From Dimorphilus gyrociliatus (taxonomy: Eukaryota; Animalia; Annelida): a stretch of 64,000 bases of DNA. The notes below the pieces were generated by a model, which worked only from the letters and a program-made list of their open reading frames with translations, ran no database searches and was not told where the DNA came from. Location: positions 3,033,891 through 3,097,890 of the forward strand of contig CAJFCJ010000002.1 of the NCBI GenBank assembly GCA_904063045.1. The letters run 5' to 3'. Each line of letters opens with the position of its first letter. Position 1 is the stretch's first letter. The position numbers and the translations under genes are program-made. Positions 1 to 64,000 of the stretch are shown here, one piece after another.

Positions 1-248
1 TTACTTTCAGAATTTTTTTTGGCAATGTCAAAAAGAAAGAAGGACTTTGTGGTGTAAAAAATTGTTTTTGTGACGTACAAGTTACATCACTTCCGGTTTA
101 AAATCGCGTAATTATTCGGGAGAACATTTAACATAACTGATAACTATTTTGTCAGCAGACAACTAGGTAGATGTGAATAATAGAATTTTAATGAAAATTT
201 GTATTTATTCTAGTTTTAGAAGATCGTACATGATAATTAAACATACTT

Positions 249-1694
249 TTAAATCATTGCCAACTTTGCAGCTTTAAATTTTTCAATAAGTTCTTCTCTA
301 ATTTTCTCGGAACAAAAAGCACTTTCTATACCATAGAAAAATGTTTTCCAAATATTCTCTTTGGACAAATTAAAAATTTTTTGAGCAATTTCAATTTCTT
401 TTGACAGGCTTGTTCTAAAAACTCCTTTATCGTCCGTCTGAAAGATAGATTATTAATCAGCCCTTGCTAACATTATATTATTAAGTTTACATACGCAAAT
501 TATAATTGGATGTTTTATGTCATTCCAATAACTAAAATGATGATCTTCTAAACTTTTTACAGTATTTGTAAGGAAGTTGGAGGTTAAACAAATTTCTAGA
601 GAATTTATATTGTACAAAGAATGAAATTAAAGCAAACCTATTTCTGAACAATCTTACCAAGAGGTATTCTGTTCTTCTTTATGAAATTTACATATTTGTC
701 TTTTCCACCCACATCTGGATGTAAATACGTACCATGACCAATTCTATCGATTCCCATTCCGAGAATATCTTGGACTTCTTCAACCTTTTCTTTAATTTCT
801 GCCAGATGAATTGCTATTTGTAATCCTCTCTCTTTAGCCTTTCTTAACAGGGGAATGAAGTCTCTCGCATCGTTTTTCTATTATTAAATAGGCATAAATC
901 ATTAAACTTTCGAAAGTTTATAACTCACAGACGGATCACCACTCAAGTCAATTCCTACTATTGTATCTCTAGCCTCTCTATCCTTGTCCAACATTTCGCA
1001 TAATACTGCAAACGAATTTTCTGCATCTTCTATACCTCTCCCTCTATCAAGAGAGACAAGAAATTTGACTATAATATCCATATTTCTGCAATTTTTTATT
1101 CCTTGCAAAACAGCGCGAATATATTGGCTCTTGGTCATGCAGTCTTTTGCAGACCTTGGAGTTGATCTTAATTCCAAATACTTGACATTTTCTTTATGAA
1201 AATCTTTGATAACCAACTCAGTAATCTTTTGAATATCTTTTGGCGTTCTTGAAAGGCTTTGAATGATTTTAAAGACCTGAAAAACTCTGCAAAGATAAAG
1301 AATAAGAATTTGTAACGACTTTAAAATTTTCCATTACTCCTTGATTGACCGTTTATTTCCACTGTGAATAAGACTATTCCATTTATCTAATGTGTCACTG
1401 TCCAATGCCGGATTTTCATCTTTCGCAGTTTCTATAAGATAGCTTATAGCTTCATCACTTAAGGAGCCGCTGATATGGGCATGTAATTCCTAAAATTAAA
1501 ATAAAGATACATAATATCGCCCATCGATTTCAGAAGTAATTTTGATAAAGTTGAAAGAAATTCAAAACATCATTCTTTCTCTTTCCTTTATCAAGAAAAT
1601 ATTGAACATAATGAATACTTACAACTTTAGGGAGGCGTTCTATGTATTCGCTACTGACGTTAGCTATGTCATTTCTTACTGAGATGCCGGCCAT
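249..1694 (-). CDS. ADAL: Adenosine deaminase-like protein (N6-mAMP deaminase, MAPDA), 6 coding exons
   Basis: Spliced translation MAGISV...RLPKV|ELHAHISGS...YLELRSTPR...GIDLSGDP...IAIHLAE...DRIGHG...EICLTSN...C|TDDKGVF...AMI*. Metal-binding HxH, HxxE and TDD motifs are intact and all introns are GT-AG. Confidence 0.93.
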
Positions 1695-2148
1695 CGTTAA
1701 AAATGGTTCTAATTATATGTGGAGTCCTGTTAATAACTGTAATCTATTCCCTTTTAAATATTTACTCTAATATAATTCATATAATAAATTAAACAATAGC
1801 CAATTATTTATTTATAAATAATATTTATATATTGTATAAATTAACCTTTATAATTACTTTATACTGCATAAGTGAAAACACTTCTTAAGAGTATACAGTA
1901 TATTCCATTAGAAAACCTCCTTACGTCTCCTTTGGAAACTGGAAACGTCAGTCAGATAAAAAACAGAAGATTATGAATAATTTATGAATAGTTTGTTTAT
2001 TCACTTGGAAATTTTGATGATAAATTTACAAAAAAAAGACTTAATAGTCTCAAATATGCTGATAAAAAGAAGCAGGAGTCTTATTGCAAGTGAGAAAAAG
2101 TCCAATGCTTGAGGAGTTTTTAATCTTGTAATAATTCTTAAGAAATTT

Positions 2149-4022
2149 CTAAATGCTAGATGCTGCAGTGGAGGCGTTTACCTGCTGTTCTTTCCTTATA
2201 TCCTGGGTTATCTGCGTTAAATCTTGAATAAATTGTTGTATTCTTGTCAGCTGTTCGTAGGTGTCTTCTACATGTGGTGTAGCTTGTTTTTGATGTCGAG
2301 ATACTAGCATGTAGAGGTTATGAGTTGCCCTAGGTAAAACAATATGGTCAATACAAGATGCTCTTTTTCAAAATATAGAATGATTTTTATGATATTTGTC
2401 TTATTAACTTACATCTTAATTCGACCTAATAAAAGAGTCTTTTTGGCTGCTGTGTTCTTAATATGGGTCCATTTACTTTCCCATTTTACAGCTTCACTTT
2501 GTGTTTTATCCAATTTTGTTTGGAGCGTAGCTAGCCTATTATTATAATTAAGAATCTCATTATTCTTTTCTTCAATATATCTCAATTTTTTCGTCTTTTG
2601 TTTTTCTAATCTATCTTGATTTTCTTGTTCCCTATTCATTAAATCCTATTAAAAAACAAATTAAAATGATTACAATGACTATTAATAGAAATCTATTGAA
2701 TGTTTCTTCTTTACTTGATGAGTTGTAATGAGTGTATCGTGCCTGGCAAGAATTTCTCGAATTTCTTGAAATTCTTCAGCTGTTTCAACTACTTTTTCCA
2801 TATATTTTTGATATACAAGATGTCTTTCCATTTTTTCCTAACGTTTAAGGGACAGTTGTTTAATAAGTCGAGTACTAATACAAACATATGAAGTTACCTG
2901 TAGTTTCTGTTTCTGATCTGATAATTCTTCAGAGTCTGATTTTAATCTAAGAAAATAATTATATTTTAATTTTTTGAAAATGAAATTTTGTGTTTTAGGA
3001 ATGAACTACAAATAATTGACACTGCAATAGAGGCTTTAAAAGTGTTGATGCAAACATTCAAGCACAAACTGGAAATAAATTAGGTTAAGAAGGATGGGTA
3101 AAGATAGATTAGCAAACGCTCTCTCTTTAAATTTCAACCTTTTTATATCGTTTTCCTTCATTTTGCATATTTGTTCTTCCTCGGATTTCTTCTTTACAGC
3201 TCGAGCTTTTTTAGAATCATTTTCCTGCACACAACATTTAGCATAGTTGATAGAATTTTTACAATAGTGATAGAATATGTTTTCATTAAAATCATCTCAG
3301 TTTGAATCATTTTGAAAAAAATAGCAAAATATTCGACTTCCTAGTATGATTTAGTAAAAAGAAAAGACTGCTTGAAGGCGAATATTATTATTTATTTTTT
3401 TTTTTGTAAGTAAGAAGTAACGGTTTGATCATCTATTAAACTTCTATCCTATTCTCAAGTATACCTTATTAATTCATATTCCTTATTTACAGAAATGTCT
3501 TTTTCAACAGTAGCTTTGCGTAAAGCTCGTCTACGTTTTTCATCATTCTCCTATTTAATCTTGATAAATTGTATTTTTTGTATCAAAGCGAATATCTACG
3601 TACAAACCTTTAAGAATTTATCGAATTTCAATAAAGATTCTTTCAATTGATACTCCTTTCTTTCTAGTTCTTCTCGGCGTTGTTGCAAACTTTCCATTTT
3701 CATTTGAAACTCCTAAATTATAGAAATTAGAAAAGAAAATATTTAATATTGTTATAGACTTTATAGTATTCTGTCGAAAATGTAGCATTAATTAAACTTA
3801 ATACCTCTTTCTGAGCTGCCAGAGCTTGTTCGACTTCTGTCATTTCTCGACGTTTCTCTAAAAGCCTAGTAGCGGGAGTTAGATGATCATCTTCCCGCTC
3901 TGGCATCTTGCTGTAAAGATATATTTTATTAAAAACAGTCGTAAATTTATTGTATTAAATTCTTACATGAGTAATTTATCCTCAAAAGTGTGGCGGAAAT
4001 ATTCATTTAAATCGATAGCCAT
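2149..4022 (-). CDS. CCDC42: Coiled-coil domain-containing protein 42 / CFAP73 family (ciliary), with a pair of mutually exclusive exons at 3465-3550 and 3139-3224
   Basis: MAIDLNEYFRHTFEDKLL|KMPEREDDHLTPATRLLEKRREM...LKESLLKFDKFLK|END... and AAKKTLLLGRIKM|ATHNLY match the DUF4200-containing CCDC42 family. Frame was checked across exons. Confidence 0.88.
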
Positions 4023-4107
4023 TTTTAATGCTTTAATCTCACGTTGTTACTTAAGGCAATTTGGATAAAATTTTGTATGGAAAACTTGAAGTTCACAGAT
4101 GTTTGTC

Positions 4108-4121
4108 GTTGCTATGGTAAT
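4108..4121. promoter_or_regulatory. RFX X-box upstream of CCDC42, in the shared CCDC42/NIPSNAP promoter
   Basis: GTTGCTATGGTAAT matches 11/14 of the canonical GTTGCCATGGCAAC and lies about 85 bp upstream of the ATG of a ciliary-family gene. Confidence 0.65.
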
Positions 4122-4233
4122 TTAAGGGCGAAATATTCTTTAAAAACATAGAGTAGTAGTCTGGCAATTGTATTTCGTCTAAAACGTATCTCAAATATTG
4201 AAGTCGAATCAAAACCAGATTACGCTGTTGAAG

Positions 4234-6463
4234 ATGTCTGCCCTTCAAACTATTAGCAATCATTCTTTGCGAAATTGTATTCGACTATTCGGTGTCTCAT
4301 CGTCCAATCTTTACAAATCTTTGGGACAGAGGTATCTCTAAGATTTTGCATCAAAACCAGTGCAAAGGCGTCTTAAACAATACAACTATTCGATTTTTTT
4401 ACTTAAGGTCTTTCTCTCAAAAACAAGAGGGTATTCCTGCAGCTTCAGATAACCTAGGATGGTTCAAAAAACTTTTACCTATCAGGAGTATCGATCCAGG
4501 AAAAGAGTCACATTCGGTCCTTTTAGCAGAGAAGGAAATCGTTTATGAGCTACAATGTTTGTTTTTTTCATAAATTATTTAAACAAAACATTAGATTCGT
4601 TAACAATTACAACTAGCGAAGTAATAGGCCTACAAGTAAATATTTCGCTATTCGAACCCGGTAAAAGAATTAAGAGAACTAATTAAGAATGTTGAAGATA
4701 TAAATTTATTTGTGTAAAAATTTTTTGCAGTTCATCAAGTTAAACCAGAATTTATGGTAGAATATCTGAAGGAATTGTAAGAAGTGTTAAACGAACGATT
4801 ACTATTCAATTTCTTAATTTAAAATATTTTTAATAATAAGCGAAAATTTCGTTTCGATTACCACTGAGAAAAAAACCGGGGCCGAGCTAGTCGGTAGTTG
4901 GACAGTTGAAATTGGAGATCAGGACGAAGCAGGTCAATTAAATTGAAAAAACGAACATTTGTATTTTAATCAAGTATTTGAATAATTTATTAGTTCACTT
5001 ATGGAAATATCCTGGAGGATATGAAGTTCTTAACGAAGCAACGGAAGTATATCGGACTGATCCAGTAAGACAAAATTGAAAGGCAAATTCGATTATTTTT
5101 ATTTCAAGTTTACTTATTTATCAGCAATTGGAAAAATTTCGTTTAAACCGAAATAAAATGCTTAGATCTAGAAAAAATCAGATTCTCTTGGCTTTTAGCT
5201 TCTGGGGCGAACCGAAACAACGACCAGCCGAAAAGAACATATATGAGTTACGTAGCTATGTTTTGAAGGTAGTTTGAATAAGATAGTTGACAAAAAAGAT
5301 TGTATTAACATTTCATTGTATTATTCATAGCCAGGTACTATGATTGAATGGGGAAATAATTGGTAAGCATCTGGACAAATTTTATTAGATTCTAGGCTAC
5401 AATCAGTGCACTATAGGATAAAACTAGAGGAATAGGATTAAAGCAAAAAATACTTGAATAAGATTATTAATACTATTTTGTAATTCTTACGCATTAGGGC
5501 TCGTGGACTGCGAGCTAGAAAAATGTACAATGAAGCTGTAGCTGGTTTATTCACGCACATTGGTGACTTATATACCATTCACCATATGTGGGGTAAGATT
5601 ATTATTATTAGGCATCTCTGCGATCTGTTGTGAAGTGTACATAGCCTTGCTAGACTTTTTCACTTTTGAATACTATAAAAAAACAACAAAAGTTATTTCC
5701 ATGAATGTTACAACTATCATATTAGTAATTGTGTGTTCTTTTCTCCCTTCCCGATATACTTCAGAGTTCTTTAGAGTGTTCCTCTGCTTTTTCATAGATA
5801 TTTATCTATATTTGAATTATTTTGTTTTTTAACTTTTTTTTCTTTCTATCATAATTATTTCACTCTTATCAATGAAGCATAAGCTTATATTGTAGGTTTT
5901 ACGATATTTACTGATGATAGAAGAAAGTTATAAATGTTAAAAAAAAAACAAAAACCACAAAAATTTTCCTGATGTCGTTAGTAGGTAGTTCTTTGTCGTA
6001 AACTAACAGGGCAAGAGGTCTGAGATTTAGAAGGGAATCAGACGAACCAGTCGGAGGATTTTTCAGCCACATTGGTGACGGACACCACGTTCATCATTTT
6101 TGGGGTAAGATCGAATAACGTCGGGAAAAAGAAGTTCATTTTTATTTTTCTAGTTTCTTTCTTTTTTTTCACGATTTCCTAAACTAACTTTGAACCAAAT
6201 TAACTAAATTAAATTAAAACTAGTATCGAAACTATTAATTTTCTTCATTTAGCTTATGATAACCTGCACGAGAGGAAGAGAGTTAGAGAGGCTGCTTGGA
6301 GACGACCAGGATGGGATGATTGTGTTGCGTATACAGGTGAGATCTTTAAAAGCTGATAGAAAATAATATTGCAATCTAAATCTTGTATTTTTTTAAAGTA
6401 CCACTAATCAGGCAAATGAAATCAAGAATTCTAATACCAACTCCGTTCTCGCCACTACAATAA
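4234..6463 (+). CDS. NIPSNAP: Protein NipSnap (NIPSNAP1/2-like, mitochondrial), with mutually exclusive exons at 5498-5592 and 6010-6104
   Basis: N-terminal targeting-like peptide, then [31 protein letters not shown]|[17 protein letters not shown]|[11 protein letters not shown], and [15 protein letters not shown]|[21 protein letters not shown]. Confidence 0.95.
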
Positions 6464-6898
6464 AGAGCCAAAATTTTGATTTGTTAGTTTCGCTCCTGTT
6501 AAAAACTAACTGAGAATGCAGTGAACATAATATTTCCTATATATTCACATTACATGTGAGGTTTTTGCAATAAAGGAAGCGCTGATTAGACTTAAATAAA
6601 ACAAACTTTCCGAATAATCTTTACTTTCAAGTCATATTTTATAAAAATTCACAAAAGGCGAATAAGTACATTTGATAGTCGTTAAATACATATTAAATAT
6701 TTCATTTTATAAAAAGCATGTTTATTTCAATATTTGAAAGGGTTTTGTCAATTATATTCATATTTCTTTTTGAGAAGTTACGATCGAAAAGTCTTAATAA
6801 CTTCGTATTAAAGCTGTATTACCGCATATTTTCATCAATATGCATTAGTTTAAAAAATCGTCTGCTAAAGCATAACTGGTAGTAGTTGCACGGCGAAA

Positions 6899-8497
<1,599 letters not shown>

Positions 8498-8651
8498 AAT
8501 GCTTTTTAAAGAAAATAAACAGTTTTGTAATAAATAATATTTATAACTTGAATGGTGTATTCATAACTTTTGTCCGTAATTATACGATATATTAACTTGT
8601 TTGCACTTTACATCTTGAGAAATGTACAACTTTAAAAGAATTATTAGCATC

Positions 8652-9406
8652 TCAAACAACGCCCCATTGTTCTTCAGCAGCTGTACACAATTTTGCACAG
8701 GACAGAGCAGCCGAAAGGGGGTAAGAGCTGAACGACATACAGTTTTCAGTATATTCAGGAGAAACAGATCCCTTTGCAATTGCTCCTATAACAAAAACTA
8801 CTGGTCTATCTGGTCCTAATATTTCAGATGAATTCATTACGTCTCCTTTAAAAGATGTAGAGAATTTAGGGCAACCCGTTGGTAAATGATCTGTTATTGG
8901 ATTCTTAATAACTTTCAAAAGTTTTTGAGGCCTGTCAGCCGCTGAAACACTGAGTTTATGGAGAAGCTGTACCATAAGACCGCAAAACCTGTCAAACGTA
9001 CGAGGAATACGCGTTTGTGGGTTCACTTCAATAAGAATATTCTTTTGGGTATGGATATAAATTTGTAGTTTTCCAGCTCTGTTCAGAGGGCTATCTAACA
9101 GCATCATAAGGCATTGATGCGTTATATCGGGTCTGTAATCTGAAGGATCCTTGCGAAATTTCTTCAAAAGTCCTTTATGCTTGTCACTAGTTAGCAGTTC
9201 GTAGTCTTTACCAACCTAACGTGTGGACGAAAATAAAGATCAGGACGAAAAAAATAGATTTATACCTTTGCCGTCTCCAATGAAGCGCCCTCCAGAACAA
9301 CTATAAGACGTCTTTCCTGATCCCTATCATGCAGTGATCGTAGGTGATTGGGTACTTTCAATTGTTTTTCAACTCGTGTCTGCTCAGATTCCTCGTGGTC
9401 GGTCAT
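8652..9406 (-). CDS. EMG1: Ribosomal RNA small subunit methyltransferase NEP1 (SPOUT), 2 exons
   Basis: RRLIVVLEGASLETAK|VGKDYELL...RPDITHQCLMMLLDSPLNRAG...PRTFDRFCGLMVQLLHKLS...YPLSAALSCAKLC. Confidence 0.97.
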
Positions 9407-10046
9407 GTTTGATTGTTAGCGGGGTAAAACACTCAGTTTTCACCGCAGTGAATCTTATTAATATTCATGAAATACTTATAAATATTCTTGGAGAGCTTTT
9501 AACCAATCATAAACTTTCTTATATGAGCTCATCAATAATTTATCGATAGATGGCGCTGTCAACGCGAAAACTTTTTCTTTTTTTTATAACTTTTTATTGA
9601 AAGGTTGAATTGTATTTATTGTTACAAAAAAGAGAAAGAAATTAAGAGAATTACGATTGCCTGAAAGTTTTTTTGTTTGAAAAATAAAACAAAATGATCG
9701 ACAAAGCCATTAAAAAAAAATGATAAAATCACATTTCAGGTTGTGATTTCAACATAAAATAGTTGAAACATTCATCGATAAAATTAGCTATCACAAAATC
9801 ACGTATTCTTAAAACATACTATCAAACTATATTTACTTTTTTCAAGTGTGGCACAATGCAATTTCTTTTTTTACATACGAAAAAAACGTTAACTTTTTCA
9901 ACCTAAAAAATTTTAAGCACCATGTAAAGATAAGGAGTTGTTTTTTATTGTTACTGTCCAGTTAAGAAGGAAAAAATTATTGTAGAAAAATAGAACTATT
10001 TGTGTGTTTTTTTGGTTAAACTTGTCCTGAAATTGTTAGGTGAGAA

Positions 10047-12270
10047 TTAGGAATAATAAATACCAGTTTCAAGTTTGAATGACAAACCGCTATGATTCGC
10101 TAGAGTCCTACTTCCATCGTGGTATTGATATGCGTTTGGTAATGATGTTATAGTCTCTTCAAAGGTTGGTATCACGCCGTGAAAAGTACCTCTGTGAATC
10201 TATGAATGGAAGTATTGCAATTTTTTATTATTATTGCGTGGAAACATCTATAAAGACTAATTCTTGAAGTTTTTTTTACTTACTTGACTCCTTTGGTGCT
10301 CCATATTACAACTCATCATTTGTACTGTATCTGTTGCAGGTGCATTACCATCTTGTGGATATATTGTTCCATTGTTAGGATGAAAATATCTTGGCGTCAT
10401 TTCTTGACTGTACATGTCGTACTCTTGAGCCATCATATGACCGTAGTTGGGAGGAGGCTGCTGCTGTGGCTGAACGACTTGTTGCTGCACAGGCATTTGT
10501 TGAATATTAGCTGCCGCACCTTGGACCATATTGCATTGCTCCTCTAACATATGGTTGGGATTTTGCAGTGGTGGAGAATAGTGATCATAAGCGGAGGATA
10601 GTTTTGTACCCGACAATACTAAAGATTGAGCTTCTCCCATGCTTATTTGCTGTTGACGCCTATGAGTGACCAGGTGTTGTCCATGGCTTGGGACGAATCC
10701 AGCACCCAATCTATAAGAGTAATGATTAAGAAGATCAGATAAAAGTAGATCATTTTTTTTCTTTTAACCGCGTATAAAAAATTGCCTCTCTTTTCCTCTC
10801 TCGTTCTATTGTTAATTTTGAGAGTCAATGAATTGCCTAGTCAATTATTCAAAAACTCGTCTACTGAGATATTGGTATTCTTCACCCTCTCTATTAGACT
10901 GTTGAATGACTATTCTATGGCATTTCTTCGTAATTATACGTTACTAAAAGTGCGCATGAAAAGGTTATACTATTTATGTTAAGCGCTCAAACAGTTGAAA
11001 AGAAGTACGTGGGTTAAATTTTGAATATTTTCAAATTAGTCGTTTAAAAGTGATTAAAGTAATTTGTAAGAAAAAACGAAGTTGTAGAAATGAATTTTTA
11101 GATATAGCCTCTTTGCCTTGTTGTTTTATAACAAATGATAGTGTATATAATACAGTATATATGAACAAACTGAGGGGCGTGCTGCAAACTTTCAACAGAT
11201 TTTACGGTTCATACAACTGTCTGAATGAAATGAATTGTTTGCTCGTAACCCGGTGATCGCAAAAATCAGGTCAATAAAACTAGTTTTATAATTGAAATGA
11301 CCTCTTTTCGATTCGTTAAATTCATCAATTGCTTCCCATACGAGTTTATCACAATTGCTCAGCGAGGTGTCGCCACTCGCACAAAAGACATCTTCCTATC
11401 AGCCTATAATTAGGAGAATATATACTCGCTACTTCCTGACTTTATTAGCTTTGGTTAACGCCGAGGGACGTTGAAAAAAAAATTTCTTTATTAAATGAAT
11501 AAAAAAATGCCCCAGCGTTCACCTTATTGGTCGTCAAAGAAAGCTTTCGATAAAGGAGTTTGATTTTTTTCCGTTTTACAATGGATAATAAAAGTCGGCA
11601 GATGGTAGCACAATCGCTACAACCGGCCCCCCTCTCCCCTAACAATTTAGATTATAATCTTTACCTATTGATAAAAAGAGTAAGAAAAGAAATCTTTCCA
11701 ACTCTTATAGAAAATTTTACTTAATTTCTTACCTCTGTTTGTGACCGTAAGCAATATTTTCTGGTAATTGCGAATGTGAATTATAAACTGTTCTTTCGTG
11801 ACCGGGACCAAATTGCATCTGCTCGTATTGAACAGCCTCTTGCTCTTCAACGTTACCAATACCCGTTATATTCATACATGGCGTCAGCGATTCTGGTAAA
11901 CGATCTTTTGGTCCTTTAATCTGTATATATTTAATACAAAATAGAATAATTGTATTATAAAGAGATTTATATTAATATATAATTTATATATACATTTCGA
12001 CGAAAGAGCTAGATATACAATACATTAAGTATATATGTATATAATTAAAATAGAAATCAAAAGCCTTTAATTGCTATACTTGAACAGTCTATTTATTAAG
12101 CAGGTATATAATCAAAAGAAATGTTCCTATAACCTTGAAATATAAATGATTTTGCTCCTAAGAAATCCTTCTCCTTTCTTTTATATTTTAAATAAGAAAA
12201 GAATTATTAATTATTCAAGAAAGAAAAGAGACGAAAGATTAAAAACTCTTTATGGATATGTTTGTTTGTG

Positions 12271-12312
<42 letters not shown>

Positions 12313-15300
12313 ACTAAAAGTATATTCATATATAGTTTTTACTTATGTATTCAGTACTGTCGACTGATTAGGTTTTTTTTTACGTAGGTGGAAATATTTA
12401 GTTAAAAGCTGTGCTTAAAAAATTCAAGATCTGTAGAAATACTAATAAATAATACCGTAGTCTTTTCTTCTCATTTCCCTTAAATACATTTTTTAAGTGT
12501 TTTCTGATCATAAACCTTTTTGCCTATTTACCTCTTCTCTTTCTTAGTTTAGGATTATTTTATTCAATTTTTATATATTTAAATATGTATCTTCTATTTA
12601 GATATGCAAATGAATTTTTTACATTGTTTGTCAATGTAATGATGTAATAAATTTTATAATGGCGAGCAGGAGGGGGAGGGAGCTGTTTATGGCAAAAAGA
12701 TATCTTTCTCTAAGATCTTTCAGGGGGCAGTGAAGGTGGGATTAAAGACCTTTGGGAAATTGCTGGGGTCGGGCGGTTTGAAAGGACATTTCGTAATATT
12801 TATGGGTCACCCATATATTTGCTTTATATTGCAAATTAACGAGATCTTCAATGCCGCGCCCTGAATCATTGGCCTAATAATGTCTGGATTTACAATGAGA
12901 AAAGTCTCTCATTTCTCACTATTGATAAAAGTCTATAATAAATATGTATACAGTGGAATATGTTACGCAGTAAGTATCAAGACTAAAGATTTAATAATTT
13001 ACAACATTTTCATATTAGGATAGACATAAAGTAGGTTGAACAAACGTATTTTAATGAGAATAAACATATTAATTATTACTATCATTATTTGATATTGCCA
13101 ATGGTATGCGCAAATTTCCTTTTTTACTAGCATTTATCTCCAGTAAGAAAAGAAGAAAGGTAAGCGCTGGCTTGTTTCAAACAAGGTAAATGATACCGTA
13201 TGGTAATCATCGGTTTCTAACAAACAAAATTCTTTTAAACAAAAAAAAATAACAAACTACGATTGGAATGCGATTGTTTTCCGTAGAATGACGTTTGTGA
13301 AATGTTTTCACCTCTATAATTTCGGCAACTATTCCTTAAAAAACCGCCTCAATTTTTCTTTCCTACACGCCTCCACTTACACCCACTCGCCCACCCCATT
13401 CACTATCCAATACGCCAGTAATTTTCGAGAGAGTGAGAGAGAGAAACGACTATTATTAGCAATTCCTTTATTTAAGGAACTGAGGTGGTAGGTGAGCGGA
13501 TAGACAGAAGGAAAGAGAAGAGGAGAGTATGTTTAAGGGAAAGAGGGAATTGTATACAAATTTCAAATTCTGGCAAAAAAGAAACCGCGGCGTCCACGCG
13601 CTTTCAGGAACGCGCATTAAAATTTCCATTTTCCCTCTATAGAAATCAAGTATAAATAAGAAAAAGTTTAGTTTTACCTTTGATTTCTTTTGTTCAGCCC
13701 TTTGGGACGGTGAGTGAATTTTACTATGTTTGCGTAACGACGATGGATCAGTGTAGCGTTTATTACATCCAGGTATTGAACAAACATAAGGTTTCTGAAA
13801 ATAAAAAGAAAAAAGCAGCTGTTTTAATATATTCAATACATAAAGTACATTATTCTAGTTTACACGTAAAATTCGTATAACTTTTAAAGGGTTATGATTA
13901 AATATATAGGCTTAACAGATCCACACACAAAACTACAGGCCTGACAATCGTAAACACACTAGTTTGAATAGTTTTTACACTTTGTCAATGTTGTTTGACT
14001 TGAGAAATGTTTATTTCAAGTAATGTAGCCAATTTATTCCAGTTTTTTTTTTAAAAAAAAATAGTCTTCTCTTTTCTTTTCTTTTTTTTTTACATATAGT
14101 TTAACATATCCTTCTTGTTCAAAGAATTTGTTTTTATAGCTTATACGTTATACTAATATTATAGTGTGAAAATAAAGGAAAAGTTTTAACCTTGACAAAA
14201 TTTCGATAGCTTGCTAATTAGAATCGGTATATGTACTGTATATACATCACTGTATATATATACATTGTTTATATAGAAATATAGAAAAAACAGAAGGGAA
14301 ATTGATATAGAAACGCTAGAAAAAATTCTTAGAATACTTAGTAGTTTAGATACTATTCTGCTTATAGTAACCGATATCATTTACCAAACAAATATCAATA
14401 AGAATTACTTATTTTTTTCACATTAAAAAAAGATAATTTATTCTACTGGGCTCGGTGGATTATAGCGATTAATTTTCTTACTAAGAAATTGGCCTCATTC
14501 GGATTAAGTTAACAATAGTAAGCTTTTACCCGTTTGTAATTGTAGCCGATATATGACGCATTTTTAACCGTTTACTAATAATAACAGTTCTTTTTTACCT
14601 CTAAAAGTACTAACTAATTATATTAGCATAAAAAGTGTTATTTAACAGCTATTAGTATAACCAATTCGAAAGAAAAGTAAAGAGGCTCTGTGACGTACGA
14701 AACGTGATTTAACCTTGAAGCAAAGTCAATAAAATCGATACATGTTTTATATACAAAGTATACAGAATGCATTGAACTCATGAATAGTTTAACTTGGAAG
14801 AAAAGATATTTAGATTAATATTGTTATAAATACATTTGTGCATATATAAACATACAGTATATTTATTAATACATAAATATAAAAAATGTAAGCCTATAAG
14901 ACAAAATAGAACTCCCTTATTTTCTGATTGATCGGAACGTTTGAACACGAAAATCATTTATAAAAGAAATTAAAGAAAAGTTGATGAGAAAAGATAAAAG
15001 TAGAAAATCTAATTTAGATTTGATGTTTTTTAAACAGTTTTTTTTAAATATATAAAGAAAAAGTGTACGAACCGTATCCAAATGCGTTCTTTGATGCTTC
15101 GCTCTATCTGAACTATTGCTGAACGCTTTGGGACAACCAGCATGTTGGCATAAGTAAGGTCTCTCTCCAGTATGAGAACGTAAATGTATCTTTAAATTTT
15201 CCAATCTGGAAAAGGCTTTATCACATCCTTCGAACTGTTTATGGGAAAAATTTTCAAATATAATTCTTATCCTCAAATCGAACTTTTTCAACAATCTTAT

Positions 15301-18020
15301 TTAGTTATTAAGTAGGCCATTATCTGCACTTTATAAATATGCCCTATTCAAAAATATACTGATCAATATTGGCGAGAGCAAAACGATAATAATTCATACC
15401 GGGCGGTGAGATCAAAAGCAAATGAACATTGTTAAAACGACATAAAAGAGTTAAAGTATATTCGAGCTAATAAACTACAACAGGAAACCGAAGGGTGTCG
15501 ATGCAATTGAACTACTTTATGCTCTTGGAATGCTAAGTTGAAATTAGTGATATTATTCAATAAAATACAATAAATAACAGTATTCTTAATGTCTCTTATT
15601 ATAGAAAAAGTACTAAATGGCGTAAAATAGTATCTTTTGCATATCTTTATTTTCAAAATCGTATACAAAGCGGCATCGTTTGAAGAAGAAGGGTTTAAAA
15701 AGAAAACCCACCTATTATTTATATATATATATATATATACTTTCTATAAATAAATACTAGTACGTTATATAATATTTAATATTATTATAATATCCTATTG
15801 TTTTATATAATAAATAAACTTTTTTCCTTCAAATCTCTTCGCATTTATGTTTTCTTTTCTTTTTTTTTTAATTAATAGGCTTACAGCTATGGAATTTCAA
15901 CCTCGATTTTACAATTGATTAACTTTATTGCTTTATTATCTCACTTTTCTGTGATTGTATTAATAAAAAAAATGTAGTAGAGTTCAGAATGAAATATACT
16001 CGACAATATTTTTCGTACTATTGTCTTCATTAATACTATTGGCTGATAAACTTTATATATATATATATATATATATTCAATATACTGTAATATATTGATT
16101 TATTGATAGATTTCATTATACCTAGGGAATTATATTAAAAGTACATGTTGCCTATTACTTATTCTTTCGAACGCAAAAGTTCCAATGCTGGTCATCAATT
16201 TCACTCAGTTGGAAGTTGAATTTTTATTTATTATATAGGACTAGTTGTAACGGCTTTTTAAAAACGTATTTTTTCCTATAAAAGAATTGTACAGCTATTA
16301 GATTAAATGCCATAAAAAGAGCTGTTATTTACTAAATTTACAATAATTGAAAAGTAATTTGTTAAATATTGATCAAATTGTAGATTTACAAATAATTTAA
16401 TAAATAAAGAGTAGTTTTTCCGGTAATGAAAAATAACAACCTTGCAAATATGATTTATTAGTTTGTAAATCTATTTCATTTTTTCTACTTATCTAAATAT
16501 CGATTTTATTGATCTGGTATAGATCTTTTATAATACTTTAATCGTGTAGAATATAAGAGTGTCGTGTCATCAATTACATAATGGATATTAGGCTAAGTAA
16601 AATAAGAAATAATTTAGATGTAGAACTATATCTATATGTAATCAAATTTTTGAAAAATTATCTTCCTGAATTTGATTAAAATGATCGATTTTTAAAGAAT
16701 GCGTGTTGCGAAAAAAAGAGAAAAAACAGCCTGTAAAATTGGTTAAAATTAAATAGATTATATAGGCTGTACATGTACAATAGATATAGGCGCTCTTGTA
16801 AAAAGTTTTATGTAAAGTATGTACGGAAATGAAATGATATATAGGAAAAACTTACAGTGCACTTGTTAGGCTTTTCACCAGAATGAGTTCGCATATGAAT
16901 CAGTAATTTATAACGTGCGTTGAACGGTTTTTGCCTCCTGGGACAACCTTTCCAAAAGCAGGTGAAATCCTCCCCCTTCCTTTGGTCTATATGATTTTTC
17001 TCGATATGTCTGACCAATTCTTCCCTTTCACCAAACTCTTTATCGCAATCTATCCATTCGCAATCGAACTTTTCAGTTTTACCTAATTCTTCCAAATTCC
17101 AATTGGATTTAACCACAATCGTATTAGATTGAACGCTCTCCGGTGGGTAAAACGACTGTCTACTTTCAGCGCTTGATAAACTATTCCTTGCCGACAAATG
17201 ACCGAATTCGGCCGAGGGCGTTGACGAGCTCGAGGCTCTTAAAGATTTCGGAGAAAAACGTATTAAAGCATTCAGATCAACTCCTTCAGTTGTGGGCGAT
17301 AACGATAAGGGACGCTTATTCGTTTTAGCTGAATAATCAGTTAGACGACTGGAACAACGGGATCCCGTAAATTCTACAACGGAAGGAAGTTTATTAGGTA
17401 GCCATGGGTCCTTTGGGGATTCGTAAGAAAGAGATGACCCTGTAAAAAAGTAGAAGATTGAGCATAAAATGAAAGAAAAGCGATATTATTTAATTATTCT
17501 AAGGATGATTGAAAAACTTAATTGTATAATTATTTAAGGTATGAAGTAAATAATTTATAGTGGCTTGATTTGATTAAAGAATTATGCCTAATTCAAATAC
17601 ATTTCATTCTCCTCCATTATTATTTTTCTGCAATTCTTTAATATTTCTTCGTATAGTTTTTTGAATATACTGTATATATATATATAAAACAGTATCCGAT
17701 TGATTATTACGACTACAAAGCAGTGAAATATAGTGCGCATTTAGTTTTATATGAGATATACTTTGGAATTTAGAAGTTTAATTAGAAAAACGAGAGATTA
17801 TAAAGATAATACGATGTTCTATACGTTCAACAGTACTTGTCTTTGAAAATATAAAATGTAATCCTTTCTTCCTTTCTTAATAACAAAAGCAAGAGGGAAA
17901 AAAAAGCTTAATTAATTTGTATGAGTCATTCATAAGATATTTCTACTAATTTTTCCTTAACAAAAATACCTAAATAAACCATAGAAAATTGGTAAAATAG
18001 ATAAAATAAGTTCGTGTTAC

Positions 18021-18054
<34 letters not shown>

Positions 18055-21000
18055 CTATTTAAATTATTTGAAAAGTATGCTTGTACAACCACTTTCTTTT
18101 TTGTAATAGTTATTTTTATTTACTCTATTTGTAAATAAAAATTTGTAATAATAAATAAATATAAACATCTTTAATAGTTTTTTGATCCTTTTATATTTAG
18201 GTTAAATCACTAATTTTTATTTTATTTTTTAATTATTTTTTTTTTTTTAAAAAAAAGAAGCTTACCATTTTGATAGAGAGGCGGCATACGAGGCACACTA
18301 CAGGAATTTTTCGCCATTGAAGTCTCCGATTCTGTCAGATATTCTAATTTCGGTACACCATTTTTTGGTCGTCTTTTTGCATGTCTTGGTGTTGAGTTTT
18401 GACTCATTCTATGGGAAAAATATTCCTTATCGGTTAAGATTGATTTTAAACAGCAATAAAAATTTGTCTATTGATGACGTCATGCGTTATCGCTTTTATC
18501 TCACTGTAACGATTTATCGCCAATAATATAAATGAATATATTCTCGGATATACTGCACACAAACATATATATATATATAATACAATAATAATATAATATA
18601 AAACAATATATATATATATATATATATACTGTATATATTCATTCATTCATATATTCTCTTAAGATATTCAACTATTTACATTCACATAAATGTATAAGTT
18701 GAAAATTGTAAACATTACGATAATTTTCTCTCTCTACTCTTTTATTACGCCGTACTCCATTCAATATGAGAGTTACATAGCCGAGAGTGTTCAGTTTTCT
18801 TAAAACATTCATGGGATTAGTTCATTAATCGATGACCTACTTGCTCGATCTCTATAGACTATGCTGATCGACAGCTTTAGAAAAGGTCAAGGTAAACAAA
18901 ACGAGCAATTCAAGAAAAATCTTTAAGTAAAAGCGCAATTTCATATTGATTTCCAAATATAGGCCTGAAAATGAAAAAATTATGGAAATATTTTTTACCT
19001 TTTACTTTTTTAATGTCAGTTTGAAAATTTTTAATCCATTCTCCTAACTAAGGTTCAACATGGTTTATCACTCGATAATCCAATCGAAAGATTAAAAGAA
19101 AATGTTCAATAACGGAATCTGTTACCTCATTGTGGTTGGGCCGATAGACGTAATAAATTTGCCTCAAGGTAAAACTTCAACCCCAGGGAATAATTAATCA
19201 AAGTATGGCACAAACATTATTGCATTGATCAATGAGGGACATATTTTAAAATTTGTCTCTTATTTCTTTAAATTGTTTTCTTCATAAACGAAGAGAGTAT
19301 TGCGATTAAAGATAAAAAACCTACCGCATTTGCCATAGCAACTTTGGACGCTGACCAGCAGATGGCGTTTGCACAAAGAACTTTTTTGATAAATTTTAAA
19401 TTAAACACGTAAAAATTCCTTTTTAGACATTTAAAGAACGGAAAATGTCTAGAAAATAAATATATCACGTCGCTAATAAGGCGTAGAAAAAGGGGCAAAG
19501 GCCGAAAGCGGCAAAGCTTCTGTGATCACTATCCTCTTCATCATCTCAACTTCAAGCGTCATTAACTATCAACAATTGGGCAAGGTTTTCACTTATTCGT
19601 TTCCGAAGTTTGAATAAAAATAAGCCTATATCTTTCTTCAGTTTTCAAATTTACAGATTCCGTTTGATTGAACAAAATAATTATGAAAAGTATACGAATG
19701 ATTATCAATTTCTTGCTTGTTTTCTTTAAGAAAAAACAGTTTTTTTTCTTTTTTTTCTTAAAGTATATTTATAGAACGTGGGAATGCGGAGGATTTGTGA
19801 TTAATTGAGCATGATGAGATGGGCAGTTGGGTATAATGTATTTATGGCGTTTTTAGTGTCCAACACTTAACGCCCGTCACAAAAAGTTGATAGAATTACC
19901 ATTTTTTTTTTTACAATATCTAAATTATTACCAAGAATATTGTCTTTATCAAGTGCTTCTTCTTATTCTCTTGAGGAATAGCAAGATATTTAATCCTGTT
20001 ATTTTTATATTGGAAATTCAAAAATATATAAAAGAAAATAATTAATTTTAAAATATTTCCTTTTCACATAGGCTTCTCCCTTGAGAACGAGAAACAGAGC
20101 TGGAGAGTGGGGGGGAGTTAGAAAAGGAAGAGAGAGAGAGAAAAAAAAGAAAGAGAGAGGGGGGAGAGGTAGAGAGGTGTGGCCTATTTCTCATAGATCA
20201 CTTGAACGAGTTCGTTGTCGTAAATTTGATGAATAACCTTTCAAATTTGAACTTTCTTTCATTTATGTACCCCACCATATGCATATACAATTATCTCACT
20301 TCCTGCAATAGGGCATAATTTTTCCAAAAGAAATCAATTTTCTCACTTTATCATCATCTTTTCTCAACTAATTACGTTTAATTGCATTTAAGGTAACGAA
20401 AAAATTGTTTATTATAACAACCTTTCATACTGTTGAAATGGCGTATTTTCAACTTATTCCCTACTTTTTTATATTTAATATGTTTTTAAATTTGTCCATA
20501 TTGCCTCTTTTTGTTAGTTAGAAAGAAAACGCTTTAGAAAGTAACTAATCACTCTTAAAATCAACCAGAAATCGAGGTCATAACGGCATAACCCTGTTTG
20601 AATACGGAAACAGTGATTATCATAATTTCGAGCATCTGACACAAAAAACGCCGTCAGCATTCTGACCCAGTTTTTTCGTGACGTCGCTTTTTTTTGTTCA
20701 TGATGTATTGTTCCCATTCGAAAAGCAGGAAAAGTTACAAAAGAAAATTATTATTATATTAAATAATGAGAAAACAAAAACTTTTGCTTAAAGAAAAGAA
20801 GAGAAGTATGGAAGATTAATTTATTTAAATTGAATTCGAGATTTTTGCTGCCCTAGAATTGTTTCTAGGAGAAAGACAAAAACAAATTGAACGAATTCAA
20901 CAATAACAACAATAGCAATAAAAAGATATAGATTAATTTAAATATTATTAATAATGAACCTATTAAATTAAGTAATTTTCTGGATTTTGGTTTATTTTTT

Positions 21001-21472
21001 GAAAGAATATAAATGAAGTTTATAAAACATATCAAAACAACTTATCAAACGTTTTTAAGATTAGTTCTTTGATCACCTTTAATTTAAAACACGCATGTGA
21101 TTTTCATGAAAAAGAAACGAAATTGTAGCACGCGAGAAGCCAATCGGTTCTTAGCTCGTTGTACACTGAATAGATTGACCAAACTGACCATTATATTGGT
21201 CAATGATCTGATTATGCGGTCAGAGATAGTTATCAAAAAAATTTTTCTAATGGAAATTTAATTACTATCTAACGTCTGCTATCGAATAGTTTTAAAAAAT
21301 TTAAATAACTTAATTCTACATACGGATAGTTGGTCTTCTTCCAATGATAATCCTCTGGATCGGAGATATAATCCTTTCTAAATCGCTTTGTATTGTCAAC
21401 AATCTCCTCCGATTTCCTTTTAGACGGTCTTACAACGCAGTAACAGGACACCTCCAATTCGAACGGATCCAT
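10047..21472 (-). CDS. GLIS1/3: GLIS1/3-type Kruppel-like zinc-finger transcription factor (5 C2H2 fingers). Exons approx. 21472-21324, 18408-18266, 17439-16856, 15234-15073, 13794-13678, 11920-11733, 10710-10282, 10199-10047
   Basis: [75 protein letters not shown]|[15 protein letters not shown] is the GLIS1/3 finger array. Splice phases join all listed exons in frame. The 5'-most exon is less certain (about 0.6). Confidence 0.92.
12272..12308. repeat. (TA)n microsatellite; further (TA)n tracts near 15720, 16057, 18607, 34120, 36507, 39766, 40260, 42417
   Basis: Directly visible. Confidence 0.95.
18029..18054. repeat. (TC)n/GAGA microsatellite in a GLIS intron
   Basis: Directly visible. Confidence 0.9.
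19329..19367. promoter_or_regulatory. Adjacent RFX X-box (TTTGCCATAGCAAC, 19329-19342) and CTCF core motif (CCAGCAGATGGCG, 19355-19367) in GLIS intron 1
   Basis: 13/14 match to GTTGCCATAGCAAC and a perfect match to CCASYAGRKGGCR. Confidence 0.55.
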
Positions 21473-21699
21473 CTTTTAAAATAAACTTTAATTAAGGTCG
21501 AGTGGTGAAGCGCTGCAAAAGTTTACGCGCCAGACGACTAGAATAGCTAAAATAAAACATCAATCAACTATCAAAGATTCCGACGTGTACAAAGGGCTCA
21601 TATTTCACGCCGTAAACAGTCCGACTTCACTACTAACCGACAACGGGTCGATCGAGCACGGTGGAAGGCGGAGCATAAATTTTTACGGCCGATTGAACT

Positions 21700-21740
21700 A
21701 TCCAATGACGCCAAAGATGCTGATCACGTGACATGTGGCA
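21700..21740. promoter_or_regulatory. Candidate GLIS proximal promoter: CCAAT + TGACG half-CRE and palindromic E-box TCACGTGA
   Basis: Motif cluster in a CpG-richer patch (21500-21800) about 250 bp upstream of the first predicted GLIS coding exon. Confidence 0.4.
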
Positions 21741-22734
21741 GTTCGCGTTTCGAGTGTCGGTAGTGGATTGATGACTTTTTCACTGATGCAGTTCGATGGG
21801 CGTTAATAATATTTACGTTTTATAGAAGAGTCGAGTGCCTTCATACAAGGAATGCTAAGTCAAAACATAAAATTTAAGATATTTCCAATTAAAACACAAC
21901 TAGGAAATGATTAAGAATGATGGTTTTACAGAAATATTCCATTATGCAAATTACACTTTTAATTGTTTTGTATGGAAAATACCTATTGATTCAAATTAAA
22001 TTTCCAACTTACTAATCAACCCGAGAACTTGTAAAGTTGAAAAAGAAAAGTAGAAAAGGTTAAGAAGACATGACTTTTTTCCTTCGGGTTACAAGCTAAA
22101 ATAAAAAAGATTATATCAATAGAGGAAAATGTGTAAATATCAAATGGAAAATCGTGTTTTTTAATAGTTTACTGACACTTTAAATTATCTAACTACACTT
22201 CATAGGAAACGGTTTTTTTGTATTTATGAAAACAGGGCAAAAGAAGTTTTTGATACTCTTGTTGAAAATAGATTGTATACTTTTAACAATGAACTATTGA
22301 TATTCTTTAGTGTAATATTTTTAGAGCGAAAAATGAGTATCTTAAAAAAGTCAAATTAAAAATTCGATGCGGAATCTTCTTCTCTATTCAAAACTACGTA
22401 AAAGTAGTAATCGAGCAGATGAAAAAGGTTGGAACTATTTGGACAGGAAAATAACATGTTATTTAAATAGAATGCGATTAGAAAAGGCGACATGACTCGG
22501 ACTATCACTAGGAACTCGCCGAATACAATAAATAAGTTTAGAGGTCAATCTTACGAGCCATTTAATGCTACATGATGTATTACTTGTGTCATGCAATATT
22601 CTTTGATCGAGTTATGCTTGATTTCTATAACAATTCCTTAAAGAATAAAAAATAAAATACTCCAATAATTGTTATAGAGTATAAAAGTTTAAAAAAAAAA
22701 AGAATGAAAAAAATCGAAAGGGTTACGACTTTTA

Positions 22735-22858
22735 CGGAAGTGACGCCTATATTTTGTATATAAAAAACGAAATATGGAAGGTAGATAATTTTAACGCTCA
22801 CGACCTGCCAAAGCCACCTGCTTACACCCCCTTTGATCAGGCGCCCAGTAATTTGCAT
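22735..22858. promoter_or_regulatory. Dense TF-site cluster: ETS-CRE composite CGGAAGTGACG, E-box CACCTG, TCF/LEF CCTTTGATC, octamer ATTTGCAT
   Basis: Exact motif matches at 22735-22745, 22815-22820, 22830-22838 and 22851-22858. Confidence 0.5.
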
Positions 22859-23706
22859 ACATCGTTTTTATAGAGCCATTACAATAAGCTTTCAGCAAGT
22901 CCCGTTCGGTTTTTAGGTTTTTAAGTGGGTATAAACGTATACAATTTGCTTGACGGCGATTGAAAACTTGAATTTCGATATTATTTAAAAACGCTATCGT
23001 TTTTAAATTTTATAAATATCTTTTGATCTCAGTATTCTGTAAAAGTCTTATTTTTCTTCTTTCTTTCCATTTCAATAATATATCCTTTTCACCAAGCTAG
23101 AAAGTCTATTTCAAAAAACGAAGCCTTCTTCATCTATCATTAGATCATCCCAGTTCTATTTAAATATACAAAATACTTTTACAATTGTTGTCATTCCGCA
23201 TATGGATCAATTTTTTATACCTGCTTTGATAAAATTTGATTGTTCCTTTTTTTAAAGATATCATTCAGATGCCCTTCATAATTATTTATATAAATCGTTG
23301 GTTATTTTTTGATTGACTATATAAGAAACTTATCTAACCAATAATTATACGCAATAAAATATAAGAACGCTTATTTCATTCATTTATTGTACTAGTCATA
23401 AGATTTATTGCTTCGATTTCGTTCCTCATCTATATCTTTCTTAAGATGTCAAAAAAACAAAATTAAAAAAAAAGTACTTAAATTTAAGATATCTCTTCGT
23501 TGAATCTTGCGTCTGTTAAGGAAAGATATATATTCTAATATATAGGGTATGATAATATATTACGACTTAAGAGGGTTAAAATTATACGGGATTTTCGATA
23601 CTGTAACAAAGTAGAGAGCACAACGATACTTGTAATTTTGTGCCGCCTGTTAAAAAATAGGGGCTATATTTCTCATTCAACCTAAATTCACAATTATTCA
23701 GTTTCT

Positions 23707-23763
23707 CTATCTATCTATCTATCTATCTATCTTTTCCTCCTTCTCTCTCTCTCTCTCTCTCTC
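23707..23763. repeat. (CTAT)n followed by (CT)n compound microsatellite
   Basis: Directly visible. Confidence 0.9.
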
Positions 23764-24435
23764 TTCCTTTTTTTCTTTATACGTATAATATGCAGTTTAT
23801 AAATATAATAGAAAATTTATATCAATTATGATAAAATTCCTCCCTTTCTTCCTTTCTTTCCCTATATTAATTATTCTTTAGAGTTTGAACAAACATTCGA
23901 TTATTTGTAATGTTACGGTCAGAACATACCAGATAAGCATCTCTCAAATGCTATATAAAAAAAATTATAATGGCCCTACGTGGTGTATGGCTCCTACGAG
24001 TTGAGGTATAGCTCACCCTTTTTTTATTTGATCTTTGATAATAGCACTTAAACTCCTAACAGTTACCTATACAATGGCTCCATCTTTCGGATTTCGGAAA
24101 GAAATGTGATTTTTCTCTCCCGCCTCGCCCTTTCCTTATCCCCTTCAACAGGAAGTTAAGACATAACGGCGAAAAGAAAGTATGCGATACATATTATTGA
24201 TTTGTTATTGTATCAATTTATTATTTATTTTAAGCTTTTTCAAGCTATTTTGCCCTATGCAAATACATCTATTATAGTTGAACAAGAAAAGAAAAGACAA
24301 CCTGTAATATTTCAACATTTGTGTTAGAAAAGGACGTTTTATTTTTCGTATAAAAATTTTTGTATAGGTTGGCGAAAATGAAACGAGTTGAAATTTATAT
24401 AAAAGAGAGACGGAGTCAGACAGAGAGTAAAAGGA

Positions 24436-24488
24436 GGGGGGGGTGAAGAACGGGGGGGGCGAGGGGAGGGGAGAAGGGGGGTAAGGGG
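24436..24488 (+). other. G-quadruplex-forming sequence candidate (six G-runs: G8, G8, G4, G4, G6, G4)
   Basis: GGGGGGGG-TGAAGAAC-GGGGGGGG-CGA-GGGG-A-GGGG-AGAA-GGGGGG-TAA-GGGG. Confidence 0.7.
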
Positions 24489-25351
24489 TTGGCATGGAAG
24501 AAAGGAAAAAAGCATAAGATCGTATTACTTGTTTTGTAAATATTAGTTAAAAATAAATTCAATCAAAATATAGTTGAATGTTTTTCACGTTATTCGTATT
24601 TATATTAACAGTAAAAACTTGTAGACCACACATTGCCAATATGATAGAATATCAATCTACGAATACTGTTTTTTATAGAATTTTTCCGCAAAGTTCTCCC
24701 ATATTTCCCTCTCTTCATTTTATTTTAATGTAGTATTCATATATATAAATACACCTTTCAATACTTATTTGATTAGTGTTGATCGTTGATTATTGACAAT
24801 TTGTCAACAAATATTTTTTTACTTTGCTCCATTAATAGTATGTATTCTGCTTATTTGAATAACTTAACAAGTAGGTTGTATTCCTTGCCGTAGGAAAATT
24901 TTAGAGGTCAAATCTTTTTCATTACGTGATCCTTAACTTTGCTAACATCTATCTACAGAATATTGATTACAAGAAAAGAGTCAATAGTTTTCGTATTCTA
25001 TCATTTAAAACGAGAAAATTGTAGTATTTTAAACAAATTCAATAATAAAGTATTGTTATTATACTTTATTGAATTTTATTTTAATATTGTTAATACACTG
25101 TGTTGCGTATAGTGCGATTTTCATTAAGACTTGGATAAAAGATAAATACGAGTACTTAAACAATTCATTCTTCGTTACTGAAAGGCTTTGAAAAGATCAT
25201 TTTGGAAACATTTAGAACCATTTATTTGAAAAAAACCAACAACTTTTTGACTAGTCATACGCATCCTCTTTCATAAGAAAATTAGAAAATTAGAAAATTC
25301 ACTGTATGTAATATTCATAATATTTTGCATAGCATTAGAAGAAAGACGATC

Positions 25352-28300
25352 TTAAGTAAATTGCTGTACGAAAGCTCGTTGCAGTCTTTCGATTTGGTGG
25401 CAAAATTTTACGGCCGGTCCTAATTTTATTGGTAGAAAATCCTGAACGGTCTGCAGGTTTAGAAGTAGTAGAGCTTGGCCGTCAATTTCCTAGAAAGTAA
25501 TAAGTTACATGTTAAACATAATTACTTCCAAAGATAAATAGATTTAACGTAATCCGATTACAAATAGATGTAATTATATTGACTCTTACCTGCTCCCGTA
25601 GAAAAGGTACTACGTATTTACAATCATTGTCAGTCATAAAATTAACAACATCGTCGACAGTCCACTTTATAGGATCGCTTTCTAGCAAAAGCTTGTCAGA
25701 AGTTAAAATAGGTTCAGGCTTTTTTAAAGTTGGCTTAACTTTTGGTTCTTCTTTCATCTTTTTTATCTCTGTTTCCAGGTTCTCTTCCTTAAGTTGAAGG
25801 CTTCCTTCAAAATTTTCATCTTCTTCCATTGAGGGGGATAAAATTTCGAACTCAGTTGTCTTCCTTTTTTTTCTTTTACCGAGAGGAGCTACTTTTATGG
25901 CTATTTCTTCTTCCTGTGTTTCAGTTTTTATTGGTGCCTTTTCAATTGTACCAAATGGTTTCCTTCCTCCAAATTTTCCTCGTCGTTCCTTAGAATCAAC
26001 AAGTAAAGACAGCGTATTTGGGGGACGGCCTATCCTCTTCTTCTTCTTTTTTCCATATTTGTAATCCACTGTTGTGAATTTAAATACATTTTAACAATTG
26101 TACAACATTACTGAATAATTTTTTTGGATATTTTAAAGTCAAAAAACAATACATACTGTATCTGTTTTTTGTAAACTGAGAGCATTTTTCAGGACAGTGG
26201 CCATTTACAAAATTTGGTGAAAATAAATTAGGACAGCTTTCTATCTTAATGCATATTTGCTTGCAGAATTCCTCAAGCTATTGAATATATGAATATTATT
26301 AAAAGATTTCATTTCTTTGATACATTAATTACCTGACTGGCAGAGCTACAGATTTCTGCACTAGCTCTATATTGTCTTCCTTTATACCTAAAAATGAATG
26401 TATTACAATCGGTTTTCTATTAATACCTAGTAGTGATCTTACTTTGCTTTCAATGAAACAAGTTTCATATTAGGGTTAGGTTGGTCTTGTAGGCTGAATA
26501 GTCGTAAAACAAAGGATGGTTTGTAAGCTACATTTATTAATTTGCTCAGCACCTGAAAAAAAAATTATTCATTACTGTATAATTAAAATTTTCTAGGAAT
26601 CAGAATAAATTGTTTAACAGCTTTGTAATATTTCTAACTTACTTCAGTCAAAACAAGTTCAATTGGTCCAGGCCCTAACGATTTAGGTAGCATCGAAAGT
26701 TGGCCTTTATTCAAGAATGGTCCCGAGAAACATTGATGATTGAAATAGATTTTTGGACATGAGCCATCTTGACTGTGCTCATCCGAATAATTTTCTGATC
26801 TATCTTGACTAATATGTTAAATACATGGATATAGTTTGTAATTATAGGGCAAATTATTTTAATTAATTCCTACCCGGTTTCAGTGTCCAAATTACGCTTT
26901 ACTTTTACTCTTAGACGACTTTTGTGAGGTAATTCCAGGGGATAATCATTACTATCACACCATCCAACAGGAAAAATATCCATGGAACTTGCTGCCCTCA
27001 CAAACTCGTTTGTTTTCGATGTCTCACTATCCAAATGAAGAAATAACAATTTCTGAACAACCAAACTAACCGTTGCCGGGCTTATGACATCAGGATTTTC
27101 TGGATGTACTACTTCTAACTTATCCCCTTTAGCAAACTTAACATTTTCAATAAACTGTTAAAAAATTATAGCAATATTATATAAACAAAAAAAACATATT
27201 TTATAGGAAAGCTATTGATATTAATGTCTTACTTTATTTAAGAAGCAGTCAGGTGAAGCTGCTTTTGACCCCGTTTTTTCTAAATATTCATCCCAATTAA
27301 ATTCTGGATTTTTTGAAGCTGTAAATTGATTAGTTAAATGTAAATTCAGTATTATAAATAGGAAAAAATAGGAATTTAAAAACTACCTTTAGGAGCTTTA
27401 ATCTTAATTCCATTTGTTTCACAAGTCTTAACAGGAAATATATTACAACTACCGGAATGACAACACATTCGGACAATTTCTTCACCATCATAATCATCTA
27501 ACTCTACTATGCAAAAGTACTCGTCCAAAACTTCAGCTATTGTGGCGGGATGAAAAGAACATCTTCGGTTGGGATGCATTGCTTCCAATTTATCCCCCTT
27601 CTGAAAAGTATGACTTTGCACTTCCCTCTGAAGATTGAAGAGATCAATAGGTGGGGGGTTTTTTTCGGCTTCGCTAAAACAGTTGTTCAGAATTTCGTTC
27701 CATTCTTCGGATTTGTGTTGATCTACAATTTCTGGAATAGGTTTGTACTCTAAACCTTTCTCCTTTCCCCAACCAACAGGATGCAGGCGATAATGTAAAA
27801 AAAAGAGCCAAAAATCAGACTTATATTTCGGAATTTCGCCATGTTCACTCTCATCATCTTCAGTAGGTCCTGTTCCCACAAATCGTAAAAGGAGCCTTCC
27901 TCCAACATTTCGTATAACTCTTACAGGCCAGATCAGAGGGCAACATTTGTAGTGCTGAACTTCCAATAATTGTCCTTTTCTTACAAAATCTATGGCAGTA
28001 GTTCCGCTCTATTGATATTGAAAAAAGTATATTTCAAATATTTCAAGCTTTAAATTAAACAACTTACATCACTCTCAAATACGTAATCTAAAGGTGTACC
28101 AGCACCATCTAACTCTCTTTCAATAAATTCATCCCAATCTTCTCTATTCTCTTTAATATCTTCTGGAGGTTCTCTACTGTAACTATCATTATTTTTTCCC
28201 CAATTTAAGGGATGGACTTGGCTAGGCTTTAACCATAACTCTTTATTACTACTATTAGCTCCAATATATCTCATATTGAGAACTGGTCCGGCAACTATTT

Positions 28301-29279
28301 GAATTCTTGCGGGCCAATATTTTTGTTCTCCATGTTCAACTTCAACAATCATTCCTGCCTTAACACAAGACGATAAACTATTCTGAACATGCTCAAAACA
28401 GTCATCATCTGCTTGTTTCGAGTCAGTAATTTCAAGGTAATCACCCCATTGAAATTCTATCTCTTCAAATTCATCTGATGCTTGAAAATCTTCCATTTCT
28501 GCTTCGTTATTAGTCTCATTTTTACACTTCATTTCTTCTTCCTCCTCATCTTCATCCTCCTCCTCTTCCATATCGTTCTTTGCTTCGCTTGTGTCACCTA
28601 CGCTTTGCTCCTTATCAAAGTCTTCTGTCAATTTACAGAGAGAGTCATCTGATGAGATACTATCATTTTCTTTTACAGGGTTTTCGGAGGTAGCTTCCAA
28701 TTGAATAGTTGTTTCTTGTTTCATAGGTGATTTAGAAGGTGATCTTGAGTGAACAGTGATCGGTGTTGGAACTCCTAAACTGGATACAGTTTTTGGTGCA
28801 ATTTTTCTTTGTGTAGCAGGTAATAGAGAACCAAGTTGCATTTGCATATATTGAACCTGAGTACCTATAGGCTGAGATTGAACTTGTTGATTGATAACAA
28901 GTTGAACAGGCATTCCTTCTTTTTCCCTAATTTTTTTTTGCTGTTCCAAAACTTCTCGGACAGTGGGAGTAATAGGTCGAGGGCTTCTGGTAACAACTCT
29001 GGGTTTGGGTGGAGCATTCGGATTTTTGGGAGCAATAGGTTTAGTTGTCTGACCACGATGAGGTGGTACTAGTCTGTTTATTATGGGCAAATTAATCGGA
29101 AGTTGTGGAGCTATTACAGGTCCTCGAAGAAGTGCCGGTGTTGATGGTATTAAATTTCTAGTAGGAACTATATTCGACGTTTGAATTGGAAGGAAGACTG
29201 TTGTCGCATTAGTGGGTACACTAAGTCCCGAAATAAAAGGAATTTGAATTGTTGTCGTATGGGGAGGTTGCGACGCCAT
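25352..29279 (-). CDS. SFMBT1/2: Scm-like with four MBT domains protein (4 MBT + SLED + SAM), Polycomb group
   Basis: Four MBT repeats (e.g. [38 protein letters not shown]), SLED domain ([30 protein letters not shown]|[12 protein letters not shown]) and C-terminal SAM ([10 protein letters not shown]..|[25 protein letters not shown]). Confidence 0.94.
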
Positions 29280-30441
29280 CTCAGTACGCTGATAAAGTAA
29301 TAAAAAATTTACCTTTTAACTTTTATTACTATATGGTTATAAAAGACTACTCATAGTAAAGCCTTGAGAAGCTAGATTGATTGCATGAAAATGTTTACAA
29401 TATATAGTGTTGTTTTTACGATTTATAAAGTGAAAAATTCATATACTAATAATAAATAAACTTTGACTAAAAAAAACTATTGTACACATATATACAGGAC
29501 AAATTAAATTGATGTAAACAAGAGAATTACGCCAATTCTGCCGCTGCGTATATATAGTATCATCTTAAAAGATTCGACATCTTTCAGCTAATAAACCTTA
29601 TACATTATTACTTTTTAGTTACAATAACTTACTATTTTCTATTTATATGATAATTAAAAGAGGATTATATTTCTTCGAACAATACAAGTATAAACTTATA
29701 TATTGGCTTAATATGTAACGTACATTCATCAATTGTTTGACGGTAATAGTATACAATTCCATCATGTAACAATAACCTAAAGTATGAAATTAAAACAACT
29801 ACTCTAAGCCATTCAGAATTTCCTAAGATTTGTAATCCTTCCGGAACCAATGTTAAGAATAAATATATAAAAGAGTGTCACATGATTAGGTGTTTTCCGA
29901 TGACGAAAGAAAAAAAGAAAAAAGTATCTAAACAGTTGTTTTACAGATTGATTTACTTACGATTAATGATATTAACCAAAATTTATATTGTATATCAAAC
30001 AAAAATTAATGCTATTAGAACAAAACAAGTGTAGCAAAATGGCTTTGAATAATTACATCTCCTCATCGCTGATTGGTTGAAAGCTACCACCTTATTAGCT
30101 CATGACTTTACTAAAGAAAACTTGGTTTATCCATCCCTTTTAATATGTTTTTTTAAGTAAAACAATAAAAAAGTAAAAAAGCGTTATCTGTTATCAGTAG
30201 CTGCCAAAACTTAACAAGGACGACACGTAAACATAAATATAAAAAACTGTTTGCATCGTTTGCATACTCATCAACATTAACGTGGTTTCGAATATGAAAT
30301 AAAGTAAAAATATTTTTAAAAAATGTAGAAAAAAATAAAAGAACCTTTTTAGATTATTTTTCGATCAAAGGAATAACATTTCATTAGGTTTAAAAGATGG
30401 AAAATGACGATAACTATGAATCTTCTCTGATAGAAGTAGGG

Positions 30442-30472
30442 CAAAATGGCGTTGTAACAGTGCGCATGCGTG
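30442..30472. promoter_or_regulatory. YY1 (CAAAATGGCG) and NRF1 (TGCGCATGCG) motifs in the SFMBT/STIMATE divergent intergenic region
   Basis: Near-consensus motifs side by side, about 350 bp upstream of the STIMATE ATG. Confidence 0.5.
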
Positions 30473-30826
30473 CATTTTGGTTAATGATACTGATAAAAGA
30501 TAGTGGCTCTCTAGGAGTGTTTTTTCTAGAATAAAATATAATTCCTCTATTTCGAAATCATCAAAATATTCATTTACGTTGAAAATATACTATTTTGGAA
30601 GTTTTTAAATAGCTGGGTTCCTATTCAGTTCTAAAATATTTCCTATAACGGGCGAGGAACACTGACCAGCAGAGACAGGAAGTTGCTGGGAAGATTTATC
30701 AACATAATATGAAAAACTCATTTAAGGTCCTATGTTAAAGGTAATCACCCATCTGACACTAATTCTAAAGAGGCTATGTAATGATCAAAAAAAATCAATT
30801 GAGAAATATCAACGTATTTGATTTTC

Positions 30827-31712
30827 ATGGACGTCAACGATACAAAAGAATCGCTATCAAGCGAGATCCATTTGACAAACAAAAGTTCTGATGACGAATA
30901 TCATTGCAATCAACATGCCTTAACGGGAGAGTTGGGACTTATTGTCCAAGCATTATTGGCGTTCATTGCTTTTTCAGCATTAATAAGTTAGTATATAGAA
31001 AGTTCCTAAAAGTTGATATCTAAACTTTTATTTCTCAGTTAAAAGATTCTGTGAGCCGAAGGAACATCGAAGATCATGGTTAATATGGTTTTTTGATACA
31101 TCCAAGCAAGGGATCGGTGCTGCTGTGATTCATTTTGCCAATGTTTTTCTGGCTTCCATGTTCAAAGGTGATCCTTGCACATGGTATTTTATTAGTTTTC
31201 TCTTAGATTCTTCCATTGGTCTGCTAATCATATGGATCGGCTTAAAGATATCAAATTATTGGGCTACTTGGAAAGGTTATGACTTATTACATTTTGGTGA
31301 ATATGGTACACCTCCAAAGATACAAGCTTGGATAGGTCAATCCGGCTTATACATACTTGTAATGTTAGTAGAGAAATTTCTCGTAACACTACTTGTCCTA
31401 CCTCACTTTTGGAAAAAAGTTAGAGAAGTTCTGACGTCACCTATTTCAAATCCCAAATTGGAATTAGTGATAGTCATGTTCATAGTTCCATTTATCGTCA
31501 ACGCATTTGTGTTTTGGGTGGTAGACAATTTTCTAAAACGCCATATCAAATTATCTAATTCCATTCCTTCCACACCAACTTCAAGATATGTTCGAGCTAA
31601 ACAGAAAGATGATTCCGATTCCGAAATATTGCTCACTGCGGAAGAGGAGGAAGATATTATTATCGAAGGTAGAAACGAATCTTATAGGTTATTGAATTCA
31701 ACTAGATCTTGA
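30827..31712 (+). CDS. STIMATE: Store-operated calcium entry regulator STIMATE/TMEM110, 2 exons
   Basis: LIVQALLAFIAFSALI|IKRFCEPKEHRRSWLIWFFDTSKQGIGAAVIHFANVFLA..GDPCTWYFISFLLDSSIG..KLELVIVMFIVPFIVNAFVFWVVDNFL. Confidence 0.95.
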
Positions 31713-32414
31713 CTGTGATATTTATTACTCCGGCGTGGCTTCTATTGTTCTGCATTTTATAGGATAATTTAGAATCTTATTTTATTTTATCTTCTTCGGT
31801 TGCTGTTTACGCACTTGAATCTAACTATTGTCAAATAATAGATGATATACTGACAACCGAAAGTATATAAGTAATGAAATCTTAAAGATAAAGCATCTCA
31901 ATAAAACTGAAGAAAATCTTTCTTCTTCAAGACTCTCAGGAGTGTTTTATGTCATTTATTCAATATTTTTAATCGATTTATTAAAGAAGAACATAAAAGT
32001 GAATCTTTACTTATTAAACATTATGTATATACCTTTTATCTAAGTACATAATAACAATAAAATTGTAAATTCGTATAAAAATATGTTATCAGAAATAAAT
32101 GAAGATAAGCTACAAAAAATATGAATGAACTGTATATTAGTATATAATGTATACACAGTATGTATTAGTAGATATATACAATAAGAGTTTTAATATAACT
32201 ATTTGTTAAAGTTTCGCACTAAAAATGCTTCATGTGCACAATAAATATTAAGAAAAGTATGACTATGTTCTGAATCATTATCTTTTTAAAGAAAGATTTT
32301 GTTTAAGACTCAGGGACATGTTTACTTAATGTTATAATGTTGAAATGTATTTAAGCTGGTATATAGGTCTATAAGAATTCTTACAAAAACCCTTCAACAA
32401 AACTCTAAAACAAA

Positions 32415-33111
32415 TTATTTATTCATCTTTTCTCGTGCCTGTTTAATTTTTGTATTCATTTTGTCTTTAACATTGTCTTTTCCTTCTCTTAAGAGAGAAC
32501 CCAATTTTTCCTTTTCGTCTATTTCTTTCCATACTCCCATTCTTTTCAACTGTTTTACTGTAACTTGCGTTCCTCCGATAGTTACAGCATATCTTGCAGG
32601 AGTTACAAGCTTGTACATTAAGTAGGCTATGGCAGCATGGCCTAATGGACTGTTTTGTGCTTTTTCAATAGTTTCTGGTTCTAAGAATCTTTCCAAAATA
32701 GGAGTAATATCTAAACCATAGTGAGCCGCTGAATAGAAACTTGTAAACCAAACACAAGACGTCACAACATGAACAGCCACTAACGTTTTTCCATATTGTT
32801 TATATGCATCTTTAAAACGTTGAAAGAGCCCCTTTTGATTTTCGTCTCCGCCGCCTAGACTGAATGATTTACTTTGAATGAATAAGGGCTCTACTTTACA
32901 AGGTAACCTTGAATGTAGGTCTACAAAAGAAAATAAAATAACATTAGCTTTTATAAAGTTTTTTTGTCCTAAACCTTTTGACCGTGTTATCGAAATTTTC
33001 TGAGTACTCTATATATCATAAGATAAGAAGTCTATTTCTAGAAATTTACTAAATGCGAATTTTACCTCTTGCAATTATGCAAGTACGAGTTATAATGACA
33101 CAAAAATCCAT
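32415..33111 (-). CDS. FAM210A: FAM210A-like mitochondrial inner-membrane protein (DUF1279); first exon/start uncertain
   Basis: LFQRFKDAYKQYGKTLVAVHVVTSCVWFTSFY..AAIAYLMYKLVTPARYAVTIGGT matches FAM210A. Putative exon 1 (MDFCVIITRTCIIAR, 33111-33066) joins the main exon in phase 1. Confidence 0.88.
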
Positions 33112-33486
33112 TTTTTTTGTCGGTCTATTAATAAAAGTAAAATACTGCTAATGAAATTTACTTCTTTATTGTAAAATAGCTGCTGAAACTAATGAAGAGA
33201 AGCGACTGATCTGATAATTATGCATCATAATGACTTAGAAAAGTTTTCGGATATATCTTGGAAATAATTTTACTTACATAAAGTGTTTGAAGTTTGTTTC
33301 ATAAAGGTTCTGGTATAACATCTGGCTAAGCCATTGAGAGAACGAATCATAGTTGTTATTCGATAATAATATGAATATTGTATAATGATGCAAATACTAG
33401 CTAGTATTGGTGTTATCGTTCAGCATGCCGATAGAACGAAAAAGTTTCCAAAATAGTGTCAATTTTTCGATGTCCAATCTATCACT

Positions 33487-35225
33487 ATGGCGGTCACCGG
33501 TGTGAGGGTACCAATTGCTTTTTCAACTATATTTAATAAACTAAGACTTGATCCTTACAAGATATGCATGCGAAAGAATCACAAAAATGTAAGAAAACCT
33601 AAATAAATTTGTGACCCGTGATATTTTATTTTACAAAATCACTCCAAACTTTATTTATTATTTGCTTAATTATCGTTCTTCTAAGTTAATTATATGAGAA
33701 ATATTTAATGACTCTATTACAGAGTTTTCAAAAGAGAATTTTTTCCGGTATACAACCAACTAGTATTCCTCATGTTGGTAATTATTTTGGTGCCGTAAAG
33801 TCGTGGGTAGATCTTCAAAATGATCAAAAAGAGAATATTATCTTAAGTATAGTGGACCTACATTCAATTACCGTACCACAAAACCCAGCACGCCTACAGT
33901 AAGCCTCTTACACTAATTAGTTTTTTGTTTCAATAATCTAATTACAAAATTTTACTTCCATACAAGGCAACAAATTGAAGAGTCTTTAATTTGTTTAATC
34001 GCTTCAGGCATCGATCCTAATAGAACAGTACTTTTTCAACAATCCAAGGTGAAAAATATAGTTCTTATTTTCTGATCAATATTTGTGCGAGTAGAATATA
34101 ACAATATACATATATACTGTATATATATATATATATATATATTTCCAGGTTAATGGACACGCAAGTCTGTCTTGGATTCTAGGCTGTTTATGTACAATAC
34201 CACAATTAGAGCATCTTCCTCAATGGAAAGTTTGTTATAAGAATAGGAAGAAAGAATATACGTTTAATGAATATTTTATTTATTATAGGAAAAGAGTGAA
34301 CTTGTAAAAGAAAGTCGCTTAGGAATATTTACGTACCCCGTTTTGCAGGCTGCAGATATTCTTTTATACAAGTTAGAATCTTTTTTTTATATTTGTTGTG
34401 CTTTTACTAATTGGCCCCGTTCCTACTATTGATTTATTAAATAATATGCAATTTATATGTTCTTTCTAACTCAACGAAATCTATGCAATTTTTTGTATAA
34501 TAGCTTTTGAGCAGATGGTAAAAAGCTTTAACTTACTTCCCCGAGTATGAAAAAGCGGGCCTTATTTATAATTTATATTCATCGTTATAGAGCAACACAC
34601 GTTCCTGTTGGAGAAGATCAAGTTAAACATATAGAACTGACAAGACATTTGGCTAAGGCCTTTAACAGAACCTATTTAAATATTTTTCCATCACCCCAGA
34701 CAATTTTAGGTATCTTTCATTTGACATATTATATATTTCGTTACGACTTACTAAATTTTCAACTTTGAAGGTAAGCATAAGAGGATCAAAAGTCTTCGTA
34801 ACCCCGCCAACAAGATGTCAAAATCGGAAGCAGATAGTAAAGGAAAAATTGACATTTGCGACTCTGCTGAAGAAATCGTGCAAAAAGTGAAAAAAGCGGT
34901 TACCGACTCTAATTCAGCGATAACTTACGATCCTATTGAAAGACCAGGAATATCGAATTTAATTGAAATTATGAGTGCTGTAACAGATACCGAACCAAAT
35001 CGAATAGTTGAAAACTCTGCCGGTCTAGATACAGTTCAATTTAAGAGTAGAGTGTCGGAGGCGGTTGTGGAATATTTTAGGCCAATAAGAAAAAGATTTA
35101 TCGAATTAAGAGAAGATAGAAGCTATCTTCACAAAGTGCTGAAAGATGGAGAAGAGAAGGCACAAAAAATTGCCGATGAAACAATGCATGAAGTAAGAAA
35201 TGCTGTTGGCCTCAATGTTTATTAA
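33487..35225 (+). CDS. WARS2: Mitochondrial tryptophanyl-tRNA synthetase
   Basis: Basic presequence-like exon 1, then [13 protein letters not shown] (HIGH-like), [40 protein letters not shown]. Confidence 0.96.
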
Positions 35226-35240
35226 TGATATAAAAGGGAA

Positions 35241-35273
<33 letters not shown>

Positions 35274-36109
35274 ATAAAAAAGAAAAAAAAAACAAGTAAA
35301 AAAAAAACAATATATTTGAATTCCACTATAATATAAATACAGTGATTAATTCAACTGTCTATGAATTTGAATATTTGTCGAATCTTGAGTATTTTTCGTA
35401 TTTTCAATAGTTTTTCGTGCTTTTTTTTACAAGATGAGAATATTAAAATGAAACTGAAATGAAAATTCTGACAGATTAATTAATTTATTAACGATTTGTT
35501 GTAATTTTGATAGCCTATTCGAGTTTTAAAAGAAAAATATCGTTAATCGATAGAAACGACAAACGGCTTATTTATTCACCATCCAAACGTGCTTTGTCTT
35601 TCACAAGAGTCGTAAAGACATACCCTTTTCTGTTTTATTTCTCTTTTTTCATCCATTTTTATCTTATCTTTTTCCGGCTTAGCATTTTTTCACAAGTTAT
35701 CAACACACTGACAATTAAGAGAAGAGGACGCAGGTAACTCTCTTTGTTTAAACGCATAGAACAAATTTACAAAATCATTAGTAGAACGGGCGACAATTGT
35801 TCGATCGATCAGAATTCGATTAATTCGCCGTTTCTACGACAACGTTGAACTGTGGTAAACAACTGTATCGCTATTAGGAACAAAACCCGAATAAGAGAAA
35901 TTGAAATTTTGGTTTGTATATGATTTTTTATTCAAATAGGCCTAAATACTTTTTTTGAAAACAGCTGGCGTAGGCCGAACTAATCGATTTTAACGCATCC
36001 ACGGAAAAGCGCACATTTATTTATAAATATATATATATACACACCTCTGTAAATTTTATACGGTGTTGTTTTTGAAAGTTTTTTGTCTAGACTATTAGTA
36101 ATAGTGGAA

Positions 36110-39100
36110 ATGTATCATGGTAGGAGGATTAGTCGATATCCAGCTGGATTAAATATGTATAAAGAAGACAGAAGTCAACTTCGTCCAATTTCTGCGGAAA
36201 GTTCAACCTACAATGATCATGATTTACCAAATGTCTTTCTCTTTTTCGTGTTTGTTCTCGAATTATTGGTTCTCATTTTTGTCATTGTACTCGAATACTT
36301 TTTCAGGTAAGTAACTCATTTTTTTTTTAGCAATTTATTATCTCTCTACTTATATATATAGAATAGTGTACTATGTAGAATTTTACTGTATATCTTTTCT
36401 TTTATCTCTCTCATTCTCTCTATGCTTTTCCATTCAAATCAAAAATTTGCTATATTCATTTCCTATTTTCCTTTTGCCTCTCTTCTCTCAACTTGAAACT
36501 ATATAGTATATATATATATATATATATGTATATATTTCTCTTTTATAGTAAAAATTTCTATATAAACTATTAAAGATATTTTAAAAATTGTGGTACGTAA
36601 ATAGAAGAAACAGATGGGTAGTAAATTTACAATTGATTTTTTTAGCAGTATAATTATACAAAAGAGGAAAATTAAACGATTCTATTCTATTTTATTTTGT
36701 TATTTGATTATATAGTTTATGAGTTTTTTAAAAATGTTTTTAAACAATAAAACCCTTTTTTATTATTATTAAAAGCTGGAAGAACGCTTTTTTTTTAAAT
36801 GTATATAAGTTAATGGAAGTAATGGAAAATTTTTCCATTTTTTCCCTCTCCTCTCTTTTCTTTATCTTTTTATGTGCTTTTTAAATAATTAAATTTCCTG
36901 TCGTTCTTCCTTCTTTATTAATAGTCTATTTATTTATTCATTAATTGATTTAATATATACGAATATATTCTTTAATAGGGAAACTGAAGTTTTTCCAGTA
37001 CGGGAAACTCTTTTTACCTGCGAAAACCTGGTTACTAAGCACTTTGATAGATCCTCTTATGATGACTTTGATTTTAATGCCGACGTTAGTTGGCCTGTGG
37101 TATTTTCTTTAAGTTTATGTATTCCGCCTGTAATTGTAAGTAGGCTTGCCATAAAGCTGCGGTGGCATAGAATAAATCAGAATATTTTTTGTCTTTAGAT
37201 TCTCTTCGGAGAGTTAACTACCTGGGCATTTTCATCTATGGAAAGAAAAACTATAACTGTAATATGCTGTCCAGTACAAAGATTAGTTCGCCGGCTCCTT
37301 CGTTTTATTGGTGTATTTCTCTTTGGATTGGCTATGACAATGATTTTTGTTGATGTAATAAAACTGATGTGCGGCACAATAAGACCAAACTTTTACAAGA
37401 TTTGCAAGCCAAATGTAGCGAATTGTGACGTCAATATATTTTACAATGAAACTGTTTGTCAAGAAACAGACAAAAAAATATTAAGAAATGGGCGCTTGTC
37501 GTTTCCATCTATGCAGGCGGCTGTAACAGCATTCTCGGCATTTTTTTTAGCTGTTAGTTTGTCTTTTTAATATTTGCTATCATTATTCATCAAATTCTTA
37601 TCTATATTATTACATTATATAGGTCTATTTGAACAAGGCATTTGAATGTAAACCAATTAGGCTACTAAGACAAACTTTTGCGCTGGGATTTGTGATGTTG
37701 TCAGTAATATGTTCTTGTGCAAGATACGGTTTAGGAGAAAGTCATTGGTCTGACGTCTATTGTGGATTTGGACTGGGTTTCCTATTGTCTCTATATATGG
37801 TAAAAAAACTTTGTAAAATGCTTCACTCTCTTAGTGAAATTACATAATCACACCCTTTCAGACTATTTACGTCCTGAGAGGCTTTGAAGATGGCTGTTTC
37901 AAACACATGACGAAATACGTTTATCATGGAAATAACTTGGACAAGAAGGATTTCCACGATATTTACAGAGAGGTTAATAAAATTTTTATAAAAATCTATT
38001 GCAGTAGAATTAGTAATAAATTTTCTAAAAGTATTTTTATTAGTACAAATTAATAGTGTTTTCCTGTTTCTAAGTTCTTTCACCCTTTTTTTTAACAGAA
38101 CTGGGTAAAGCTCCAACACTATAAAAACTAACAGTGGTGTTTTTTCTTTTCCTGCACAAGAAATAACGTAGTTCTCGCTTAGATTCTTTTTTTCCCGCTC
38201 TGCAAGATGTATATATATATATATAAATTTATATACATATATATATATATACTCTATAATTAATTACATATATAAATATTGTCTCTGCGGCTTTTTGAAC
38301 TCTAATTTCTTTACTTAAAGTTACACTGTTCTTTTTGTCCACAGTAGTAGCATTAGGTACTTTTATAAAACCTGCTTTAATGAATGCCATCATGAGAGAA
38401 AGTCGTAAGAATGGAATTTAATATAGCATACGTAAAAAACGAAGAAACAAACTTTATCAATACATATTTTTTACCATTTCGCTCCCTCCTTCCTTCCCTC
38501 CCTCTCTCTTTACATCTATCTATATGTCATATAAATCTGCTACAGTAACATGTAACACAGAAAGAGAAGGACAATAAGCGAGTGAATGAATGAATGAGAA
38601 GGAGTATATTTCTTTTTATTACGAGCTAATACACAATCTAACTTGTTCTTGATATTTTTTAAGTAGCTATACAACTGTACTGAAAAAAAACAGCTTCTTT
38701 GCAGTTTATTATTTTTCAACCTGCTTAGAAAAAATGTTGCCTTTTTCTTTTTTGACAAATTTCAAATAATAATTCTATCAAAAAGCAAATTTATAGGATT
38801 AGCATAATTTTTTATACTAAAAAATTCCCAAAAGAAACATTTTTTCAATGAGATTTTCTTTTTATTTATATTATTTGTCTTGTTTATATATTTTTTCCCT
38901 TCTTTTCATTGAAAAAGAATAATCTCATTCTAATTTGGCTTCTTTTTTTTCTCTTGTGCCATGTGCTTTTATCTTATTATTTTTAATTGACAATAATAAT
39001 TTCCTCTCTTTTCTCTTATAGTTAGTGTTACTTCTTAGGAAGCTATAACTATATTGTTTTTCTTTTACTAACAATAGAGAAAGATTTAATTCAGTTGTTT

Positions 39101-39462
39101 TTATATTTTTATATCTGTTTGTTTGCACATTTCGGTATTTTTTATTAATCGCTGAGAGATAATGATATCCTATTTTCAAAAAAAGAAAACCACCCAAATT
39201 TTAAATAGAATTTAAAAGAGATAAACTAAATATTCGTTAAACGCTATTAAAACAGAATACCCTAGAGCGAAATTCAGCATATTCGGGTCCAACTATACCT
39301 AGACCTTTAATGAAGTATCAAAACGACCATGACATCGGAATGACAAATCATCATAGAAACCGTCATAAGAATACATTTCAGCGTGATTTACAAAGGAAAA
39401 TTGATATGAGAAGCTACATGCACCAAAATGACGCTTTTTACGACGACGAAATGCACATATAA
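36110..39462 (+). CDS. PLPPR: Lipid phosphate phosphatase-related protein (PLPPR/PRG-like, PAP2 fold, catalytically degenerate)
   Basis: TM segments with KLMCGTIRPNF (C1), RLSFPSMQAA (C2) and CARYGLGESHWSDV (C3). The in-frame terminal exon 39256-39462 was found by reading and is absent from the ORF track. Confidence 0.82.
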
Positions 39463-40483
39463 GACAATTTTTTTACAAGCAAAACTATCGAGTAAAGGAA
39501 TGATAATTTCACATACGGAACACTGTAAATATAACATATATATATATACTGTATAGTAAACTGGTTAATTTCCAACGTAGAATATTTCATTAACACTGTA
39601 AATGATTGATAATAGACATAAATATTTTTTATGTTTGCTATTGTAAAAGAAAAATTGATTTTTTTAATAAACATTAGAATAAGCTTTTACTTTTCTTTTC
39701 CTTTTTTTTTGCATATAAATAACAAATTATCTTATAAAACAAGATTATATAGCATATTATATGCTATATATATATATATATATATATATATACTATATAT
39801 AGACCAACTTCTTTAAGAAAGATCTTAGGAAAATCTTCTCTTTGGAGATTCTTGTTTTTGTTATCTTGAAAGATAAAGAATTCCTTTTTTTTTAATTTAA
39901 ATTATTATAATGGACGTGTAATGGTTTTTATCTCTGGTTATTCACTTTCGTGTATTCTAATTTATTGTACATTATTATTTTTTTAGAGTTTTATATAAAA
40001 TGATATTTAATAGCTTTATTTAAGGACAATTAGAAGAAAAATGTTATATGGCAAATTATAAATAATACATATTATATACTGTATATATACAGTATATATA
40101 TATATATCCTTTTATGAATACTTTGTAATATTCCTCTTAGACGTTAAATCAGAACAACATTTATATTCTTATCAACTTCAAAGGGATTTCCTTAAATAAA
40201 CTATGTACTTATTATTAACATTCCGACCACCAAAAAGCGAAAAACTGTCCTACATCATTATATATATATATATATATTATATATGTATATATATATAAAC
40301 AAAAGTGCCTTATAAAAGATATTCACTGATAAAAACCAATAGAACAATGAAATATCTTTACATTCTGCTTAAATTAAAAAGTGACAAAATAGAATATCAC
40401 AGTTGTTTTTTAATTCTTCTTTACGAATAAATTTTCTGCTTCTTTATCTTTATTTTCTTCTATTTTTGTCGAAAGTCTTTTTG

Positions 40484-41935
40484 TTATACCGTTTGGAAAT
40501 TTATTTTCACGGGTAATGGAGCAGCCATTGGTAGCTTTTCTTGCATGTATTCTTTAAGATATTTCTTTTCGACTGAATTTAGATAATTTAGATCTCCATT
40601 TATGGAAAGTTGATGCTGGATTTTAGAAAAAAGAAGATAAATAAACAAGATGTATGCAAAATAAGGGAAATGTTGATTATTCTTATACTTACATTTATCT
40701 TATGTTCTGGGGCTGTGGCAGCACTGTTGAAGCATAACCAGAGCATAAAGACAGCAGAGAGAAAGAGAGTTAAGCTTAATATCAAACGAGATAAGCCTGT
40801 TTTTCTAGCGATGCAAGCCAATAGCGTTGCCTCCCTCTCCTTTAATAGGGTAGAACTAGTCTGTAACGAGATAGAGATCATTTTCAGAATATAAATTTTC
40901 AATTCATTTATTAGACAAGTAAAATTGGGAAATTTACTTCCGTCTCTTGCGAATTAATTAATTGGGACATTTTTATATCTTCTGTTGCAGATTTATCGAC
41001 TTCAGCCAAATTTGTTTCCAGAATATTGGATGTTTTAATATCAACTGCAGTTATAATTAATAGATGTATACATTAAATTCATAGGAACAAATATGAAAAT
41101 AAATTTCACTAACAGCTAGCAGGATCAAATTCCAAGGTGGGACCAGATTGTATTATTAAAGTTCTACCCGATTCGTCAGTTTGAGCAAGATAAGTCCATG
41201 ATATTTGTATATGCGAAGCCATCTTATCAAACGCATTTTTATACATATCATGTATATAGGTAACAGGGTAGAAAATTGCGAATTCGTAACTTCCAATTTC
41301 TTCGTCCTGAAACAAGTACAGATTTGGAAATATAACCCTATGTATATACATTTAAATATTTGGCAGTTGGTAAAAAATAAACTGTCACGTATCGGATATC
41401 GATTTAATATGAAATTTTCGAAGGAAGTCATAATAGACGGTAAGGGAAGCCTCTCTTCCGATTTTGTACTTACATTAACACTTTCCCTTTTGTTAAACTC
41501 CTTCTGTTTTGCACAGCCTAGAGTACAAGCCTCTCTTTCACCTTTATCTTGATAAGCTTCTTTACATGCTGAAATGTATTTAATTTTCGTTTGAAAAAAC
41601 ATACAAAACGAAAAGTAATTGCAAATTACCTGACAGGCAATTGTTTAGAGTAGAATTTTCTTCATTAGAATCTTTAACAAAGTCTATTACAGAATACAGT
41701 CTACATCCTCGTTTGCAGCATACAAGATGAGTAGCCTGTGAAAAATATATTTCACAGTAAGAAATCGCGAAAAAATTTATATTTGAATGAAATTTATCCA
41801 TACCTTTTCATACGTGTGCAAAGGGAATGTATTTTCGCAAACGCTATGACATTTTCCAGCAAGATCAAGATTCAAACTACAGTAAGAACAAGATATTAAA
41901 GCAAAAATAAGAAGGAAAATACACAACGACGCCAT
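40484..41935 (-). CDS. TMEM59: Transmembrane protein 59 / BSMAP family
   Basis: Signal peptide, CHSVCENTFPLHTYEK, CKRGCRLYS, ACKEAY..ACTLGC, TM helix ..LWLCFNSAATAP, and tail LSINGDLNYL..AAPLPVKINF. Confidence 0.92.
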
Positions 41936-42609
41936 TTTGCTTTGTTTACTAATCACGGGGTCACGTGTTTCAACGAGAGAAGAAAATATGCGCCAGATGT
42001 CGTAGTGATACTATAAAATATTTCCTTTAACAAAGGTATTTAATAAGTTTGGCTATCAATAGAAAGTTCAGGACAAAATATAAGAAAGAGTTATTCAAAA
42101 ATTAATATAAAAGACGGGTTAGATAAAAACTAGAAAGCCTAAATATAACTTTGAAAAGCGTTTGAATAACAATAATAATAGTAATAGTAATACAATAACA
42201 GCACTTGGTAAAAAATATAATTGATAAAAACTATAACAGGAATTTTAATTGATAAAATTCAACAGTTAGTTAAATAACCTATATAAAAAGTTGAAATGTT
42301 TAATGAAAATCTTAAGTTTCATTTTCTTTTTTATTTAGACTTTTTCTCAAAATGTTCAATATCATCTTTCAATAATATATTTAAACAGAGTTAATTGATT
42401 AAAAACATAACATGTCTATATATATATATATATAGATGTATTATATATACTGTATAAAATAATCGTATTTATTAATATTCATTGTTAAAAATACTTTAAA
42501 AAGTATATAAAAAAGAAATCAAAGTATGATATTATTGAAATAATTTTTAAAAAGAAAATAATAAAAGAATACTTAAACATCAATAATTAAAATGTATATA
42601 TAAAAAATA

Positions 42610-44527
42610 TTACAAATACATATTTGTAATACTAACTCCCTCCAATAATGATTGATTAATTTGAACTGGTACAGTTGTTACTGCTTCTGAAGTTATATTA
42701 CTTATAGTAATCACTTCTGCCTCTTCATCTTCAACTGGTTTTAGAGGTCCGAGAGTGTGACCAATTCTCTTCCATTCCTCTTTATGAACTCTATGCTCGT
42801 GGCTCCAAGCTGTAGCTACGTGTTGAAAAAAACTACTACAAAATCTGCACTTATATGGTTTTATTCCCTTATGTTTGTACATGTGTTGTTTAAGTTGAGA
42901 TGGGTAAACAAACCCAAGACCACATTCTCTACATTTGTGCGGTGTATTCTTCAAATGTTGTTGTTTCCTATGCCTCTCAAGGGCACCGATTCGAAGAAAG
43001 GTCTTATTACACTCTTTACATTCGTATCTTTCTCTATTATTATCATGAGTTTCTTCATGTCTAAGAACTTGGTGCTTGGATGTGAAAGCCTTAGAACACG
43101 ATTTACATTTAAAAGATTTTAATTTTTCATGAGCTGATTTTACATGGTATCTTAAACTGTTGTGGTATCTTGTTGAGTAATTGCAATCATCATATTTGCA
43201 AGCTAATAAAGACGTTTTCATGCCGTTTTTAGCGCAAGATTTTTTTTCCTGATGTCTCTCCTTCGCTGCCAAAGTCCTAAAAGGTTTTTGGCATACATCG
43301 CAAAAAATACTGCGCCCTTCAAGGTCTTTATGTTTTCTGACTAAATGATCAGTTCTAGTTGACATATCAGCGAATCTATAAAAGCGATAAAATAATTTAA
43401 TGACAATAATTATTGATAATTAACTAGTCATACTTTTTGTCACAATGCGGACAAGAATATGGTTTTTCTCCAGTATGTGTTCGAACGTGAATTCGTAGAG
43501 CATCTGGTCTTTTAAAGCATTTCCCGCATTGGCTACATAAATGCCTTCTTTCAGCATGAACTGAATTTTCATGTTGATATAGTCCTGAATGGGATCTCGT
43601 AATGAAATTGCATCCTTTCCGTTGACATTTATATTCTTTCGTTGAATGGCAAGCTCTTTTGTGACCCCAATACTTATACTTATTTTGTAAGACTTTGCCA
43701 CACTTGTCACAAATTACTGGATCTTTGACAATCCGACTGAAAATTGAGGAGTTCTATTATACAGTTTGACTGAAAAATCTTTCTTTTATTATTTCAATAG
43801 TAGAAGCAAAAAAGGATAATTTTATTGCTTAAACTATCTGAGAGAAAGAAAGAGAGATAGAGAGAGAGACATGGGAGAAAGAAATATTTAAATTATTATT
43901 GCGTATAATGGAAAACCTCAATTGCGATTTAGGATGATTTTCTATTCGATGTTGAGAATATTCTTTACGATTTGAAGCAATAAAATCACAGTATGCACAT
44001 TTAACTTCGGTTTGATCTGCGCATAATCCATCAGATTTTGGTCGTTTACGTTTAAGCTGCTTTTCTTCTTTCAAGTTTTTCTCAAATTCCGTTGTTTCTT
44101 GTTCGTTTGAATTTTCATTATTACAGATTAAATTACCAGAGGGACTATTATCTTCAGCTAAATTTGTTCCTTCGATATCTTCGCATATTTCTATTTCACA
44201 AGGTTCAGCAAAGTCTAGGATCATACCTTTTTGAAGATCTGTTATATTAGGATCAATCGCATTCTCTTTTACAGGATCATTTTGAGTTACAGCATTGTCG
44301 GAAGAATCATGTGAAGACTGTGTAATTTTTCTGTCTTTTGAGTCAACAAAAGTTTCATATCTGTCGATATCAACAAAATCAGAAAAAAAGAACTCCTCAA
44401 AAATTCACCATTTTTAAGCTTACATATATAACAGATAGCCTGCAAATTCTTCATTAGATCTGATGCATAACTTTTTTTTACATGAAGTCCATTTCTTAAA
44501 ATGCTGTCCTATTTCTATCAATGGCAT
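42610..44527 (-). CDS. Multi-C2H2 zinc-finger protein (about 11 fingers), 4 exons
   Basis: Exons 44527-44424, 44360-~43914, ~43737-43431 and 43375-42610 join in frame. Fingers include [29 protein letters not shown] and [21 protein letters not shown]. Confidence 0.88.
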
Positions 44528-45115
44528 ACTTTAAGATGTCTTTCGAACATTGATATATTTTCCATAACAAATATGGATGCTCGAACCGGAAGTCTAACGG
44601 AAATTTAACTTTCCAATAAAAATTTAAAGCTTTGACATGGAATGAATATTAAAAAGGCCAATTGAATAATACAAATAACAATAAACAAAATAATTCAAAT
44701 GTATTGAATTGATTGCTCAGATCAAACTTTGAATCAAATTAAGATAAGCACAATAGCCGCATAAACTAATTTAGATGCGATAAAGCATAGACAAACACTC
44801 AAATTGATATATGAGCTTCTTTAAACATTGTATTACACATACTTATAGGCGTAGTAATAAGGCAGAGATGAAAAGTTACATATAAGAACTAACAAATTCA
44901 ACTAACGCTCAATAAAAAAAAGCAGAAAAATTTAACACGATTCAAATATTATATTTTAAGAAAGACTTAAAAACTTCAGCATGGCGTTGCATCAAGTAAT
45001 GTTTACTTTTCAAAGGTAGACAAAAGTTTCTATTGTTATTTTTAAATATATAATAAGTAGAGTATTGAAAAAATATAAGCTATAGATTTTGAACGAATGC
45101 ATTAAGTTATGGAAT

Positions 45116-46129
45116 TTAATTATCTTCTTTATCTTTACTTCCGTGTTTCAGAATGCGAGTGAATTCAACGTAATCGAATTGGCCATTTTTTATTGGCGCT
45201 TCACGAAATATTTCATCCACCTGAAAAAAATATATGCATTAATTAACAGGAATCGAGTTATTTTCTATTTCAATGATCAGAACAAAATATAATTATATCT
45301 ATATATAAATATATATATTTATTTATTTATTTACATCTCTTTCCTCATCTTACAGTTAGCATTAGTATTATTTAAGCCTTTAAATATTTAATTAAGTATG
45401 ATTTTTGCTGATATCTGACTAAAAACAGATAAGTTCTTTATATATTATCCACTTCAAATTGCTAGCAGTTATTCCATCGTAAAAAGTTTGCAAGAATTCT
45501 CGATTTCAGCTTGTAATCACTTTTTTTATATGTACTAATAATTTTCAACCAGAGTATGTACAAAAACTAATAAATTTCTATTTAAGCCTATCGTCACAAC
45601 ATTCTTAAATATCTTCTTTTTACTTTTATATTAGCCTTGCCTTATTTTATTACTTTTTCTAAAAATCATTTTTTGTCTCCAAATATATATTTTTGAAAGT
45701 TGATATACAAACCTCTTCTTCTGTAAATCGATCTCCCATTGTCATAAGTAACTCTCTTAATTTATCTTCGTTTATGTAACCAGTATTCTGAATATCAAAG
45801 CATGAGAAAGCATTTTTAATAACGTCTTCTGGGTCGGTTCCGTTAAGTTTTTCTCCAAACATCGTCAAAAACATCGTAAAATTGATGGGCCCAGGAGCTT
45901 CACTAATCATGCTCTCTAAATAATCGTCGGTGGGGTTTTTACCAAGGGATGCAAGCATATCGTGCAAGTCTTCTTTGTCGATAAATCCGTCTCTGTTTTG
46001 ATCAATCATTGTGAAGGCTTCTTTAAACTCTTGAATTTGGGCTTGATCAAACATGGCGAAGACGTTGGAGGTGGCCCTCTGGGCCCTCTTCTTACCCTTC
46101 TTTTGGATTTGAGTCTTCCGTGATGACAT
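45116..46129 (-). CDS. MYL12: Non-muscle myosin II regulatory light chain (sqh/MYL12/MYL9), 2 coding exons
   Basis: [29 protein letters not shown]-hand [16 protein letters not shown]|[17 protein letters not shown]. Phospho-site T-S is intact. Confidence 0.98.
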
Positions 46130-46546
46130 GTTGGCTAAAATTACAAGCGGATTTAGTAGTCTAATAGTTTATGAGTAAACGGTTAGATTAATCATAAATA
46201 TAAGAGATTAGTAAAGTCGACATTTTTCCATATTTAAAGCGTATAGAGTAATTAAAATTAACTATTCTTATAGCTTAAACATTTAATATTCTACCTCAGT
46301 TTCTGATTAATGGCAGCTCCGAATGGAAAAGGAATTTTAATGTGAAATGCTGACTACTGAACTTGGCTACTTTTTTGCCTGGCGGAAGTGAGTTTTTCGT
46401 ATTTACCTTAAAATTATAATTCACATCTCGAAAGAAGCAAAATTTATATTTAATTTAAGAATTTATTGAATTTACATAGCTAAAATAATATATTTTTGAG
46501 ATTTTTTTTAAATACGAAAATATTTATCGTATTGTCTGCTAATTTC

Positions 46547-46559
46547 GTTGCTAAGAAAC
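46547..46559. promoter_or_regulatory. RFX X-box-like element upstream of the UBE2U-like gene
   Basis: GTTGCTAAGAAAC about 180 bp upstream of the ATG. Confidence 0.5.
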
Positions 46560-46738
46560 TCCTTAAAATAAGAATAAGCTTTTCCTCTATAGTAATCATA
46601 TCAGTCTGAAGCAATTTTTTGTTGGTTATAAAATAATATTTGTCTTTCGTCTTAACTGTGAGTTACTTTCTCATATCTGATGGGCAGAAATATAGTTAAT
46701 CAAATAATTTCGCTTGGCTCTTTATAAAAATATTTAAT

Positions 46739-48234
46739 ATGCATTCTCGGGCTCATTTAATTATTGAAAGAGAAATAAACGACATTAAAGAGAAAAAACC
46801 AAGGGTAAGATAAGAATGTTTTTATTAGATATTTTAATTAAATTTAATAATTAACCCCAGGGTATATACGTTGAACCAATAAGAGATGATAGTCTATTTG
46901 AAATAAGTGCTGAATTAAGAGGCGATAAAAATGGCACTTGGGATGGTAAGATGATCATAAAATTCGTTAAGGTTTAAATAATATTTAGCTGACACGTAAA
47001 TTATAACAAAAACAGGTGGAATTTTCCGCATATATATAAGGTTTAGTGAACACTACAATCAAAAACCTCCTCATGTGTCCTTTCACACTATTCCTTTTCA
47101 TCCTAATGGTAAGTAGCGTAGTGAAGACTTTTCTTCTTCGTTATTCCACCCATGAGAACCGTCTTGTTTTATAATAAGACAGTAATTGGGGGTAAAATTA
47201 ATCTTAAATAGTCAAGTTTTTGCCATAAAATTGTATCCATTAAGGAAAACTCATTAAGAGAAAAAAAATGTTTTATAGTTGATGTAGTTCGTGGAAAACC
47301 AAGCCTTTCATTCTTGGAAGAAGAAACCTTATGGAATCCTAATGAACATAATTTAATGGTAATATTAACGTCTCTGCAATATTTACTGGATAATCCAGAC
47401 CTAGAAAGAATTGCCAACCCTCAAGCTGCTGAATTATTAGAGTATGCTCCGCAATCTTATTTTAAGATGGTTAAAGAATGTGTTTCAACTAGTCAAAAAT
47501 TAATGGGTAATCAAGTTGAAAAGCTTTATATCAATATTAATAAATTTTTCTTGAAGTAGGATTGAAAGATGCTCTAGAGATTAATTCAACGTTAGTGGGT
47601 CCTCCAAAAAAGCAACAAGTAGAAATAATTAGAGAGCCGGGAGCTATACAGCCAACAGAAGAGGTAGCAAAACTAGCTTGTAAAGTTTCGTTCGATGATT
47701 ATTATAAAACTTGGAAATATATTGCTACCACAAAACCAAATACAGATTCCAAAAATTATTGTAATATTTTCTCAGTGTGAAATCTCTAGTCATGTGTTTC
47801 TTATTAATTTTTAGTACTGGAAGCCCTCGAAAATGATCCAACTATGCAGTGTATCCATTTAGGAGTAACATTAGATAGATTACGCCAAGAACTGGAGGAG
47901 AACGAAAGGTTTTATATCTAGTTAGTATAACAACTGTTCTCTTTTTAAAACTCTCATGTAAATAGGAACAAACCAACTGTAACATCAAAGCCGCCAAATG
48001 CCAAGAAGAGCTCAAGATTAAAGCAGGTAAACAAAATGAAAAGGATATATCTTCAAGGAGCAACAAAGCAAAAATATCATAGTAATTGTTTAATATTCAG
48101 ATTTATAAAAATATAATTTGATGTATTATTTTTCTTTTTCAGTAAATGAATATTCATCCGGTGAGGAGGAGTTTGAAGAAGAAGTAAACAATCTTGTTGA
48201 ATGGACAGAAGGACTTGATGAAGAAGCCTTATAA
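46739..48234 (+). CDS. UBE2U: Ubiquitin-conjugating enzyme E2 U-like protein with C-terminal extension; catalytic Cys position is Ser
   Basis: MHSRAHLII.., WDG|GIF.., PPHVSFHTIPFHPN|VDVVRGKPSLSFL, and LQYLLDNPDLERIANPQAAELL resemble UBE2U (MHGRAYLLL..IPFHPNVDPHTGQPCIDFL). Confidence 0.82.
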
Positions 48235-48474
48235 TTTAATGAAAACTGCAGATATCTTAATGACTTTATTCTATCATATTAAATTTCGTTTAAGAAAAAC
48301 TTTTCTTATAAATTCGTATATTCAATATAGTTTCTCACTTATTCATCCTGTTATTCATTTCAATTTCCTACAACGAACTATAGGGACACTTTTGAATATA
48401 TCTCAAAAACATCAGAGATCTAATTTTAAAAAAATAAAACAAAAGAACAAAACAAACATTCCAACGGTTAAACT

Positions 48475-50004
48475 TTATAAGAAATATTCAGGTTGCGGCT
48501 TCTTTAAAGGAACACCTCTTGTTTCCTGATTGTTTTGAAAATATTTTATTACAATTGTCATTAAATATATAGCTTATAATTAAAAAAAATACCCTAGAAG
48601 CAGCTTCGAAAATTATAAATTGCCTCCTCAAAGCATCGTCCAACTCTAAAATGGCAGCGACATTACCACATCTGCAAGAGTATGTAAATAGATATGAAAG
48701 TGATTATGTACAAATCAAAGGTATTTGCTCTCAAAAATTAATAAACTTAGCATGAAATAGCTATACAGTAGAATATTTTTTTCATCTCACCTGTAGCAGT
48801 AATTTGGTGCAGACCACACTGTCAACACTTGTTCGCAAAAGTGCCATTTGAAACCCTCCATAACTAGCTGATGAGCTCTACATATCATTTCGACATTATT
48901 TGCTCGATTGAATGATGCCACAACATCGCTACCGAATAAGTAACCAGCGCCCCGAGGAGAGACTCCCCACCCTTGAGTGTCTGTTGTATATAGGCTTCAT
49001 TAACATCAAAAAGTTCAGAAAGACTAAAAACAATATACCTTCGGGGTCAGACCATAATAGGTCACACATTGGGCCGTCGTGTGGAACTTCTTGTTTTCGG
49101 TCTATTTGTCGAATTTGATCAAGAGTTTGAATTGATGGTGAAAGACCACCGTGCACGCAGAATATCTAGGTGATTATAAATTGTATTATTATTACTAAAA
49201 TCAAATAGAAATTTTCACTAACCGTTCCATCTATAATAGCTGACAAACTTAAATAATCAAACACTTCTGTGCAATATCTCCATACTGTTATACTTCCGTA
49301 TTTTCTCATGCACTCGTCATAAAATCCATACACTTGAGTAATCTGTCTACTTTCGTGATTGCCCCGTATAAGAGTAATTCTATCGGGATATCGCACCTTC
49401 AGTGCTAAAAGCAATAAAAAAGTTTCGACGCTGTAGAATCCTCTATCGACAAAGTCACCTAGAAATAGGTAATTTGCCTCAGGGACATTGCCTCCGCATT
49501 TAAACAGTTCCTTGAGATCATAAAATTGTCCATGAATATCTCCACACACCTAAAAAATGCATAAAATATATTTTTTAAGTATAACCTATTTGTCTTGTCA
49601 GTATTGCGTTTCATATGCAATAGATGTTAAGAAATTGAAATTTAAAAAAACATTTATAGTTGATTGAAGTGGTTACATATTGATTACCCTGCAAAGTGGA
49701 ATCGTAGTTTTAATTATAAATACTTAAAAAGTCGTTTTTCTAATCAAACAATTAAGTGAAATTAATGCTCGTTTTAATTAATTCAAAGATATTTTTTAAG
49801 TACCGTAACAGGAGCATCCACTCTTTGTACATTGGCTTCTTCGGCTAGAATTTCTCGCGCTTTCGAACACAGCGCTTTTACTTCATTTTCCGTAATAGTG
49901 TGGCAATTTCTCAATTGTTCTATTTGTCTATTGTAAAATATATATTAGCTGTTTAATTTATATAATAATAGTACTCACCTGTCCAGGTCACTTTGCTGTG
50001 CCAT
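48475..50004 (-). CDS. PPP4C: Serine/threonine-protein phosphatase 4 catalytic subunit
   Basis: SDLD|[71 protein letters not shown]|[13 protein letters not shown]-terminal EYFL*. Confidence 0.98.
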
Positions 50005-50259
50005 CGTTTTCGAACGTTCCTAAACTGAATTGAAACGTTCTACTGGTACTGTACAACTTGGAGAAATCGATAACTAATTAAGTTTGATAGATTCAATTTC
50101 TTATGCAATTAATGAATCGAAGGAATAGCAATAAATTTAAACTAATCCAGTATCATTTAAAAGCTATCTGAGGTTGAATCGGTGAGTTTTTTTTAAAATA
50201 ACAATAAACAAAAATATTCTAGATGGTAATTTCCTATTCCGGTGTTAGATTTTCCTGGT

Positions 50260-50322
50260 GGATTGGCGCTAACCGCTGTTAAACAAAAGTTGATTGGCTC
50301 GAGTTGACTTTTAACCAATCAG
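50260..50322. promoter_or_regulatory. Three CCAAT boxes in the PPP4C/NOP14 bidirectional promoter
   Basis: GATTGGC (about 50261), GATTGGCT (about 50293) and CCAATCAG (about 50315) between divergent ATGs at 50004 and 50570. Confidence 0.5.
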
Positions 50323-50569
50323 CGTCTATTTTACATGGGAAGGGAAAATCGCCCTAACTTACTCATGCGATTCTCTCTGATAAAGTGTATTCTTTGATAC
50401 TATTTAAAGAAATATCGTTTTGCTTTAGACGATATATCGATATCCTGCGCGATAAAAGAATTTTGCTTATCGATCGACCAATTGCGATTTTCGATTAAAA
50501 CCTCGTTGTCTCTACTTTCAATACACCTATTTTCGTGAGGCTCCTATATTTATTGCCGAGGAGTTAGGC

Positions 50570-53079
50570 ATGGGTAAAAAAAAGACAAAACGCTTGCCAA
50601 GACAGCCAAAACCAAAAAAAGACAATCCGTTCGAGATTCGAGTTAATAAACGAAAATATGATGTATTAGGACAAAAAACTTTGAAACACGAAAAAGGTCG
50701 ACCTGGTCAGAGTCGCACGAGGGCTAATGAAATTAGGTCAAAAAGTCTTTTAAATGACTATGAACGACGAAAGAAAGCCAGTTATGGGGGGGTTATAGAT
50801 AAGAGAATAGGCGAGAATGATGCCAATTTGGATCCAGAGGAAAAGAACTTAAAACGATGGGCTGCAGAAAGAAAAGCAACTAATACCTTAATGGAACTGG
50901 ATCATGAAGACGTATTAACTCATTCTGGAAGGCCTTTATCAGAAATCGAACGATTCGACGATAAAGATTTGGAATTAAGGTTAGTTATATGACTTAATCA
51001 TAGAGAAATTAAAGTAGAAATTGTTATTGATTGCCATAAATCTGAAATTAGAATTTTGTAATTTGAACTTGCAATACTTTTAGTGACGATGATGACGATG
51101 GAATTATATCTGCTGACATTGTTAATGAGCATTTTGGATCGGGTAATATAGGCTCCGAAGCTACAAAAAAAACATGGAAGGAACGTATGGAAGAAATTAT
51201 GGTAGAGTCCAAAAAACGCAAATATGAAAGAAAACTAGAAAAAGATCGAGCCCAAGAGTTAACTGAAACTGTTGATGCTGAATGGAAAGATATTATGCAT
51301 TTGGTTGCTGGCTCGGCGTCATCAAAAGATGGCGAAGTATCTGAGAAGAAAGCGGTGGATGATTATGATATGGCTGTCAGATCTCTAAAATTTGATGCTC
51401 GAGCATTAGCTGGGGATAAACTTGTTGATGAGGAAGAGGCAAAGCAAAAGAAAATAAAACAGAAGATGGAAGAAAGAGATAAGCGGATGAAGCTGACTAA
51501 TGGAGAGAACGGTTCTGAAAAGATTCACGCTTCCGTAGATGATCTTGACGATAATTTCGCTTTTGGAAAAGATTCAAAAGAATTAAATAGTGATCAGGGT
51601 GATAGTGATGACTCAGATGAGGAAAGTGAGTCTGAAGAGGACGAGGAAAATGGTTTAGAGGGAAATTTAGAATTCGAAGAAAAGGAAGATGAGGATGGCA
51701 ATGATGAAGGTAAAGAAGAAGATGCCAGTATGGATAGCGAAAATGATGATGGGGATCCATTACAGGATCTTTCCGATTTGGAGAGCGACAACTCCGATGA
51801 AGAGGGAGCTGAAGATATTTCCGATTCAACCATCAAGTCAGATCAAATTTTCGTCAGCGAAGATTTTAAATCACTTTTTGCAAACATTCAAATGGCAAAT
51901 CTATCTGCGAAAGAATTCAAATCGAAATTAGAAGCAATAAAATCTAAGGGAAAATCACTGTTATGTGATGCAGTTGTTGTTTGTAAAGAATGCTGCCAAA
52001 AGGGAAATATTCAACTGTTAGATGTTCTTGCACCATTTGTTTACACTCTTGCTGAAAAGAATCCAAAAAGTGCTGCTGCATGTTTTTTAAATCATTTAAC
52101 AGAAATGAAATCATCTCTTCTTGAAGGAAAAGTTTCAAATCCTGCCGAAATTATTCTTTTTATAAAATTTGTTGTAGCTATATTTCCAGCCTCCGATGCT
52201 AGGCATTGTGTTACAACACCGGCTAGTGTTCTATTAAGTTACATTCTGAAGACTATGAAATTAAAATCTCTTCGACAAATATTCTTGGCCCTTTTTGGTT
52301 GCTCTATAGCCTTAGAATATACGGAACGTGCTCGGAGAATAAGTCCTGAAGCTGTGAACATTTTAAATGCAATCCTTAAATTGTGCATATCAAAGCATTC
52401 CTATCCTTTTACATCAACGAAAAAATTAGATATTCTGAATTTGAAAGATAGTGCGAAACTTAAACATTTGGACGAAAAAGAGAGAGTCGATTTGAAATTT
52501 GTACTTTTCAGTTGTTATGGCAGTGTTGCCGACGATAAGCACAAGGGTTTGGTCATCTTAAACACTATAAAAGTCCTTAGGAAGTTTATTGAATGTTACC
52601 CAAAAAATATTGGTGGCGCAGAAGCTTTTTGGGAACCTGTTCTATCAACATGCGAATTGTTTGAAAAATCTAAAAATCATTCATCATTAAAAGCGAAGGT
52701 AAAACATCTTGTAAATGAAATAAAACTGTGCTATCCGTCAAAATTACAAAGCCTTAAAAGAGACAAACAAGCCCCTGTCATGTTAAAAATGTTGGAACCT
52801 AAATTTGAAAACGTTGAAGAAGTTGGTAGGAGCCACAAAAATAACAAAGGAAAGTCACGAGAGAAAATTGAGAAAGAAATTCTACATGCAAGAGTTAAAA
52901 AGGAAAAGAAAGGTGCTATTAGGGAGTTACGACGAGACGCTGCTTTCTTAGCAAAGAAACGTCTACTGGATGATATAACTAAAGATAAACAGAGGAAAGC
53001 AAAAGTTAAGAGAATCTATTCACAATTGGCCCAACAAGAAGGCGATTATAATGCCCTTCAGAAAAAGAAAAAATCATAG
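50570..53079 (+). CDS. NOP14: Nucleolar protein 14 (SSU processome), 2 exons
   Basis: NPFEIRVNKRKYDVLG, LTHSGRPLSE, EEIMVESKKRKYERK, DYDMAVRSLKFD, acidic tract, FPASDARHCVTTP, KKEKKGAIRELRRDAAFLA. Confidence 0.95.
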
Positions 53080-53607
53080 TGTTTATGCTAAAGTCTCCAC
53101 TTTAAATTCTCATAATAATGTACATTATTCGTTCATTTTTCAAGGACGAAAAGTGAAATTGTTTTGTATTAAACGTTATAAATTTGTTACTAAACTGCTT
53201 GTTAGTAACTTTCAAAACTTGTTTTTTTTTCATACGATATCCCTCGTATTAGGAATGGTGAAATTTGAATTACTGATTCAAAGTGTTATTTTTGTAAAGA
53301 TTTTTGTAAAAATTTCGGGTAAATAATACACAGTTTCTAGAAAGAAATTTTATAAATTAAGAAACAAGAAATTTCATATTTTCACCTCTATTTTTATTTT
53401 CATGATTATATTAAACTAAAATATTGATACTTCCGATCTATATTTAGTTAAATGATGGCTATTAGCATATTATATATATATACATACACTAATTCATATT
53501 CTCAAATTAATTCAAAACTCCTACTTTATAATATTTAAGTATAAAATAGATAAATCGGACTTACACTAAAAATTTCTGTGAATACGGTTGAGTGTTCACT
53601 GGAGACA

Positions 53608-55298
53608 ATGCAAAATAATCTAAAGATTTTTATTATCATAGCAAGTTTAACAGAAGTATTTCTATTTGGAGGAATAGGAATGGGATGGATTAGTCTAACA
53701 TATATTTTTAAGGATCAAGGATATTTCATTGAAAGTTGTGATTACTATAATAATAGTAGTAAAGTAACATGCTCTGGACAAGATATTTCCTTGAATCTTA
53801 TATTTACTATATACATTTCTCTTTCGGGAATTGGCTGCCTTATAGGAGGAATATTGCTGGATACTTTTGGTATTTATCGAGGAAGGATTGGAGTGTTAAT
53901 CCTACTCCTTTTCGGTTTATCTCTTCTTGCTAATTCGTCTCCGAGTAGATAATTTATTTATTTTATTAAATTATATTATTATCACTTAAAACGCTTTCCA
54001 GCATATCCAGCAATACTTTGTACAGCAATGGCATTTATTCAAATTGGAGGAGGATTATTACATATTATGACTCTAAAGTTGTCAAATCTTCTTCCAAACT
54101 ATTCAAATGTTATTATGTTTTGCGAGAATGGTATTTATAATAATAGTATGGTAATAGCAGATCTGATAAGGGTATATATTGTTATTTTATTCATTCTATA
54201 GAAGTTCAATTCATACAATTTCTCATTTTAATCATGAATAGATAGTATATAATTACGGAATTCCAATTAAATGGTCTTTTCTTATTATGATTGGTGCTCT
54301 TATACCATTTTCTACAATCACATTATTCCTAACTCGATACAGAAATGAATTGGAGATTGCAGTAAAAAATGACGTATATGATGATGATGATGAAAATTCA
54401 GAGGATGAACTACTAGTGTATGATTCAAGTGAAAATTTAATTTTTTAAATAAAAACATACCTAAATGTTAATGTCTGTTATTCTTTTATTAAGGAAATAG
54501 GTCAAACACACTTATTAATTTCCTCAGAAAGAGTATTTATTCCCTTATAATAATAGCCATATTTCATGGATTTAATACTTTTTTAAAATTATCATATATT
54601 GGTTACTTAAATTCATTTTTAGAAAAAATAGCTGAAATTCATAAAGGTTTGTAGTAAAATATAACATTATCTATTTCAATAATATCTTGAAAATACCCAA
54701 TTTAATATAGAGCACAAAGTTGCAACCTATACGGCTATATTTTCATATATCCAATTTGGTAATGTCCCTATAGCCTACCTTTTAGGACGGTTTGCAGATA
54801 TTGTTAAGAAAGGTTAGTAAAAAATAAGTAAATTCTATTAGTTTGTATCTACTATTTATAAATATCTTTACTATAGGACAAGTGAAAATTATGGCTCTAA
54901 AGTGTATTCTTTGTATAACTTGCGGAATACTATTATGCATTACTTCCAGCTTTTATAACTTTCGTATTCAAATTATTAGCTTTATATTGTTTTTGCTACA
55001 TAGAGTTCTACTAGATACAATGACCTGTGCAGTTATTAAGAAATGGTAAATATTTTAGTTATACTTACAAATTACTTCTCAAAGATTTATTTTCATTAGC
55101 TTTGGTCAGACCCATTTTGCTACAAGTTATAGCCTTATAACGACATTTAGTTGCTGCCTCCTACTCTTTATCAACCCCTTCTTTCGCATTCACGAACAAG
55201 TCTTTGATCAAGAATTTTTGTACACAAATTTAGTTCTTATTTCCTTATTGTTTTGTACCATTGCTTTACCAGTTTATATCCTAGCTTATTTCAAATAA
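53608..55298 (+). CDS. SLC43A: SLC43-family (LAT3/LAT4/ENBT1-like) MFS transporter, 7 exons
   Basis: EVFLFGGIGMGWISLTYIFKDQGYF..C, QDISLNLIFTI, GGILLDTFG, LSNLLP..NG.., TYTAIFSYIQFG, FGQTHF. Frame is intact across introns but the sequence is divergent. Confidence 0.78.
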
Positions 55299-55609
55299 TA
55301 TAAAAGTAAAAAAATTTGATAAGGTGTTATAGGATAGCGGAAAATGTGTATTTCATCTGCCAATGATAGATCGATAGTTGATTTAACAATCATATAGAAA
55401 TTATGTTAAAATGTGTAATTATATTAAGAAAATAGAGTTTAACCATCTTCACAGAACTTTCAAAATTGTTCTTCTAAGCACTAATGCCACTTAGGAAAAA
55501 TTGAATGATACATAATGTACACTGAGTTAAGTGTGAATCGTGATCTTAAGTTCAAGCAGGAAAAAAAAAAGAAAATTTATTCTTAGAATGTAATTTAAAC
55601 AAAATAACT

Positions 55610-57107
55610 TCAGTCTTTAGCACCGGAAGACCCGCTTTCTTCTTTCGGTAGCAAACTCTCACCCATAAACAATTTTCCAAAGCTCTGGTTGGCAAATTCG
55701 TCAATCTGTTCAGCAAAAGATGCAATTTGTGAGGACACCAAAAGGGAATCCAATCGTGGTGGAACTGCGATTGGCTTAAATTGCTTATGAATGTCGTCAT
55801 CAGGCAATGGAGCTTCGCCTCTTTCTGATCTTGCTTTATTTTCAGCAAACTGTATCCAGAAACATTTTAGAAATTTGTAAAATACATCAAGAAATGTTTA
55901 TGCTTACTCTCTTTTGTAGAGCTTGCTGTTTCTGCTGTTGTTGTTTTTGGCATTGCCTTTGATAACTAAAGAATCGACTTGAGTCTTGTGATAATTCATC
56001 AACGCAATCCATCAGTAATTTCAATTTCTTTTCTAGTAAATTGCTACAAAAAAGCACAACAGTAAAAAAATTGTTAAAAAGACAAATTGTTTATCTTACC
56101 CCATTCCTAAATCGAGGAATCCATATTGATTACCGCTTGGCATAATTTCTCCTAATTCACAGCACAATGCACTAGTTAAATTTGAAGTTTTAATCACGAT
56201 ATCAACTTCTTCAAACATGTTATCAAAGCTGGTTCCTGTTTTCTTTAAACTGTGATCAAGTAAATGATGTTATTTTTTATTGCTATTTTTAAGACGGTTG
56301 AAGTAAACAGTTTATAATTCATTTATTATAAAATTTTGCTTACTCTTCAGGAGTATATTTTCCTTCATTGAAAAACTGCATCATCACTGGTGTAAGTCGG
56401 AGGGCTTTCAAGGATAGTTTTCCCTTACTACTTTTGATTGGATCTAATATGTTGAATTGAAATTTTAAATAAAAACATTATCTCGGAGAATCAGTAAGTA
56501 CAAACCGTAGATTAACACAATACTCTCTTCAATCGAGTTTTGGTAGTTAAATTGAGACTCTAATACACCTTTATTGATGAATGAACCATAACAATTACTT
56601 TGATACCATCCAACACTTAAATGGTCTACGTTAACATGTCTTAATTTCCTAATGACTTCGATTTGATAATACATTTCATCAAAATCATCTTCTTCAGTAG
56701 TCTTGGGAATCGGGAAACAATTGGTAACCTAATCATGTTCAATATTGAGATACACTTCAAATGAAATCATCACGCGTAGAGAGAATACTCACTTCTAATT
56801 TTGTTCCTTCAATCAGTCCTAACAATACTCCTTGAACTGGGTCAGAAGCTGACATCCCGTCATCTTGACAATGTTTAATAATTTTCAAAAGTACCTGAAA
56901 GATAAAAGGTAATAACAGATGCCATGTACACGTGACAAACGCCGGATATTTTTATTCTCTTTAAAATATCATAATTTTTCCTCAAAATAGAATCAAAGTG
57001 CTTTAATGTTAAAAAGAGACGTTATAAACACGAAATCTGCGCAAAACGATACTTACAACTGAGTCAATTTGTACAACTTCTATTTGCGCAGGCTTCTTGG
57101 ACGCCAT
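55610..57107 (-). CDS. EIF3H: Eukaryotic translation initiation factor 3 subunit H (MPN)
   Basis: VQIDSV|[45 protein letters not shown]|[24 protein letters not shown]. Confidence 0.97.
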
Positions 57108-57214
57108 TTTGGTTTCGAAAAGAAAGGAGTTCTGTTTTACAAAATTGTCGTAAAATTGATGGGAAAATTTAGAACTACTTTTTTTCGTTTCGCTGATTGG
57201 ACGTCTGAACAAAT

Positions 57215-57808
57215 ATGTCACAGGTAATTTAAGTGTACAAGAAATAGCAAATTGCTTTCTTTCATGATAGATGAATTTTTATTTTCTTTCAACTGTTGTA
57301 TAAAATAGCCAAGTTTTTTCTTTATTTTCTATGAAAATATAAAAAGCTGATAGAAATGAGCGATAATACCTGAAAATAATGTAAAATTACCGGTTCATAA
57401 ACAAATTTAAATCTTCTTAGAAACAAGAGACATCTGGGGATAAAGCCGAGAGGAAACGTAAAGAGACTATCTTAGATCTTGGGAAATACTTGGATAAAAT
57501 CATACGTGTAAAATTTGCCGGAGGAAGAGAAGGTTTGAAAAAAAGCAGCAGAATTTAATTTAACTTAAAGTCTCCTCTTTGTGTATATAGCCAGTGGAGT
57601 ACTTAAAGGTTTCGATCCATTATTGAACTTAGTGTTGGACGGAACAACTGAACATTTACGAGATCCAGACGATCCTTATAAAATAACGAACGATACACGC
57701 CAACTAGGACTGACTGTTTGTCGAGGGACAGCTGTTTTGTTAATTTGTCCTGCCGAAGGAATGGAATCTATAGCTAATCCTTTCTTGGCACAAGAGGGGG
57801 AAGGTTAA
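57215..57808 (+). CDS. LSM7: U6 snRNA-associated Sm-like protein LSm7, 3 exons
   Basis: MSQ|KQE..KETILDLGKYLDKIIRVKFAGGRE|ASGVLKGFDPLLNLVLD..RQLGLTVCRGT..ESIANPF. Confidence 0.97.
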
Positions 57809-58101
57809 GGCTTTTGTAACGGAAACGATTCATTTTTGAATTTCATAAGTCAGTTTGAATACACAACATTTATCATTTTTGTATGACTTTTATTTTTCCA
57901 AACTTTTACAAGAAAAGTAAAATTATTAGTCAGTCAGGTTTTCATTTATTTATAAAATGCGGTTTTGTGCATTTGATAAATCATCTCATACAGTAAAAAA
58001 TCTATAAGATACATTATTTTAAAAAAGGCAATATCACATCTAATTCCTGATGTCTAAATCATAGAAAAAAGAAAGGTATAAAATTTTTGTAGTAGGTAAT
58101 A

Positions 58102-61100
58102 TCACGTTATGTGTTTGGCAAGGCGTCGTTCAACGAGAAGATGAACTGGTGAATCGGAACCTCTTAGCCAATTTACAACAGTTTCATGTTCCTTTCCCTT
58201 GCAGCTTATTCCGTTTATCTTTAATATTTTATCCCGAACGTGGACTTCATTTCTTGGCTCTAAAACCCTTGTAACGTATATTCCCTGCTACAATTTATTA
58301 AACAATGAAAAATTAACTTTTGAAAGAAAATAGAATATAATACCGTATCATCAGGATTGAAAGGGTTTCCAGGGGATTGTAGGCCACCAGCTATACTGAT
58401 ACCAAGATCAGGAGTTTTGTATAATTTTACAAGTAATTGGGTAGCATGGTCATCCTGATAGCCGCTATCTGTAGATGTTTGAGAAAAAGGTTGTCGTATA
58501 TCTTCTTTTGATGAATCGTCAGCATAAGGTATGTCTGAAGAGGCATGAACAAGTTGGGCACGAACGTCATTTAGTGGTGTTGTTATCGGTTCCTATTGGA
58601 GTGGATCAAAAAGTTTTGAAAGCTATATATTACAATATAAAAAAAAACTTTAAGAGCTGATCAATTTCCTTCAATTAGCTCTTTTTTCTCCTTGTCACAA
58701 ATAGAAATGACCATTAACTTTGAATAAAGTGCGATATCATCAATAAAACCGCCGATAGTATAATAAATGATTCCTTTTGTTGGAATAACAAAATAACATT
58801 CTTTGCGTGTTTATGTATGATATCACAGTTTTATCAAAAAATATAGAATCATAAATGCTTACAGGAATGTGAGCAAAGCTTGAAGCGATGGGGAAAGGTG
58901 CGCCGGTTTTATTGCGAAGTTCGGGAACGCTTCGCCAGCACTAACAGAAGTTTTGTCAATAGTTAGTTAAAATAAAATTGTTAGTCTTCAGAAATAAAGA
59001 ACCGAGTATTTTAAAAGAGTGGATCATTAAATTAAAATCATTCCGTTAATTGATATTCGATTATCATTTTGCCATTGAGTAATAAATCTTTAATTTAAAA
59101 TATTCATTGTTATATATTGTTCTTTTGATTGATCATCTCACTCAATAGTTGACCTTTTCGAATATCTTAAATAATCGATCAAAGTATATTTAAGATCAAA
59201 TTTTTTGAGTTTTAACAGCGAAACAAAACCACCTGAATGTGCATCTTACATTTGTAAATTATTTATCGATAAAATTTTATCATCTTTATCTTTCATTTCG
59301 TTTCTTCTCATAGCCTCTACGAAGAGAACAGAAAGAGAATTTGATATTAATTTAACCAAATTTGCAGCGGAGAAGCTTAAAAACATAATACTCTTTTCGA
59401 TTTTTGCATGAATAAATATGCATAAAGCTCGGGACTTAGTGGATTAATTGATTAACTAACGATTAGCAAAATATTTATAGCTATGGCTTACACCCACCTG
59501 TATATTATTTAATCCATTTGGTTGAGATGGACTTTTATTTAAAGCAATTTGGGCTTTATATAATTGCTTTTTCCATTCCTCCTCTTCTAAGTTATGATTT
59601 TGATCCGATTCAATGGCTGATCGACGCCACGGGGACGGTTGCGGTTGAGCAGGTCTGGTAATTGGCATTGCCTTATGCGAAAATGAAAATGAATGTGATC
59701 CATTTTGATTTGGAGTTCTTGGCGTTATGGCTCTCTGAGCAGTCGGTATTTGTTTGCTGGTTGGAGTAGTTGGAACATGCATTTCCTGGACGGGTCTCAT
59801 GGACAAATTTGAAATCTCGTCAATACGTTGAAGTGGGGTTGATCGAAATGATTCAGACCGAACAACTTCAGCGTGAGATTCTGGTCTAAAGTGTCTAACA
59901 GGTGTAGAATGGAAGTTTGCGATCGGAGGACCAGGCTGTGGCCTGGAAAGATGGGATGTAGATCTAGCCTTTCGATTTAGAATTGCTTTCATTCTTTCGT
60001 ATATTTCTGCGTCAGATTTGTATCCTGTATCGCTCTTATAGCCTGTATCTGAATCGTAGCCTGACATAGGATTTCTAGCGATGCCACTATCACTCTCGTA
60101 GCCCTTTGAAGACCTTCTAAGACGTCTGTCCATTGGAGGAGGTCCTAGCAGCTGAGGAAGGTGACGAGAATGAGGTGATAAAAATCCTCCATCATCGTCA
60201 TCTTCTGTTTCTCCTTTTAGCCTCTTTTTATCTTTCATCATTTTTTCCTTATCTGCTTTCAGAAGATGATGGCGTTCAACAACCTGAGTTAATTGCCTTT
60301 CAGCCCTTCTCCCTAAAACGGGAGCTTCCTCAAGACGATCATTGTCTGTTAAACTCTTCACTTGAGCTTTTACATTTCTTGCCCTCATTTCCGCTGGCCC
60401 TGGAGTAGGGACTCTTTCTAGCCTACTAACGTTTTCTCCGGCTGAACTATCCCAAGTGATTTTTCTTTCGCGGTCCCCATTGATATAATCTCCTGCAATA
60501 GAATCGTCGTCACCATCATGTGGCTGTTGAGGCAATAGATAACAAGTTAAAACTTTTCTTCCATTTTGTATATCGCTTTGTAAGCGGATGATAGGCTGTG
60601 CTTGATTTTCAGACAGCCACATGGCTTGCAAATAATTTAATCTCATAAGAGACATTGGCAGATTGACCAAAAAGTTAGAGGACAAATTCAAAACTCTGAG
60701 TTTGGGTATTCTTCCTATTTCATCCGGTACATAGGTAAGCTGCAGAAAAGAGGAAAAAAAGAAAGTTTTAGAAAGATGAAACAATTGAATGATTTAATTA
60801 TGTAAAAAGAAATGTCATAAATATTATTGAGGTTCGATATATCGACATAATTTTACTTGTTTAATTATTTCTCAGCATGTATGCTTATTTATACAAGAAT
60901 TAAGCGATTAAATGGATATTTTGCTATTTATTATTTGTCTGTCGATTTATTTGCCTTAAATAAGGTACATAGGGAATAAAAGAATCTTGATACAAATACC
61001 TTAATCAGGGAAAATTGTATGTTTTTTTTTTTTTAAGTGAAAGTAAGTGTTATTAGTATTCTAGTATATGATTGATTTGGTGTAACTGTGGGAAACTAAA

Positions 61101-62624
61101 GAATACAGAAAATTATGGAGTAGGTGTCCAGAGATTCTAACAATACTCGCACTCTTTTCACACAATATGGGTCCAATATAAGGTTAGAATTATAAAATCG
61201 ACTCTGAAGAGAAAACGACGTGAAGGTTTTCTGTTTTTAGTCGGAATATTTTAGGGTTATATCTTCAAAAGAACCTGCACTATTTACAAGTATAGTAGTT
61301 GTTTGCAAAACAACTTTTTATATTTGTAGTAAGCCTGGGAAAATTTTTAGAGTCATTCGGCCACATTTAATGTTTATGCTTTTCTTTGATAAAAAGAAAA
61401 TTGTTTGATCGAGAAAAGATAATAATACTTGAAGAAAACACAACTTTTTTCTTTCTCTTTTTAATTAACTAACTAATGTGTCTTAATACCTAAAAAGGCT
61501 TACCTGATTCGCTCTTAGAGATAAGACAGTTAATGCCTGGCAACTACCCAATTCCGTGGGTAGCAAACGTAATAAATTCTCATTAGCGTATAATGTTCGA
61601 AGATTACGTAACAATCCAATCGAAGGTGGGAAATTTATTAGCTGATTTGCGCTAACTTCCAATTCGGAAAGGGAAGCTAATCCTCCGAGGGAAATAGGTA
61701 AACATTCCAAAAGATTGTCGTCCAACTTTAAAGTTGTTAAATTACTTAAACGACCAAGAGATTCAGGTAATCGTTTCAAGTCATTAGAGGAGAGATGTAA
61801 ATCCGCTAGCTGAATACAAGCCTCAATACTTCCGTCTATGTTACGTAGTAGATTTTTACTGGCATCGAGAAAGACTAAATTTTTAAGGTTTCCCAAACAA
61901 CTAGATATTGTAGTTATTTTATTTCGATCGCACCAAATTTCCTTTAAATTTTTCATTTCTCCAATAACATCTGGAAAAGTATGAAAGTCATTTGTACCCA
62001 CATCTAAACGTTCTAAATTAGTTAATCTGTTGAATGTATTTGGCAAATTTCTCAGACGGTTTTCCCTAGTTGAAGATAAAAAACGAATTAAAAAATTTTA
62101 AAGGAATTAAAAATTTAATTCTTTTACCTTAATTCCAAAACCAGTAGGTTTGTTAGTCTTCCCAATTGGCCAGGTACAAAATCCAATAAACAATCGTTCA
62201 AGTGCAAACTAGTTAGTGAAAGGCATTGACAAACGCCATCAGGCACACGACCTAAGGGATTAACGCTTAGATCTAACGTTGAGAGCCGTTTACAGCTCTT
62301 TATTGCGTCAGGAACGTATGACAAAGAATTTTTCGATACATCGAGTTGCTCGAGACAAATTAAACTTCCAATGGCTGGTGGAAGGAGTTTGAGCTCGTTA
62401 TCAGAAACCGATAAGATTCTCAGACCAGTACAACAAAAAAGTTCTCTGGGTAGATCCGAAATGCAATTAGCATCCAAAAGTAGTTCTTCAAGCGTCCTCT
62501 CTCGAACGAACACGTTGTTGGGAACTTGATCCAAAGATCCATGTCGATAATCTAGTAGTCGAACATCGTCTTCGAATTTTTTTCCTCTTATGCAAGCGCA
62601 CAAAGCTTTCTTTGTCGATAACAT
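58102..62624 (-). CDS. ERBIN: LAP-family protein (LRRs + LAPSD + single C-terminal PDZ), Erbin/Densin-180/Lap1-like
   Basis: N-terminal CxC (LCACIRG), LDYRHGSLDQVP..TLEELLLDAN, LRR array, LQAMWLSENQAQP..VLTCYLLPQQ. Downstream exons 58946-58869, 58592-58345 and 58284-58102 give PDLGISIAGG..GNPFNPDDT|GIYVTRV..DKILKING. Confidence 0.9.
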
Positions 62625-64000
62625 TTTATCTGAAATGAAATAATAACAAAAATGAACTTAGCATTTTTGATTCTAATAGAGGACACTATTGTTCTTTCAA
62701 AAAAAAAGTACGACATAATTGATAGTTACCATACCTTCTGACTAATCGTTAATAACTATACTGAATAAAAAGTTAGCTACCACTATTCCATACAGGTGAA
62801 TTCTTTTTATAATAGAACAAGATTGGATATCTTTCATCCAATCCCTCACAACCCCTCCCCCGTAAGTGAACTATTTGAACAAAGTTAAATCACAAGGACT
62901 TAAAGCATGGATTTTAGTAGCCATGGGTAAAATAAATAAACCATTTTATTGATTTACTTTGAAACAACACAATTTGTTATTAAAGCGAGTTAAAGCTTTT
63001 CCTTTGAACGGAACGAAATTTTTCTCGTTAGATTTATACTCTATATATTAAAAATTTTTCAACAAACCAATAGTAGATTGCATATTTTCCCTCTTTTTTT
63101 TATATATATGTTTACTGCAAATAGTAAGTATGATATTGTTAGAACTTGTATATGAACACGAAAGAATAGGTTTTTCTTTTTTATTTCAAGATAAATTGAT
63201 ATCGTATCCTATAATCGAAAATCAATTGACAAAACTACCTTTTTATGCAAAGTAAAAGAGAAAAAAATGACTAAAAAAGTACTGTATATTATTAAAGCAA
63301 GTTTTAAAACATATAGTATATTATATCGTACGATATGTAGACAAGAGTAATTTTTAATTATGTCAATATTAAAGATTTTTCTTTATTTAACAAGGAGGAA
63401 AGTACAAACATTTCCCATATATTTTTTGGCACGCAAACCTACTTCGTTACTAACCATTTTTCTTGATTTAATTATATTCATAAAAAAATACCACAAAGGT
63501 TTGAGAGAAGACTATTATATAAAAAAAACCTCTTCAATTGAGTTATTCAGATTCAAAATTAGTTCTTGAATAAGAAACTGGACTACTCAAGTCTGCTAGA
63601 TATTTGAATTTAGAGACAAAGTTAAATTAGTAATTGAAAGATATCTGCAACAATTCAGTTCAAGTGTTAAGTACTTAATTTGCATGAGAAAACTAGGAAA
63701 GCCCTTTGATCTTTGTTTATTGTCCGCCTGTCACTACGCCTATTCAACATGACCATGAGAAGTTTGCGATCGCCACTTTTCGGTTAAGGGTGAACGTTTT
63801 GAAACCAATCCTCTAATATTTAGTTAACTAAGCTAGGTTATCTATTTCAATGAGTTACTTATGTTCACAAATTTTCCAACTCTTTTGAGCGCGGGAAGTG
63901 GTCTCTTCATAAACAAGAAAAATAGGCTGGAAATACTCACCGATATAAACTATAATTTATCCAATAGTAAAATAAAGTTACTGTTACATTATTACGTAAC

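Follow-up and report, generated by a model that had tools for sequence, protein, structure and literature searches.

A tandem duplication of exon 3 in a CCDC42/CFAP73 homologue of the annelid Dimorphilus gyrociliatus was confirmed in this study as real, old and lineage-specific among the species sampled. Its two 86-nt copies, referred to here as 3a (upstream) and 3b (downstream), lie on the minus strand of the window, that is, the whole 64-kb stretch of DNA analysed. We lean, if only slightly, toward the proposal that 3b is the default exon and 3a a functional alternative exon, and mutually exclusive use of the two copies is probable.

RNA joints and open frames revealed a minus-strand gene of nine exons, with the following features (positions are those of the window):

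4022-3967, minus strand: coding exon e0, MAIDLNEYFRHTFEDKLL, with the start codon at 4022; from the open-reading-frame scan and joint 3910/3967 (run X4).
3910-3805, minus strand: coding exon e1, ..KMPEREDDHLTPATRLLEKRREMTEVEQALAAQKE; joints 3910/3967 and 3711/3804 (cut +1).
3712-3608, minus strand: coding exon e2, EFQMKMESLQQRREELERKEYQLKESLLKFDKFLK; RNA joints to 3550 and 3224.
3550-3465, minus strand: exon 3a, the upstream 86-nt copy, ENDEKRRRALRKATVEKDISVNKEYELI plus AG; acceptor used in RNA.
3464-3225, minus strand: intron between 3a and 3b, 240 nt; retained in the 3a-bearing contig.
3224-3139, minus strand: exon 3b, the downstream 86-nt copy, ENDSKKARAVKKKSEEEQICKMKENDIK plus AG; default in mature RNA.
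2946-2898, minus strand: coding exon e4, (R)LKSDSEELSDQKQKLQ; joints 2946/3139 and 2836/2897.
2837-2715, minus strand: coding exon e5; RNA joints and open-reading-frame scan.
2645-2413, minus strand: coding exon e6; RNA joints; its 77 aa served as the query of the homologue search.
2329-2152, with the stop to 2149, minus strand: last coding exon e7, ..RIQQFIQDLTQITQDIRKEQQVNASTAASSI and stop; joint 2328/2412.

The donor of e2 (3608) supplies both 3a and 3b, and the acceptor of e4 is the common acceptor for either copy. With one exon-3 copy included, the gene has 936 nt of coding sequence, or 312 codons, and orthologues are about 312 aa long. Exon e0 (4022-3967), which is joined to 3910, was missing from the model in the initial annotation; it aligns with the N-terminus of mollusc and annelid orthologs, and e1 is near-identical to ortholog sequences. 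The same annotation had joined the pair in frame to a downstream exon starting at 2947. The in-frame joint to e4 is correct, but the exon actually starts at 2946, the AG occupying 2948-2947 (joint 2946/3139).

Downstream of the CCDC42 gene, at about 250-1700 of the window on the minus strand, open frames resemble, as judged by eye, an adenosine-deaminase-type (metal-dependent hydrolase) gene, with the motifs …RSTPRS… and …IDRIGHGTYL…. In Lingula (L018:1-1842) and Crassostrea (L019:1-1299), a NIPSNAP gene lies head-to-head with the CCDC42 homologue, directly upstream of it; NIPSNAP and CCDC42 form a conserved spiralian gene pair, possibly with a shared promoter.

Searches and comparisons with the worm gene were done exon by exon, each exon singly. 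DUF4200 (Pfam PF13863) was identified on e2 alone (38.4 bits against a cut-off of 29.7; E=1.8e-9) and was confirmed in the genome search too, and 3a extends the DUF4200 match weakly, over profile positions 56-82. The best PDB matches of e6 are CFAP73 chains (E=5e-10), the solved chains matched being 8J07_j3, 8GLV_AV and 9FQR_Ho (human, Chlamydomonas and a third axoneme entry). Used as the query against the representative library, e6 returned 223 relatives; the named ones that were checked are 'coiled-coil domain-containing protein 42 homolog' proteins of ~312 aa, with strong conservation from sponges to chordates, and every exon of the worm gene matches mollusc and annelid 'CCDC42 homolog' proteins. 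The earlier assignment of the pair to a coiled-coil segment of a CCDC42-family ciliary gene is borne out by DUF4200 on e2 and by CFAP73 chains as the best solved matches. To judge from its sequence, the gene is a CCDC42/CFAP73 homologue, a FAP73/MIA2-type coiled-coil subunit of motile cilia.

When a mollusc orthologue is aligned to human CFAP73 (8J07 chain j3), the exon-3 segment falls on residues about 90-117, centrally within the DUF4200 coiled coil, and it comprises four heptads. In Chlamydomonas, FAP73 and FAP100 make up the MIA complex beside inner-arm dynein I1 (PMC3628515), and the vertebrate paralogue CCDC42 is required for the sperm tail and for head-tail coupling (HTCA) (PMC6702985). 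The worm genome searched (77.9 Mb, 349 contigs) also contains a CFAP100 homologue (G000:C15:1166295-1166688) and a second, more distant CFAP73/CCDC42-like paralogue with a single exon (G000:C5:3596647-3596955; L001:1501-1809), which is 41% identical over the DUF4200 region.

Both exon-3 copies measure 86 nt, start in phase 0 and have canonical AG/GT ends, and they lie 240 nt apart. Read on the minus strand, 3a is bordered by aaatag/GAGAAT...AATAAG/gtatac and 3b by gtgcag/GAAAAT...AAAAAG/gttgaa. The coordinates (3550-3465 and 3224-3139), length, phase, ends, strand and peptides reported in the initial annotation match these exactly, and its claim that the two peptides are homologous is well supported. 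They are identical at 11/28 residues and reach an ungapped BLOSUM62 score of 52, compared with a mean of -5.2 for shuffles (sd 10.6; z about 5.4); none of 100,000 shuffles attained this score, and the best other 28-aa window in the same coiled-coil gene scored 19. The nucleotide sequences are identical at 49/86 positions (57%) with no indel, the composition expectation being about 33%. As the score lies far above both shuffles and other windows, coiled-coil composition does not account for the resemblance. The pyrimidine tract at the 3a acceptor is poor, and the 3a donor reads GTATAC; the donor of 3b, GTTGAA, is used despite looking no stronger than the 3a one.

Since 86 nt is not a whole number of codons, the 312-aa protein is encoded only by transcripts with one copy. 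A stop follows after 10 codons when 3b is read after 3a, and after 5 codons when e4 is read straight after e2, in agreement with the previous claim that inclusion of both copies or of neither breaks the frame, one copy giving 312 codons. Read-through from 3a into its intron yields ELIRYT and then a stop, 3 codons on, and the stop-free stretch across 3a is at most 31 residues.

Orthologous loci were compared from the annelids Capitella, Paralvinella, Owenia and Ridgeia, the brachiopod Lingula and the oyster Crassostrea. Exon 3 has a common cassette structure in all six spiralian loci (6/6), with the form ag/GAA AAT GA…A[A or G]/gt and a length of 28 codons plus 2 nt. No second exon-3 copy was found in these six loci at a permissive score threshold, the exon occurring once per gene. 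The check for the pair at other spiralian CCDC42 loci, suggested in the initial annotation, thus gave a pair in 0/6 and exon 3 as a single copy. Since exon 3 is shared by and single-copy in the six loci, the exon is ancient and its duplication is specific to the worm lineage among the species sampled. A TARA metagenome scaffold (L010, 2059 nt) from a compact planktonic eukaryote with tiny introns encodes the closest e6 relative found (71% identity); there, exons 2 and 3 form one fused exon, present once. A 22-nt pattern inside 3a was also compared with metagenome contigs, and its sole match, in a bacterial EF-G gene, was discarded as a chance hit.

Exon 3a scores 61-73 against exon 3 of other spiralians, and identity to Capitella exon 3 is 14/28 for 3a and 15/28 for 3b, 3b being the copy closer to the spiralian consensus. 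Each copy is thus nearer to the Capitella exon, and by a similar margin, than to its partner (11/28). Ancestral S4, A7, V10, K11, K21 and I27 are kept in 3b; ancestral A13, T14, K17, D18 and E26 are kept in 3a and lost in 3b; and the derived residues I19 and E24 are common to both. This residue pattern fits a duplication that took place after the split from other annelids and was followed by long independent divergence. Similarity between the introns flanking 3a and those flanking 3b is at random level, and as the exons nevertheless hold 57% identity without an indel, the duplication appears to be old.

Intron sequence of the same region differs by 4 indels and 6 substitutions between the reference and a 95-99% identical strain (run X1). 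With indels so common in local intron sequence, an unconstrained stretch of 86 nt would hardly hold its exact length. Single changes in 3a create a stop in 17 of 252 cases, and its substitution pattern is conservative. When the 28 differences between 3a and a parsimony ancestor, itself crude, were placed at random, an open frame together with the observed similarity resulted in 0.05% of trials. The dN/dS ratio of 3a to 3b is about 0.52 (NG86, 28 codons), a value that one constrained and one neutral copy would give as well and that, over so few codons, does not tell the hypotheses apart, and dN to outgroups is higher for 3a (0.57-0.62) than for 3b (0.35-0.46). The sequence data are an indirect argument for protein-level selection on 3a through much of its past. 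The exon looks selectively maintained, and its retention of ancestral residues lost from 3b gives the same impression.

RNA evidence came from four runs (X1-X4) in the form of assembled contigs only, which drop rare variants and can neither rank abundance nor show absence. The joint from e2 to 3b was identified in runs X2 and X4 and that from 3b to e4 in runs X1 and X4. The 3b joints span three independent studies, and every complete path seen carries 3b, which is therefore the default exon in mature RNA. The joint from e2 to 3a was identified in run X4 only, the organism's own run, in one contig (record 11) of 382 nt, which consists of 29 nt of e2, the full 3a, the unspliced 240-nt intron and the first 28 nt of 3b. 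The 3a acceptor is recognised by the spliceosome in vivo. Of the depth at the e2 donor in X4, some 25% goes to 3a (73 vs 234), a rough estimate given how unreliable contig depth is as a measure.

X4 contigs cover the 3a-3b and 3b-e4 introns at depths of 73 and 102, and the gene's remaining introns have zero coverage. Genomic contamination as the source of this coverage was rejected on this ground, and the pattern indicates that splicing around the pair is slow or absent. Record 3 of run X1 covers 3139-3342 and is unspliced upstream of 3b. Within the 3a-3b intron, at about 3385-3408 on the minus strand, a run of 12 A is followed by AATAAA; this may be a site of internal priming or intronic polyadenylation, and X1 reads appear to be cut there.

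The joints from 3a to e4, from 3a to 3b and from e2 to e4 were searched for in the contigs of the four runs, which lose rare forms, and none was seen. An abundant and stable e2-3a-e4 mRNA in the X4 sample should have branched the assembly at 3465, and a fair reading is that the sampled RNA contains little or no productive 3a isoform. The RNA samples probably under-represent males and sperm. Among the junctions that the initial annotation had listed for checking, with the e4 start corrected to 2946, 3608 to 3224, 3139 to 2946 and 3608 to 3550 were seen, but 3465 to 2946 was not found in the contigs. Its proposal of mutually exclusive splicing is upheld as regards the tandem duplication and the use of the 3a acceptor, whereas the complete paths in the contigs all contain 3b and no joint from 3a to e4 appears among them.

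A credible though unlikely alternative is that 3a is now non-productive, either as a former alternative exon or as a duplicate that was never fully functional, and that only the 3b protein is made. The 3a acceptor would then capture some pre-mRNA while the 3a donor went unused, and the products would be dead ends, detained or degraded; we give this course of events the same rather low credence. It would account for the sole 3a-containing contig being unspliced downstream of 3a, for X4 intron coverage (73, 102) confined to the introns around the pair and for 3b joints in three studies as opposed to 3a in one, and it is in keeping with the poor pyrimidine tract of the 3a acceptor, the GTATAC donor and the higher dN of 3a to outgroups (0.57-0.62 vs 0.35-0.46). 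In a genome of 31% GC with fast intron turnover, however, an unused exon would be expected to have lost at least one of reading frame, exact 86-nt length and splice sites, and 3a has retained an open frame although 17/252 single changes in it make a stop, with substitutions that are conservative. The GTTGAA donor of 3b is no better than that of 3a and is still used, and rare isoforms are lost from contigs. If 3a is unproductive, the locus would be a clear-cut case of a duplicate exon in decay or in regulatory use.

It is improbable that 3a has a regulatory role, as a 'poison' exon or an alternative 3′ splice site, and tunes the CCDC42 level instead of providing a second protein. The choice of 3a would in this case commit the transcript to a stop-containing form (3a with the intron, or 3a with 3b), a fate to which we assign an equally small likelihood. 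All 3a-bearing RNA seen does contain a premature stop, and in X4 some 25% of the contig depth at the e2 donor leads to 3a (73 vs 234; rough). A poison exon needs no protein-level similarity, however, and 3a has preserved its open reading frame, its precise length and residues typical of the family (END.K..RA..KA..EKD); moreover, neither conserved intronic elements nor RNA structure was found. Chance resemblance of a K/E-rich open frame in an AT-rich intron to the neighbouring exon is effectively refuted, since despite a low-complexity coiled-coil composition and a length of just 28 codons the score is reached by 0/100,000 shuffles and approached by no other gene window (<=19 vs 52), the two exons agree in length, phase and AG/GT ends, 3a reaches 61-73 against spiralian exon 3, and its acceptor is used in RNA.

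Under the reading that we favour, with 3b as the default and 3a as a functional alternative, an ancient 86-nt, phase-0 third coding exon was duplicated in tandem in the worm lineage only. Exon 3b serves as the default, and 3a would be a selectively maintained alternative copy, with an acceptor that the spliceosome uses. Transcripts with both copies or neither run into an early stop and would presumably undergo nonsense-mediated decay (NMD), and a productive e2-3a-e4 mRNA would swap in a diverged coiled-coil segment. The 3a form would most likely occur in a minor cell type or stage, for example in sperm flagella as opposed to body cilia, and the 3a and 3b proteins may differ in function. More tentatively, it is possible that one worm CCDC42/CFAP73 gene makes two versions of the MIA-complex coiled coil through a lineage-specific mutually exclusive exon, e.g., a sperm-flagellar and an epidermal-ciliary one.

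A search for docking/selector RNA helices around the pair recovered only short, weak, AU-rich inverted repeats, and region 3120-3640 folds worse than its own shuffles (z +2.3). A docking/selector mechanism was rejected on account of the weakness of these repeats and a fold less stable than shuffles. Conserved intronic elements were also sought, and none was found. With a 240-nt intron between the copies, steric constraint does not apply. By inference, exclusivity would rest on the reading frame and, presumably, on NMD.

Mutually exclusive exons that arise by tandem exon duplication are a well-known class across many animal genes. Surveys of such tandem-duplicated exons have reportedly been made by Kondrashov & Koonin, Letunic et al. 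and Hatje & Kollmar. Like known cases, the worm pair consists of adjacent homologous exons of equal length and phase with canonical sites, the exon length is not a multiple of 3, and a small structural segment is swapped. Unlike known cases, just one of the two single-inclusion mRNAs is seen here (in contigs), the pair occurs in just one sampled annelid lineage, and no mechanism based on steric constraint, U2/U12 sites or RNA structure is apparent.

The initial annotation had stated that no mutually exclusive exon was known in this family. Our literature search found no report linking the CCDC42 family with mutually exclusive exons (co-mention of 'CFAP73' and the phrase was left aside), and no exon-3 pair was found outside D. 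gyrociliatus among the loci compared. The statement holds to this extent, but it has to be qualified by mollusc X1/X2 isoforms that swap the last coding exon. In NCBI automatic annotation, the mollusc 'CCDC42 homolog' has X1 and X2 isoforms of equal length (312 aa) that differ in a homologous last coding exon, the swap covering residues about 283-308, one helical segment of roughly 25 residues. Such isoforms are annotated in Haliotis, Liolophura, Mytilus, Crassostrea, Ostrea, Saccostrea, Dreissena, pectinids and Patella. The isoform pairs compared (P0202/P0303, P0203/P0309, P0231/P0328, P0338/P0339, P0209/P0216 and others, from gastropods, bivalves and a chiton) were rejected as an exon-3 swap, as it is the last exon that differs. 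The mollusc pair gives the impression of a terminal-exon tandem duplication common to the whole phylum. A second last exon was sought in four annelid loci and in the 64-kb window, each of which has a single copy. The mollusc and worm pairs are alike in being tandem-duplicated exons of the same gene family; they differ in that the worm pair is at exon 3 and in another phylum, and in that the mollusc case is known from automatic annotation across Mollusca. Alternatively used duplicate exons are therefore already on record for the family, though elsewhere in the gene and outside the annelids. In a Lamellibrachia satsuma model (P0229, 397 aa), the piece equivalent to e6 is doubled, with EEKNNEILDYCNQLS… followed by DEKNNEILGFNNQLA…, which suggests another tandem exon duplication that was read through by the annotation.

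Two FAP73-type versions per organism, which the worm candidate would also have, are found in vertebrates, namely CCDC42 (testis) and CFAP73/CCDC42B (motile-cilia MIA complex). Tandem whole-gene copies of the CCDC42 homologue were identified in Capitella (L013:103, L013:3337) and Owenia (P0213/P0285, L015:10450-10927). The Owenia gene pair is 81% identical; the two Capitella exon-3 copies are identical including their flanks and may represent a recent duplication or an assembly artefact. Two versions of the CCDC42/CFAP73 protein arose repeatedly by different routes, and two versions in the worm, if they prove true, would parallel both the split into CCDC42 and CFAP73 genes in vertebrates and the tandem copies found in Owenia and Capitella. 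A real 3a isoform would imply two variants of an inner-arm dynein I1 regulator that differ in four coiled-coil heptads, and would mark these heptads, which by homology pair with CFAP100, as a tunable part of the MIA complex. Vertebrates, Owenia and Capitella duplicate whole genes, whereas the worm duplicates 86 nt, so that the difference between its versions would be confined to four heptads; should the 3a isoform prove real, exon duplication would have given a compact genome the outcome that others achieve by duplicating entire genes.
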